NCBI GenBank assembly: GCA_963785725.1
Contig: CAWAWS010000007.1
Coordinates: 160,001 to 224,000, forward strand
Origin: an uncultured delta proteobacterium
GTDB taxonomy: Bacteria; Myxococcota_A; Polyangia; Palsa-1104
Direction: 5' to 3'
Length of the DNA: 64,000 nucleotides
The position numbers and the translations under genes were made by a program. Of this stretch, positions 1 to 64,000 are shown one piece after another. Position 1 is the stretch's first letter, and each line of letters starts with the position of its first letter. The notes beneath the pieces are model-generated. The model was not told the DNA's origin. It saw only the letters and a program-made list of their open reading frames with translations, and ran no database searches.

Positions 1-1209
1 CTGAATCCGAACGAGCCCGACGGCGCACGCGAACGCGGCGCGCGCAATCGCGCCGTGACCGATCCGTTCGAGCCGGGCTCGACGATGAAGACGTTCTCGA
101 TCGCGGGCGCGTTGGAAGCCGGCGCCATCAAGGTCGACGAGGATTGGTTCTGCGAGAACGGGCATTGGCAGATCGGTGGGCGCACCATCCACGACGCCGA
201 GCCGATCGGCGCGGTGACGACGACGGGCGTGTTGGCGAAGTCGTCGAACGTGTGCGCGGCCAAGATCGCGATGCGCGAAGGGCGCGAGAAGCTGCGCGAA
301 ATACTGCTGCGCTTCGGCTTTGGGCGGCCGACGGGCGTCGACTTGCCGGGCGAGCGCGCGGGGCAGATTCGCAGCCTCGAGCACATGGGTCCGGTCGAGA
401 CGGCGACGATGGCGTTCGGGCAGGGGTTGACGGCGACGCCGCTGCAAGTGGCGGCGGCTTACGCGGCGGTGGCGAACGGCGGCACGCTGTACAAGCCGCA
501 CGTCATGCGTCGCATCCTCGGGCTCGACGGGCAGGTGGCGGCGGAGGCGAAGGTCGAAGGCAAGCGCGTCGTCGCGCAGCCGCTCGCGGAGACGATGCGC
601 ACGATGCTGCACGCCGTGACGTTGAAGGGCGGAACGGCGCAAAAGCTGGCGGTGCCGGGCTATTTGTTCGCGGGGAAAACCGGGACGGCGCAGAAGGTCG
701 ACCCGGTGACGCGCCACTATTCGGCGGACCACTGGGTGGCGTCGTTCGCGGGCTTCGCGCCGCTGAAAGATCCGCGGCTGGTGCTGCTCGTCATCATCGA
801 TGAGCCGTTCGGCTCGCATCATGGCTCCGACGTCGCCGGTCCGATTTGGCAGGACGTGATGGTCGACTCCTTGCGTTGGCTGGGCGTGCCGCCGACCGAG
901 CCGATGTTGACGGCCGATGCCGACAAGCCGTCGCCGAAGGTCAAGGCGCCGGTGACGCCGACCGTCGACGAGGCTGATGACGCCGGCAACGAGCCCGAGC
1001 CGGTGGTCTCCGACGACGGTGACGGTCGTGCGCGGCCCGAGGTGCCCGATTTCGCGGGCATGAGCATGGCCGAAGCGCTGGTCGCGGCGCGCAAGGTGGG
1101 GCTGCGGCTGGAGGTTGCAGGCACCGGTCGCGCCAGCGCGCAGTCGCCGGGACCGGGCGCGGCGCGGCGCGGCGCGATCTGCAAGGTCTCGTTTACACCG
1201 CCCGGCTGA
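1..1209 (+). CDS. ftsI: Class B penicillin-binding protein FtsI/PBP3 (5' truncated by window), C-terminal PASTA domain
   Basis: Open from base 1; SxxK (STMK), SxN (SSN) and KTG(T) transpeptidase motifs; PASTA-like VPDFAGMS; precedes murE. Confidence 0.9.
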   Translation: MNPNEPDGARERGARNRAVTDPFEPGSTMKTFSIAGALEAGAIKVDEDWFCENGHWQIGGRTIHDAEPIGAVTTTGVLAKSSNVCAAKIAMREGREKLREILLRFGFGRPTGVDLPGERAGQIRSLEHMGPVETATMAFGQGLTATPLQVAAAYAAVANGGTLYKPHVMRRILGLDGQVAAEAKVEGKRVVAQPLAETMRTMLHAVTLKGGTAQKLAVPGYLFAGKTGTAQKVDPVTRHYSADHWVASFAGFAPLKDPRLVLLVIIDEPFGSHHGSDVAGPIWQDVMVDSLRWLGVPPTEPMLTADADKPSPKVKAPVTPTVDEADDAGNEPEPVVSDDGDGRARPEVPDFAGMSMAEALVAARKVGLRLEVAGTGRASAQSPGPGAARRGAICKVSFTPPG

Positions 1210-1315
1210 GGTTGTACGTGTACGCCATGACGCGCTCGGGCGTGGACGAAGCGACTCGGAACGACGGAACCGCGGCCAGTTACCGCCGGCCGGAAGCTTG
1301 CAGCTGGAGCGGAAC

Positions 1316-2797
<1,482 letters not shown>

Positions 2798-2802
2798 GGT
2801 CC

Positions 2803-4242
2803 ATGGCCGCGCCGGCAATCCCACTTTCGCGACTGCTCGAGTCGACTGGCGGTTCGCTCACCGGCGGCGCAGCGGATGCGTTCGCCGGCGCCGGCATCGA
2901 CAGCCGCGCCGTCAAGCCGGGCATGCTCTTCTTCGCCGTCAAAGGCGATCGCTTCGACGGGCACGACTTCGCGGCGCAGGCGGTGCGCGACGGCGCGCGC
3001 GGCGTCGTCGTGGCGCGCGGTCGCGGCGCGGCGCTCGACGTGGGCGATGCCGCCGTCGTCGAGGTCGACGATCCGATCGCCGCGCTCGGCGCGTTGGCGC
3101 GCGCGCATCGGCTGGCGCAGCGTGACTTGCGCGTCGTCGCGGTCACCGGATCGAACGGCAAGACGACGACTAAGGAGATCTTGGGCGCAATCTTGTCGTC
3201 ATCGGCGGGCGACGACGCGGTGCTGAAGACCGAAGGCAACCTGAATAATCATTTGGGCGTGCCGCTGACGCTGTTGCGGTTGAGCGCGCAGCATCGCTTT
3301 GCCGTCGTCGAGATGGGCATGTCGGGCTTGGGTGAGATCGCGTATCTGACGGAGCTGGCGCGGCCGGATGTCGCGGTCATCACCAACATCGCCGGCGTGC
3401 ACTTGGAGCAGCTCGGCAGCCTCGAGAACGTCGCGCGCGCCAAGGCGGAGATCTTCGGCGGTCTCGGCGAGCGCGGCATCGGCGTCTATCCGGCGAAGGA
3501 GCTGCTGTTGACGCCGCTCGTGACGTTGCCGGCGGCGCGGCGACGCACGTTCGGGCCCGGCGGCGGCGGCGCGACGGTGACCTACGACGACGTGCACGTC
3601 GGACCGAAGGGGCTGACGCTGAAGCTGCGCATCGAGAGCGCGGCGGCGGTGCTCGAGCTGGCGGCGCGGCTGCCGCTCATCGGCCGGCACAACGCGTCGA
3701 ACGCGGCGGCGGCGGTGGCGGCGTCGCTGGCGCTCGGCATCGGCGAAGGCGCGATCCTCGACGGTCTGGCGCATGCCAAGCCGGCCAAACATCGCGCCCA
3801 GCTCGTCGCCGTCGCCGGCGATCGAACCGTGCTCGACGACTGCTACAACGCGGCGCCACCGTCGATGAAGGCGGCGCTCGACGCGCTCGTCGAGATTACG
3901 CCGGCGGGCGCACAGAAGATCGCGGTGCTCGGCGACATGCTCGAATTGGGCACCGATTCCGCGAAGCTGCATGCCGAAATCGGCGCTTATGCGGCGACGC
4001 GCGTCGATCTGCTGATCGCGATCGGCCCGAACGCGCGCGCCATCGACGAAGCCGCGCGGCCGACGCTGGGCGCGCGCGCCTGGCACACCGACGATCCGCT
4101 GGCGGCGGCGGCGCGCGTGCGCGAGCTGTCGCGCGCCGGCGACGTCATCCTCGTCAAGGCGTCGCGCGGCATGCGCCTCGAGCGCGTCATCGACGCATTG
4201 ACCGGGACATTGACCGACTTGGCGAAGCCGGAGGCGCACTAA
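2803..4242 (+). CDS. murF: UDP-MurNAc-pentapeptide synthetase
   Basis: GSNGKTTTKE, NNHLGVPLTL, DDCYNA, LGDMLELG, KASRG. Confidence 0.96.
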   Translation: MAAPAIPLSRLLESTGGSLTGGAADAFAGAGIDSRAVKPGMLFFAVKGDRFDGHDFAAQAVRDGARGVVVARGRGAALDVGDAAVVEVDDPIAALGALARAHRLAQRDLRVVAVTGSNGKTTTKEILGAILSSSAGDDAVLKTEGNLNNHLGVPLTLLRLSAQHRFAVVEMGMSGLGEIAYLTELARPDVAVITNIAGVHLEQLGSLENVARAKAEIFGGLGERGIGVYPAKELLLTPLVTLPAARRRTFGPGGGGATVTYDDVHVGPKGLTLKLRIESAAAVLELAARLPLIGRHNASNAAAAVAASLALGIGEGAILDGLAHAKPAKHRAQLVAVAGDRTVLDDCYNAAPPSMKAALDALVEITPAGAQKIAVLGDMLELGTDSAKLHAEIGAYAATRVDLLIAIGPNARAIDEAARPTLGARAWHTDDPLAAAARVRELSRAGDVILVKASRGMRLERVIDALTGTLTDLAKPEAH

Positions 4243-4245
4243 CAC

Positions 4246-5358
4246 ATGCTGTACCACCTGCTCTATCCGCTGCACGTGCACGCCGGGCTGCACGGGCTCA
4301 ACGTGCTGCGCTATGTCTCGACCCGCATCATCGCCGCGACGCTGACGGCGATGGCGATCTCGTTCTTGATGGGCCCGTGGTTCATCAATCGGCTGCGCTC
4401 GAAGCAGATCGGCGAGCAGATCCGCACCGACGGGCCGCAGACGCACAAGAAGAAGGCGGGCACGCCGACGATGGGCGGCTCGCTCATCCTGTTCGCGCTC
4501 GTGATCCCGACGCTCTTGTGGTGCGATCTGACCGACCGCTTCATCTGGCTGACGCTGCTCGTGACGATCGGCTACGGCATCGTCGGGTTCGTCGACGACT
4601 ACCGCAAGCTGACGCGCAGCAAGAAGGGCATTTCGGGACGCTCGAAGCTGGCGGCACAGCTGATCATCGCCGCCGTCGCCGTGCTCTATCTGTTCTATTC
4701 CGACTGCTACGATCCCGACTTGAAGCTGCGCTTGGCGCTGCCGCTCGTCGACTTCTACAAGCATCCGATGTCGCTGTGGCTGCCGGTGTACATCGTGTTC
4801 GCCATCACCGTCATCGTCGGCGCGTCCAACGGCGTCAACATGACCGACGGCCTCGACGGCTTGGCGATCGGCCCCGTCATCATCTCCGCCGGCACGTTCT
4901 TGATCCTCGCGTACGGCGCCGGCACCGTCATCAAAGGCTTCAATGTCGCCGAGTATTTGAAGATCCCGTACATCCACGGCTCGGGCGAGCTGGCGATCTT
5001 CTGCGGTGCGATGGCCGGCGCCGGCATCGGCTTTTTGTGGTTCAACACCTATCCCGCGGCCGTGTTCATGGGCGACGTCGGCTCGCTGTCGCTCGGCGGC
5101 GCGCTCGGCATGCTGGCGGTGCTGACGAAGAACGAGATGACGCTGGTGGTCGTCGGCGGCATCTTCGTCGTCGAGACGTTGAGCGTGATGGTGCAGGTGA
5201 CGAGCTTCAAGCTCACCGGTAAACGCGTGTTCAAGATGGCGCCGATCCATCATCACTTCGAGCTCAAGGGCTGGGCCGAGCCGAAGGTGATCGTGCGCTT
5301 CTGGATCATCAGCTTCATGCTGGCGTTGATCGCGCTGGCGACGCTGAAGGTCAGGTAG
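4246..5358 (+). CDS. mraY: Phospho-MurNAc-pentapeptide transferase
   Basis: [34 protein letters not shown]. Confidence 0.98.
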
Positions 5359-5361
5359 ATC

Positions 5362-6720
5362 GTGGATTATGATGTCGTCGCGGGCGTTGGGCCCAATCGC
5401 GTGCTCGTCGTGGGCGCGGGCAAGACGGGCTTGGCCGTGGCGCGCTTTTGCGCCGATCGCGGCGCGACCGTGACCGTGACCGACCTGCGCAGCGGCGCCG
5501 AATTGCACGACGCGCGCCTGCAGCTCGGCGAGCGCGTGACGTGGGAGCTCGGGCGGCACATGCAGCAGTCGTTCCTCGACGCCGACTTGATCGTCGTGTC
5601 GCCGGGCGTCCCCGACATCAAGCCGCTGCAGGTCGCGCGCAAAAAGGGCGTGCGCATCACCGGCGAGATCGAGCTGGCGGCGCAGTTCATTCGCGCGCCG
5701 ATCATCGGCATCACCGGCACCAACGGCAAGTCGACGGTGACGGCGCTGACGGGCGAGATGGCGCGCCAGAGCGGCAAGCCGACGTTCGTCGGCGGCAACT
5801 TGGGCACGCCGCTCATCGGCTGCGTCGACACGCCGGCGTCGGCCGCGAATGGGCTCGTGGTCGTGGAGCTGTCGAGCTTTCAGCTGGAGACGGCGGAGCG
5901 GCTGCATCCGCGAGCGGCGGCGTTCCTGAATCTGACGCCCGATCATCTCGATCGCTATCCGTCGGTGGCCGAATATGGCGCGGCCAAGCTGCGACTGGCG
6001 CGCAATTTGGCCGGCGACGACGTCATGGTCGTCAACGCCGACGACGAATTCTTCGCGGCCGCGGGCGCGCGTTATCGCGGCCACGCGCGCGTGCTGACGT
6101 TCTCGACGCGCACGCAAAACGCCGACGGCTACATTGATGACAACCAATTGGTTGCGCTCGGGCAGCGTTATCCGATCGGCGAGCTCAACCTCATCGGGCG
6201 GCACAACCTCGGCAACGTGCTGGCGGCGATCTTGTTGACGCGCGGCAATGGGCTGGTCGCCGACGAGGCGGTGCGCGCGGCGCTGCGGACGTTTCAGCCG
6301 CTGCCGCATCGCATGCAGCTCGTCGGGAACAAGCGGCAGCTGCGCTTTTACGACGACTCGAAGGCGACCAACGTCGACAGCGTCGTCGCCGGCGTCGACG
6401 GGTTTCCGACGCCTTTCGTGCTCATCGCCGGCGGGCGCGACAAAGGCGGCTCCTATGCGCCGCTCGTCGCCGCGTTGGCCGCCGGAAAATGCCGCGGCGT
6501 CGTCGTCATCGGCGAAGCCTCCGACAAGATCGCCGCTGCCGTCGGTGACGCGCTGCCGGTGCTGCGCGCGTCGACGCTGGAAGACGCCGTCGCCGGCGCG
6601 GTCGGGCGCGCGCAGCCGGGCGACGCCGTCGTCTTGTCGCCGGCGTGCAGCTCCTACGACATGTTCGACAACTACGAGCATCGCGGCCGCGCGTTCGTCG
6701 CGGCAGTGGAGGCGCTATGA
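5362..6720 (+). CDS. murD: UDP-MurNAc-L-Ala:D-Glu ligase
   Basis: GTNGKST, ELSSFQLE, DHLDRY, DDSKATN, LSPACSSYD. Confidence 0.97.
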   Translation: MDYDVVAGVGPNRVLVVGAGKTGLAVARFCADRGATVTVTDLRSGAELHDARLQLGERVTWELGRHMQQSFLDADLIVVSPGVPDIKPLQVARKKGVRITGEIELAAQFIRAPIIGITGTNGKSTVTALTGEMARQSGKPTFVGGNLGTPLIGCVDTPASAANGLVVVELSSFQLETAERLHPRAAAFLNLTPDHLDRYPSVAEYGAAKLRLARNLAGDDVMVVNADDEFFAAAGARYRGHARVLTFSTRTQNADGYIDDNQLVALGQRYPIGELNLIGRHNLGNVLAAILLTRGNGLVADEAVRAALRTFQPLPHRMQLVGNKRQLRFYDDSKATNVDSVVAGVDGFPTPFVLIAGGRDKGGSYAPLVAALAAGKCRGVVVIGEASDKIAAAVGDALPVLRASTLEDAVAGAVGRAQPGDAVVLSPACSSYDMFDNYEHRGRAFVAAVEAL

Positions 6721-8064
6721 CGACGAGAGAGGCGACCGCGCGCGTCGACACGCAGCTCAAGCCGCCCATCGACGCGCCGCTGCCGACGACCAAGACCTAC
6801 GAGCCCGACATCGTGCTCTTGGCGGCGGTGCTGGCGCTGGTCGGCTTCGGCGTCGTCATGGTCTATTCGGCCTCGGCCGTCTACGCGACGCAGAAGTTCG
6901 GCAGCGCCACCTACTTCTTCAAGCGCGACCTCTTGTGGGCCAGCGTCGGCTTGACGGCGATGGCCATCGGCATGCGCGTCGACTTCGGCGCCTATCGTCG
7001 CTGGTCGTACGCGATGCTGATCGCGTCCATCGGCATGCTCGGCGCCGTGCTCGTCGTCGGCGCGCGCATCAACGGCGCGCGGCGCTGGTTCCACGTCGGC
7101 GGCGTCGAGCTTCCAGCCGGCCGAGCTGGCGAAGCTGGCGCTCGTCATCTACCTGGCCTATTCGCTGGCGAAGAAGGCGGAGAAGGTCAAGTCGTTCACG
7201 GTCGGCTTCGTGCCGCACATGATCGTCTGCGGCGTCATGATGGGGCTGCTCCTGAAGCAGCCGGATCTCGGCACCGCCGTGATCTTGGGCCTGACGACGA
7301 TCATCCTGCTCTTCGTCGCCGGCGCCAAAGTCAGCTACATCTGCATCGCGTTCTTGGGCGCGGCGCCGATTCTGTATCAAGCGATCGTCGGCACGCCCTG
7401 GCGTTTGCGGCGCATGCTCGCCTATCTCGATCCTTGGCAATACCGCTACGACGTCGGCTATCAGATCACCGAGTCGCTGATCTCGGTCGGCTCGGGCGGC
7501 CTCTCCGGCCTCGGTCTCGGCGACGGCAAGCAGAAGCTGTTCTTCTTGCCCGAGGCGCACACCGACTACGTCATGGCCATCGTCGGCGAAGAGCTGGGCC
7601 TGTTCGGCATCTGCGCCGTCGCCGCCTTGTTCGGCGTGCTCATCTGGCGCGGCGCGCGGGCCGCCTTGCGTGCGCGTGACGCGTTCGGCTGCTACCTCGG
7701 CTTCGGCATCACGACGATGTTCGGCTTGCAGGGCCTCGTCAACATCGGCGTCGTCCTCGGCGCGCTGCCGACGAAGGGCTTGCCGCTGCCGTTCGTCAGC
7801 TTCGGCGGCTCGACGCTCGTCGTCGACCTGTTCGCGATGGGCATCCTCTTGAATATTTCGCGTGCGGCGCCCGAGCCGGCCGGGGCGCGCGGTCGCGTCG
7901 CCTGGCTGCCGCGCATCAAGTGGCGCGCGGCCAAGGGCAACCGCCGACTTCCCGGCGGCGGCAAGCGCGTCACCGTCGAGACGCGCGTGCCCGCCGTCGT
8001 CGACGCCGAGGCCTTCGATGCGCCCGCAGGGCAGGGTTTCGCCGCGGGTCGCGGCGAGGCTTAG
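6717..8064 (+). CDS. ftsW: SEDS peptidoglycan polymerase FtsW (one apparent +1 frameshift at about 7107)
   Basis: VMVYSAS and GARRW in one frame; SFQPAELAK, QPDLGT, LPEAHTD, GEELG, LPFVSFGGS in the next; removing one G at about 7107 joins them. Confidence 0.93.
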
Positions 8065-8068
8065 TGTC

Positions 8069-9145
8069 ATGCGCGTCTTGATCGCCGGCGGCGGCACGGG
8101 CGGCCACCTCTTTCCCGGCCTGGCCGTCGCCGAGGAATTACGCGCGCGCGGTCACGACGTTCGCTTCGTCGGCACGCAAAAGGGCATCGAAGCGCGCGCC
8201 GTTCCCGCCGCCGACTACCCGATCGACTTCATCGACATCGCCGGCATCAAGCGCAACGGCTGGAAAGCGGCCTTGCGTGGCCTGTACGCCGTGCCGCGCG
8301 CGATGGGCCAATCGGGCGCCATCCTGCGCGCGCATCGTCCCGACGTCGTCGTCGGCGTCGGCGGTTACGCGTCGGGCCCGATGGTGTTGACGGCGGCGCT
8401 GAGCGGCCGTCCGACGGCGATCTTGGAGCAGAACTCGATCCCCGGCTTCACCAATCGCACGCTCGGCCGCTTCGCCAAGACGACGTTCGGCGCCTTCGAG
8501 ACCGCGCGCGCGTCGTTCCCGAAGCAGCGCTATCGGCTCGTCGGCAATCCGGTGCGCAAGCGCGTCCGCGACGTGTTGGCGCACGCGCACGGCAACGGCG
8601 ACGCCGGCTCCGTCCTGGTCGTCGGCGGCTCGCAGGGCGCGCATGCCGTCAACGAGCTGGTGCTGGGCGCCATGCTCGAGCTGAAGCGACAAGGCGTGGC
8701 GCCGAAGCTGCTGCATCAGTCGGGTGAAAAAGATCGCGCCGAGCTGGCCCGTCGCTATGCCGAGGCCGGTGTGGCCGTAGACGTTCGCGCGTTCATCGAC
8801 GACATGGGCGCCGCCTATCGCGACGCGGCGGTCGTCATCGCGCGCGCCGGCGCGTCGACGCTGGCGGAGCTGACGCTCATCGGCAAGCCGGCGCTCCTCA
8901 TTCCGCTGCCGACAGCGGCCGACGATCACCAGACCGTCAACGCGCGCGAGCTGGCCGACGCCGGCGCCGCGCAGCTCCTGCCGCAGGCGACGACGACGGC
9001 GCCGTCGCTGGCCGCGACGTTGCGCGCGCTCCTCGACGACGAAGTGGGCCGCGATCGCATGAAGCAGGCGTCGCTGGCGCTGGCCCATCCGCACGCGCAC
9101 GAAGAGATCGCAGACGCGCTAGAGTCGTTGGCCCATGTTTCATAA
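8069..9145 (+). CDS. murG: Lipid II GlcNAc transferase
   Basis: [35 protein letters not shown]. Confidence 0.97.
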
Positions 9146-10514
9146 ACCCGGCACGCGCATTCACTTCGTCGGCATCGGCGGCATCGGCATGTCCGGCATC
9201 GCCGAGGTGCTCCTCAACCTCGGTTACGCCGTCAGCGGCACCGACCTGAAGGAGTCGGACACGACGCGCCGGCTCGTCGAGCTCGGCGCGCACGATCGCG
9301 CTCGGCCACGACGCCGAGCACGTCGGCGACGCCGACGTCGTCGTCATCTCGAGCGCGGTGCAAAGCGACAACCCCGAGGTCGCGACGGCGCGGCGGCGCG
9401 GCATTCCCGTCATTCCGCGCGCCGAGATGCTCGCCGAGCTGATGCGCATGAAGTACGGCATCGCCGTCGCCGGCTCGCACGGCAAGACGACGACGACCTC
9501 GCTCGTCGCCACGGTGCTTGCATCAGGCCGGGCTCGATCCGACGGCGGTCATCGGCGGCAAGTTGCCGTCGCTGGGCTCGAACGCGCGCCTCGGCGGCGG
9601 CGAATATCTCGTCGCCGAGGCCGACGAGTCCGACGGCTCGTTCCTGAAGCTGACGCCGACCGTCGCCGTCGTCACCAACATCGATCCCGAGCACCTCGAT
9701 CACTACGGCACGTTCGAAGATCTAAAGCGCACGTTCGTCGACTTCATCAACAAGGTGCCGTTCTACGGGCTGGGCGTCTTGTGCGTCGACCACGAGCACG
9801 TGCAGGCGATCTTGCCCGCAGGTCGAGAAGCGCCACGTCACCTACGGCTTCACGCCTTTGGCGACCTTTCGCGCCGTCGATGTGGCGTTCGACGGGCTGC
9901 GCACGCGCTTTACGGCCATCGCGCGCGGCAAGACGCTCGGTCGCGTCGAGCTGGCCATGCCGGGCCGGCACAACGTGCTTGAACGCGCTGGCGACGCTGG
10001 CCGTGGCCGATTTTCTCGGCGTCGACTTCGACGGTCTACCAGCGCGCGCTGCACGAGCTTCGCCGGCGTCGGCCGCCGCTTCACCGTGCGCGGCGAGGCC
10101 GGCGGCGTCATGGTCGTCGACGACTACGGCCACCATCCCGCCGAGATTCGCGCCACGCTCGCCGGCGCGCGCTCGGGCTTCGCCGATCGCCGCATCGTCG
10201 TCGCCTTTCAGCCGCACCGTTACACCCGCACGCGCGACCTGATGGGCGACTTCGCGCGCGCCTTCAACGAGGCCGAGCTGGTCGCCGTGTGCGACATCTA
10301 CGCCGCCGGCGAGGAGCCGATCGCCGGCGTCGACTCGGCCACGCTCGTCGAGGAGATGCGCGCCTCCGGCCACACCGGCGCCGTCCACGTCGCCAAGCGC
10401 GCCGACATCGCCGGCATGCTCGCCGCCGAGCTGCGCGAAGGTGATATTTTTATCACTTTGGGCGCCGGCGACGTGTGGATGGTCGGCGAAGAGGTCTTGA
10501 AGCGTCGTGCGTGA
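9135..10514 (+). CDS. murC: UDP-MurNAc:L-Ala ligase (about six apparent +1 frameshifts)
   Basis: [42 protein letters not shown] spread over three frames; shifts near 9290, 9518, 9818, 9978, 10033, 10052. Confidence 0.92.
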
Positions 10515-11464
10515 ACCGCGTGCGTGATCTCGTGCGACAGCCGCTCGATGCCGACGATCGGCAAGCGCTCCTCGACGCGCTGCAAGGCGAAGGCGAGCTG
10601 CGCTTCGACGAGCCGATGGCGCGCCACACCACCTTGCGCGTCGGCGGGCCGGTCGATGTCTGGGCCGAGCCGGCGACGCTGGCTGCGCTCGGCCGCTTGC
10701 GCGCCGCTTGCGCCGCCCGCGGCGTCGCCAATCGCGCCTTCGGCTCCGGCTCGAACTTGCTCGTGCGCGACGGCGGCATCCGCGGCGTCGCCGTCAACCT
10801 GAAGCGCCTCGGCCACGTGCGCGTGCTCGGCGACGGCCAGCTCTCCGTCGACGCCGGCGCCTCCACCGGCAAGCTCTTGCGCGTCGCCACCGAGCAGTCG
10901 TTGGGCGGCCTCGAGTTCTTGGGCGGCGTGCCCGGCACCGTCGGCGGCGGCCTCATCATGAACGCCGGCACCTACTTGGGCGAATTCACCGACGTCACCC
11001 GCGAAGTGCACGTCGTGCGACCGGACGGCAGCTTGGCCACGCGCAGCCACGCCGAGTGCGGCTTCCGCTATCGCCACTCCGACATTCCGCCGTCGGAGAT
11101 CGTCGTCGGTGCGCATTTGCAGCTGAAGCCGCGACCGCGCGCCGAAATCGAAGAGGCCGTGCGCTCGCTGCGCGACCGCCGCAAGTCGCGCGAGCCCAGC
11201 GCCGTGCCCAACGCCGGCTCGACGTTCAAGAACCCGCCCAACGAGTTCGCCGGCCGGCTCATCGAAGCCTGCGGGTTGAAGGGCCAGCGCGTCGGCGGCG
11301 CCGAGGTCTCGCCGGTGCACGCCAACTGGCTCGTCAACGCCGACGGCGCGCGCGCCGCCGACCTGTTGGCGCTCATCGAGATCGTGCGCGCAGCGGTCGT
11401 AAAACAGTTCGGCATCACGCTGGAGCTCGAAGTCAAAGTCGTCGGAGAGGATCGTCTTCCATGA
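10511..11464 (+). CDS. murB: UDP-N-acetylenolpyruvoylglucosamine reductase
   Basis: HTTLRVGG, GSGSNLL, PGTVGG, MNAG, AGSTFKNP, HANW. Confidence 0.96.
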   Translation: MNRVRDLVRQPLDADDRQALLDALQGEGELRFDEPMARHTTLRVGGPVDVWAEPATLAALGRLRAACAARGVANRAFGSGSNLLVRDGGIRGVAVNLKRLGHVRVLGDGQLSVDAGASTGKLLRVATEQSLGGLEFLGGVPGTVGGGLIMNAGTYLGEFTDVTREVHVVRPDGSLATRSHAECGFRYRHSDIPPSEIVVGAHLQLKPRPRAEIEEAVRSLRDRRKSREPSAVPNAGSTFKNPPNEFAGRLIEACGLKGQRVGGAEVSPVHANWLVNADGARAADLLALIEIVRAAVVKQFGITLELEVKVVGEDRLP

Positions 11465-12378
11465 GCAAGTTCAAGGGCAAGCGAATCGGCGTCATCATGG
11501 GCGGGCCGTCGTCGGAGCGCGAGGTGTCGCTCAACTCGGGCAAAGGCATCTTCGCCGCGCTGCAGTCGAAGGGCTACGATGCCGTCGCCATCGATTGGCA
11601 GGGCGGCACCGACGATCTCGGCGTGCACTTGCGGCGCGAAAAGATCGACGTCGCCTGGATCGCGCTGCACGGCACTTACGGCGAAGACGGCTGCGTGCAA
11701 GGCCTGCTCGAATGCTACGGGATTCCGTACACGGGCTCGGGCGTGCTGGCGTCGGCGATCGCGATGGACAAGGTGGCGACGCGGCGCGTGTTCGACCAGG
11801 AGTCGATCGAGTCGCCGCGCTGGCGCCGCTATCACGGCGCGGCCGACGTGGCGCGCATCGGCTTTCCGCTCGTGGTCAAGCCGTCGTCGGAGGGGTCGTC
11901 GGTGGGCGTGGCGATCGTCAAGACGCAGGCGACGTTGCAAGCGGCGCTGGACGAGGCCAAGAAGCACCGCGGCGTGGTCCTGCTCGAGGAGTACGTCAAA
12001 GGGCGCGAGATCAACGTCGGCGTGCTCGATGACGAAGCCCTGGGCGAGGTCGAGATTCGCCCCGCGACCGAGTTCTACGACTACGAGGCCAAGTATCTGC
12101 GCAACGACACGCAATATCTGTCGCCGGCTCCCATCAGCGACGACGAGCGCCGCATGCTGCACGACTTGGCCGTGCGCGCGCACAAGGCGCTCGGCTGCTC
12201 GGGCGCGACGCGCGTCGACCTCATCCTCGTCGACGGCGGCCGCGCGGTCTGCCTCGAGATCAACACGCTGCCGGGCATGACCGACCACTCGCTGCTGCCG
12301 AAGATCGCCGCCCAGCGCAACATCGACTACGCCGCCCTCGTCGAACGCATCCTCGACACCGCCGCCTTACACGCCTAA
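11461..12378 (+). CDS. ddl: D-alanine--D-alanine ligase
   Basis: GGPSSEREVS, LHGTYGEDG, EGSSVG, YDYEAKY, EINTLPG. Confidence 0.97.
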   Translation: MSKFKGKRIGVIMGGPSSEREVSLNSGKGIFAALQSKGYDAVAIDWQGGTDDLGVHLRREKIDVAWIALHGTYGEDGCVQGLLECYGIPYTGSGVLASAIAMDKVATRRVFDQESIESPRWRRYHGAADVARIGFPLVVKPSSEGSSVGVAIVKTQATLQAALDEAKKHRGVVLLEEYVKGREINVGVLDDEALGEVEIRPATEFYDYEAKYLRNDTQYLSPAPISDDERRMLHDLAVRAHKALGCSGATRVDLILVDGGRAVCLEINTLPGMTDHSLLPKIAAQRNIDYAALVERILDTAALHA

Positions 12379-12457
12379 TTCGCGTCTCCGTCGCTGGCCG
12401 CGCGTTTCTTCTGAGATTTTTTGCGCCCTCGCGCGACCACGCGTACAAGCGTAAGAC

Positions 12458-13375
12458 ATGATGCCCCGGGCCCGCGCACGTGGATCGCGCCGACGACTCG
12501 GCTGGCCGTTCGGCCGGCAGGGCAATCGGCGCGTGCGCGCGACCGTGCCGGCCGAGCCGCGCCCGCCGTCGCCGCCGCTCACGGAGCGCGCGCGCGGCCT
12601 CGTCGGCCGCTGGCGCCGCACGCTGTTGGCGCTGCTGGCCTTGGCCGCGCTCGCGGGCAGCGTCTACGCCGGCCGCTGGTACGTTACGCACGCCCGCCAC
12701 TTCGCGCTGCGCGAAGTGCGCGTCACGCCGCTCGTTCACGTCAGCGCCGACGCCATCTTGGCGCGCGCCAACGTGCCGCTCGGCGGCAACCTGTTCGCGA
12801 TCGATCGCGACGTCGTCGCGCGCGCCGTCGCACAAGAGCCGTGGGTCAAGACGGTGCACGTGCGCCGCGAGCTGCCGTCGGCGCTGGTGCTCGACGTGAC
12901 CGAGCGCGAGCCCGCCTGCGTCGTCGCCTTGGGCGCGCTCTATCTCGCCGACGACAACGGCAACGCCTTCAAGCGCGCCACGCCCGACGAAGCCATCGCG
13001 CTGCCCGTCGTCACCGGCGTCACGCGCGAGGAATACCTGACCCAGCCCGATCGTGCGCGCGAGCTGGTTGCGCAAGCGCTGACGGCGATTAGGACTTGGC
13101 GAGCGCTTCCGGGGCGCGCTCCCCTGGGCGAGCTGCACATCGATCGCATCGCCGGCGTCACCGCCTACACGACCAACGGCGTCGGCGTGCGCATCGGCGC
13201 CGTCGACGACACGCTCGGCGAGCGGCTGCGTCGTTACGACGCCGTCGCCGGCGCGCTCGGCCAGTCGGGCGAAGAGCCGCGCCTCATCTATGTCGACAAC
13301 CGCGCGCGCCCCGATCGCGTGACGGTAAAACTCGCGGCGGCAGCCTCTGCCACGCACAGCGGGATCAAGGATTAA
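12458..13375 (+). CDS. ftsQ: Cell division protein FtsQ/DivIB
   Basis: Basic N-tail, one TM helix, POTRA-like region (PWVKTVHVRRELP...VTEREP); between ddl and ftsA. Confidence 0.88.
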   Translation: MMPRARARGSRRRLGWPFGRQGNRRVRATVPAEPRPPSPPLTERARGLVGRWRRTLLALLALAALAGSVYAGRWYVTHARHFALREVRVTPLVHVSADAILARANVPLGGNLFAIDRDVVARAVAQEPWVKTVHVRRELPSALVLDVTEREPACVVALGALYLADDNGNAFKRATPDEAIALPVVTGVTREEYLTQPDRARELVAQALTAIRTWRALPGRAPLGELHIDRIAGVTAYTTNGVGVRIGAVDDTLGERLRRYDAVAGALGQSGEEPRLIYVDNRARPDRVTVKLAAAASATHSGIKD

Positions 13376-13377
13376 GC

Positions 13378-14601
13378 ATGGCCAAGCGTGACGAGCTCGT
13401 CGTCGGCCTCGACGTCGGGACCACCAAAATCGCCTGCATCGTCGGCGAGGTGACCGCCGACGGCGTCGACATCATCGGCGTCGGCACCCATCCGTCGACG
13501 GGCCTGAAGAAGGGCGTCGTCGTCAACATCGACGCCACCGTGCAGTCGATCCAGCGTGCCGTCGAAGAGGCCGAGCACATGGCCGGCGTCGAGATCACGT
13601 CGGTCTACGCGGGGATCGCCGGCGCGCACATCAAGTCGCTCAACTCGCAGGGCGTGTGGGCGGTCAAGGACAAGGAGGTGCGCGAGAGCGACATCGCCGC
13701 CGTCCTCGAGCAGGCCAAGGCGATCAACATTCCGCAGGATCGCGAGATCATCCACGTCCTGCCGCAGGAATATACGATCGATCATCAAGACGGCATCAAG
13801 GAGCCGCTCGGCATGTCGGGCGTGCGCCTCGAGGCCAAGGTGCACCTGGTGACGGCGTCGGTGACGTCGGCGCAGAACATCATCAAGTGCTGCCATCGCT
13901 GCGGGTTGCAGGTGGCCGACGTCGTGCTCGAGCCGCTGGCGTCGGCCGACGCGGTCTTGCACGAGGACGAGAAAGAGCTCGGCGTCGCGCTCGTCGACAT
14001 CGGCGGCGGCACGACCGATCTCGCCATCTTCATCGACGGCGCCATCGTCCATTCGAGCGTGCTCGCCGTCGGTGGCCATCAGCTGACCGCCGACATCGCC
14101 TACGGTTTGCGCTCACCCCATTCCGAAGCCGAGCGCATCAAGCACAAGCACGGCTGCGCCATGGTCTCGATGGTCGGCGAAGACGAGATGATGGAAGTGC
14201 CGTCGGTCGGCGGTCGTCCGGCGCGTCAAGTGAAGCGGCAGTCGCTGTGCGCCGTCATCGAGCCGCGCGTGGAGGAGATCTTCATGCTCATCCGCCGCGA
14301 GATCGAGAAGGCCGGCTTCGAGGACAAGCTGGCGTCGGGCGTCGTCATCACCGGCGGCTCGACGATCCTGGAAGGCATGCCCGAGCTCGCCGAGGAGGTG
14401 CTCGGCATGCCGGTTCGCCGCGGCACGCCCATGGGTGTCGGCGGCCTCGTCGACGTCGTGCGCTCGCCGGCCTACGCGACCGGCGTCGGCTTGGTGGCGT
14501 ATGGCGTGAAACACTTGGGTGCGGCGCACTTCCAGCGCGGCGACGCCGACAAGCGCAACGTCTGGCACCGCATGCGCAACTGGTTCGGCGAGGTCTTCTA
14601 A
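13378..14601 (+). CDS. ftsA: Cell division protein FtsA
   Basis: GLDVGTTK, GLKKGVVVNI, DIGGGTTD, ITGG; actin-like fold motifs. Confidence 0.98.
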   Translation: MAKRDELVVGLDVGTTKIACIVGEVTADGVDIIGVGTHPSTGLKKGVVVNIDATVQSIQRAVEEAEHMAGVEITSVYAGIAGAHIKSLNSQGVWAVKDKEVRESDIAAVLEQAKAINIPQDREIIHVLPQEYTIDHQDGIKEPLGMSGVRLEAKVHLVTASVTSAQNIIKCCHRCGLQVADVVLEPLASADAVLHEDEKELGVALVDIGGGTTDLAIFIDGAIVHSSVLAVGGHQLTADIAYGLRSPHSEAERIKHKHGCAMVSMVGEDEMMEVPSVGGRPARQVKRQSLCAVIEPRVEEIFMLIRREIEKAGFEDKLASGVVITGGSTILEGMPELAEEVLGMPVRRGTPMGVGGLVDVVRSPAYATGVGLVAYGVKHLGAAHFQRGDADKRNVWHRMRNWFGEVF

Positions 14602-16328
14602 AGGGTCGTGTCGACCGAAGGCGCCGGGCTCAGCTCGGCGCTGACCGTCGCGGGCGTGCCGCGGGTGCGCAGCCAGATCCGTCCGACGCCACCACCCCCG
14701 CTTGTGGCTGGCGTCAACAGCACTCCATCCGCGGAATAAGCCCCGTTACCCCCACTAGAAGTGCCGCCGGCGGCCGCAGACTGTGCGTCCTGACCGTTGA
14801 CGCCGTTGGTACCGGAAGTGGTGACAACTCCAGTCCCGGTACCCTTGCTAGTGGCGGCGCCGCCGCCTCCTCCGCCGTTGGCGAATAGCCCTGTGTGCGC
14901 GGCGGACGGGTCTGTCACGGACACTGTCGGCGCCTCTAAGAAAATCTCTCCTCCGGCGCCAGCAGCCGACAATCCCGCCCGCGACGAAGGCGAAGTGAAC
15001 GTGATATCGCACTCGCCGGTGCCACCGCCGCCCGAGGCCGAGATCGTGCTGCTCTCGACGAGAATTGAAACCGCGGACGAGATCTGAATCGCGCCGCCAC
15101 CTGCCCCGCCGACAGCGGTGGGGCAGCTCGTGCCGCCGGTAGAGGCCGTTCCCGCCCCGCCATGGCCACCGCCACAAAAGTCCGTCAGAAGGCCTCCGTA
15201 TGTGGCTCCGGCAGCGCCAGCATCGGGCGGACCCGCCGCACCGCCGCCAAAGTTGCCGCCGCCAGGGTCTTGCGTGGAAGTAGCATCGTGACCGGCACCA
15301 GTGGCCGAGCAGGGCGCGTTACCGCCCGGACCAGGCGTCGCGAGGTTGGCGTCCGCGTGCAGCGCCGCGTTGCCGGACAAGACGACGCTGCCGGCGGCGA
15401 TCACCGCCAGCGGCGCGTTGCCGGTCACCGTGACCGTCGTGGTGATATTCCACGTGCCGATCGAGAGCACCGCGATGCCGTTGTCGATGGCAAACGTCAC
15501 GCCCGTAGGGGGCGCGGCGCCGTTGATCGTCAACGCCGTCGTATCGATCGCCGTCACGCCGGACAAGTTGCCGGCGTTGGTCTTGTAAGCCGAAGCCGAC
15601 ACGTGGCTGGGGACGAAGAGCCAGTTGAACGTCGCCGTCACCGTCGTCGACTGATCGAGCGTCACGACGCAGCTCCCCGTGCCGACGCAGCCGCCGCCGT
15701 TCCAGCCGCCGAACGTGGCGTTCGTGGCCGGCACCGCGCCGAGCGTAACCATCGAGTGCACCGGATACACGCCGCTGCAGGTGGTCCCGCTGCACGTCAG
15801 CCCCGTCGCGCTGATGCTGCCCGTTCCGCTGCCCGCCAGTTGCACCGTCAGCGGGGCGTAGCCAATGAGATCGCCGGTGAGCGACAGATCGGCCGGGCCC
15901 GCGTCGCCTTCGGACGGCGCGCCACCGTCGTCACCCGTCAGATGTCCGAGCGTGACGTTGACCTTGGCGTGCGCGCCGGCCGTCAGCGTCGCCGACGTCT
16001 TGCCTTCGCCGACGTCGACGCCGCCGCTCGTGCCGACGATGTCGACCTGAATGGCCGTCGTCGGCGGTGCCGTCGGGAAGAGCACCGCCAACGCCACCGG
16101 CAACGCGGTCGAGCTGCCGCCTCCGGTGAGCGCCACCGTCTGCGAATAATCCAGAGCGTCGCCGGTCACGTGCACGCGGGCACCGCCGATGCGGCTGACG
16201 GTCGACGAGCCTTCAATCTGAATGGCGAGGCAGGTTCCCTTCTGGCCGGCACAGGGATCGACGAGCTTGGTGCCGCCGCATCCCGCGGCGATGAGCACGA
16301 GCGCGAAGCCGGCGAAACGAGCCTTCAT
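14598..16328 (-). CDS. Putative surface lipoprotein: beta-rich N-domain, divergent InlB B-repeat-like domain, Gly-rich C-terminal domain
   Basis: Lipobox IAAGC; LTVQLAGSGTGSI...FGGWNGGGC...TVTATF; GGGG/hydrophobic-strand repeats; ATG overlaps upstream TPR stop (ATGA). Confidence 0.75.
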   Translation of the reverse strand: MKARFAGFALVLIAAGCGGTKLVDPCAGQKGTCLAIQIEGSSTVSRIGGARVHVTGDALDYSQTVALTGGGSSTALPVALAVLFPTAPPTTAIQVDIVGTSGGVDVGEGKTSATLTAGAHAKVNVTLGHLTGDDGGAPSEGDAGPADLSLTGDLIGYAPLTVQLAGSGTGSISATGLTCSGTTCSGVYPVHSMVTLGAVPATNATFGGWNGGGCVGTGSCVVTLDQSTTVTATFNWLFVPSHVSASAYKTNAGNLSGVTAIDTTALTINGAAPPTGVTFAIDNGIAVLSIGTWNITTTVTVTGNAPLAVIAAGSVVLSGNAALHADANLATPGPGGNAPCSATGAGHDATSTQDPGGGNFGGGAAGPPDAGAAGATYGGLLTDFCGGGHGGAGTASTGGTSCPTAVGGAGGGAIQISSAVSILVESSTISASGGGGTGECDITFTSPSSRAGLSAAGAGGEIFLEAPTVSVTDPSAAHTGLFANGGGGGGAATSKGTGTGVVTTSGTNGVNGQDAQSAAAGGTSSGGNGAYSADGVLLTPATSGGGGVGRIWLRTRGTPATVSAELSPAPSVDTTL

Positions 16329-16912
16329 CGCGACACCGTCACGGGCATGAGCGAGCCTTCCGTGTGCTGCGAGCCGCTGAGCCCGACCGCCAGCCCAGTC
16401 GCCGCGCCGGCGACGGCGACGCCGACGATCGTCCACAGCCACCACTTTTTGTACACCGGCTGTCGCGTGGAACGCGGCGGAGGCGCGCTGGCGAGCGCGT
16501 CGGCCGGGACCACGATCGGCGCGACGTTCGGCGCCGCGGTCGGCTTCTCGGCCGCACGCGCCGACCGCTCGGCCGCGAGATCCGCCTCCAGCGTCGCGAC
16601 CATGCTGTTGACCTCGTCGCGATTGGCCGCGTCGGGCCGCTTGCGCAGATACGAGCGGTAAAACTGAATCGCTTCGCTTTTGTGCCCGAGCTGGCGGTGG
16701 CACTGCGCGATGTTGAAGAGGAACGCCGGATCCTCGTACGCCAAGTAGGCGTTGCGAAAGGCCGTGAGCGCCGCGTCGAACTCGTTCAAGTCGAAGCGCC
16801 GCGTCCCTTCGGCGAACTCCCGGCGCGCCGCGTCTTTGTCTTCGGCGAATGCGGGCGACGAGAACGCCGCTGCCGCCGTCACGAGCGCGATTCCCAAAAT
16901 CAGTGTCTTCAT
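16325..16912 (-). CDS. Exported TPR protein with Pro/Ala linker and C-terminal membrane anchor
   Basis: Signal peptide (PAFA), TPR helices (FLFNIAQCHRQLG...YRSYL), KKWWLW plus hydrophobic helix. Confidence 0.85.
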   Translation of the reverse strand: MKTLILGIALVTAAAAFSSPAFAEDKDAARREFAEGTRRFDLNEFDAALTAFRNAYLAYEDPAFLFNIAQCHRQLGHKSEAIQFYRSYLRKRPDAANRDEVNSMVATLEADLAAERSARAAEKPTAAPNVAPIVVPADALASAPPPRSTRQPVYKKWWLWTIVGVAVAGAATGLAVGLSGSQHTEGSLMPVTVSR

Positions 16913-17167
16913 CCGCTGCCACTATCGCGCAACCGCGGCCGGTTTGGGTGTGATCATTGTGACAGCTCTCAACGCCGCGTCGGGGCATTTCGCCGCAGTT
17001 CCCGAGATATCCCCCACCGCGTCGGCAATAAACTGCTAATCACCGGTAAAGATTGGGTTCCCGCGCGATTCGCAAGTGTCCGCGATTGCTGACGGGTGGT
17101 GAAATAAGTCTCATCTTGTGGCCCTCTGACCCGGCTTGCTACGGTCCCAGCGTTAGGAGTCCAATCC

Positions 17168-18919
17168 ATGCGCATTGCTTCGAATTATGTAGCCCTGGCC
17201 CTCGCGGTCGCGGCCGGCTGCAGTAGCAGCAAGCCGGTCTCTAACGCCCAGCCGAGCGGACGCATCGCCAACGCGATCGACCTCGGCAGCGTTTCCCCTG
17301 ACTCGACGTACGACTTCATCGTCGCCATCGAGTCGCAGAATCAGCCGCTGCTGCACAAGTTCCTCGAGCAGCAGCAGATCACCGGCGAGACGGTGGGGCC
17401 GACGGAGTTCGCCGATCGCTTCAGCGTCTCGGCGGCCGAGTATTTGCGCGTCGCCTCGTGGCTGCGCGCGCACGACATGACCATCACGCGCATGGTCAAG
17501 GCGCGCAACACCATCAGCGTCCACGCCACGGCGGCGGCAATCGAGAGCGCGTTCGGCGCGCAGCTGCACAACTTCTCGGACGCGCAGGGCAAGTTCGTGG
17601 AGTCGGTGGTCGGCCTCACGATTTCGTCCGACGTCTCGGGCAGCGTCGGCGGCATCACCGGCGACTTCGACGGCTCGGCGCCGTGGTTCTCGCATATGCG
17701 CCATGCGGTCAGCCACAACCCGGACGCGGGCGCCGTGAACGGCGACGTGGCGAAGGGCACTGGCTTTGACAAGAGCTTCCAAGCGGCAAATCTCGAGTCG
17801 CTTTACAACACGTCGGCCATCACGATGCCAGGCATGGGCGAATCGGTCGTCATCCTGGGCGCTGTCGGCGTGCCGGCGAAGGGCGACCTGGACGCGTATT
17901 TCACGACCGATAAGCCCTACGGTCTGACGGCCATTCCGACCGGCAGCTACACGGTCGACAATCTCGGTGGCCAGCCGCGTGAGCCTGATTCAGGCGAAGG
18001 CGAAGAGAACACGCTCGACGCCGAGATGGTGCTGGCGTTCGCGCCCTATGCGACGGTCCATCACGTCATCACGGCCACCAACAGCGGTGCCTTGTTCATC
18101 GACGGCGCCACCCACATCCTCGACACGTATCCGGGCGCCGTCGCCGTCTCGGTCAGCTACGGCGGCTGCGAGCGCAGCTCGGCGGGAGAGATGCCGGTCC
18201 TCAATGCCATCCTCGCGCAGGCCAAGGCCGCCGGTCAGACGTGGTTCTTCGCCTCAGGCGACAACGGCACCGATGGCTGCCGCAACGGCCCCGGCAACAC
18301 GGTCGCGTCGGTCGGCTGGCCCGCGTCGAGCCCGTACGCCGTCGGCGTTGGCGGTACCGACATCGCCGCGACGCCCACGACGACACCGATCACCGGCGAG
18401 CAGGTCTGGAATGAGTTCGATCTGAACATGAACGGGTATTTTGGCGACACCTTTGGCGGCGGCGGAGGCGGTGGCGTCAGTGAGGCGCAGCTCAAGCCGG
18501 CGTTCCAAACGGGCGTCGGCCCGGGCGCCAGCGACGGCTCGCGCGACGAGCCCGACGTGTCCGCGCTCGGCGGCAGCCCGGGCGTCGAGCTCCTCATCAC
18601 GAACCCCCAAACGGGAGCCGTGGAAGCGACCAACATCGCCGGCACCAGCGCCGCGACGCCGATGTGGGCGGGCATGTGGGCGCTCATCGCGCAGGCCAAA
18701 GGGTTCACCACTCTCCCGAACGGCCTCGAGAAGATCTACGCGCTCGGCGCGGCCGACCAGAGCTTGACGACGGGCCAGAGCTTCAACGACATCGTCGTCG
18801 GCAACAACGGTGGCCCGGGTGAAACGCCGACGGGCGGCTACCCGGCCGGGAAGGGTTACGACCTCGCCAGCGGCTGGGGCACGCCCAACGTTCCCGCCAT
18901 CATCGCGAATTGGAAGTAG
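17168..18919 (+). CDS. Sedolisin/kumamolisin-family (S53) serine peptidase, lipoprotein with prodomain
   Basis: Lipobox AAGC; ExxLD (ENTLD), SGDNG, GTSAATP, Ca site GYDLASGWGTP; SD AGGAG. Confidence 0.92.
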   Translation: MRIASNYVALALAVAAGCSSSKPVSNAQPSGRIANAIDLGSVSPDSTYDFIVAIESQNQPLLHKFLEQQQITGETVGPTEFADRFSVSAAEYLRVASWLRAHDMTITRMVKARNTISVHATAAAIESAFGAQLHNFSDAQGKFVESVVGLTISSDVSGSVGGITGDFDGSAPWFSHMRHAVSHNPDAGAVNGDVAKGTGFDKSFQAANLESLYNTSAITMPGMGESVVILGAVGVPAKGDLDAYFTTDKPYGLTAIPTGSYTVDNLGGQPREPDSGEGEENTLDAEMVLAFAPYATVHHVITATNSGALFIDGATHILDTYPGAVAVSVSYGGCERSSAGEMPVLNAILAQAKAAGQTWFFASGDNGTDGCRNGPGNTVASVGWPASSPYAVGVGGTDIAATPTTTPITGEQVWNEFDLNMNGYFGDTFGGGGGGGVSEAQLKPAFQTGVGPGASDGSRDEPDVSALGGSPGVELLITNPQTGAVEATNIAGTSAATPMWAGMWALIAQAKGFTTLPNGLEKIYALGAADQSLTTGQSFNDIVVGNNGGPGETPTGGYPAGKGYDLASGWGTPNVPAIIANWK

Positions 18920-18927
18920 TGAGGAAA

Positions 18928-20715
18928 ATGATGCGCATCCAACTATTGCTTAGTTTCGTAGCCGTCGCCGCGATCGCCGGCTGCGGCAAGAGCCACCACG
19001 GCACGGGCACCGACGGCGGCGCGCCGGCCGATATGGCCGACGTCGCTCCGGCGCCGGTCGCGACGCACGTCAGCGCGACCGGCATCACCTGCTGCATGGA
19101 CAGCGACGGCGCCGCGACTCACGTCGCCTACTTGCTCAACGCTGCACCGCTGATACCGACCGTGGAGAATCAGAAGCTCAATCAGCCGATCGGAACCTTC
19201 GGCGAGCTGCACGTCGCCGGCTCAGACGGCAGCGACGTGGTGATCAACGCCACCGTGCCGCAGGGCAACTACATCATCTCTCCCGACGGCAAGTCGGTCT
19301 TCTGGGCCAACTTCGATCCCACCGCGTCGGTCACCACCGGCACCGTCTCCATCAATCGCTTCGACACCGGCACGAAGACCAACACGGTTCTGACTCCGTC
19401 CGGCGGTCCTTCGCAGTTCGCGGGCGAGCTCATGGACGGCACGCCGATCTTCGTACCGACGCCGTTCGCTTCGAGCACGTTCTTCAGCCCGTCGGGCAAG
19501 TATTTCTTGCTCGGCGTCCTCACGAACATGCAGCAGGTCGCGGGTGACTTGTGGGTGCTCGACGCCGACACCGGCGCCACCGTGCTCACGCGCGGCAACG
19601 GCGAATACCTCGACATTCAGGCCGTCCTCGCCGACGACACGCTGCTCTTCGAGGACACGGTCGGCGGCACGTCGACCGGCGGCGCCGCGCCGACGAATCC
19701 GGTGCAGAACCTCTACTGGCAGCCGATCAGCACGACGTCGACGGCGACCGCCATCACGACGCGCGTCGCCACCTTCGCGACGACGGCCGACGGCAGCCAG
19801 CTCGTCATCCTCCACGTCAACGGCGACATCGACGTGTGGGACACCACGAAGCACACGCTCAGCGCCACGCCCATCGCCTCGGGCGCGGCCAGCTTCACCC
19901 TCGGCAGCGACAGCAACGGACCGATCGCTTGGATCGGCACCGATCAGTCGTTGCACGTGACCGACACGTCGGGCGCCAAGACGCTCGACCTCACGGCCTC
20001 GGTGGCCGCGGCGGCGCTCTCCGGTACGCCGGTGTTCTCGTCCGACAACACGCACCTCTATTTCTGGACGACGTATGAGCTGCAGGCGACGCGCGGCACG
20101 CTCATGCACGTCGCGGTGAAGGCGGGCTCGACGCCGAACCACATCGCCGACAACGTCTCGGGACCCGATCTGCGCGTCACCGACTCGGCGCTCGTCTACC
20201 TGCAGAACGTGGATCAGCCGGGCCAACTCGGCGACGTCGTCACCTCGAACCTCGACGGCTCGAACCCGGTCGCGCTCAACATGAAGGCGAACGTCGGCGG
20301 GCTGCAGCTCTCGAACCCGCTGCCGAAGACGTGGAGCGCGGTGCACTTGTCGTCGAGCGTCGTCGATACGACGAACTCGCCGATCGTGGGCACGGCGCTC
20401 ACCGGCGCGCTGACGTTGGGCGCTTCGGGCGTCGGCACCGCGCCGGCCACCGAGACGACGATCGACCCGACCGTCGGCGCCAGCCAGTACGAGCTGTCGG
20501 ACGACGCGCATGACGTCGTCTTCATCGCCGGCGTCGCGTGGAACGGCACCGCGGGCAACTACGTGGGCGCGCTCAAGATCCTCGACATCCGGAACGACAT
20601 GCAATACATCGGCGGCGCCGTCGGCGTGTCCGAGATCTCGCCGGTCGCGAACCGCGCGTTCTTCGCGAACGCCCCGGTCGCGGCGATGGCCGGCATCTAC
20701 TACATCAAGTACTAG
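18928..20715 (+). CDS. Lipoprotein, probable beta-propeller
   Basis: Lipobox IAGC; repeated SPDGK, SPSGK, TADGS, SSDNT, SDDAH blade-like motifs; SD GAGG. Confidence 0.7.
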   Translation: MMRIQLLLSFVAVAAIAGCGKSHHGTGTDGGAPADMADVAPAPVATHVSATGITCCMDSDGAATHVAYLLNAAPLIPTVENQKLNQPIGTFGELHVAGSDGSDVVINATVPQGNYIISPDGKSVFWANFDPTASVTTGTVSINRFDTGTKTNTVLTPSGGPSQFAGELMDGTPIFVPTPFASSTFFSPSGKYFLLGVLTNMQQVAGDLWVLDADTGATVLTRGNGEYLDIQAVLADDTLLFEDTVGGTSTGGAAPTNPVQNLYWQPISTTSTATAITTRVATFATTADGSQLVILHVNGDIDVWDTTKHTLSATPIASGAASFTLGSDSNGPIAWIGTDQSLHVTDTSGAKTLDLTASVAAAALSGTPVFSSDNTHLYFWTTYELQATRGTLMHVAVKAGSTPNHIADNVSGPDLRVTDSALVYLQNVDQPGQLGDVVTSNLDGSNPVALNMKANVGGLQLSNPLPKTWSAVHLSSSVVDTTNSPIVGTALTGALTLGASGVGTAPATETTIDPTVGASQYELSDDAHDVVFIAGVAWNGTAGNYVGALKILDIRNDMQYIGGAVGVSEISPVANRAFFANAPVAAMAGIYYIKY

Positions 20716-20750
20716 CTCTCTTCCTCGGTCGGAGGCAGTCTCGCAAGAGC

Positions 20751-22142
20751 GTGACTGCCTCCGACGAACGCATCTACAAACGAGGCTTCTGGCTCGGCGT
20801 CTTCGACGCTCGATTGTTAGCCCTATTTCGGATCAGCTTCAGCACCGTCCTTCTGTGGGACGTGCTGGAGCGGCTGCGCGACTTCCACACCTTTTATACC
20901 GACCGCGGAATGTTCCCGCGCGCCACCGTCTTTCCCGGCCGCTGGGTCCAGCCGCCGCACTGGTCGCTCTTCGCGCTCGCCGGCGATGCGCCCATGGTCG
21001 GGCTGATATACGCTGGCGGCGTCCTCGCGCTGCTGGCGCTGCTGGTCGGCTATCGCACGCGGCTGGCCAGCGTCTGCTCCTGGATCTTCTTGCTGTCGCT
21101 GCAGCGCCGGCAGCCGAATATTCTCGATGGCGCCGATGCCGTCGAGAGCGTGCTCCTGTTCTGGCTGATGTGGTGCGACTCGGGCGCGCAGCTCAGCCTC
21201 GACGTTCGGCTCGGTCGTCGGGCGCCGCAGCTCGCCGTGCGCGCGCTGCCGGTCCGGCTCATCCAGCTGCAGATCGCCTGCATCTACTTCTTCACCGCGC
21301 TCGGTAAGAGCGACGTCAACTGGTACAACGGCGCCGCGCTCGGGCGGGTTCTACAGCTCACGGAGTTTGCGCGGCCGACGGCGGCTTGGATCCTGCGCTT
21401 CCCGACGCTCTGCCGGCTCCTGTCGATGGCCATCCCGCCGTCGGAGGCGGCGATCGGGCTCTTGATGCTGACGCCGTGGCGGCGTGCGCGTCAGCTGGCC
21501 GTCATGGCCGCGTTTGCGCTGCACGGATCGATCTTGCTGCTGATGGATGTCGGCATGTTCTCGCTCTTGATGCCGGCGGCGGTGATCATCGTGCTGTGCC
21601 GACCGGTGGTCGTGGAGTCGCTGCCGCCGCTGAGCAAATGGCAGATCGTCCCCGCCGCGTTGATGGCGATCGTGCTCGTCTCGTTGGCGCTGGAGCCGTG
21701 GCCGCGCGCCCTGCCGACGCCGCTCGCGCGCGTGCTGATGGCGACCGACCTCGGCCAGTCGTGGCCGATGTTCGGCCCCGATCCCGGTGGCTCCGACTAT
21801 TTCTGGCATGCGCCGGCCGTTCGCAGCGACGGCCGGCCGGTCGACGATCTGTTCCCCGAGATCGCGCCGCAGCTGCTGACGCGGATCTCGCACTTCAGCT
21901 ACGCCCGCTGGCTCAAGCTGCGCGAGGCGATGTGGTCGGAGCTGCCGCGGCGACAGGTCGCGGCTTATCTCTGCCGTCGCTATCTCGCCGACAGTGACGT
22001 GCCGCTGCGCTCGCTCGATTTGATGGTGACGCAGCGCTACATCGCGCCCAACGGCAAGACGCAGATGGGGCCGACTCGGAAGCTGCTACATCAGGAGTGT
22101 CTGCCTAGCCGCGACGTGAAGCGCGCGCCCGCCGCACGCTGA
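20751..22142 (+). CDS. HTTM-domain-like multi-pass membrane protein
   Basis: LALFRI, RxPxILDGAD, LIQLQIACIYF, WYNGAAL, HGSI...GMFS, QSWPMF pattern; start uncertain. Confidence 0.75.
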   Translation: MTASDERIYKRGFWLGVFDARLLALFRISFSTVLLWDVLERLRDFHTFYTDRGMFPRATVFPGRWVQPPHWSLFALAGDAPMVGLIYAGGVLALLALLVGYRTRLASVCSWIFLLSLQRRQPNILDGADAVESVLLFWLMWCDSGAQLSLDVRLGRRAPQLAVRALPVRLIQLQIACIYFFTALGKSDVNWYNGAALGRVLQLTEFARPTAAWILRFPTLCRLLSMAIPPSEAAIGLLMLTPWRRARQLAVMAAFALHGSILLLMDVGMFSLLMPAAVIIVLCRPVVVESLPPLSKWQIVPAALMAIVLVSLALEPWPRALPTPLARVLMATDLGQSWPMFGPDPGGSDYFWHAPAVRSDGRPVDDLFPEIAPQLLTRISHFSYARWLKLREAMWSELPRRQVAAYLCRRYLADSDVPLRSLDLMVTQRYIAPNGKTQMGPTRKLLHQECLPSRDVKRAPAAR

Positions 22143-24504
22143 GCGCGCCCACGAACGCGAGCAGCAGCAGCCACGCCATCCCCGACGACTGCGCGGGCTC
22201 GGTGCCGGCATAGCTGCAGCCGCCGCTCTTCTTCGGCGGCGCCTCGCCCATGTCGGGCGCGTCCTGACCGACGGGCGCGCTCATGTCCGGCGTGCCGGCG
22301 GTGCACTGGCAGCTGCCGGAGACGCAAGACGCGCTCGCCGGGCAGCTCGACATGGGCGTGCACGTGGTCCCGTCCGGCACGTCGCTGCCGACGCAGTTGC
22401 CGTTGCCGTCGCAGGCGGCGTTCTGCTGGCAGTCGTTGGCCAAGGTGCAGCTCTTGCCCTTCGCGGACAGCGTCTGCGTGCAGCTGCCGTCGGTCGCGCT
22501 GCAGCTGACCTCGTGGCAATCGTCCATCGGCGTGCACTTGGGCGTGCCGATGCAGGTGCCGTTCGTGCACGTGCCGTTGATGATGCACAGGTCGTTGGGG
22601 CAGGCGGTGCCGTTCTTCGTGTCGGTGGTGCTGCAGTTGCCGTGCTGATCGCAGATGCCGATCTTGCACTCGTCGCTGCTGCTGCAGTTCGTCGTCGGCA
22701 GCGGCGTGCCCGTGCCGTCGACGCACACGCCGTCGCTGCAGGTGCCGGAGCTGGCGTTGACGTAGCAAGCCGTGCCGCCGCAGGCGCTGCCGGTGAGCGG
22801 CGTGGAGACGCAGTCGCCGGTCTTGGCGTCGCAGCTCGGCGTGCTGTTGCAGTCGACGGCGGTGCAGCTCTTGGGCGGATACTGGCAAGCGCCGTTCGAG
22901 CAGCTGGCGCCTTGCGCGAGATGGCAGAGGTCGGCGGGCGTATCGCAGGTCGTGCCGCAGCCGCCGCAGTTGGCGACGCTCGTCTTGGTGTCGATGCAGA
23001 CGCCGTTGCAGTTGGTCTGGCCGGTCGGGCAGCAGAGGCCGCTGCTGCAGCTGTTGCCGCTCGGGCAGACGGTGCCACACGCGCCGCAATGGGTGGCGTC
23101 GGTCTGCTCGTTGACGCAGGAGCCGCCGCAGTTGGTCGTGCCGGTGGCGCAGCAGACGGCCGACTGGCAGGTGCTGCCCGTCGCGCAGGCATTGCAGCTG
23201 CCGCAATGGGTCGGATCGGTCTGCTCGTTGACGCACGTGCCGCCGCAGTTGGTCGTGCCGGCGCCGCAGCACTTGCCGTTCGAGCAGCTGGAGCCGGCGC
23301 CGCAGGCGATGCCGCAGCCGCCGCAGTTATTGCTGTCGGTCTGCTCGTTGACGCAGGCGCCGCCGCAGTTCAGCGTGCCCGAGGCGCAGCACTTGGCGCT
23401 CGAGCACGTCGAGCCGGTGGCGCACGTGGTGCCGCAGGCGCCGCAGTGGCTCGAGTCGTTGGCTTCGTTGACGCAAACGCCGCCGCAGTTGACGAGCCCG
23501 GCCGCGCAGCACAGACCCTGCTGGCAGGTGTCGCCGCTCGGGCAGGCGTTGCAGCCGCCGCAATGGTTGGAGTCGGTCTGCTCGTTGACGCAGGCGCCGC
23601 CGCAGTTGGTGAGGCCGCCGCCGCAGCAGACGCCGCCTTGGCAGCTGTCGCCGGCGGGACAAGCGGAGCAGCTGCCGCAGTGGTTGATGTCGGTCTGCTC
23701 GTTGACGCAGGCGCCGCCGCAGTTGGTGAGGCCGCCGCCGCAGCAGACGCCGCCCTGGCAGCTGTCGCCGGCGGGACAGGCGGAGCAGCTGCCGCAGTGG
23801 TTGGCGTCGGTCTGCTCGTTGACGCAGACACCGCCGCAATTGACGAGGCCGGCGGCGCAACAGACGCCCTGCAAGCAGCTATCGCCGGCCGGGCAAGCGG
23901 AGCAGCCGCCACAGTGATTGACGTCGGTCTGCTCGTTGACGCAAGCGCCGCCGCAGTTGGCCATGCCCGGCGCGCAGCAGATCCCGCTCGTGCACACGCT
24001 ATTGGCGCCGCTGCACTGAACGCCGCAGGCGCCGCAGTCATTGGCATCGGTGGTCTTGTCGTGACAGACGGAGTTGCAGCAGATGCCGTTGGCGCCGCAC
24101 GAATTGCCGCAGGCGCCGCAATTGTTCGGGTCCGACGTGGTGTCGACCTCGCAGTCGTTGCTGGCGAGCAGGTCGCAGTTCGCTGTTCCGACTGCGCAAT
24201 CGGTCAGCTCGCACTGGTAGCAAGTGCCGCCGTCGGCGGTACAGAGATAGTAGTCCGTCGAATCGCCCGTGCTCGGGCAGTCGGAGTCCACGGTGCAGGT
24301 CGACTTGCAGCCGAGGACGCCGCCGCCGGTGGGCTTCACTGTCGTCGCGATAGTGGCGGAATGCGGTACCTCGGCGCCTAAGACGGTGGCCGTGCCGAGC
24401 GGCGAATCCAATGCCTTTTGCGGCAGCGGACTGTCACATCCCGATGCCCAAGCGGCAAACAAAACGACTAATGCGGACGAACGAACACGAAATGAAAATA
24501 GCAC
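22105..24504 (-). CDS. Cys-rich repeat surface protein with MYXO-CTERM-like C-terminal sorting signal
   Basis: N-terminal signal/lipobox ASGC; about 11 Cys repeats; tail KKSGGCSY-spacer-hydrophobic helix-RRARASRR. Confidence 0.85.
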   Translation of the reverse strand: MLFSFRVRSSALVVLFAAWASGCDSPLPQKALDSPLGTATVLGAEVPHSATIATTVKPTGGGVLGCKSTCTVDSDCPSTGDSTDYYLCTADGGTCYQCELTDCAVGTANCDLLASNDCEVDTTSDPNNCGACGNSCGANGICCNSVCHDKTTDANDCGACGVQCSGANSVCTSGICCAPGMANCGGACVNEQTDVNHCGGCSACPAGDSCLQGVCCAAGLVNCGGVCVNEQTDANHCGSCSACPAGDSCQGGVCCGGGLTNCGGACVNEQTDINHCGSCSACPAGDSCQGGVCCGGGLTNCGGACVNEQTDSNHCGGCNACPSGDTCQQGLCCAAGLVNCGGVCVNEANDSSHCGACGTTCATGSTCSSAKCCASGTLNCGGACVNEQTDSNNCGGCGIACGAGSSCSNGKCCGAGTTNCGGTCVNEQTDPTHCGSCNACATGSTCQSAVCCATGTTNCGGSCVNEQTDATHCGACGTVCPSGNSCSSGLCCPTGQTNCNGVCIDTKTSVANCGGCGTTCDTPADLCHLAQGASCSNGACQYPPKSCTAVDCNSTPSCDAKTGDCVSTPLTGSACGGTACYVNASSGTCSDGVCVDGTGTPLPTTNCSSSDECKIGICDQHGNCSTTDTKNGTACPNDLCIINGTCTNGTCIGTPKCTPMDDCHEVSCSATDGSCTQTLSAKGKSCTLANDCQQNAACDGNGNCVGSDVPDGTTCTPMSSCPASASCVSGSCQCTAGTPDMSAPVGQDAPDMGEAPPKKSGGCSYAGTEPAQSSGMAWLLLLAFVGALSVRRARASRRG
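22960..24150 (-). repeat. Intragenic tandem repeats of 117-120 bp (39-40 aa, CVNEQTDxxHCGxC)
   Basis: Seven exact CVNEQTD copies plus variants; two adjacent units (about 23575-23808) nearly identical in DNA. Confidence 0.9.
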
Positions 24505-24537
24505 GAACGGACGCTACTGAAGTCGTACTGCAATATC

Positions 24538-24553
24538 GGTGAGCGTGATCACC
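24538..24553. promoter_or_regulatory. Palindrome GGTGA-N6-TCACC (CRP/FNR-family-like spacing)
   Basis: Perfect inverted repeat in the divergent intergenic region 24505-24655. Confidence 0.4.
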
Positions 24554-24619
24554 GTTGCTCGAGATAATCGAGATATGCGTCAATTCGCCGCATAACGACG
24601 CCTCGCGGAGATAGACCGC

Positions 24620-24647
24620 TTGACCGCGGACGCGCCGCCGATATGAT
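24620..24647 (+). promoter_or_regulatory. Candidate sigma70 promoter TTGACC-N16-TATGAT
   Basis: Near-consensus boxes ending 8 nt upstream of the TTG start at 24656. Confidence 0.5.
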
Positions 24648-24655
24648 GCACGCCG

Positions 24656-25480
24656 TTGCGTACCCTAGTCGCGTTATTCGTGTCGTTTTTCGTCGTTTCC
24701 ACTGCTTTCGCGCAGACGCCGCCCAGCGACGCGCAGCGCGCCGAAGCGCGCGCTCGCTATGAAAACGGCACGCGCAAATTCGACGTCGGTAAGTACGACG
24801 AAGCAGCGCACGAGTTCGAGACCGCTTACGAGATCGTCGGCGCGCCGGAGATATTGTTCAATATCGCCCAGTCGCTGCGACTAGCGGGTAAATACGAGCG
24901 CGCTCTATTGTTCTATCGCAATTATTTGAGGCGCAAAGAGAACCCCGATAATCGCGCCGAAGTCGATCGCCGCATCATCGAAGTGCAAGACAAGCTCGCC
25001 GAGCAGCAGCGGCAGAACGAGCAGGCGCAGGCGGCGCAAGCAGCGACGGCGCAGCCGACCGCGCCGGTCGCGGCGACGGTGGCGCCGACGGTCGAGGTGA
25101 CGCCGCCGCCGGTCGCGACGCCGCGTCCGCTGCCGCGTTGGCTCAAGCCGTTGTCGGCCACTTTGTTGGCAGTCGGCGTGGCCGGCATTGGCGCCGGCGT
25201 TGGCCTATCACTGTTAGCGAAGTCGGAATCGGATGATGTGCAAAAGGCGGCGGCCGCTCATCAAACATTCGATAATTCACTATTGAACAAGCAAAAGGCG
25301 GGACAGACCTACGACGCCGCGGCCATTGCCGCTTACGCGGTCGGCGGTGTGCTCGCCGTCGGTGGCGCCGTCGGTCTGACGCTGGCGCTGCGCCATCATG
25401 GCGGCGAGCGGGCGGTCGCGGCATTGACGCCGACCTTTGGCCCGACCAGCGCCGGCCTTCAGCTCGCGGGAAGCTTCTAA
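24656..25480 (+). CDS. Exported TPR protein with two Gly-rich hydrophobic segments and terminal Phe
   Basis: Signal peptide (TAFA), ILFNIAQSLRLAG...YRNYL, Pro/Ala linker, ends LQLAGSF; TAATG overlap with next gene. Confidence 0.85.
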   Translation: MRTLVALFVSFFVVSTAFAQTPPSDAQRAEARARYENGTRKFDVGKYDEAAHEFETAYEIVGAPEILFNIAQSLRLAGKYERALLFYRNYLRRKENPDNRAEVDRRIIEVQDKLAEQQRQNEQAQAAQAATAQPTAPVAATVAPTVEVTPPPVATPRPLPRWLKPLSATLLAVGVAGIGAGVGLSLLAKSESDDVQKAAAAHQTFDNSLLNKQKAGQTYDAAAIAAYAVGGVLAVGGAVGLTLALRHHGGERAVAALTPTFGPTSAGLQLAGSF

Positions 25481-26574
25481 TGCGGTTGGCGACTGTTTCA
25501 TTATTGCTGTTGAGTGGCTGCTATTCGCCGAAGATTGGCACCGGCGACTTCAAGTGCGCGCCGCCGGCCAATCTATGCCCGTCGGGCTTCGTCTGTCTCG
25601 AAGGCGCCTGCTATAGCGCCGCTTCGCCGCCGACGTTCGATTTGTCGATGGGTCCGTTCGCCGGCGACGGCAGCGGCGGCGCGCTCGATCTGACGAGCAT
25701 GAGCGGCGCGTTGACCTTCAACACCGACACCGGCGAAGTGCGATTCACGCCCGACAGCGGCGGCACCGGCACCTCGATGGTGCCCGCCGGCGGCGGCGGC
25801 TATAAGAAGATCAACCAGCCGTCGGGTGGTCCGGCTGTCGGCATGTGGCAATTCACGAGCGTGACGATTCCGGCGACCGTGACCGTGCGTCCGTTCGGCA
25901 CCAGCCAGAGCATCTTCGCGCTCGCCGTCAAAGACACGATGACGCTCGCCGGCAGCATCGATTGGCGCGGCTTTGGCGGTCCCGCCGGTCTCGCCAACGC
26001 GGCCGGCAGCGGGCGCGCGTCGGGCGTGATGTCCGGTGGCGGCGGCGCGACCGATACGACCGGCTCGGGCGGCGGTGGCGCGGGCCACGCCGCGATGGGC
26101 GGCGCCGGAATGGGCGCGGCCCCGGGCAGCGGCGGAATGAGCTACGGCGCGCCCGATCTCGTGCCGGTGCACGTCGGTTCCGGCGGCGGCGGCGGCGGCA
26201 GCGGCGGCGGTCTCGGCGGCGGCGCGGTCGTTCTGCTCGCCACCAAGCTCATCATCACCGGCAGCATCGACGTCTCCGGCAACGCCGGCAAGAACGCCGA
26301 CTCGACGGCGACGACGCCGGCGGGCGGCGGCGGCGGCGGCTCGGCGGGCAGCATCTTGATCAGCGGCGGCGACGTGCTCTTCGACACCGGCCATTCGCTG
26401 ATCGCGACCGGAGGCGCGGCCGGCACGGGCGCGGCCGGTGGCAGCAACGGCGGCGCCGGCTCCGACGGGCGCATCTGGGTCGGCGCGCAGACGCTCAACA
26501 TCACCGGCGGCACGTTGATGGCCATGCCGACCGAAGTGCGCGCGTCGACGCCGGTCTCGACCTTTCCCCGCTGA
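25480..26574 (+). CDS. Lipoprotein with small Cys knot and Gly-rich domain
   Basis: Lipobox LSGC; C-x6-CPSGFVC-x4-C; Gly-rich repeats ending DGRIW. Confidence 0.78.
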   Translation: MRLATVSLLLLSGCYSPKIGTGDFKCAPPANLCPSGFVCLEGACYSAASPPTFDLSMGPFAGDGSGGALDLTSMSGALTFNTDTGEVRFTPDSGGTGTSMVPAGGGGYKKINQPSGGPAVGMWQFTSVTIPATVTVRPFGTSQSIFALAVKDTMTLAGSIDWRGFGGPAGLANAAGSGRASGVMSGGGGATDTTGSGGGGAGHAAMGGAGMGAAPGSGGMSYGAPDLVPVHVGSGGGGGGSGGGLGGGAVVLLATKLIITGSIDVSGNAGKNADSTATTPAGGGGGGSAGSILISGGDVLFDTGHSLIATGGAAGTGAAGGSNGGAGSDGRIWVGAQTLNITGGTLMAMPTEVRASTPVSTFPR

Positions 26575-26640
26575 ATCGCCGGCTACTGAACGCGTTCGCA
26601 GCACTCGCTTCCGCGAAGTCCGCTGTTCGTCTCACCTGAA

Positions 26641-26702
26641 ATAAATTATCGGCAAAAAATTTGACCCTCATCCTCCTCGCCGGAGAATGGCCAGCGAGGA
26701 GG
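26641..26702 (+). promoter_or_regulatory. Candidate ftsZ promoter (AT-rich UP element, TTGACC-N16-GAGAAT) with overlapping anti-SD hairpin
   Basis: AT-rich tract 26641-26660; CCTCCTCGC (26672-26680) is complementary to GCGAGGAGG (26694-26702). Confidence 0.5.
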
Positions 26703-26709
26703 GACTCAT

Positions 26710-28040
<1,331 letters not shown>

Positions 28041-28057
28041 TCCAGTAAAGTAACGCC

Positions 28058-28627
28058 GTGCTCTTCCTCGAAGGGCTGGCGCGCCCACTCCTCGTCTGTC
28101 ACGCGATCAGCGCCGCGGTGCTCGTCGGCGCGGCCACGCATCATCTGCTGTGGTGCCGCCACTATTTGTCGGGCAGCTACGGTCGCATCAAGGCCGAGCG
28201 CCGCTTCGCCGCCATCAGCACGGCCGCGTTCGTGTGCACGTTCATCCTCGGCAACCTGCTCTACCCGACGTACAAAGTGCGCGTGCGCGCGCAATACTTC
28301 GACGACCCGAGCGCCATCGCCGCCGAGGTCAAGCTGCGCGACGCCGGCGCGCGCGACATCGGCATCGCGACGCCGCCTTTGCCGGCGACGGTGCGCTCGC
28401 TGTCGCCGGTGGCGCACGTGTTCGACATCAAGGAGCACTGGGTGGCGCTCGGCTGCATGGCGTCGATCGTGCTCTTCATCCTGTCGCGGCGCGCGCATCC
28501 GCGAGATCAACGCGGCGTCTTGCCGCTCTACCTCGGCTTGGCGGCGTTCCAATGTGGCAGCGCGTGGCTGGGCGCCGTCGTCGGGCTCGTGACCGCGTCC
28601 TTTCGCGCCGTCGGTGGGCCGTCATGA
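28058..28627 (+). CDS. Hypothetical membrane protein (about 4 TM, His residues in or near helices)
   Basis: Hydrophobic segments, GC-typical codons; ATGA overlap with next gene. Confidence 0.7.
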   Translation: MLFLEGLARPLLVCHAISAAVLVGAATHHLLWCRHYLSGSYGRIKAERRFAAISTAAFVCTFILGNLLYPTYKVRVRAQYFDDPSAIAAEVKLRDAGARDIGIATPPLPATVRSLSPVAHVFDIKEHWVALGCMASIVLFILSRRAHPRDQRGVLPLYLGLAAFQCGSAWLGAVVGLVTASFRAVGGPS

Positions 28628-28962
28628 CGGAGACGAAGCCCGAGCGCGTCTTTCTCGCCAGCTGCGCCGCGCTCATCGGCTACGCGCTGTTTTACGCGCT
28701 GCCGATTTACGCGCGTCTGCCTCGCATCTTCTACGATCCGATCGCGCGCCACTTCTTCATCGCCGCCGGCTCGACGCCGATTCCGATGGGCTATTGGGGG
28801 CAGATTTTGTGGGCGATGGGCGGCGCGCTCGCGTGCGCCGGCGTCACGCTCGTGCTCGCGCGCCGGCCGCCGAGCGCGCGCGCCTTCACGCTCGGCGCGG
28901 CCTGGACGCTGACGACGATCGCCATCGTGCTCGGCTATTTTACGTGGAACAACTGGCCGTAG
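28624..28962 (+). CDS. Hypothetical membrane protein (about 3 TM)
   Basis: MTETKPERVF...; hydrophobic; coupled to upstream gene. Confidence 0.7.
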   Translation: MTETKPERVFLASCAALIGYALFYALPIYARLPRIFYDPIARHFFIAAGSTPIPMGYWGQILWAMGGALACAGVTLVLARRPPSARAFTLGAAWTLTTIAIVLGYFTWNNWP

Positions 28963-28978
28963 CCGCTTCAGGAAACGC

Positions 28979-29006
28979 TTGCCTTCGATCGATCGACTCG
29001 TAGAAT
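28979..29006 (+). promoter_or_regulatory. Candidate promoter for histone gene, TTGCCT-N16-TAGAAT
   Basis: Near-consensus -10 ending 28 nt before the ATG; SD GGAG at 29024. Confidence 0.45.
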
Positions 29007-29034
29007 GCGGCCAAACCGGCGCCGGAGCGTTCAC

Positions 29035-29256
29035 ATGGCCAAGAGCAGCAAGCCCGTCAAGAAAGCGGCGAAGACCACGTCCAAAGAGATCCTCGTCGTC
29101 GGATCGAAGATGAAGGATGTCGTCAAAGCGGCGGGCTGCATGTCGTCGGCCGATCTGATCGAGGCGTTGTCGGCCAAGGTGCACGAGATCCTCGCCAACG
29201 CCGCCGAGCGCGCCAAAGGCAACGGCCGCTCGACCGTTCGCCCGTACGATCTGTAG
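29035..29256 (+). CDS. Bacterial histone-fold protein (Bd0055-like, short alpha3) with basic N-terminal tail
   Basis: EILVVGSKMKDVVK...SSADLIEALS...AAERAKGNGRSTVRPYDL; RxTxxxxD histone L2/alpha3 motif. Confidence 0.88.
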   Translation: MAKSSKPVKKAAKTTSKEILVVGSKMKDVVKAAGCMSSADLIEALSAKVHEILANAAERAKGNGRSTVRPYDL

Positions 29257-29259
29257 CTT

Positions 29260-30405
29260 CTAGCGATCCAAGAACGCGAAGTATTGCTCGGGCAGATCGT
29301 CGAACGTCGTCGGCGAATGGCAGGCCGTGCACGTCTGCGGCGGCGGCTTCTTGGCCGCGCCGAGCTCCGCCGTCGTCAGCAGCTTCTCCTCGTCGAGCCC
29401 ACAATGCGCACAGGAATAGGGCGCGAAGAACGACTCCACCGTTTGATGCTCGAGCAAATTGGTGATCAAGTTCGCCTGATGAATGAACGGGATCGGGCAC
29501 TCGAGCAGGAAGATCCGCTGCGTCTCCGGCAGCGCGCGCACGAAGTCGATCCACTTTTGCACGCTGTCGGACGAGATGCGGCGAAACGAGCGCAGCCGTA
29601 AGTACAGCGGCGTCGGCAGCTGCGTCAGCGGCGTCAGATCGGAGTCGGCGCGCAGCACGCCGTAGAGCTCGATGACCGTGCGCCCGGTTTCGGGCAGCGT
29701 GCGCCACGAAAACGGCCGGCCTTGCAGGAGCACGCGCAAATATTCGCGCAGCGCCGCGGCGTCGGCGGGCGTCGGCGACTCGAACGCCAGCGCCAGGCCG
29801 AACGACGGCGCGAACGACGTCGCGTCCACGCGCACGACGCGGCCGTGCAGCGTCAGCTCGCCGGTGCGGCCGGGCAGCGAGAAGCGAACGTCGAGCAGCG
29901 TGCCCGGCGCGGCCGAGCGGCGCGCCTTGAGCAGCATGCCGTGCTCGGAGAGGTCGACCGACGTGCCGATGTAGCTCTCGGCGTCGCTGTTCTCGGAGAA
30001 GACGTGGACGCGCACGGCGAAGCGCTCGTCCTCGCGCAAGGGCACGCCGAGCAGCTGGCCGACGAGCAGGCCGAGCACGCCGGGCGCGGCCGGCAATTCG
30101 ACGATGTCGGCGAAGCCGGCGGCGCGGGCCTGGCCGCGATCTTCGGCGGGCGCGCCGGCGGACGTGACGAGCACGACCGGGATGCCGAGGAAGCGCTTGT
30201 CGGCGCGGATGGCGGCGAGCGCGGACTCGGCGTCGCCGTCGGGCAGGACGCGGTCGACGAAGCAGAGGTCGGCGCCGTCGCGCAGCTTGGTGAGCAAGTC
30301 GTCGGTGTCGCGCGCGGTGACGAGGCGGAGGTCGCGGCGGCGCAGGAGGTCGCGATCGAAGTCGTGGGCCAGGTCAGGGTTGTGCGACGCGACGATGGTC
30401 TTCAC
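29260..30405 (-). CDS. Atypical receiver + PilZ + C-terminal domain with two CxxC pairs
   Basis: DLCFVDRVLPDGD (REC); REDER and DLSEHG (PilZ RxxxR, DxSxxG); CAHC...CTAC. Confidence 0.8.
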   Translation of the reverse strand: MKTIVASHNPDLAHDFDRDLLRRRDLRLVTARDTDDLLTKLRDGADLCFVDRVLPDGDAESALAAIRADKRFLGIPVVLVTSAGAPAEDRGQARAAGFADIVELPAAPGVLGLLVGQLLGVPLREDERFAVRVHVFSENSDAESYIGTSVDLSEHGMLLKARRSAAPGTLLDVRFSLPGRTGELTLHGRVVRVDATSFAPSFGLALAFESPTPADAAALREYLRVLLQGRPFSWRTLPETGRTVIELYGVLRADSDLTPLTQLPTPLYLRLRSFRRISSDSVQKWIDFVRALPETQRIFLLECPIPFIHQANLITNLLEHQTVESFFAPYSCAHCGLDEEKLLTTAELGAAKKPPPQTCTACHSPTTFDDLPEQYFAFLDR

Positions 30406-30576
30406 GGGGAAATGTTAACACATGGTTTGCCCTGCTCGGGCGGAGGCTAATGGCGACGGCTGGGGCGCGCGCGATCGTCCGGGCTTGTCGTCACCCGGAC
30501 GAGGCGACGACGGCGTCATCGTCATGAGCGGCGGTCTTTGGGGCAGCGGCTGAGCTGCTGCGCGCCCCTCGGCCGG

Positions 30577-31350
30577 TTAGAGCGAGGCGAGGAGCGCAGC
30601 GCGCATGACTTCGATCGGCGCGGGTTGGTTCGTCCACAGCTCGAGGGCGCGGGCGCCTTGGTGGAGCAGCATCGCCGTGCCGGTCGAGGCGCGGAGGCCG
30701 CGCGCTTGCGCGGCGCGGGTGAGCGGCGTTTCGCGGGCGACGACGAGGTCGAGGACCGTCGCGTGCGGTGGAAGATGCGTGAGGTCGGGTAGTGGCGCGG
30801 AGGGATCGAGGCCGCGAGGCGTGGCGTCGATGAGGAGATCGGCGTGGGCGCTCAGTGTCGCTAGTGATTCGTAGGACGCGGTGGGGATGGTGATGTTGCC
30901 GAGCGTAAAAGGACGCGGCGTGCGCGAGAGGATCGTCAGGCGCATCTGGGCATGGAGCGCGAGGGCGACGGCGCGGGCGGCGCCGCCGGAGCCGAGGAGC
31001 AGCGCGGTGCCGCCGGGCACGATGGCGCGCTCTTCGGTGGCCCAGGTTTGGAAACCGTGGACGTCGGTGTTGAAGCCGCGCGGCCTTTTGCCGTCGAAGA
31101 GGAGGGTGTTGACGGCGCCGACTTGGCGCGCGAGCGCGTCGGGATCGCAGAGGTGGTAGGCGGCCTCTTTGTGCGGGATCGTGACGTTGAGGCCGCGGAA
31201 GGTGGCGGTCGCGAGAAAGTGGGCGAGATCGGGCGGCGCGACGGCGTGGGCTTCGTAGGTCCAGGGCAGTCCGAGCGCGCTGAGCGCGGCGGATTGCATC
31301 GCCGGCGAGCGCGAGTGGGCGATGGGCCAGCCGATCACGCCCAGCCGCAT
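30577..31350 (-). CDS. aroE: Shikimate dehydrogenase
   Basis: HSRSP, NVTIPHK, GAVNT, NTD, GSGGAARA, MLLHQG. Confidence 0.95.
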   Translation of the reverse strand: MRLGVIGWPIAHSRSPAMQSAALSALGLPWTYEAHAVAPPDLAHFLATATFRGLNVTIPHKEAAYHLCDPDALARQVGAVNTLLFDGKRPRGFNTDVHGFQTWATEERAIVPGGTALLLGSGGAARAVALALHAQMRLTILSRTPRPFTLGNITIPTASYESLATLSAHADLLIDATPRGLDPSAPLPDLTHLPPHATVLDLVVARETPLTRAAQARGLRASTGTAMLLHQGARALELWTNQPAPIEVMRAALLASL

Positions 31351-31394
31351 CTAAACAGTCTCGTCTAGCTCGCGATCCATCGCGTCATCCAGCG

Positions 31395-32297
31395 TTAGCG
31401 GACGACTGCGCGGTCGCCGCCTTTGAGCTGCGCGGCTTTGACGGCGGCGTGGGCGTCGCGGATCAGACGAGAAAACGAGGGCGGCTTGCCCGGGCGCGGC
31501 GTCGCGATGCCGACGGAAGCCGTCAACATGAGCTCGACGCCGTTGGCGCGCAGGCGACAGTTGCGGATCTCGTTGACGACGCGCCGGCCGACCGCCTCGG
31601 CGCCGCGCAGATCGGTGTGCGGCAGGAACACGAGGAAGCGGCCGTCGCCGTAGCGCACCGCCAGATCGACGTCACGCACGGCGCCGCGGATGAACGGCTC
31701 GCACGCCTGCGCCATCTCCGCCGTCACTTCGCGCGCCTTCGGCAGCGGATCGAGCGACACGACGCAGATCGCGATCGGGTAGCCGTGCCGCCGCGCCCGC
31801 CGAATCTCCAGCGGCAGCAGCGTCTTGAACAGATCGATGTGCAGCATCCCCGACGTCGAGTCGTAGCGCTTGACGCCGCTGACGTCGGCCAGCGCCTGCT
31901 CGGCGCGCAGCGCCCGATCGCGCAACAGCCGCGCGTTGGCGACGGCGTAAAGCGCGACGCTGAGCGTCTCCTTCTTGTACGGCCGGACAATGAACGCGTC
32001 GGCGCCGACCTGATGCGCGATCGTCTGCGGACGCGCTTGCCGCGTCGACAAGGAGGCCACGAACGGAATCCCCATCGTGCGCAGCCGCGGATAGATCTCG
32101 AGCGCCGCCGGATGGGCCGCGATGACCGCCGCCGTGCCGTCGATGAGCGCGTGCGCTTCGAACGCGTCCGACGCCAGCCGCGGCTCCAGCCCCAGCGATT
32201 CGAGCACGCCGGCGCCCTTGTCGCGCGACGCCTTCGTCGGATCGATCAACAGCACCGCCCGCGGCATGATCGGCGGCTCGGCATCCTTCTCGGCCAT
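31395..32297 (-). CDS. Pseudo-receiver + degenerate GGDEF protein
   Basis: EIRRARRHG, RDVD I-site, RYGDGRF in place of RxGGDEF, TASVGIA, KLKGGDR. Confidence 0.85.
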   Translation of the reverse strand: MAEKDAEPPIMPRAVLLIDPTKASRDKGAGVLESLGLEPRLASDAFEAHALIDGTAAVIAAHPAALEIYPRLRTMGIPFVASLSTRQARPQTIAHQVGADAFIVRPYKKETLSVALYAVANARLLRDRALRAEQALADVSGVKRYDSTSGMLHIDLFKTLLPLEIRRARRHGYPIAICVVSLDPLPKAREVTAEMAQACEPFIRGAVRDVDLAVRYGDGRFLVFLPHTDLRGAEAVGRRVVNEIRNCRLRANGVELMLTASVGIATPRPGKPPSFSRLIRDAHAAVKAAQLKGGDRAVVR

Positions 32298-32369
32298 CTA
32301 AACCAGGTCTCCCGGCTGCATTGCGCGCGCGCCCTCGACCGTCATGTCTCCCGACCCACGCACCATGGT

Positions 32370-33860
32370 TTAGTCGTCGGCTCCTTCGCGCTCGATCGAT
32401 TGTACACGGCAGTCGAGCCGTCCGTGCAGAAGCTTCACTTCGAGCCTGTCGCCGGGCTGCGTTTGCGCCGCGTCCGTCACCACCGTACCGTCGGGGAGCC
32501 GCGCGATCGCATAGCCGCGCTGGAGCACCGCCAGCGGCGACAGGGCGTGTAATTTTCCGGCGGCGAGCGCGAACAGTCGTTTGCGGTTGTCGACGCCCTG
32601 TTGCAGCCGCTGCACGAGCCGCTGTTGCAGCTGCGTCAGCTGACTCCGCTTTTGCGTCAGCAGCGACGGCAGCTGTTGCCGCACGCGCCGCTCCAGCTGC
32701 TCCAGCGCCATGCGGTCCCGATGCAGCCGCGCCCGCGGATGCAGGCCGGCCATGCGCCGGGCGCCGTCGTCGAGCAGGCGCCGACGCCGCGCCAGCTGCT
32801 GCTTGAGCGCCTGGTGCGCGCGATTGAGCTCGCTGTCGAGCTTGAGGCGCGACTCGGCCACCAGCCGCTTGCCGTCGCGCATGAGCCGCTTGGTACACTC
32901 GTCGAGCCGCTGCTGCAGCTCACCCAAGTGCGGCACCACCAGATCGGCCGCGCCCGACGGCGTCGGCGCGCGCGCATCGGCGACGAAGTCGGCGATCGTG
33001 AAGTCGACCTCGTGCCCGACGGCGCTCACGACCGGCACGGCACAGGCGGCGATGGCGCGCGCCAAGGCCTCGTCGTTGAACGCCGCCAAATCCTCGGCCG
33101 AACCGCCGCCGCGCGCGATGACGACGACGTCGACATAACGCTCGACCCGCTTGAGCGCGCGCACGATGTCCGCCGCCGCCGCGTCGCCTTGCACGAGACA
33201 GGGCGACACCAAAAAGCGCGCCCGCCCGCGCCGCTCGCCGATGCGCAGCAGATCGCGCACCGCCGCGCCCGTCGGTGACGTGACGACGCCGATGCGCCGT
33301 GGCCACTTCGGCAGCGGCCGCTTGCGCGCCGGATCGAACAAGCCTTCGGCCGCCAGCTTCTTCTTGAGCTGCTCGAACGCCAGCTGCAGCGCGCCCAAAC
33401 CGGCCGGCTCCAAGCCTTCGACGTAGAGCTGGAACTTGCCTTGCGCCTCGAAGATCGAGCAGCGACCGCGCGCGCGCACGACCAAGCCGTCATGCGGCGC
33501 GAACTTCAGCCGCTCCGCCGCCGAGCGAAACATCACCGCCGGCAGCTGCGCCTCGGCGTCCTTGAGCGTGAAGTACAGATGACCCGAGCGCGGCGCCGAG
33601 TAGTTCGAAATCTCGCCTTCGACGGCGATCATGCCGAAGCGGCCCTCGACGGTGCGCGCGACCCCGCGCACGAGATCGCTCACGCTGAAGACGCGCGGCT
33701 CTACGCGTTCGACCGCTTTGTCGGCGGGGATTGGCGGCGGCGCGTCGGGAAAGCGCACCGGCTTCGGATCGGCGCGCTGCGGCGTCTGCAGCACCTCGGG
33801 CGCGCGCCGCGTCGGTCCGAAGTCGAACGCGCCCTGATCAGGTGGCTGCTTGGACGGCAT
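32370..33860 (-). CDS. xseA: Exodeoxyribonuclease VII large subunit
   Basis: GEISN, SGHLYFTLKD, TSPTGAAVRD, RGGGSAEDL, GHEVD, PTPS, LQRGY. Confidence 0.97.
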   Translation of the reverse strand: MPSKQPPDQGAFDFGPTRRAPEVLQTPQRADPKPVRFPDAPPPIPADKAVERVEPRVFSVSDLVRGVARTVEGRFGMIAVEGEISNYSAPRSGHLYFTLKDAEAQLPAVMFRSAAERLKFAPHDGLVVRARGRCSIFEAQGKFQLYVEGLEPAGLGALQLAFEQLKKKLAAEGLFDPARKRPLPKWPRRIGVVTSPTGAAVRDLLRIGERRGRARFLVSPCLVQGDAAAADIVRALKRVERYVDVVVIARGGGSAEDLAAFNDEALARAIAACAVPVVSAVGHEVDFTIADFVADARAPTPSGAADLVVPHLGELQQRLDECTKRLMRDGKRLVAESRLKLDSELNRAHQALKQQLARRRRLLDDGARRMAGLHPRARLHRDRMALEQLERRVRQQLPSLLTQKRSQLTQLQQRLVQRLQQGVDNRKRLFALAAGKLHALSPLAVLQRGYAIARLPDGTVVTDAAQTQPGDRLEVKLLHGRLDCRVQSIEREGADD

Positions 33861-34911
33861 GCACCACGAAGTCTCCGCACGCCGTCGTCGACAGCTCGCC
33901 GCCGAGATCGCGCGTCGTCTTCCGCTCGGTCACCGCGCGCGCCACCGCCGCTTGCACGCGCGTCGCCGCCGCCGGCTCGCCCAAGTGCTCGAGCATCAGC
34001 GCCATCGACGAGATCGCGCCCAGCGGATTGGCGATGCCTTTGCCCGCGATGTCGGGCGCCGATCCGTGCACCGGCTCGAACAGCGAGCAGCGTCCGGGAT
34101 GAATGTTGCCCGACGCCGCCAAGCCCAAGCCGCCGACGATCGCCGCGCCCAAGTCGGTCAGGATGTCGCCGAACATGTTCGAGGTCACGAGCACGTCGAA
34201 GCGCTCGGGCGCGCGCACCATCTCCATCGCCGCGACGTCGACGTACAAATGGCTCGACTCGACGTCGGCGTACTCTTTTTGCAGCTCTTTGAAGCAGCGC
34301 TGCCACAAGCCGTGCGCGTAGGGCAGCGCGTTGGCTTTGTCCGACATGCACAGCTTCTTCCGTCGCTGTCGCGCGGCCACGAACGCCGCCCGCAAGATGC
34401 GCTCGACGCCCTTGCGCGTGTTGACGTCCTCGTTGATGGCGATCTCGTCGGCGGTGCCCTTCTTGAAGTTGCCGCCGACGCCCGCGTACAAACCCTCGGT
34501 GTTCTCGCGGAACACGAGCATGTCGATGTCGCTCAGCTTCTTGTGCTTGAGCGGCGTCAGCGACTCGGCGAGCAGCTTCACCGGCCGCAGGTTGATGTAG
34601 AGATCGAGCTGAAAGCGCAGCCCGAGCAGGATGTCGCGCGCGTGGACCTGCTCGGGAACGCGCGGATCGCCGAGCGCGCCGAACAAGATCGCGCCGTAAT
34701 GGTCGCGCAGATCTTCCATACCGCCGGCGGGCAGCGTCGTCTTGTCCTTGAGCCAGCGCTCGGCGCCCCAATCGAAGTGCGTCAGCTCGACCGGCTTCGT
34801 CAGCGCCGGCTTGACCGCCGTCAGCACTTTGACCGCCTCTTGCGTGACCTCGACGCCGATGCCGTCCCCGGGAATGACCGCGATGCGATGCGACTGCGAG
34901 CTCGAGCTCAT
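33838..34911 (-). CDS. leuB: 3-isopropylmalate dehydrogenase (isocitrate/isopropylmalate/tartrate family)
   Basis: GDGIGVEV, RENTEG, DKAN, NMFGDILTD, EPVHGSAPDIAGKG; substrate not certain. Confidence 0.8.
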   Translation of the reverse strand: MSSSSQSHRIAVIPGDGIGVEVTQEAVKVLTAVKPALTKPVELTHFDWGAERWLKDKTTLPAGGMEDLRDHYGAILFGALGDPRVPEQVHARDILLGLRFQLDLYINLRPVKLLAESLTPLKHKKLSDIDMLVFRENTEGLYAGVGGNFKKGTADEIAINEDVNTRKGVERILRAAFVAARQRRKKLCMSDKANALPYAHGLWQRCFKELQKEYADVESSHLYVDVAAMEMVRAPERFDVLVTSNMFGDILTDLGAAIVGGLGLAASGNIHPGRCSLFEPVHGSAPDIAGKGIANPLGAISSMALMLEHLGEPAAATRVQAAVARAVTERKTTRDLGGELSTTACGDFVVHAVQAAT

Positions 34912-35477
34912 GGGCTGTCTGCTTTCTGATAGAGGGCGGCGTTGTCGCGCACGGTCTTGACGGCGTGGCTGGCTTTGTCGCGCTCGAGCGACCACTCAGC
35001 GGCGAGCTCGCTGAAGCCCCAGGTGCCGTTGCCGTTGCGGTGGAACCGAAAAGGCATGCCGTCGGCGCGCGCGACGTAGACATCGTCGGCGGCCATGACT
35101 TTGGTCTTCACTTGGCCCGACACCGAGCCGAGCCGCCGGCGCAGCGACTCGACGGTGTGGCGATCTTGGTTCACGCGCACGAAATAGCGCGTCACATCCG
35201 CCTCTTCGGCGAAGCTGAGGCGCGCCAGCTCCTTCTTGGCCTCGGCTTCGGGATATTTGGCGGCGATGATCGTGCGCATGAGGCGCTGATCGTGCAGCGT
35301 CGACTCGATGGCCCAGCGCGTCGGCTGATCGAGCAGCGCGTAAAACGCCGCCGCATTGCCGCCCGCAACCGCCGGTTCGAGCAGCAAAAAGGCCGCTTCC
35401 GGCGTTTTCGGCCCGCGGTGACAGCCGCCGAAGGCCAACAGGAGCGCTATTCCGGCGGAAGCTGAGATCGCGCGCAT
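34908..35477 (-). CDS. Hypothetical lipoprotein
   Basis: Signal ending FGGC; ATGA overlap with leuB-like gene. Confidence 0.7.
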   Translation of the reverse strand: MRAISASAGIALLLAFGGCHRGPKTPEAAFLLLEPAVAGGNAAAFYALLDQPTRWAIESTLHDQRLMRTIIAAKYPEAEAKKELARLSFAEEADVTRYFVRVNQDRHTVESLRRRLGSVSGQVKTKVMAADDVYVARADGMPFRFHRNGNGTWGFSELAAEWSLERDKASHAVKTVRDNAALYQKADSP

Positions 35478-35568
35478 GTCATCAGCGCTAGCAAACGCAA
35501 CCGCCGTCGTCAACGGAACTTCCGGCCTGAACCGTTGTCGATCGATATGCTACTTTTGGTAGGAGACG

Positions 35569-36630
35569 ATGTCCGACGAGACCTCCGCGACGCCCGACGC
35601 TGACGAATTCAGCGCTTTGCCGACGGCGACGCGCCCGAAAAGCCCGCTCTTGGCCGTGGCCGTGGTCGCATTGGCGGCCATCGTCTGCTGGCACCTGCGC
35701 CGCGACGTCGCCTACGCCTTCGTCGCCAAGACCGCCGTCGACTTGGGCGACGCGCGCACCTTGACCGCGCGCGGCGTCACGCTCGACGACAACCGCTACG
35801 TCACCGTCGCCGGCCAGGCCGAGCGCCGCTACGCGTTGTACTTGGAGCCGCACGGCACCGAGGCGCGCCAGAGCTTCTTCCGCCTCTTCGGCACCGGCAC
35901 GCGCCTGTTCGTCCGCGCCAACGACAACATGGGCCGGCAAGACGTCACCGAGCGCTGGACCGGCCGCTTGCGCCGCTTCGACGAGCTGCCGTTCGCGCAA
36001 TCGCTGCGCGACTACTACGGCAAAGAGACCGAGGTCACGCGCTATCTCGCCCTCGACAGCGTCAAGGCGGCGCTTTCCGGCGGCAGCAACGAGCTCGTCG
36101 ACCGCGTGGGCGCGTCGTTGACGTTGCCGCTCGAGGCCCAGCTCGTCGTCGACGTGGCGCATCCGGGGCAGCTGCAGGTGTGGCTGTCGAAGGACAAGTA
36201 TCCGACGCTGATCGACGCGCGCCACGATCTCGAGCGCCTGCAGCTCTCGCCGTCGACGGGCACGGACGAGAAGGACGAGTTCTCGTTCATCGTGCCCATG
36301 CCCGACGCGAAGAAGAACGAGATCATCGGCAAGCTGTCCGACGCCGGCTTTCAGTTTCAGCCCTATCGCCAGCGGCTGACGTCGGCGCGCGGGCAGCTCA
36401 AGCTCGACGGTGACACGCTCGCCGTCGGCGCCGACGCGCACGTGCCGTGGGCCGACGTCGAGGCGATCGGCCTGCCCGCGCCCATCACGATCGGCGCCGA
36501 CGCGTTCGTGCTCAGCGAGGGTGACAGCCCGGCCGCGTATTGGTGGGCGCCACTTTTGTGCGCGCTGCTCGTGGCTTTCGCGGCGTTCAACTTATGGTAC
36601 CTTCTGCGGGCGCTGCGCGCGCCCGCATGA
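35569..36630 (+). CDS. Hypothetical protein with N- and C-terminal TM helices
   Basis: SD AGGAG; two TM segments; ATGA-coupled to cysS. Confidence 0.75.
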   Translation: MSDETSATPDADEFSALPTATRPKSPLLAVAVVALAAIVCWHLRRDVAYAFVAKTAVDLGDARTLTARGVTLDDNRYVTVAGQAERRYALYLEPHGTEARQSFFRLFGTGTRLFVRANDNMGRQDVTERWTGRLRRFDELPFAQSLRDYYGKETEVTRYLALDSVKAALSGGSNELVDRVGASLTLPLEAQLVVDVAHPGQLQVWLSKDKYPTLIDARHDLERLQLSPSTGTDEKDEFSFIVPMPDAKKNEIIGKLSDAGFQFQPYRQRLTSARGQLKLDGDTLAVGADAHVPWADVEAIGLPAPITIGADAFVLSEGDSPAAYWWAPLLCALLVAFAAFNLWYLLRALRAPA

Positions 36631-38159
36631 CCATCCGCATCCACGACACGCTGACGCGAAAGAAAGTCGACTTCCAACCTCTCACGCCGGGCAAGGTCGG
36701 GCTCTACGTCTGCGGCCCGACCGTGTACGACTTCCTGCACGTCGGGAACGCGCGGCCGGTCGTCGCCTACGATGTCGTCTTTCGGCATCTGCGCGCGCGC
36801 GGCTTCGACGTCCGCTACGTCCGCAACATCACCGACGTCGACGACAAGATCATCGAGCGCGCGCACGAGCTGAAGCAGCCGCCGGGCGAGCTGACCGCGC
36901 GCTTCATCGACGAGTTCCACCGCGACGTGAGCGCGCTCTGCTGCCTGTCGCCGACCGTCGAGCCGCGCGTCACCGACAGCATCGGCGGCATCGTCGCGCT
37001 GTGCCAAAAGCTCGTCGACAAAGGCGTCGCTTACGAGGCGCAGGGCGACGTCTACTTCAGCGTCAGCGACTATCCGGCCTACGGCGGCCTGTCGCAGCAG
37101 CCGCTCGATCAGCTGGAATCGGGCACGCGCGGCGAGCTCGACGTGCACAAGAAGCGCCGTCCGCTCGATTTCGCGCTGTGGAAGGCGGCCAAGCCGGGCG
37201 AGCCGTCGTGGCCGTCGCCGTGGGGTCCCGGTCGTCCCGGCTGGCACATCGAGTGCTCGGCGATGGCCGAGGAGCACTTGGGCGCGACGTTCGATCTGCA
37301 CGGCGGCGGCGTCGATCTCATCTTCCCGCACCACGAGAACGAGCGCGCGCAATCGCAGGGTGCGCACGGCGATTCGTCGTTCGCGCGCATCTGGATGCAC
37401 AACGGCTTCGTCAACTTCGGCGGCAAGAAGATGTCGAAGTCGGACACCAAGAACGACCCGAAGCTGCGGGTGCTGTTCAAGCGCGCCTTCACGATGCGGC
37501 TGGTCATCGAGCGTCACGGCGGCGAAGCGCTGCGCCTGTTCCTCTTGACGACGCACTATCGCCATCCGATCGCCTACGACGTCGTCGTCGACGGCGAGGA
37601 CATCACGACGGCGCCGATTCGCCTGCCCGGCCTCGAGGAGGCCGAACGCCGCCTCGAATACGCCTATTTGACGCTGGAGCGGCTGCGCGAGCAGCTCGCC
37701 GTCGGCAAGCCCGCCGGTGACGGCGCGGTCGCGCCCGAGGCCGAACAGTGGCTGCACGAGCTGCAGACCGCGCTCGACGACGACTTCAACAGCGCCGGCG
37801 CGCTCGCCGCCTGGCAAGAGGCGCTCGGCCTCGCCAACCGCATCCTCGACGGCAAATTAGAGGCGCCCAAAGACGTCAAGCGGCGCACGCTCGAACGGCT
37901 CGACCGCGACCTGCGCGTCGCCTCCGACGAGCTCGGCCTCGGCACCGCCGACCCGCGCGCCTGGCTCGACGAGCACCGCGCCCGTCGCTGCCTCGCGCTC
38001 GCCATCGACGCCGCCGAAGTCGAGACGCTCATCGCCAAGCGCAACGAAGCGCGCAAAGACAAGCGCTTCGCCGAGTCCGACGCCTTGCGCGCCGATCTGG
38101 CCGCTCGCGGCGTCGAGATCATGGACACGCCCAAAGGCACCCGCTGGCGCCTGTCGTAG
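36627..38159 (+). CDS. cysS: Cysteine--tRNA ligase
   Basis: YVCGPTVY, HVGN, NITDVDDKII, GRPGWHIECSAM, FPHHENE, KMSKS. Confidence 0.98.
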   Translation: MTIRIHDTLTRKKVDFQPLTPGKVGLYVCGPTVYDFLHVGNARPVVAYDVVFRHLRARGFDVRYVRNITDVDDKIIERAHELKQPPGELTARFIDEFHRDVSALCCLSPTVEPRVTDSIGGIVALCQKLVDKGVAYEAQGDVYFSVSDYPAYGGLSQQPLDQLESGTRGELDVHKKRRPLDFALWKAAKPGEPSWPSPWGPGRPGWHIECSAMAEEHLGATFDLHGGGVDLIFPHHENERAQSQGAHGDSSFARIWMHNGFVNFGGKKMSKSDTKNDPKLRVLFKRAFTMRLVIERHGGEALRLFLLTTHYRHPIAYDVVVDGEDITTAPIRLPGLEEAERRLEYAYLTLERLREQLAVGKPAGDGAVAPEAEQWLHELQTALDDDFNSAGALAAWQEALGLANRILDGKLEAPKDVKRRTLERLDRDLRVASDELGLGTADPRAWLDEHRARRCLALAIDAAEVETLIAKRNEARKDKRFAESDALRADLAARGVEIMDTPKGTRWRLS

Positions 38160-38197
38160 CCCGCGCAGCGTCCGCGAAATCCCACTCGTTCTAGCGG

Positions 38198-38710
38198 TTA
38201 GCGATGCTCGAGGTCGGTGTCGTCTTTGCGCGCCATGTTGTCGTGCTTCTCGATGATCGGCAGCGTGCGGATCGCGAACTGCTTCAGATCGTCGTCCTTG
38301 CCGTTCTGCGTCTCGTCCTTGAACAGCTTGATTGTCTTGTCGTGATCGTCGGTCATCGCCTTCATGTACTGCTTGTCGAAGTCGTCACCCGACAGCGACA
38401 CGAGCTTGTCGTAGGCGCGCTGATGCTCGGCGTCGATCGTCGTCGGCAGCGCCATCGACTTCTGGCTCGCCAGCTTCTTCAGCTCCAGGTTGGCCGCGGT
38501 GTGATCGGCCACCATCTTGCGCGCGAACGTCTTCACCTCGGGCGAATCCGACTTCTCGGCCGCCAGCTTCGACAGCTTGACCTCGGCCATGCCGCCGGCC
38601 GCCGCCTTGTGCGCGAACTCGCTGTCGCGGTTGTCGCTATCGGCGAGCACGAGGGCGCCGCCGCTGAACGCGCCCAGCACGAACGCGATGATGAGACCTT
38701 TGCGCCGCAT
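38198..38710 (-). CDS. DUF4142-like exported protein
   Basis: AAAGGMAEVKLS, FARKMVADH, FDKQYM...DH, LPIIEKH. Confidence 0.85.
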   Translation of the reverse strand: MRRKGLIIAFVLGAFSGGALVLADSDNRDSEFAHKAAAGGMAEVKLSKLAAEKSDSPEVKTFARKMVADHTAANLELKKLASQKSMALPTTIDAEHQRAYDKLVSLSGDDFDKQYMKAMTDDHDKTIKLFKDETQNGKDDDLKQFAIRTLPIIEKHDNMARKDDTDLEHR

Positions 38711-38791
38711 GATTCCCTCCTCGATGGATGACCGAGGGGTGGTGCACGTCCCGTTCCGTTGCTGGCTGCCCGGTCGGCGAGCGAGCAGGCG

Positions 38792-39079
38792 TCAGTCGTC
38801 GCTGACGGACTGCGCGACCGCGGTGCCGGCCAGGATCGGCTGCAGTCGTCCCGCGCGGTCGAGCGCCGACAGCTCGCTGAAACCGCCGACCGGCACGCCG
38901 CCCAAGAAGATCTGCGGCACCGTGCGCTGTCCGGTCTTCTCGACGAGCCATTGGCGAACTTGCGCGTCGCTCGAGCAGTCGATCTCTTGGAATTCGGCGC
39001 CGCGCTCGCGCAGGAGCGACTTGGCCGCCGTGCAGTAGCCGCAATAATTCGTGGTGTAGATGCGTACGTCGATCGCCAT
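38792..39079 (-). CDS. grxC: Glutaredoxin 3
   Basis: CGYC, TVPQIF, GG motif. Confidence 0.92.
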   Translation of the reverse strand: MAIDVRIYTTNYCGYCTAAKSLLRERGAEFQEIDCSSDAQVRQWLVEKTGQRTVPQIFLGGVPVGGFSELSALDRAGRLQPILAGTAVAQSVSDD

Positions 39080-39094
39080 GACTCGAATGTAAGG

Positions 39095-40027
39095 TTACTT
39101 CTCGTTCAAGTCCTCGCTCAAGTAGGCCAAAATCACCTCATCGAGCGATTTTTCGCTGATTAGATCGCCACCGAAGATGTTGTCGTTGTTGTTGCCGCTG
39201 TTCGTCGGGGTCTTCGACGGCTGCGGTGCCGATTGTGACGCCATCGGCGACGGCGTGAAGCTGCGCTGCCGCGGCGCGGTGACGGCCGGGCGCGGCTGGG
39301 CGCTCTGATCGCCGACGATGACCGCCGGCCGCGCCACGACGACGCCTTCCGCCGTCGGCTTGCCACCGCCGTACGCGTGCGCGCCGGTCGGCGGCGCCGG
39401 ACGACGCCCGCCGATGCCGCTGACCGGCGGACGCGGCGGCGGCGGCACGGTGCCCGTCGTGCCCGCGCGCGACGCGGCGACCGGCACGGCCGGACGCGCC
39501 GGCGTCAGGTTCGGCCGCGACGGCGTGCGCAGCCCGACCGACGACGGCGGCGACGGCTGCCGCGTCGGCGGCGCCAGCGGCGGCCGCGGCGGCATGACCG
39601 GCTGCCGCGACGGGTCGGTCTTGGGCGCCGCCTGCGTCGCCGCGTGCCCGACGTCGGGCCCGGGCGGCTGCATCATCGACGGATCGGTCTTGGGCTCGGC
39701 GTCGAACTCGCCCGACAGCGGCCGCGAGTCGGCCGCGCTCTTGACGACCGGCGTGCCGAAGAAGCGCGCGATCTTGTCGTCGAACGCGCCCTGCTTGAGA
39801 TCGCGCAGCATCGCCTTGTGCTGCGCCTGCATCAGCTTCTGAACGACGCCGACTTCGCTCGTCGGATCGTAGTCGATCCGCTTGGTCGCCAAAATCGTGC
39901 CGTCGTGAAACAGGTGCGTGAAAATATGCGGGTTGCCGACGCCCGAATCTTCCGTCTGGACGTGCCACAGCCGCTCGGCATAGCGGACGTTGTGGTTGTA
40001 GCCGAGTACCGGACTGCGCGGTTTCAT
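39095..40027 (-). CDS. Myxobacterial-type protein, RomY-like (globular N-domain, Pro-rich linker, ordered C-terminal motif)
   Basis: GYNHNVRY...HVQTEDSG...HIFTHLF...MQAQHK; tail ISEKSLDEVILAYL; RomY identity is from recall. Confidence 0.6.
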   Translation of the reverse strand: MKPRSPVLGYNHNVRYAERLWHVQTEDSGVGNPHIFTHLFHDGTILATKRIDYDPTSEVGVVQKLMQAQHKAMLRDLKQGAFDDKIARFFGTPVVKSAADSRPLSGEFDAEPKTDPSMMQPPGPDVGHAATQAAPKTDPSRQPVMPPRPPLAPPTRQPSPPSSVGLRTPSRPNLTPARPAVPVAASRAGTTGTVPPPPRPPVSGIGGRRPAPPTGAHAYGGGKPTAEGVVVARPAVIVGDQSAQPRPAVTAPRQRSFTPSPMASQSAPQPSKTPTNSGNNNDNIFGGDLISEKSLDEVILAYLSEDLNEK

Positions 40028-40096
40028 ACTCGTTACTAAGTATAGCAGGCGCCTTCCAAACTTGAACATTTCTCGCCGAGCGGTTATGTCTGCGAC

Positions 40097-40675
40097 ATGG
40101 GCAAGGAGGCTGAGCGGTCGTTCCTGGAGAAGGTGACTGAGTATCTTCTGTCGCTTCCTTTCGATTTGAAGATCCTGCAAGAGGCGGTGACGGACCCCGA
40201 CCTCGAGCGCGGCGCCCGAGAAATCGCGGCCGGCGCCATCACGCACACGCTGGGACCGCAAGACGGCGACAGCCCGCTTCGCTTCGTGGATGACCTCTTG
40301 TTGGTGCGCGCGGCGCTCAAGCGCGTCGTGGCCGATGGCGGCGACGCGGCGAAGGATTTCGCGACCCGCTTCGACGCCGAGATCTACGGCAAGCTCGACG
40401 CCGATCTGGCGCTCTTCGCAGAAGTGCTCGGCGATCTGTGGCCCTGGCTGACGGGAAAGCTCGAGGCTTTCCGCAAGACGCCGTACAAGGGCAAGACGCC
40501 GCCGCAGTACGTGGACGATGACGAGGCCGCCTCGTTCCTTTACGACGAGGGCCTCGAGTTCCAGACCAACTACAACGTCACCGAGGACAAAGTGCGCAAC
40601 TCGGTGCGTCGCGTCGATGCCATCGTCGAGCTCTTGAACAAGAAGCGCGCCGAGGAAGCCAAGAAAAAATTATGA
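40097..40675 (+). CDS. Hypothetical helical protein (weak DUF1232/YkvA-like LRFVDDLLL motif)
   Basis: Protein-like composition; ATGA-coupled to next gene. Confidence 0.7.
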   Translation: MGKEAERSFLEKVTEYLLSLPFDLKILQEAVTDPDLERGAREIAAGAITHTLGPQDGDSPLRFVDDLLLVRAALKRVVADGGDAAKDFATRFDAEIYGKLDADLALFAEVLGDLWPWLTGKLEAFRKTPYKGKTPPQYVDDDEAASFLYDEGLEFQTNYNVTEDKVRNSVRRVDAIVELLNKKRAEEAKKKL

Positions 40676-41574
40676 AAAATATCGCCTTGATCTTAGGTCT
40701 CGTTGCCGTCGCCGGTTGCGGCTCCGGCGTCACCGGCAGCTCGGGCGCCGCCGCCTGCGCGACCGCGGCCACGTGCGGCATTCTCACCGGCGGCATCAGC
40801 CAGTGCACGCAGGAGATCGCGCAGGTCAACGATCCGACGGTCGCCGCCGACGTCAAGGTCGACGCCACGCAGGTCAACTGCATCGCCCGCGCGGGCGCCA
40901 ACTGCGCCGCGGCGCGCGCCTGCTTGAACGACGGCAAGGCGCCGACGTCGTGCACCGGCAACAGCCAGTCGTGTAGCGGCACCGTCTGGACCGCCTGCGA
41001 CGCCGTCACCGGCACCGGCGGCAACAACGGCACGCGCCAGTTCGATTGCGCGTCGTCGGACGAGCAGTGCGTCACCGGCAACGGCGTCATCGACTGCGGC
41101 GTCGGCACCTGCTCGCCCGCCGGCACGTCGTGCGACAAGAACATCCTCGCCACCTGCGGTCTCGACGGCATCGCGCGCAACACCGACTGCTCGAAGACCG
41201 CCTCCACCTGCGTGCTCACCGGCGTCGCGCCGCACTGCCGCGGCAACGGCCCGACCTGCACGAGCCCGAACATCGCGCAGAACGCGCTGCGCTGCGACGG
41301 CAAGGTGCTGGTGTCGTGCGTCGACGGCCAGGAAGCGCGTCAGGACTGCAGCCAGTTCAACCTCGGCTGCTTCCCGACGCCGACGGGCACGGTCAGCTCG
41401 TTCGGCTGCGCCCTCGGCTCCGACTGCAACGCCGCCAACGACACGGCGACGTGCGAAGGCAACGTCCTGCACTATTGCGACAACGGCAAGTTCGCCACGT
41501 TCAACTGCGGCAGCAACGGCTTCACCGGCTGCGACGCGACCAACGGCGGCCGCTGCACGACGAAGACGCCGTAA
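40672..41574 (+). CDS. Cys-rich lipoprotein
   Basis: Lipobox VAGC; repeated C-x-G-x-x-L-x-x-C-x-x-G units. Confidence 0.8.
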   Translation: MKNIALILGLVAVAGCGSGVTGSSGAAACATAATCGILTGGISQCTQEIAQVNDPTVAADVKVDATQVNCIARAGANCAAARACLNDGKAPTSCTGNSQSCSGTVWTACDAVTGTGGNNGTRQFDCASSDEQCVTGNGVIDCGVGTCSPAGTSCDKNILATCGLDGIARNTDCSKTASTCVLTGVAPHCRGNGPTCTSPNIAQNALRCDGKVLVSCVDGQEARQDCSQFNLGCFPTPTGTVSSFGCALGSDCNAANDTATCEGNVLHYCDNGKFATFNCGSNGFTGCDATNGGRCTTKTP

Positions 41575-41597
41575 CTTCGCTTCGCCTTCTTCTCCCC

Positions 41598-42413
41598 TTA
41601 CAAATCGACGCGAATCGCGGTTTTCAGCGGTCGGCCCAAGAAGCGGCTGGCCACTTCGTCGATGCGCGCGTCGTCGGTGACGTAACACTGCAAGTGGCCG
41701 GCGCCGGCGTCGTCGGCGCGCAAGAGGCCGAGCCGCGCCAACTCGTCGTGCGCGCTCTCGGCCATCGTGTCGGCGGAGTCGACGAGCGCGACCTCGCGGC
41801 CGAACACCTCGCGCGCGACGCGACCGATGAGCGGACGCAGCAGCGGATAATGCGTGCACCCGAGGACGAGCGTGTCGAGCTCGGGCGCCTCCGCCGCCAG
41901 CTCGCGCAAGTAGCGCCGCGCGACGGCGGCTGCGATGTCGTCGTCGAGCCAACCCTCCTCGGCCAGCGGCACGAGCAGCGGGCAGGCGCGCGCCGTCACG
42001 TGCATGTTCGCGTCGAGCTTGGCGATGGCGCGCGGATAACAGCCCGATCGTACCGTGCCCAGCGTACCGATGACGCCGATGTTGCCCGTGCGCGTCGCCG
42101 CGACCGCAGCCTTCGCGCCCGGCTCGATGACGCCGAGCACTGGCAACGGCAGTTGCTCGCGCAGCGCGTCGATCGCGAACGCCGACGCCGTATTGCACGC
42201 GATGACGACCATTTTCACGCCCTGCGCTACCAGGAAATCGGTGGCCATCTTCGAATATCGGAGAACGGTTTCAGCGCTCTTCGAGCCGTACGGCACGCGC
42301 GCGGTATCGCCGAGATAAACGATTTCTTCCGACGGCAGCCGCGCCGTCAGCGAGCGGGCGACCGTCAATCCTCCGACGCCGCTGTCAAAGACCCCGATTC
42401 CCGCCAAACTCAT
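41598..42413 (-). CDS. murI: Glutamate racemase
   Basis: FDSGVGGLTV, PYGSKS, ACNTAS, LGCTHYP. Confidence 0.97.
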   Translation of the reverse strand: MSLAGIGVFDSGVGGLTVARSLTARLPSEEIVYLGDTARVPYGSKSAETVLRYSKMATDFLVAQGVKMVVIACNTASAFAIDALREQLPLPVLGVIEPGAKAAVAATRTGNIGVIGTLGTVRSGCYPRAIAKLDANMHVTARACPLLVPLAEEGWLDDDIAAAVARRYLRELAAEAPELDTLVLGCTHYPLLRPLIGRVAREVFGREVALVDSADTMAESAHDELARLGLLRADDAGAGHLQCYVTDDARIDEVASRFLGRPLKTAIRVDL

Positions 42414-42587
42414 GACGCTCCTTAGCTGGAGTCAACAGTCGCCGTCAACTCGTGTGGCCATGTGGACGGACGCCCCACGATAGTGACAGGATCGTCACAC
42501 CTGCATTACAGCCGGTGAGCCAACGAATCGAGCTTTAATTTACGAGGAGTTGCGTTGCTGCGTGGGCGGGGAGAGACGCCGCGCGTG

Positions 42588-42788
42588 TCAGCGGGCTGAG
42601 ACGGTGATGGCGGGGCGGCTAGCCACAGGCAGGTTGTCCGAGCAGCTGCAATCCTGGTGGATGAAATCCCATAAAAGCTCCAGGAAAGTCTCCGGTTTCT
42701 CCTTGAGATCTCGATAGTAGTCGACGATCCCGGGGAAGGCGCATTCGGCCGCTTCGAAATCGCACTCGGTGACCATGCCGCGCATCAT
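42588..42788 (-). CDS. Small hypothetical protein
   Basis: 66 aa, globular-looking FEAAECAFPGIVDYY...PETFLELLW; no competing ORF. Confidence 0.55.
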   Translation of the reverse strand: MMRGMVTECDFEAAECAFPGIVDYYRDLKEKPETFLELLWDFIHQDCSCSDNLPVASRPAITVSAR

Positions 42789-42909
42789 GAGCCCTGATAG
42801 AGCAACCGCGATGCCATCGTCAATAGCGGAAAATTATATTGACACGTGTCTCCAGCGACAGCATTTAGTCGTGGGCGGTCATACATAAATCTCCTTCCAA
42901 TCCAGGAGC

Positions 42910-43086
42910 GTGCTGCTTGGGGAGTCGTTAGTCGAATTCAACGGGCGCGACTGCGTCCAGGTGCAACGGCGAGCTGTGGATTGGTGGTTCACGCATCGCC
43001 AACGGCTCGGCTTGGGTTTGCGCGATTTCTTCCTCCGCTGCCGCTGGAGCGACGATAGGCGCACGATCACCTTCATTCGTCCGTAA
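42910..43086 (+). CDS. Small hypothetical protein (58 aa, not in ORF track)
   Basis: Manual translation [63 protein letters not shown] just upstream, TTGACA at 42839. Confidence 0.55.
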   Translation: MLLGESLVEFNGRDCVQVQRRAVDWWFTHRQRLGLGLRDFFLRCRWSDDRRTITFIRP

Positions 43087-43212
43087 AGCGGCGGCGATTG
43101 AACGGCGCGCCACGAGCCTGCGCACGGCCCGACTTCCGGCCGCCGCGCGCTTTGCGTGCTCATCTCGTGCATCACTCTGGATTCAACGGCCGTTTCGAGG
43201 CAGATTCACGCC

Positions 43213-44130
43213 ATGCACAACCTCGCTCCGGGCCAGGACCCGTCGTGGGTCCTTCAAGTGGCCCGTCGCTGCAGCGTCGACGAGCAGCTGCCGGCTGCCG
43301 ACGTCACGCTGGCGGTGCGCGCGCAGCTCGAGCAGTCGCGGGCGCTGCCGATCGAGGTCGTGCGCGCCGAGCTGACGGAGATGCTGCTCGGTCGCGGCGT
43401 GCACGTCGCGCTGCAGTGGCTGCACGACGCCGGCCTGTTGGCGCTGTGGCTACCGGAGCTGGAGGCGACCGTCGACTTCTCGCAAGAGGCCGGCCGTAAA
43501 CACAAGGACGTCTGGGAGCATACGAAGACGGTCGTGCGCCAATCGGTGCCGCGGCCGGCGGTTCGTTGGGCGGCGCTCCTGCACGACATCGGCAAGGTGC
43601 CGACGCGCACGTTCACGCCCGACGGCGGCGTGCATTTTCATCGCCACTCGGAAGTGGGCGCGCGCATGTTCGAAGACACGGCGCGCCGCTTTCGCTTCGA
43701 CAAGCCGCTCAAACAGAAGCTCAAGTTTTTGATTTTGCACCACTTGCGGCCGAATCAGTACGAGTCGACGTGGACCGACTCGGCGGTGCGCCGCTTCGAT
43801 CGCGAGCTGCAGGAGCATCTGACCGATCTGCTCGATCTGTCGCGCGCGGACATCACGTCGGCGCGGCCGGGCAAGCGGCAGAGCGCGCTCAAGAACATCT
43901 CGGAGCTGGCGGCGCGCATTCAGGCGCTGCGCGACGAAGACGCCAAGCTGCCGCTGCTGCCGACGGGAATCGGCAACTTGATCATGGAGCACTTCCAGCT
44001 GCCGCCGTCGCGTCAGATCGGCGATCTCAAGAAGGCGCTGGAAGTGTCGGTGGAATCAGGCGAGCTGGAGGCGCGCCGCGAGGCCGAATACTACTTGGCC
44101 CACGTCGCCAAGCTGCTTGGGCGCGAGTAA
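43213..44130 (+). CDS. HD-domain protein resembling the C-terminal half of CCA-adding enzymes
   Basis: ELTEML, LPEL, HKDVWEHT, LLHDIGK, FHRHSEVGA, HHLR, RADIT. Confidence 0.85.
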   Translation: MHNLAPGQDPSWVLQVARRCSVDEQLPAADVTLAVRAQLEQSRALPIEVVRAELTEMLLGRGVHVALQWLHDAGLLALWLPELEATVDFSQEAGRKHKDVWEHTKTVVRQSVPRPAVRWAALLHDIGKVPTRTFTPDGGVHFHRHSEVGARMFEDTARRFRFDKPLKQKLKFLILHHLRPNQYESTWTDSAVRRFDRELQEHLTDLLDLSRADITSARPGKRQSALKNISELAARIQALRDEDAKLPLLPTGIGNLIMEHFQLPPSRQIGDLKKALEVSVESGELEARREAEYYLAHVAKLLGRE

Positions 44131-44856
44131 TTACCGACGCCGGCCCGTCAGTCGCAGCAAGTAAATGAAGAGGTTGATGAAGTCTAAGTAGAGGATCAGG
44201 GCGCCGTGGATGGCTTCCTTGTGGTCGTCGTCCGTGCCGGCGTTGCCGATGACGTTGAGCGTCTTGATCTTCTGCACGTCGTAGGCGGTCAGGCCGGTGA
44301 AGATGATGACGCCGAGGACGCTGAGGCCGAAGCTGAGCGTCGTGCTGCCGGGCAAGAACATGGCGACGATGCTGGCGAGGATGAGTCCCCACAAGCCCAT
44401 GATCATCATGTTGCCCATGCCGGTCAGGTTGCGCTTGGTGACGAAGCCGTAGGCGCTGATGCCGGCGAACATGCCGGCGGTGATGAAGAACGTGCTCTCG
44501 ATCGACGCCGTCGTGTAGCGCATGAAGAAGACGGAGAACGTGAGGCCGTTGACGATGGCGTAGGCGTAGAACAGCGCCGCCGTGCCGACGGACGAAAACT
44601 TCTGCGCGACGCGCGAGAAGCTCCACACCATCGCCAATTCGGCGAGCAAGAGGCCGAAGAAGACGAAGGGATTGCCGAAGATGATTTGGCGCGCCGTCGG
44701 CGAATGCGCGACGACGAGCGCGGTCAGGCCGGTCGCGGCGAGGCCGGCCGACATGATGCCGAAGACCTTGCGCATGAAGGCCGCCTGCTCGGCGGCGATC
44801 TGCGATTCGCTGAAGGCGCCAGCCGACGTCGGCTGCGATGCATTTTGAGGCAACAT
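44131..44856 (-). CDS. Bax inhibitor-1/YccA family membrane protein
   Basis: FMRKVF, NGLTFS, FTGLTAYDVQKIK, GALILYLDFINLF. Confidence 0.93.
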   Translation of the reverse strand: MLPQNASQPTSAGAFSESQIAAEQAAFMRKVFGIMSAGLAATGLTALVVAHSPTARQIIFGNPFVFFGLLLAELAMVWSFSRVAQKFSSVGTAALFYAYAIVNGLTFSVFFMRYTTASIESTFFITAGMFAGISAYGFVTKRNLTGMGNMMIMGLWGLILASIVAMFLPGSTTLSFGLSVLGVIIFTGLTAYDVQKIKTLNVIGNAGTDDDHKEAIHGALILYLDFINLFIYLLRLTGRRR

Positions 44857-44880
44857 GGGTCCCTCCCTGAAGTGGGAAGT

Positions 44881-46857
44881 TTACTCCGTAATCCGAATGG
44901 TGCCCACCTGGTCGACTTCGACGTCGCTGGCCAGCTCGGGATAGGCGAGCACCGGCAGCCGTGGATGCTCACCTTCGACGAGGCGGCGCACATGACGGCG
45001 CAATTCCGGCGAGGTGAGGATGATCGGCGTGCGAGCGCCCACCAGCTCTTTGTCGACGGAAGCGAGCAGGGCGTCGGCCAGCTCGGGCTCGAGCGCCAGG
45101 ATGACGCTGTCGCCGGCGGGCCGGAGCGCGCCGCGCACGGCCTCTTCGGCCTCCAGGTCGAGCAGCAGCGCCGAGACCCGCTTTCCCGTCGAGAACTTGT
45201 GCGTGATGATGCGCTTGAGCTGCGGGCGTACGCGTTCGGTCAGCTGCGCCGGATCGCGCGTGCCGTCGCTGACGCGCGCCAACGCCTCGAGCACGGCCGC
45301 GAGATCGCGAATGCTGACGCCTTCACCGACGAGGCGACGGAGCACGTCGGTCACGAGCGGCAAGTCGAGCCGGCCAGGGAGGAGCGCGCGCACGAGCGCC
45401 GGATGCGCCGCGGCCACGCCGTCGATGAGGCGCTGGGCTTCGTCGAGGCCGAGGAGCTCGGGCGCGGCGGCGCGCAACGTCGAGTCGAGGCGCGCGGCGA
45501 TGGCGCCCGGACCGTCGAGCAAGACGAGGCCGGTCGGACCCAAGCGCGCCACCGATGACGACGGGATCCACGACGCCGGCGCGCCCGTCGCCGGATGGTC
45601 GGTCGGCTGGCCGTCGACACCGGCGGGCAGGCGCGCCGCCGCGACGTCGACGAGCAGGCGGCCGTCGGGGATGATCGCGTCGGCGACGGGAATGCCGCGC
45701 AGGCGGATCTCGTAGCCGCGCAAGGGCAAGTGGGCATCGATCGTCAGCTGCAGCGGCGGCACCACCACGCCCAATTCGTCGGCGAGCGCGCGCGTCACCT
45801 GATGCAGCCGCGACTCGAGCGACGGCGTGGCCGCGTGCAGCGCCGGGTCCAGCGCCAGCTCCAGCGGCGCCGGCGGTCGCGGCGAATCGGCGACGGGCGC
45901 GGTCGCGGCCGCGGCCGCGAGCTGCCGGCGCGCGTAATATCCGAGCGCGGCGACGGCGACGGCGACGAGCGCGAACGGCCACAGCGGCAATCCGGGCACG
46001 AGCGCGAGCGCCGCGAGCAGGCCGGCCGTCGCCCATAACGCGCCCGGCCGCATCAGCTGACGCGCCAAGTCGGGGCCGAGCGAGCCGCCGTCTTCGTCCG
46101 AGGCGACGCGCGTGACGACCAAGCCCGCCGCCGTCGAAATGAGCAGCGCCGGCAGCTGCGACACGAGGCCGTCGCCGACGGTGAGCAGCGTATATAGCCG
46201 CGCCGCGTCGCCGATCGGCAAGTTATGGCGGACGACGCCGATGATGAGCCCGCCGGCGAGCGAAATGGCGAGGATGAGCAGGCCGGCGATGGCGTCGCCC
46301 TTGACGAAGCGCATGGCGCCGTCGAGCGCGCCGTACAGCTGCGCCTCTTTCGACAGCTCGTTGCGCCGTTTGCGCGCTTCGTTGGCGTCGACGGCGCCGG
46401 CGCGCAAGTCGGCGTCGATGGCCAGCTGCTTGCCGGGCATGGCGTCGAGCGTGAAGCGCGCCGCGACCTCGGCGACGCGCTCGGCGCCACGCGAGATGAC
46501 GACATATTGAACGATCGTGAGGATGAGGAAGACGGCGAAGCCGACGACATAGTCGCCGCGCACGACAAAAGCGCCGAATGCGTGAATGACGCGGCCGGCG
46601 TTGGCTTGCAGAAGAATCAACCGGACCGAAGAAACATTTAGCGATAATCGATAGAGCGTTGTCAGCACCAGGAGCGTTGGAAACGTCGACAGCTCCAAGG
46701 TGCGCGATGACCAGACGGCGACCAGCAAGAGCGCCACCGAGACGGCCAGGTTCAACGTGAGGAGAAGATCGAGTAAGGGCGTCGGCAGCGGGACGATCAA
46801 CATCGCCACCGCCGCGATGACGAATGCCGCGACCGCGATCGCGCCACCGCGCATCAT
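44881..46857 (-). CDS. FHIPEP-family type III export gate protein (FlhA/SctV-like)
   Basis: FPTLLVLTTLYRLSLN, RVAEVAARFTLDAMPGKQLAIDADL, DGAMRFVKGDAIAG, GDGLVSQ, EGVSIRDL. Confidence 0.93.
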   Translation of the reverse strand: MMRGGAIAVAAFVIAAVAMLIVPLPTPLLDLLLTLNLAVSVALLLVAVWSSRTLELSTFPTLLVLTTLYRLSLNVSSVRLILLQANAGRVIHAFGAFVVRGDYVVGFAVFLILTIVQYVVISRGAERVAEVAARFTLDAMPGKQLAIDADLRAGAVDANEARKRRNELSKEAQLYGALDGAMRFVKGDAIAGLLILAISLAGGLIIGVVRHNLPIGDAARLYTLLTVGDGLVSQLPALLISTAAGLVVTRVASDEDGGSLGPDLARQLMRPGALWATAGLLAALALVPGLPLWPFALVAVAVAALGYYARRQLAAAAATAPVADSPRPPAPLELALDPALHAATPSLESRLHQVTRALADELGVVVPPLQLTIDAHLPLRGYEIRLRGIPVADAIIPDGRLLVDVAAARLPAGVDGQPTDHPATGAPASWIPSSSVARLGPTGLVLLDGPGAIAARLDSTLRAAAPELLGLDEAQRLIDGVAAAHPALVRALLPGRLDLPLVTDVLRRLVGEGVSIRDLAAVLEALARVSDGTRDPAQLTERVRPQLKRIITHKFSTGKRVSALLLDLEAEEAVRGALRPAGDSVILALEPELADALLASVDKELVGARTPIILTSPELRRHVRRLVEGEHPRLPVLAYPELASDVEVDQVGTIRITE

Positions 46858-46957
46858 TCGTCCATCATTACCCGACGGCGGCGGCTGTCAACAAAGTGGC
46901 CATTAAAGTGGATCGCTTTGGCTCGGCGGATTACACTAAGGGATAAGCGAGGGACCG

Positions 46958-48136
46958 ATGGCGCGCGAGTCGGAACCGATGGAGAATTTGAAGAAGTATC
47001 GGAAATCGGGGCTCGAGCACTTCATCAAATTCGTCCGCGAGCTCCCGGTCATTCCGCCGAAAAAGATATTCGCCAAGCTGGAAGAGGCGGGTTATCGCGG
47101 GCAAGACGAAGCGCGGCGCGCGGTTTCGCTGATGGCCTATCGGCACATCAAGCGCATCAAACGCATCTATCTCGACGGCGCCAAGCGGGAAGCGGTGCTG
47201 CCGAAGTCGAACTTCTTGCTCATCGGGCCGACGGGCTGTGGCAAGACGCACTTGGTCGAGCTGCTGTTCCAGAATATTTTGCGGCTGCCGACGGTGATCG
47301 TCGATATCACGACGTATTCCGAGACCGGCTACGTCGGCCAAGATCCGAACACGATCATCACGCGGCTGTTGCACGCGGCCGACGACAACCCGCTCTTGGC
47401 GTCGATCGGCATCATCTGCCTCGACGAGTTCGACAAGATCGCGAGCGGGCAGAACAACGCCATCTTCGCCGGCGCGGGCACGACCAAAGACGTCACCGGC
47501 ATGGGCGTGCAGCGCGAGTTGCTCAAGATGTTCGAGAACGGCGAGGTCGTCGTGCCGCTCGAGCTGACGCACTCGACGTACGGCGATCACATCGTCATGT
47601 CGACGTCGGACATCGCCTTCATCGCCTGCGGCGCCTTCTCGGGGTTTCAGCAGGTGGCGCGGCGGCGCGGCGCGGTCGATCGCATCGGCTTCGGGCGCGA
47701 CAAGGCCAACAAGGTCAAGTTGCGCGGCGGCGCCGGCGCGCAAGACCAGATCGCCGTCACGTTCACGACCGAAGAGGTCGAGAACATCGCCAATTTCCAG
47801 GCTTACGGCTTCTTGCCCGAGCTGATGGCGCGCTTTACGCGCATCGTGCCCTTCCGCGCGCTCGATGCCGGCACGCTCAAGGACATCCTCAAGAACAACG
47901 TCATCGACCGTTTGACGCGCGAGTTCGAGGACGAAGGGTTCAAGCTCGTCGTCACCGAAGCGGCGTTGATGCACGTCGTCGAGCAGAGCATCCGCCGTGA
48001 GACGGGCGCGCGCGGCTTGGCGGCGATCTTGACGCGGCACCTCGAAGACGCCGCCTTCGAGGCGTTCGCCGACCACCCCGGCGGCGACGTTCGCTTGGAC
48101 CTCGAGCAAGGCGAGCTCTCGGTCAAAGTCGGCTGA
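46958..48136 (+). CDS. ClpX-like AAA+ ATPase lacking the N-terminal Zn-binding domain
   Basis: GQDEA, GPTGCGKT, GYVG, DEFDKI, GVQRELLK, IGF loop, PELMARF, TGARGL. Confidence 0.88.
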   Translation: MARESEPMENLKKYRKSGLEHFIKFVRELPVIPPKKIFAKLEEAGYRGQDEARRAVSLMAYRHIKRIKRIYLDGAKREAVLPKSNFLLIGPTGCGKTHLVELLFQNILRLPTVIVDITTYSETGYVGQDPNTIITRLLHAADDNPLLASIGIICLDEFDKIASGQNNAIFAGAGTTKDVTGMGVQRELLKMFENGEVVVPLELTHSTYGDHIVMSTSDIAFIACGAFSGFQQVARRRGAVDRIGFGRDKANKVKLRGGAGAQDQIAVTFTTEEVENIANFQAYGFLPELMARFTRIVPFRALDAGTLKDILKNNVIDRLTREFEDEGFKLVVTEAALMHVVEQSIRRETGARGLAAILTRHLEDAAFEAFADHPGGDVRLDLEQGELSVKVG

Positions 48137-48149
48137 GCAAACACGAATA

Positions 48150-48177
48150 GGCCGAGCCGTCCTCGCGACGGTCGGCC
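48150..48177. terminator. GC-rich hairpin between convergent genes
   Basis: GGCCGA-G-CCGTC / GACGG-TCGGCC stem; weak U-tract on minus strand. Confidence 0.5.
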
Positions 48178-48197
48178 CACTCGCTATCTGGCGGTCG

Positions 48198-48371
48198 CTA
48201 CAAGATGCGTCGGCGGGCCGAGAAGCCGCCGATCGCGCTGATCACCAACGCGACCAAGAAGATGACGAACAGGACCTTGGCGATGCCGGCCGAGGCCGCG
48301 GCGACGCCACCAAAGCCGAAGACGCCCGCGATCAACGCGAGCACGAGAAAGCACAGCGCCCAGTAGAGCAT
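48198..48371 (-). CDS. DUF1328/YtjA-family small membrane protein (57 aa, not in ORF track)
   Basis: [40 protein letters not shown]...; SD GGAGG. Confidence 0.9.
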
Positions 48372-48429
48372 GGTTTTCCTCCAGGTTTAGCTGCCTAGGG
48401 AGAACGCAACTCTCGTTCCAACTATAGAT

Positions 48430-49089
48430 TCAGCTGGGTTGGCGGTCGAGTCGCCAGACGCGATGGTCGAGCCCGAAGAACTCGACGTGCACGGTCGGCT
48501 GCAGGCCGAGCTTGCGCGCGACCGCTTCGGACGGCGTGTTCTCGGGTCGAATGAGCGAGATGACGTGGTCGTAACCGCGGGCGAAGGCCCAGTCGCGCAC
48601 GGCGCGCGCGGCTTCGATGGCGTAGCCGCGCCGTTGGTAGGGCGCGTGGATCGTGTACGCGACCTCGGCGTGGTCGACGCCGTCGCCGAACGGCGTCTGC
48701 CGCAGCAGGCCGACGCGGCCGACCGGCTCGGCCGTGGCTTTGTCGACGACGAGCCAGAAGCCGTGGCCGTCGCGTTCGTAGCGCGCGCGGTTCTTCTCGA
48801 TCGATCGCTGCGCGCCGGCGCGATCTTCGACGGCCGGGAAATAGCGCATGACCGCGGCGTCGCCGAGCATGGCGGCCATGAAGTCGAGATCGTCGAGGGT
48901 CATCTCGCGGAGCAGCAGCCGCGTGGTTTCGACGACCGGCGGCTTGTACATCGCGCAGCGCAAGACCGGCTGGCGCGGATATTTGTCGGGCAAGAGCGGG
49001 CAGCGCAGGAACACGCTCGTGGCCGTGCGCACGTACTTCGGCGGCGCAGCGCAGCGATGGCACAGGCTCTCCGGATACGGCAACGACAT
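48430..49089 (-). CDS. RimJ/RimL-type GNAT acetyltransferase with N-terminal Cys-rich extension
   Basis: ETTRLLLRE, QRRGYAIEAA, PENTPSEAVARKLG; N-terminal CHRC...C...C. Confidence 0.85.
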   Translation of the reverse strand: MSLPYPESLCHRCAAPPKYVRTATSVFLRCPLLPDKYPRQPVLRCAMYKPPVVETTRLLLREMTLDDLDFMAAMLGDAAVMRYFPAVEDRAGAQRSIEKNRARYERDGHGFWLVVDKATAEPVGRVGLLRQTPFGDGVDHAEVAYTIHAPYQRRGYAIEAARAVRDWAFARGYDHVISLIRPENTPSEAVARKLGLQPTVHVEFFGLDHRVWRLDRQPS

Positions 49090-49155
49090 GGGGTTGACTC
49101 TTTAGCGAAGTGTAATAGAGTCTCGCGTTCGTTCGCCGAATATATGGAGTTTCCG

Positions 49156-49419
49156 ATGTCCGAAGCGACTGAAGCCAAGACCGAAGCCGTCGAGCATTCC
49201 GAGCAAAAGTGCAGCGTCGAGGCGTGCAAGCGCCCCTATCGCGCCAAAGGCTACTGCGTCACGCATTACAAGTTGTGGCGCCGCGGCGAGGTCGAGGGCC
49301 ACAAGGCTCGCTACCATATCTGCAGCAAGGAAGCCTGCAAGAAGCCGGCGGGCCGTTACGGCTTCTGCGACGAGCACCGCCCCGCGTCGAAGACCGCCGC
49401 CGCCGCTCCCGCGGCCTAA
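49156..49419 (+). CDS. Small basic protein with two C-x4-C...C-x2-H zinc-finger-like units
   Basis: CSVEAC...GYCVTH and CSKEAC...GFCDEH; SD GGAG. Confidence 0.8.
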   Translation: MSEATEAKTEAVEHSEQKCSVEACKRPYRAKGYCVTHYKLWRRGEVEGHKARYHICSKEACKKPAGRYGFCDEHRPASKTAAAAPAA

Positions 49420-49467
49420 CGAATTTCCCGCGGTAGCAATCGCTTTCGCTGCTAGCGTACTAGCTCC

Positions 49468-50742
49468 GTGGACAAAATCGTCATCAATGGCGGGCGTCGC
49501 TTGAAGGGCGAAGTCCGTGTGTCCGGCGCCAAAAACGCCGCGCTCCCCATTCTCGCCAGCGCCATCCTCGCCGGCGGCACCAGCGTATTCCGCAACGTGC
49601 CCAAGCTGATGGACGTGCGCACCATGGCCAAGCTGTTGCGCATGCTCGGCGCCGAAGTCGAGGACGCCGACAAGAGCGGCTATGCGCTCGCCGTCGGCTG
49701 CGACGGCATCCAGTCGTTCCACGCGCCTTACGAGCTGGTCAAGACGATGCGCGCGTCGGTGCTCGTCTTGGGTCCACTCGTGGCGCGGCATGGTCAAGGG
49801 ACGGTGTCGCTGCCCGGCGGCTGCAACATCGGCGCGCGCCCGATCGACCAGCACTTGAAGGGCCTCGAGGCGATGGGCGCCAAGATCACGCTCGAGCACG
49901 GCAACGTCATCGCCAAGGCCAAGCGGCTGCGCGGCGCCGACATCGTGTGCGACGTGCCGACGGTGACGGGCACCGAGAACTTGATGATGGCGGCGACGCT
50001 GGCCAAAGGGCGGACGACGATCGAGAACGCGGCGCGCGAGCCCGAGGTCGAGGAGCTGGCGCGCGTGCTGAACAAGATGGGCGCGCGCGTGCAAGGCGCC
50101 GGCACGAGCGTGATTACGATCGAAGGCGTCGATGAGCTGCAGGCGATCGAGCACGCCATCGTTCCCGATCGCATCGAAGCGGGCACGTTCATGGTGGCGG
50201 CGGCGCTGACCCGCGGCGACGTGCTCCTGCGCGACTGTCTGCCCGAGCATCTGGACGCGGTGACGGCCAAGCTGCGTTCGGCGGGCGCGGAAGTGACGAC
50301 CGAAGCCGACGGCCTGCGCGTGCGCGGCAAAGCGGACATTCACCCGGTCGATATCACGACGCAGCCGTATCCCGGGTTTCCGACGGACATGCAGGCGCAG
50401 TTCATGACGCTGGCGACGAAGGCAAAAGGGCAGAGCGTCATCACCGAGACCATCTTCGAGAACCGCTACATGCACGTCTCGGAGCTGGCGCGCATGGGCG
50501 CGGACATCCACGTCGACGGGCGCACGGCGATCATTCGCGGCGTGAAGAAGCTGACCGGCGCGACGGTGATGGCGTCCGATCTGCGCGCGTCGGCGGCGCT
50601 GATTCTGGCCGGCTTGGTCGCCGAAGGGCCGACGGACGTCTTGCGCGTCTATCACCTCGATCGCGGCTACGAGCACATCGAGAAGAAGCTGCAAAAGCTG
50701 GGCGCCGACGTCAGGCGCGTGCGCGAGCCGACGCTCGTATGA
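49468..50742 (+). CDS. murA: UDP-GlcNAc 1-carboxyvinyltransferase
   Basis: [43 protein letters not shown]. Confidence 0.98.
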
Positions 50743-51377
50743 CCATCACGCTGGCGATGCCCAAAGGGCGCGTGCAGGACGAGGCGATCGCGCTGTTCGC
50801 GAAGGCGGGGCTCGACCTGTCGCCGATTCAGGATGGCTCGCGTCGCCTGGTGTTCGATTTGCCGGCGCTGGACCTGCGTGTGCTCGTCGTGCGCGACGCC
50901 GACGTGCCGACCTATGTCGAGCATGGCGCGGCTGATCTCGGCATCAGCGGTCGCGACGTGCTCGAGGAGCGTGGCAGCGACCTGTACGAGCCGCTCGATC
51001 TCGGCATCGGCAAGTGCCGGCTGAGCGTGGCCGAGCCGATCGACCCGCCGGTGCGCGCCGTCGACGACGAAGGCCGCGGCGCCCATCTGCGCTATTGCAC
51101 CAAATTCCCCAATTTGACGCGCCGTCACTTGGAGAAGGCCGGCATCGTCGCTGACGTCATCAAGCTCTACGGCTCCGTCGAGCTGGGCCCGCTGACCGGG
51201 CTGTCCGACCGCATCGTCGACTTGGTGTCGTCGGGCGAAACCCTACGGCAGCACCGCCTTCGCGAGATCGAGGTCATTCTCGAGGTCACGTCGCGTCTGG
51301 TGGTCAACCGCGCCGCCTGGAAGCTGAAGCGCCGTCCGATCGACGCGCTCTTGGCTCGCCTGGCAGACGTCATTTGA
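50739..51377 (+). CDS. hisG: ATP phosphoribosyltransferase (short form)
   Basis: [39 protein letters not shown]. Confidence 0.95.
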
Positions 51378-51391
51378 TCTAGACTGTTTCC

Positions 51392-52069
51392 GTGGCGGAG
51401 CTGCAGATCCACCCGCGCATCGAGCAGCAGGGGATAGGGCGCGAGAAGGCACAAGCGGTGTTGGACACGGCGTTGCCGCGTCTGCAGCCGTTCCGCGATC
51501 ACGCCGTGCACAGCATGATCGGCGTGCTCGACTGGGACCATCGGCTGCCGTCGAAGCAGCTGACGCTGCGGCTGCACGTCTGTTACGACGACGCCGGGCG
51601 ACAGCGCTTCGATCAGGCGTTGCAGCGACGGCGCGAAGAGATCCAGCAGCGCGATCTCTTCCCCGAGTTCGACGTGCCCGACTTCGCCGGCTTGCCCGCG
51701 GATGAAGCCTATGACGTCGAGCTCACCGCGCAGCTCGACATCGAGACGATGCGGCTGACGTCGCCGTGGCGTCGCGACGTGCCGGAAGAGGACGCGGCGG
51801 CGGCGATCGAGGCGGTGCGCGTTTCCAGCGTCTTCGCCGACGTCAAAAAGCAGGAGCTGGGCCGGCCGCCGGCGCTCGGCGACTTGGAAGCCGTCGCTTG
51901 GACGCCGCCGTGCGAATCGGGCCAGAAGCGCTGGACGCTCGACGTCTGGTGGCTGACGGCGTTCGACGGGCGGATTGGCCGCGGCTGGTCGTTCCTCGTC
52001 GATCATTCGGCGGCGACGGCGGCCGAGCGCGTCGTGGCGTCGCGGGAGTTTACGGTTCGCGCGGGCTGA
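51392..52069 (+). CDS. Hypothetical protein
   Basis: 225 aa, protein-like composition, follows hisG. Confidence 0.7.
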   Translation: MAELQIHPRIEQQGIGREKAQAVLDTALPRLQPFRDHAVHSMIGVLDWDHRLPSKQLTLRLHVCYDDAGRQRFDQALQRRREEIQQRDLFPEFDVPDFAGLPADEAYDVELTAQLDIETMRLTSPWRRDVPEEDAAAAIEAVRVSSVFADVKKQELGRPPALGDLEAVAWTPPCESGQKRWTLDVWWLTAFDGRIGRGWSFLVDHSAATAAERVVASREFTVRAG

Positions 52070-52332
52070 GCGGGCTTCGCCGCCGCGCGTTGACGAAGCG
52101 GGTTGGCGCGCACGCAACTTTGTCGCGGAAAACGCGATAAAGGGAGGGCGGATGGGGGGAATTACGCCGAGCCCACCATCCTCCGGAATCGATCGTCGGC
52201 CGGAATGATCGACGACCGGAATCGCCAGCCAAAGTCGATCGTCAAGCCGGATCAGCTCGCCGCAACCGCCGCGCGACCGTGACGACTGACGCCCCACTGG
52301 CGCGTGGCATTCACCTTGCCTAACTACCACCC

Positions 52333-54311
52333 GTGCGCATCCGCGACCGGCTCGAACGCGTGGTGGACATTCGGCCCGGCGAAGGCGTCCGCACGATATT
52401 GATGTTTTTTACCGTTTTGCTGCTCATCGCGTCCTACACGATGACCAAAGCCGTACGCGACGCGGTCTTCCTCGAGCACTTCGGCCTCACGCAGCTCAGC
52501 TACATGATGATCGGCATCGCGGTCGTCGCCGGCATCTTCGTCAGCGCCTACAAGCGCCTCACCGCCGGCCGCCCGCGCAGCTTGGTCGCGCTCTTCACCA
52601 ACAGCATCATCGCGCTCACGCTCGTCGCCATGGCCATCGGCCTCGAGCACGACGTGCAGTGGATTTCGTGGGGCCTCTATTTTTGGTCCGCCGTCTTCGG
52701 CCTCGTCCTCGTCGCCGATTTCTGGCTGCTCGCCAACGACCTCTTCGACGCGCGCGAAGCCAAGCGCCTCTTTCCTATCATCGGCTCGGGCGCGATCTTG
52801 GGCGGCTTCTTTGGCGGTGCGCTCGCCGGCTGGCTCGCCAAGCCGCTGGGCGCGCCGCGCCTCTTGTACCTCGTCGCCGCCGCGCTCGTCGGCGCCGCGC
52901 TCTTGTCGAACGTCGCCTGGCGCTATCGCCGCGCCGACGTGCAGCGCGAGGTCAAGAACGCGCCGCGGGCCAAGCTCTCGGACGGCTTCGCCATCTTGCG
53001 CGAGAACCGCTACGTGCAGCTGATCGCGGGAATCCTTTTGTGCATGACGGTCTGCTACACGATCGTGCAGTGGCAATACAAAGGCATCGCCAAGATCCAC
53101 TTTGGCTCGCACCGCGACGACATGACGGCGTTCTTCGGCACCTTTGCCGCCGTCTTGAACTTGGGGACGTTCGTGCTGCAGGTGCTGGGCACGCCGCGGC
53201 TCTTGCGTCGCTGGGGCGTCGGCTTCGGCCTGCGCGTCTTGCCGAGCGGCATCGGCCTGGGCGCGCTCTTGCTCCTGACGACGGCCGTGTTGCCGCTGCC
53301 GATGCTGGCCGCGGCCGCGACGGCGATGCTGCTCTGCGACGGCTTCCGCTTCTCCGTCGACAAAGCGTCGACCGAGCTGCTCTACCTGCCGATCTCGCGC
53401 GCCGTGAAAGATCGCGCCAAGCCGTTCATCGACACCTTCGTCGACCGCTTTGCCGGCGCGCTGGCGAGCTTTCTGTGGCTGTTCTTGACGTTCGTGTTCC
53501 ACATCGATCGCCCCGATCGCATCGTGTTCGCGTCGCTGTTGACCTTGGCGGTAGCCGCGGTGTGGATGGTGCTCGTCGGCCACGCGCGTAAAGCCTACGT
53601 CGCGGCCTATCGCGAGATGCTGGCGATGTCGCAAAAGGACGCGCCGCTGCCGGCGATCGCGCCGGCGCACGTGGATCGGCGGCTGCAGGAGCGCGTCATC
53701 GCCGAAGTCGGCAAGCTGACGACGAACGACGCGGACGACGACAAGCGGCTGCAGGCGATCGCGCGCCTGGCGCGCAAGACGCCCGATCTGGCGCTGCCCG
53801 TCGCGCCGCTCGTGCCGGCGCTGCTGCGCGAGGCCGAGCTGGTCCAGCGGCTGGCGCTGGCGCTGCAAGCGGCGACGGCAAATTCGGACGCGACGAAGCA
53901 GCCGAAGTCGCTGTTGGCGAGCCTGCTGCAGGTGCGGCTGCGCGTGGCCTTGCGTCGGCTGTTCGATCTGTTGGCGCTGTCGTATCCGGCCGGCGACGTG
54001 CGCGCGGCCGAGGCGGCGATCGTGGCCGAGTCCAACGCGGCGCGCGCCGGCGCCCTCGAGCTGCTCGATAACGTCATTCGCGGCGCGCATCGGCGTCCGC
54101 TGCTCGACGCGCTGGAGTCGGTCGTGCTGCCGCGGCGCGGCCCGGCGCCCGATCGTGCGGCGACGCTGGCGGCGCTGTTCGATCTGCACGAACCGGCGCT
54201 GCGTCGCGAGCTGACGAGAGCCGCGCGCGCCGAAGGCGTCGCCATCGCCGACGTCAGCGAGCCCGAGGAAGAGGCCGCCGTCGCCGACGCCGAGGGCGCG
54301 CCGGCGGTGGT

Positions 54312-54315
<4 letters not shown>
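52333..54315 (+). CDS. NTT/TLC-like (Npt1/Npt2) MFS transporter with helical C-terminal extension
   Basis: KAVRDAVFL, FWLLANDLFDAREAKRLF, ELLYLPI...AKPFIDT; RAGALELLDN HEAT-like motif. Confidence 0.82.
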
Positions 54316-56364
<2,049 letters not shown>

Positions 56365-56472
56365 GGCGTGCTTGTAATATAGGACGGGCGGGTTGTCACT
56401 GCCCTCGAAAATGGGGCCGATTCCCGCGTGCGAAACGGGTTGCGCGGCGCCGCGGCCGGTCTTAGCGCGGGG

Positions 56473-57588
56473 TCAGCTGGCGGTCTCGGCCGGCGCGTCA
56501 ATCGCGTCCGGCTCTTTCTTGACCGCGCGCTTCTTCTTGGCCGGCGATTTCTCGGGCCGCTTCGGCTTGTCGAACGGCTCCAGCTTCACCGGCCGCCCCT
56601 CGTCGATGCTGCGATAGAGCGCGCGAATGATGCGCACGTCGGCGAGCCCTTCGGCGCCCGACGGCGCCGGCTCCTTGCCGTCGATGATGCAGCCCGAGAA
56701 GTAGGCGATCTCGGTCGCGATCTGATCGCAGGCCTTGAACTTCTTGCGCTTGGTCTTGTTGCCGATGGTGACTTCCTGCCGCCGCTCGCCACGATACTCG
56801 TAGGCGGGATCGAGCGTGAGCGAGCCTTTGGTGCCGATGATCTGGTACCAGCCCGTCGACGCGGCGCCGAAGCTGACCGAGAAGCTCGCCAGTCGATCGC
56901 CGGGAAAACGCAGCGCGGCCACGAGCTGCTCTTCGACGCCGGTGAAGCGCGCGTCGCCGGGTTTCGTGCCGGCCATGCCGATGACTTCGGTCGGCTCCTC
57001 GCCGAAGATGTAGCGGGCGGCGTTGATGCAGTAGATGCCGATGTCGTAGAGCGCGCCGCCGCCTTCCTGACGCGGATTGAGACGCACGTTGTTCTCGGCG
57101 ACTTGCATCGTGAACGCGCTGTGGAAGATGCGCGGCTCGCCCAACTTCTCGCGGCGCACGAGGTCGACGGCGCGCAAGTTGGACTCCTCGAAGTGCAAGC
57201 GATAGGCGACCATGAGCTTGGCGCCGCCGTTGTTGCAAGCGGCGGTCATGGCGTCGCAGTCTTCCTCGGTGACCGCCATCGGCTTCTCGACGAGCACGTG
57301 GATGCCGTGTTTGGCGGCGCGCTCGGCGAATTCGCGATGTTTGTGGTTGGGCACGACGAGGTAGACGGCGTCGATGTCGCCCGAGGCGCACAAGTCGTCG
57401 AAGCCGTCGTAGCCGAGCGTGCGCTGAACGCCGTAGGTCTTGGCCAGCTTCTTCAGCTTGCGTTCGTCGCCGGAGACGAGCGCCGTCAGCTCCGAGCTCT
57501 TCTTGGCGTGCGCGAACGCGGGCAGCACGGCCGCCTGCGCGAAGTGGCCCTGCCCGACGACCGCGTAGCGGATTTTGCGTTTGGCCAT
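56473..57588 (-). CDS. Gfo/Idh/MocA family oxidoreductase
   Basis: YAVVGQG, HVLVEKPMA, GGGALYDIGIYC. Confidence 0.92.
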   Translation of the reverse strand: MAKRKIRYAVVGQGHFAQAAVLPAFAHAKKSSELTALVSGDERKLKKLAKTYGVQRTLGYDGFDDLCASGDIDAVYLVVPNHKHREFAERAAKHGIHVLVEKPMAVTEEDCDAMTAACNNGGAKLMVAYRLHFEESNLRAVDLVRREKLGEPRIFHSAFTMQVAENNVRLNPRQEGGGALYDIGIYCINAARYIFGEEPTEVIGMAGTKPGDARFTGVEEQLVAALRFPGDRLASFSVSFGAASTGWYQIIGTKGSLTLDPAYEYRGERRQEVTIGNKTKRKKFKACDQIATEIAYFSGCIIDGKEPAPSGAEGLADVRIIRALYRSIDEGRPVKLEPFDKPKRPEKSPAKKKRAVKKEPDAIDAPAETAS

Positions 57589-57784
57589 GCGCGCATCGTA
57601 CGCCGGGGCGCGTGGGGCGCAAGGCGAGAACTGGCGGGCGCGCCTCCGTGACGATACGGTGTTGATGCACGTGCGCGGCGGGAACACAAGGCTGTCTTCA
57701 ATCGTCACACCTGCCCGCTACCGAAAATAGTTTACGGGAAGGTCACTTCGTGACTAAGATATGCAACCGTTCGGGGAGGTGACC

Positions 57785-58213
57785 ATGAAGTCTGTGCTTG
57801 GATTAGTAGTGGCAATGATGCTGGTAGCGCCGGGTTGCGGCGACGACACGACGTCGACGACGTCGAACTTCGACTTGTCGGCTACGCCGGACTTGACGGC
57901 GCCGGTGGCCGGCAAGGACATGACGCCGGTCAAGGCGACGACCTGTGCCGGAGCACTGGGCTGCGTGAGTCAGGGCTGCCTCACGCTCGGCAGCGAGGCG
58001 GCTGACGCGGCGTGCGGCCAGGAGTGCGCGTCGGCCCTCACGGGCGCTGAAGCGGCCGAGTTCAACGCGTTGTTTGAGTGCGTCGTGACGAATGCTGTCT
58101 CGCCCGGAGACGGCGGCAGCACGGTGTTTGACCCGAGCAAGGTCACAATGGTGCTGGCGGGCGCATGCAAGTTGCAATACCTGAACTGCATGGGTGTCGG
58201 CCTCGACCAGTAA
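57785..58213 (+). CDS. Small Cys-rich lipoprotein
   Basis: SD GGAGG; lipobox APGC; CxxxxxCxxxC...CxxxC helical Cys pattern. Confidence 0.78.
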   Translation: MKSVLGLVVAMMLVAPGCGDDTTSTTSNFDLSATPDLTAPVAGKDMTPVKATTCAGALGCVSQGCLTLGSEAADAACGQECASALTGAEAAEFNALFECVVTNAVSPGDGGSTVFDPSKVTMVLAGACKLQYLNCMGVGLDQ

Positions 58214-58237
58214 GTTCTCGCCACTCGGCGGGGTATG

Positions 58238-58272
58238 GGCGGCGTCTCAGCGAGGCGCCGCCTTTTCTTTTT
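58238..58272 (+). terminator. Rho-independent terminator
   Basis: GGCGGCGTCTC-AGC-GAGGCGCCGCC followed by TTTTCTTTTT. Confidence 0.85.
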
Positions 58273-58287
58273 GTGGTAAGAGGATCC

Positions 58288-58902
58288 ATGCGTACGGCGT
58301 TGGTGGCAGTTGTCTTGTTGTGGGTGCGGCTGGCGGTGGCGAGCCCTGACGATCCCAAGGTCAAAGCGAAGGCGCTCTTCGAGTCGGGAACGGCGCACTA
58401 TAACCTGACGGAATACAAAGAGGCGCTGGCAGACTTCAAGGGCGCCTATCGCCTGTTTCGCGAGCCGACGTTCCTCTTCAACATCGCGCAGTGCGAGCGC
58501 CAGATGGGCGACTTCGCGACGGCGGCGAGCCAGTATCGCGCGTATCGTCGCGAGTCAGCGAACGCGCCCAACCGCACCAACGTCGATGAGCTCATCACCG
58601 AGATGGACAAGCAGGCGGCGCTCCACGTCCACGCCGAATCGCAACCGGCCAAGCCAGTCGTCGTCGAACCGAATCTGGCTCCGACCATACCGCCGCCGGT
58701 GACCACGGCTGCGCCGAGCGAAAGCGCACCGATCTTGATCGCGACCTCGCCGCCGCCACGCAAGCCGATCACGAAGAAGGCTTGGTTCTGGGCGACCGTC
58801 GCCGGTGCCGCCGTTGTCGTTGGTGCCGGCGTCGCTCTGGCCGTCGTGTTCTCCGAGTCTCATGCGCCCACCGCGTCGGTGGGCAGGATCAACGGAAACT
58901 AA
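58288..58902 (+). CDS. Exported TPR protein with Pro-rich linker and C-terminal membrane anchor
   Basis: Signal peptide, FLFNIAQCERQMG...YRAYR, KKAWFW plus hydrophobic helix; TAATG overlap with next gene. Confidence 0.85.
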   Translation: MRTALVAVVLLWVRLAVASPDDPKVKAKALFESGTAHYNLTEYKEALADFKGAYRLFREPTFLFNIAQCERQMGDFATAASQYRAYRRESANAPNRTNVDELITEMDKQAALHVHAESQPAKPVVVEPNLAPTIPPPVTTAAPSESAPILIATSPPPRKPITKKAWFWATVAGAAVVVGAGVALAVVFSESHAPTASVGRINGN

Positions 58903-60713
58903 TGCGTATCGCTGGATTGCTGCTGTTGTCGTCGCTGGCGGTTGGATGCGGCGGGCCCGCTTGTCGCGATCACACGCTGCTCCTGAGCTTCTCTTTGGCG
59001 AGCGGCGTGAGTGCCGACGCACTGTCGATCACGGTCGACGTAGCGGGTAGCGCCAAGGTTTCGCCGCTCGCCCTCAAGAGCGGCACGACCAACGGCACCA
59101 TCGAGATCGACTTTCCTGGCGGCTATCCGAGCGGCAGCGCTGTCGACGTGAGCATCAGTGCGACGTCTGGCGGCGTCCAGACGGGCACTGGCAGCAAGTC
59201 GGTCACAGCCACCGGAAGCTGCCAGAAGCTGTCGATTACGATCTCAGCAGGTCAACCGAGTAACGCGCAGGATATGACCCTCGCGGCGGCGGACATGTCG
59301 CCGGTCGCCAACAAGCATCAAGGCGACGCTTGCGGTCCGACCGACGTCTGCGACACCGGCAAGTGCATCGATGGCTACTGCTGCAACGATACGTGCGGCG
59401 GGCAATGCCAAGCTTGCGACGTCGTCGGCAAGCTCGGCATGTGCACGACGACCACGGACGGAATTCCGCACGGCAGTCGTACCGCGTGCACGGGCAGCGG
59501 CACTTGCGGCGGCGCCTGCACGGGCGCGTCGGCGACGGTCTGCACGTACCCGACGACTACCGTCATCTGTGGCGCGGCGTGCGATGGCCACTGCGACGGC
59601 GCCGGCGGCTGCAGCTCGACCGCCGGCGGCATGTGCCCCAACGGTTTCGCTTGCGGCGCGAGTGGCTGCGACACAACGTGCGCGACCGACGGCGATTGCC
59701 AGCCCAACTTCCATTGCGCCGCACCGAGCTGCGTGCGTGATGTCGAGAGCGACTGCCTCGATGGCAAGGACAACAACGGCGACGGCTTGGCCGACTGCCA
59801 GGATCCGACTTGCACTTCAATGGTGCAATGTGTCCCAGGCGCTCCCGCCGGTGACGAGCTCGGAATTGAGCAGGCGGCAGGGTCGACATGCCCGACCACA
59901 TTTGGCCTATCGGAAGCGCAAAACCAAGGTCTCAATGCCCCGGCCTGTGATACGAGCGGCTGCGGTTGCAACGCCTATGTCACTTGCGACGTGTCCTTGG
60001 CGATCACGAGCAGCACTTCCTGCTCGCCTCGAACCACGCTTGCTACTCAACGCATCGAGCAGCGAGTCGGAGCTTCCAACACCGAAGCACCTACGGTTGC
60101 ACCATGTGCCACGATTCAAACGACCGCAACGAACGGCTTCTTCTTGAACTCGAATAACTATGTCAGCGCTCGGTGCACGGCGACGGGGACCAAATCACCG
60201 ACGGCACCTTCCTGGACGGGCAGCGAGACCTTCTGTGCAACGAACCGAACGTCCGCTACTTGCGCTTCATCTGCGCAAGTTTGCGCGGCGATTCCGCCGG
60301 CCGCGTCTCCCATTTGTGTGCGTGTTCCTTCGGCTGCCGCGAGCTGCCCGGCCGGATATACGACGGGCAAAAGCGCGACGTGGTACGCGAGCTATATGGA
60401 TAGTCGCGCGTGCACGTGTGACTGCGATGCCCCGACGAACGGCGCGTGCGGACCGTATGTCGATAACGCCTTCTACAGCGGCAGCACTTGCCCTATCCCG
60501 ACAACTGGCCCCCAGGGATCCTGTGCACTCGAGGTCGGGATGTGTGACGTTACGGGTGGCGAGTACGCCTGGGGATTTTGTATTTTGTCGAGTAACGAAT
60601 CTGTGAGCGCTGTTGCCGTCACTGCGGCAGACGTGTCGGGAACCTGCAACACGAAGGTCGATAACAGCGGTACGGCGACGCCGACTGAAGGGTCGACGAT
60701 CTGCTGCCAATAG
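58902..60713 (+). CDS. Cys-rich lipoprotein with beta-rich N-domain
   Basis: Lipobox AVGC; CIDGYCCNDTC...CQAC; CLDGKDNNGDGLADC Ca-binding-like motif. Confidence 0.82.
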   Translation: MRIAGLLLLSSLAVGCGGPACRDHTLLLSFSLASGVSADALSITVDVAGSAKVSPLALKSGTTNGTIEIDFPGGYPSGSAVDVSISATSGGVQTGTGSKSVTATGSCQKLSITISAGQPSNAQDMTLAAADMSPVANKHQGDACGPTDVCDTGKCIDGYCCNDTCGGQCQACDVVGKLGMCTTTTDGIPHGSRTACTGSGTCGGACTGASATVCTYPTTTVICGAACDGHCDGAGGCSSTAGGMCPNGFACGASGCDTTCATDGDCQPNFHCAAPSCVRDVESDCLDGKDNNGDGLADCQDPTCTSMVQCVPGAPAGDELGIEQAAGSTCPTTFGLSEAQNQGLNAPACDTSGCGCNAYVTCDVSLAITSSTSCSPRTTLATQRIEQRVGASNTEAPTVAPCATIQTTATNGFFLNSNNYVSARCTATGTKSPTAPSWTGSETFCATNRTSATCASSAQVCAAIPPAASPICVRVPSAAASCPAGYTTGKSATWYASYMDSRACTCDCDAPTNGACGPYVDNAFYSGSTCPIPTTGPQGSCALEVGMCDVTGGEYAWGFCILSSNESVSAVAVTAADVSGTCNTKVDNSGTATPTEGSTICCQ

Positions 60714-60759
60714 GGGTCTCGGGGTGATTCGCGGCGGCGGCGCATGGCCGTCGCTGCTG

Positions 60760-61911
60760 CTACTGATGCACGCCGCCCAGCTTCTGCCGCGGCAGCGCGG
60801 CCAATTCCCGCAGCTGCTCCTCCAGATGCGCCGGCACCTCCGCGAACACATCCTCGACGAGCGTCCGCAGCTCGGGCGCGCCCACGCGCTCCTCCTGCGC
60901 CACCGCGTCGCGCACTTCGCCGTCGAGCTCCGCGCGTAACGCCGCGTCGGCCGCTTCGTCGAGCAGCCCCTCGGCCATGAGCCACGTTCGGAAGCGCACG
61001 ATCGGATCGCGCGCCCGCCACTGCTCGGTCACGCGCTCATCGCGATAACGCGACGGATCGTCCGACGACGAATGCGCCGACACGCGATACGTCAGCGCCT
61101 CGACCAGCGTCGGCCCTTCGCCGCGCCGCGCCCGCGCCACCGCGTCACGCACCGTCGAATACACGGCCAACACGTCATTGCCGTCGCAGCGCACGCCGCG
61201 GAAGCCGTAGGCCAACGCCTTGACCGCCATCGTCGGCGCCGCCGTCTGCACCGCGACCGGCGTCGAGATCGCCCACTGGTTGTTCTGACAGAAGAACACC
61301 ACCGGCGCCTGATACACGCCCGCGAAGTTGGCCGCGACGTGGAAGTCCTCCTCGCTCGTCGCGCCGTCGCCGAGGCAGCCGAGCACGACCGCGTCGTCGC
61401 CGCGCAGCTTGGCCGCCATCGCCATGCCGACCGCGTGCGGCAGCTGCGACGCGATGCACGACGACATCGTCACGTACTTCGCGTCGCGCGTGCCCGGATG
61501 ACACGGCAGCTGCCGCCCTTTGGCGACGTCGTCGGCGTTGCCGTAAATCTGCGCCACGTAGCTGCGCAGCGGCAGCCCGCGATAGATCGCCGCGCCCGCC
61601 TCCCGCAACGCCGGCACGATCCAATCGTTCGGCCCGAGCGCCGCCGCTGCGCCGACGACCGCCGCTTCCTGCCCGCGCGCCTCGCCGTAAAAGCCGATGC
61701 GCCCTTGACGCTGCAGCGCCAACAGCCGCTCGTCCATGATGCGGATGAGCTGCATGCCGCGATAAATCCGCCGCCACTCCGCCGCCGACAGCTGCGGCAC
61801 GCGACCCGCCTGCGCCACGCCGCGCTCGTCGAGCACTTGAAACAGCGTCAGCTCGCTCGCGTCCGCCGGCACGTCGGCGATCTGCCCGCGCATGCGCGTC
61901 GGGTCGGCCAT
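60760..61911 (-). CDS. 2-oxoacid dehydrogenase E1 alpha subunit
   Basis: LQRQGRIGFY, GQEA, GDGATSE...NNQWAIS TPP motif, YRVSAHSSSDD. Confidence 0.93.
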   Translation of the reverse strand: MADPTRMRGQIADVPADASELTLFQVLDERGVAQAGRVPQLSAAEWRRIYRGMQLIRIMDERLLALQRQGRIGFYGEARGQEAAVVGAAAALGPNDWIVPALREAGAAIYRGLPLRSYVAQIYGNADDVAKGRQLPCHPGTRDAKYVTMSSCIASQLPHAVGMAMAAKLRGDDAVVLGCLGDGATSEEDFHVAANFAGVYQAPVVFFCQNNQWAISTPVAVQTAAPTMAVKALAYGFRGVRCDGNDVLAVYSTVRDAVARARRGEGPTLVEALTYRVSAHSSSDDPSRYRDERVTEQWRARDPIVRFRTWLMAEGLLDEAADAALRAELDGEVRDAVAQEERVGAPELRTLVEDVFAEVPAHLEEQLRELAALPRQKLGGVHQ

Positions 61912-61916
61912 GACGG

Positions 61917-63191
61917 CTAGACCATCTCCATGAACATCAGCGTCGGATCTTCGAGCAGCGAGATGACGTGCACGAGGAACTGCGCGCCTTCGTAGCCGTC
62001 GACGATCCGATGATCGAGCGAGATCGACAGGTTCATGATGTCGCGAATCACGATCTGCCCATCGCGCACGACCGGCGTCGGCTTGATCTTGTGCACGCCG
62101 AGGATCGCCACTTCCGGGAAGTTGATGATCGGCGTCGCCAACACGCCGCCGAGCGTTCCCAGCGACGAGATCGTGAACGTCGAGCCGGTCAGATCGTCGC
62201 GCGTCGCCTTGCCCGTCTTCGACTTCTCGTTCAGCTCGTCGAGCGTGCGCGCGATATCGAACAGCGAGCGCTGATCGGCATCCTTGACGACCGGCACGAT
62301 GAGCCCTTCGGCCGTCGCCGCCGCCACGCCCACGTGGTAGCGCTTGCGCAGCACGATCTCCTGCTTGGCCTCGTCGAGCGTCGAGTTGACGATGGGGAAC
62401 TTCTTGAGCCCCGCGCACACCGCCTTGATGATGAACGGCAGGAACGACAGCTTGATGCCGCGCTCTTCGGCCCGCGCTTTAGCCCGCTTGCGCAGCGCCG
62501 TCAGCTCGGTCACGTCGCACTCTTCGACGTAGGTGAAGTGCGCCGCCGTCTGCCGCGAGCGATGCATGTTCTCGGCGATCTTCTTGCGCACGCCGCGGAA
62601 GGGCACGCGCTCGTCGGCCGCATCCGCGTGCGTCGCGATCGGCTGATACGCGCGCGCCGTCGCCACGGCCGGAGCCGTCGCGTGCGTCGTCGTCGTCGCG
62701 CCGCCGTTGCCGGCGAGCCGCACGTCTTCGTGGGTCACGCGGCCGTTCGGCCCGGTGGCGTTCACCGTCGACAAATCGACGCCCAAGTCGCGCGCCAGCT
62801 TGCGCGTCGCCGGCGTCGCCAACACTTTGCCGCCGGCCGGTCGCGCCGGCATGCTGATGACGTTCGACGACTGCGCCGGCGCCGCATGCGCGGTGGCAAC
62901 GACCGGCGCGGCGTGCGGCGCCGCGGCCTTCGCCGGCGCCGCTGCCGTCGCCGACGCCGTCTCCTCGATGACGAGCATGACCGCGCCCACCGCGCAGATC
63001 TTGCCCTCTTCGGCGCGAATTTCCCGGACGATGCCCGCTTTCGGCGACGGAATTTCGACCGTCGCTTTGTCGGTCATGACCTCCACCATCGGCTGATCTT
63101 CGCGCACGTGATCACCGGGCTTGACGTGCCACTTGACCACTTCGCCTTCGACGACGCCTTCGCCGATGTCGGGGAGCCGAAACTCGAACAT
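61917..63191 (-). CDS. 2-oxoacid dehydrogenase E2 dihydrolipoamide acyltransferase
   Basis: Lipoyl TDKA, E3-binding ATPATRKLA...TGPNGRV, catalytic DHRIVDG. Confidence 0.95.
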   Translation of the reverse strand: MFEFRLPDIGEGVVEGEVVKWHVKPGDHVREDQPMVEVMTDKATVEIPSPKAGIVREIRAEEGKICAVGAVMLVIEETASATAAAPAKAAAPHAAPVVATAHAAPAQSSNVISMPARPAGGKVLATPATRKLARDLGVDLSTVNATGPNGRVTHEDVRLAGNGGATTTTHATAPAVATARAYQPIATHADAADERVPFRGVRKKIAENMHRSRQTAAHFTYVEECDVTELTALRKRAKARAEERGIKLSFLPFIIKAVCAGLKKFPIVNSTLDEAKQEIVLRKRYHVGVAAATAEGLIVPVVKDADQRSLFDIARTLDELNEKSKTGKATRDDLTGSTFTISSLGTLGGVLATPIINFPEVAILGVHKIKPTPVVRDGQIVIRDIMNLSISLDHRIVDGYEGAQFLVHVISLLEDPTLMFMEMV

Positions 63192-63203
63192 GGTTACCTC
63201 TGA

Positions 63204-64000
63204 CTAAAACTGCGCGGTTTGCTTGATCGCCAGCGCCACGCGATCCGGCGACGGCAAGTATTCGTTCTCGAGCGTATACGGAAACGGCGTGTCGAAGCCG
63301 GCGACGCGCGCGATCGGCGCCTCCAGCGACATCAGCGCCTTCTCGGCGATCAGCGCCGCCAGCTCGGCACCGTAGCCGCACGTCTTCGGCGCTTCGTGCG
63401 CGATGACGACGCGTCCGGTCTTGCGCACCGACGTCAAGATCGTCTCGGTATCGAGCGGCAAGAGCGTCCGCAAATCGATGATCTCGGGATCGAAGCCGTC
63501 TTTTTCCGCGAGCTGCGCCGCTTCCAAGCAGGTGTGCACCATCGCGCCGTAGCACAAAAGCGTCACTTGCGCGCCCGGCCGCACGACTTTCGCCTTGCCC
63601 AGCTCGACGACATATTCACCGTCGGGAACTTCACCTTTGGCCGCGCGATAGACCCGCTTCGGCTCCATGAAGATCACCGGATCTTCGCCGCGCATCGCCG
63701 CCGTCAATAAGCCCTTGGCGTCGTAAGGATTCGACGGCACGACGACCTTCAGCCCCGGCGTGTGCACGAAATAGGCTTCGGGCGACTGCGAGTGATAATG
63801 GCCGCCGCGAATGCCGCCGCCGTACGGCGTGCGAATGACGACCGGGCACGGATACTGACCGCCCGAGCGATAACGAAATTTCGCCAGCTCGTTCACGATC
63901 TGGTCGTACGCGGGATAGATGAAGTCGGCGAACTGGATCTCGGGCACCGGCCGCAAACCGTAGAGCGCCATGCCGATGGCCGAGCCGATGATGCCCGCTT
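63204..64000 (-). CDS. 2-oxoacid dehydrogenase E1 beta subunit (5' truncated by window)
   Basis: EIQFADF, YHSQSPE, DAKGLL, DLRTLLPLD, HEA. Confidence 0.94.
   Translation of the reverse strand, partial: AGIIGSAIGMALYGLRPVPEIQFADFIYPAYDQIVNELAKFRYRSGGQYPCPVVIRTPYGGGIRGGHYHSQSPEAYFVHTPGLKVVVPSNPYDAKGLLTAAMRGEDPVIFMEPKRVYRAAKGEVPDGEYVVELGKAKVVRPGAQVTLLCYGAMVHTCLEAAQLAEKDGFDPEIIDLRTLLPLDTETILTSVRKTGRVVIAHEAPKTCGYGAELAALIAEKALMSLEAPIARVAGFDTPFPYTLENEYLPSPDRVALAIKQTAQF

What the first reader, a model, noticed from the sequence alone, without database searches (positions are those of the whole stretch)
29035..29256. Bacterial histone with a eukaryote-like Lys/Ser/Thr-rich N-terminal tail
Seen: a 73-aa ORF with SD and candidate promoter. 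Its core (EILVVGSKMK...SADLIEALS...AKGNGRSTVRPYDL) has the histone-fold pattern and RxTxxxxD motif. A 17-aa tail, MAKSSKPVKKAAKTTSK, carries 6 Lys and 5 Ser/Thr. Known: short-alpha3 histones such as Bdellovibrio Bd0055 are nucleoid proteins; similarity to Bd0055 is from recall. Inference: a chromatin protein whose tail could be acetylated or phosphorylated, about 1 kb downstream of ftsZ.
Basis: partly seen in the sequence, partly recalled or inferred. Interest (0 to 1): 0.85.

Follow-up and report, generated by a model that had tools for sequence, protein, structure and literature searches.

The report
Lysine-tailed face-to-face bacterial histone
This small gene encodes a real bacterial histone of the tetramer-forming "face-to-face" type with a floppy, lysine-rich front tail; such tails are already described as common in this family, so it is an ordinary new member whose tail function has not been tested.

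Summary
The ORF, start, promoter and tail are real. The tail is translated: no in-frame start removes only the tail, and 118 of 120 homologues begin MAK. The class needs correcting. The best structure hit is Leptospira HLp (E 6e-10; Bd0055/HBb 2e-6). The protein has the face-to-face (FtF) tetramer residues R59 and N63, which bacterial dimer histones lack, and a four-copy model uses them between dimers. Published work already places FtF histones in Myxococcota and calls basic, 'H3-like' tails common there (PMC11390915). The tail keeps its charge (+5/+6 in 107 of 120) but not its sequence (43% versus 85% for the core). Ser/Thr richness is not conserved (5 or more in 18 of 120), and no eukaryotic histone matched the tail. 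This fits an electrostatic DNA-binding arm better than a histone code; modification is untested. The ftsZ link is order-limited gene order, and the gene has its own promoter. This scan has noted such tailed histones before (55 notes, at least 46 genomes). Verdict: new member of a known kind.

The parts
28979..29006 (+). sigma70-type promoter-like site (TTGCCT-16-TAGAAT)
   Evidence: 1 found, 0.2 expected; -10 box conserved in 10 of 10 family loci, -35 GCTTG in 9 of 10. Function inferred; no transcript start measured
29024..29027 (+). Shine-Dalgarno GGAG; the leader is about 17-42 nt shorter than in relatives, which have GGAGG or GAGG
   Evidence: the short leader is also in an independent short-read contig spanning 28929-29166 (record 7)
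29035..29085 (+). 17-aa disordered Lys/Ala-rich N-terminal tail (net +6)
   Evidence: a near strain has a 9-nt in-frame insertion here
29086..29256 (+). alpha3 (face-to-face) histone core, E18-L73, with K27, R59, N63 and R65-T67-D72; ends one residue after the Asp
26710..28040 (+). context: ftsZ, with two one-base frameshifts that look like assembly errors
28058..28627 (+). context: 189-aa hydrophobic protein of unknown function
   Evidence: no Pfam hit; only unnamed Atlas clusters at 0.90; syntenic in the family
28624..28962 (+). context: 112-aa hydrophobic protein of unknown function
   Evidence: read; syntenic in relatives; its Pfam/NCBIfam scans used a reference one base off and do not test it
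29260..30405 (-). context: convergent receiver-PilZ protein
   Evidence: PilZ E 1e-12, Response_reg E 8e-5; syntenic in 10 of 10 family regions that hold the histone

Best explanation
A separately promoted gene for a homotetrameric face-to-face histone. It acts as one of several nucleoid proteins in this Polyangia/Myxococcota lineage. Shown here: gene, start, fold class, conserved tetramer and DNA-contact residues, disordered basic tail. Inferred from HLp and HTkC: two handshake dimers close into a ring through R59, N63, R65 and the C-terminus, and about 50-60 bp of DNA wraps around the rim without sequence specificity. Inferred from conservation: the four tails add about +24 charge and act as flexible electrostatic arms that raise affinity, or bridge and condense neighbouring DNA. 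They are selected for charge and disorder, not for readable sites. Incidental lysine acetylation is plausible but not needed for this model.
For: Best PDB hit HLp: E 6e-10 single sequence (HBb 2e-6, HTkC 0.03); 8e-16 versus 3e-8 by profile; ranked first by Foldseek though weakly (E 0.011). R59, N63, R65, T67, D72, K27 have the spacing of FtF profile positions 48, 52, 54, 56, 61, 16 and are kept in 119-120 of 120 homologues. Of 11 HLp DNA-contact residues named in PMC12701072, mapped through, 6 are identical and 2 are Thr-to-Ser. Four-copy model: score 0.88, best control 0.00, contacts agree at least 95%, pLDDT at least 89; the mark was reached by 20 of 30 solved homopairs and 1 of 23 single chains; the inter-dimer contact uses residues 58-59, 62-63, 65, 71-72. 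Tail: net +5/+6 in 107 of 120, acidic residues in 5 of 120, identity 43% versus core 85%, length 9-25; in-frame insertion in a near strain.
Against: No DNA binding, oligomer state or expression was measured. The model's pass may come from memory of HLp, HTkC or HBb, is probably dominated by the dimer interface, lies outside the tool's two-copy calibration, and lists contacts for one copy only, so ring closure is not shown. The monomer model is modest (pTM 0.44) and Pfam hits are below cut-off. HLp K54 and G29 map to G64 and A39. The gene is not found in 18 of 18 genomes of a sister family and is a truncated remnant in G035, and the genome has 6 HU/IHF genes, so it is probably not the main organiser as in Leptospira. 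The homologue set was gathered with this sequence's own words, which favours similar tails.
Confidence: 0.72

Rival explanations
1. The tail is a regulated switch. Acetylation or phosphorylation of its Lys/Ser/Thr residues by dedicated enzymes tunes chromatin compaction or recruits readers, as in eukaryotes.
For: MAK in 118 of 120, Lys6 in 87 of 120, a KK pair in 109 of 120. The genome has 2 HDAC-family and 1 sirtuin gene. A pure charge-neutralising switch would not need sequence conservation.
Against: Ser/Thr count runs 0-6, and length and sequence drift, even between strains. The deacetylase families are generic (9 and 10 of 14 control genomes). No SET domain was found in this 88% complete genome (control rang in 1 of 14). 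No modifier or reader gene was recognised among the conserved neighbours, though two are of unknown function. My 5 paper searches listed no report of a modified bacterial histone tail.
Confidence: 0.17
2. It works as a Bd0055/HBb-type dimer that bends or coats DNA.
For: HBb is the second-best hit (E 2e-6; 38% identity); HTkC R45A behaves like a dimer, so the two modes are one residue apart.
Against: Bacterial dimers lack R48 and N52, and HBb has other residues there (alignment). This protein has both, invariant in 120 of 120, and the model uses them between dimers.
Confidence: 0.06
3. It is a division-linked nucleoid factor, co-expressed with ftsZ to couple compaction or segregation to septation.
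For: ftsZ lies upstream in 8 of 8 family regions long enough to show it, and in G035 of another family. No convincing terminator lies between ftsZ and the histone (one weak 5-bp stem inside the next gene), so read-through is possible. HLp expressed in E. coli elongates cells.
Against: It has its own conserved promoter. None of the window's neighbours was found beside the histone in 30 of 30 loci outside the family, some of them short contigs. Unrelated housekeeping genes (aroE, xseA-like, leuB-like) are just as syntenic.
Confidence: 0.05

Closest known systems
HLp, bacterial FtF histone of Leptospira perolatii (PDB 9QT0-9QT2; PMC12701072)
   Same: Ungapped alignment over 61 residues, 23 identical; same short alpha2/alpha3, tetramer Arg and Asn, RxTxxxxD and most DNA-contact residues.
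   Different: HLp's N-terminal stretch is shorter and not Lys-rich in the part aligned. Leptospira is reported to lack HU; this genome has 6 HU/IHF genes. HLp's neighbour is SMC, not ftsZ.
HTkC, archaeal FtF histone of Thermococcus kodakarensis (PDB 9F2C; PMC11390915; bioRxiv 10.64898/2025.12.06.692711)
   Same: Same FtF residues and short C-terminus; profile E 6e-5.
   Different: Archaeal, no tail, about 31% identity; forms a hypercompact state not seen for HLp.
Bd0055/HBb bacterial dimer histone of Bdellovibrio bacteriovorus (PDB 8FVX, 8CMP, 9EZZ; PMC10627809)
   Same: alpha3 histone superfamily, similar N-terminal LVV-SK motif, 38% identity.
   Different: Lacks the tetramer Arg and Asn, is a dimer, has one extra loop-1 residue in the alignment, and has no basic tail.
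Eukaryotic and Asgard histone tails; K/A-rich basic tails of bacterial nucleic-acid-binding proteins
   Same: Disordered, Lys-rich, N-terminal. In this genome 12 of 6602 SD-led ORFs have 5 or more Lys in the first 17 aa, among them an uS11-like ribosomal protein (label recalled).
   Different: No sequence match to any eukaryotic histone (weak tests on 20-22 positions). The tail drifts fast, whereas H3 and H4 tails are nearly invariant (established knowledge).

Membership tests
alpha3 histones (PMC11390915) | Histone fold with RxTxxxxD | tested here: met
   R65-T67-D72; PDB hits are alpha3 histones; Foldseek top 6 are HLp and HBb, though none reaches E 0.001
alpha3 histones (PMC11390915) | alpha3 cut to 3-4 residues; alpha2 4-5 residues shorter than in nucleosomal histones | tested here: met
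   model: helix 38-62 (25 aa), 3-residue helix at 70-72; ungapped alignment to HLp
Face-to-face (FtF) histones | Conserved R48 and N52 (dimer-dimer residues) | tested here: met
   R59 and N63 at the right spacing, 120 of 120 homologues
Face-to-face (FtF) histones | alpha1 Lys16; no conserved basic residue at position 55 | tested here: met
   K27 in 119 of 120; position 55 is S66
Face-to-face (FtF) histones | Predicted toroidal homotetramer, both dimer ends in contact | tested here: inconclusive
   four-copy model passes (0.88 versus 0.00) with the inter-dimer contact at 58-65 and 71-72, but only one copy's contacts are listed and like complexes are solved
Face-to-face (FtF) histones | Wraps about 60 bp of DNA; tetramer in solution | not testable with these tools
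   needs SEC-MALS, EMSA, MNase
Bacterial dimer histones (HBb/Bd0055) | Lack R48 and N52; no confident multimer above the dimer | tested here: not met
   both residues present; inter-dimer contact predicted with error under 8 A
Nucleosomal (HMf/eukaryotic) histones | 10-residue alpha3, long alpha2, RK/RxT basic position 55 | tested here: not met
   chain ends one residue after the Asp; HMf not hit by sequence, Foldseek E 0.45
Eukaryote-type modified histone tails | Sequence similarity to, or site-level conservation like, H2A/H2B/H3/H4 tails | tested here: not met
   0 hits for the tail, 2 unrelated hits for the tail profile (low power); tail identity 43% within close kin
Eukaryote-type modified histone tails | Enzyme-driven modification in vivo, with readers | not testable with these tools
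   only gene presence checked: HDAC-like 2, sirtuin 1, SET 0; bromodomain and ZZ searches uninformative because no control rang

The most novel reading that the evidence does not exclude
These Myxococcota evolved histone-tail regulation independently of eukaryotes. Reversible acetylation or phosphorylation of the MAK..K..KK tail, reversed by the host's HDAC-family or sirtuin enzymes, switches a 60-bp tetramer 'bead' between condensed and open states. It would be the first bacterial chromatin shown to be controlled through a histone tail.
Probability: 0.17. Interest if true: 0.8.

Novelty: new member of a known kind. Interest (0 to 1): 0.25.

Why it matters
The FtF histones characterised in the papers I read (HLp, HTkC) lack a Lys-rich tail, and I found no test of such a tail in 5 paper searches. 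This 73-aa protein, with natural tail-length variants (9-25 aa among close kin, 6-8 aa in Nannocystaceae), is a convenient object for asking what bacterial histone tails do. But many equivalent proteins exist (50 of 94 singlet representatives examined have a Lys-rich N-terminal stretch), the host lineage is known here only from metagenome assemblies, and the idea is already in print. This copy adds a data point, not a new kind of system.

Tried and rejected
Downstream start removing the tail: rejected; the only in-frame starts ahead of the core are 29005 and 29035, and Met26 would cut the invariant alpha1 motif. Upstream ATG 29005 (83 aa): rejected; it lies inside the -10 box, and that box sits 43-68 nt from the start in relatives, in varying frames. 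Pfam and NCBIfam gave only sub-threshold or no hits for the histone; the reference I gave there for the 28624 gene was one base off, so that gene was not tested. Expression: the one RNA run laid (X20, contigs only, share 0.06) had almost no cover over the gene (depth 0 to 2.8), which shows nothing either way. Bromodomain and ZZ searches found nothing, but no control rang. Second histone in the genome: none found with the profile at E under 0.1 (genome 88% complete). Tree of 27 cores (doublets, signal-peptide forms, duplicates and a truncated row left out): bootstrap unsettled, 2 of 23 branches supported; I draw no order of events from it. Scan notes by sequence, by relatives and for signal-peptide histones returned nothing. 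The Atlas search of the 189-aa neighbour gave only unnamed clusters.

Full report
Observation. The window holds a 73-codon ORF at 29035-29256 on the + strand, exactly as quoted. Residues 1-17 have 6 Lys and 5 Ser/Thr. A GGAG lies 7 nt before the ATG. The only sigma70-like site in 27500-30500 (0.2 expected) lies at 28979-29006. Its -10 box is present in 10 of 10 family loci and the -35 GCTTG in 9 of 10. Differences from 7 relatives fall mostly on third codon positions. Short-read contigs from three soil DNA runs cover the gene with few changes; one near strain has a 9-nt in-frame insertion in the tail. ftsZ ends 994 nt upstream, with two hydrophobic genes between, and a receiver-PilZ gene converges 3 nt downstream.

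Is the tail translated? The only in-frame starts ahead of the core are ATG 29005 and ATG 29035. The first overlaps the -10 box and is not a conserved start. Of the 120 best homologues listed (194 found), 118 begin MAK, and the ten family loci have GGAGG or GAGG before the equivalent ATG. AlphaFold gives pLDDT under 50 for residues 1-13.

Class. Against solved structures the best match is HLp of Leptospira perolatii (E 6e-10, 23 of 61 identical, no gaps), then HBb/Bd0055 (2e-6) and HTkC (0.03). The family profile gives the same order (8e-16, 3e-8, 6e-5). Foldseek on the modest monomer model (pTM 0.44) ranks HLp first, with no hit at E 0.001. Schwab et al. define FtF histones by a toroidal tetramer and by conserved profile positions K16, R48, N52, R54, T56, D61, and say that bacterial dimers lack R48 and N52. 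Here K27, R59, N63, R65, T67 and D72 have that spacing and are kept in 119-120 of 120 homologues. Of 11 DNA-contact residues named for HLp, mapped through the alignment, 6 are identical (S24, K25, K27, K31, T67, R69), 2 are Thr-to-Ser, and 3 differ (G23, A39, G64). A four-copy model of residues 15-73 scored 0.88 against a best control of 0.00 (contacts agree at least 95%, pLDDT at least 89; mark reached by 20 of 30 solved homopairs and 1 of 23 single chains). Besides the handshake dimer, it places residues 58-59, 62-63, 65 and 71-72 against the other dimer, the FtF interface. Like complexes are solved, so the pass may be from memory; the job is outside the two-copy calibration; and ring closure is not shown.

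The tail. Among the 120 homologues the tail is 9-25 aa long (median 16), has 5-6 Lys in 99, net charge +5 or +6 in 107, and an acidic residue in only 5. Mean identity to this tail after MAK is 43%, against 85% for the core. Ser/Thr range from 0 to 6: 2 or fewer in 54, 5 or more in 18. This set was collected with the query's own words, which if anything inflates tail similarity. The tail alone found 0 PDB sequences at E up to 10, and an 11-sequence tail profile found 2 unrelated repeat proteins; both are weak tests. In this genome 12 of 6602 SD-led ORFs start with 5 or more Lys in 17 residues, including what looks like ribosomal protein uS11 (label recalled). The pattern is conserved charge with drifting sequence. 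I infer an electrostatic arm, not a set of sites for readers.

How common. A profile search of 1.84 billion representatives gave 1072 hits; I saw the best 150. Of these, 94 were singlets of at most 110 aa without a C-terminal extension: 85 carry the FtF motif, 50 have an N-terminal stretch of 10 or more residues with 4 or more Lys, and 25 of those also have 3 or more Ser/Thr. The profile included the tail, so this is biased upward, and some N-termini are mis-called. Tails of 30-42 aa occur, so this one is unremarkable. Nannocystaceae loci have 6-8 aa tails and two Bdellovibrionales loci 10-12 aa.

Distribution and context. The closest named loci (79-82% identity) are Polyangia/Myxococcales MAGs. 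One protein query found the gene in 11 of 14 other family genomes, one of these a weak 41% match. The profile, over genomes at least 80% complete, found it in 8 of 10 family genomes, 0 of 18 of a sister family and 2 of 4 of a third; one of those two, G035, is a 5'-truncated remnant. Of 11 family regions fetched, 10 hold the histone: all 10 have the receiver-PilZ gene downstream, and the 8 that reach far enough have ftsZ upstream. The ten family loci overlap this set and are not independent of it. None of the window's neighbours lay beside the histone in the 30 other loci, some of them short. In Nannocystaceae-type loci the constant neighbour is a P-loop protein that looks like TsaE (label recalled). 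The genome has one histone, 6 HU/IHF genes, 2 HDAC-family genes and 1 sirtuin, families found in 9 and 10 of 14 control genomes, and no SET domain was found. The bromodomain and ZZ searches were uninformative.

Mechanism. Most likely (0.72): a separately promoted FtF homotetramer that wraps about 50-60 bp without sequence specificity, beside HU/IHF, with four flexible basic tails that add affinity or bridge DNA. Gene, class and tail disorder are shown; wrapping is inferred from HLp and HTkC; the tail's role is inferred from its conservation pattern. Rivals: regulated tail modification (0.17), HBb-like dimer (0.06), division-linked factor (0.05).

What is known. [quoted passage not shown] Its Supplementary Figs 13, 19 and 20 show these tails; I could not see them (one file unreadable, only a review-file hit), so I cannot say whether this clade is pictured. 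PMC12701072 (passages, sections 6 and 13) characterises HLp as a tetramer that wraps about 60 bp. [quoted passage not shown] Five searches listed no study of tail function or modification in a bacterial histone; the library lacks most subscription papers. This scan's own notes hold 55 findings with these words in at least 46 genomes; the 8 shown all reached the same verdict. I had formed my reading before seeing them, and they are not independent evidence.

Verdict. Observation confirmed; interpretation partly supported (right about a tailed histone, wrong subclass, modification unproven, not surprising). New member of a known kind; interest 0.25. If regulated tail modification were shown it would deserve 0.8.

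Noticed in passing
P0121-P0123, P0126, P0127, P0132, P0139, P0146, P0147, P0150, P0152, P0156, P0164, P0166, P0171, P0174, P0177, P0184, P0244; L057:5923-6345; L060:5932-6387: 19 of 149 representative hits have a signal-peptide-like N-terminus (hydropathy heuristic only) ahead of one or two FtF cores most like the Nannocystaceae type; P0127, P0146, P0156 (and P0142, not counted by the heuristic) also carry an RRM_1 domain. L057 and L060 are stand-alone genes. Exported histone folds were not found in one paper search or in scan notes. This may deserve more attention than the finding itself.
   Followed up: partly
P0268: A 239-aa patchwork protein with histone pieces plus short GroES-like and EF-Tu-like stretches (Pfam E about 0.003 each). 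It looks like a mosaic of fragments of abundant proteins, or a misassembly.
   Followed up: partly
window 26710-28040: ftsZ is split over three frames by single extra bases near 26982 and 27559. Short-read contigs lack the first in 4 of 4 runs and the second in 1 of 3 runs that cover it; relatives are intact. Most likely assembly errors.
   Followed up: yes
L082 (G035), about 6728-6860: At the same ftsZ locus the histone is a remnant: promoter, tail and alpha1 are missing. Pseudogene or assembly artefact.
   Followed up: partly
L054, L058, L062, L064: Tandem double-FtF (pseudodimer) histones in Nitriliruptorales/Actinomycetota loci; many more doublets among the representatives.
   Followed up: no
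window 28058-28962: Two small hydrophobic genes of unknown function sit between ftsZ and the histone across the family and in G035; the first has only unnamed Atlas clusters.
   Followed up: partly
window 29137-29139: Cys35 in loop 1 is kept in 114 of 120 homologues and packs against T67 and V68 of the partner chain in the model; HLp has Phe there. A possible redox-sensitive site; untested.
   Followed up: no
window 22105-24504 (-): A 799-aa Cys-rich repeat protein with an N-terminal lipoprotein-like signal and a C-terminal hydrophobic anchor, typical of myxobacterial surface proteins (label recalled).
   Followed up: no
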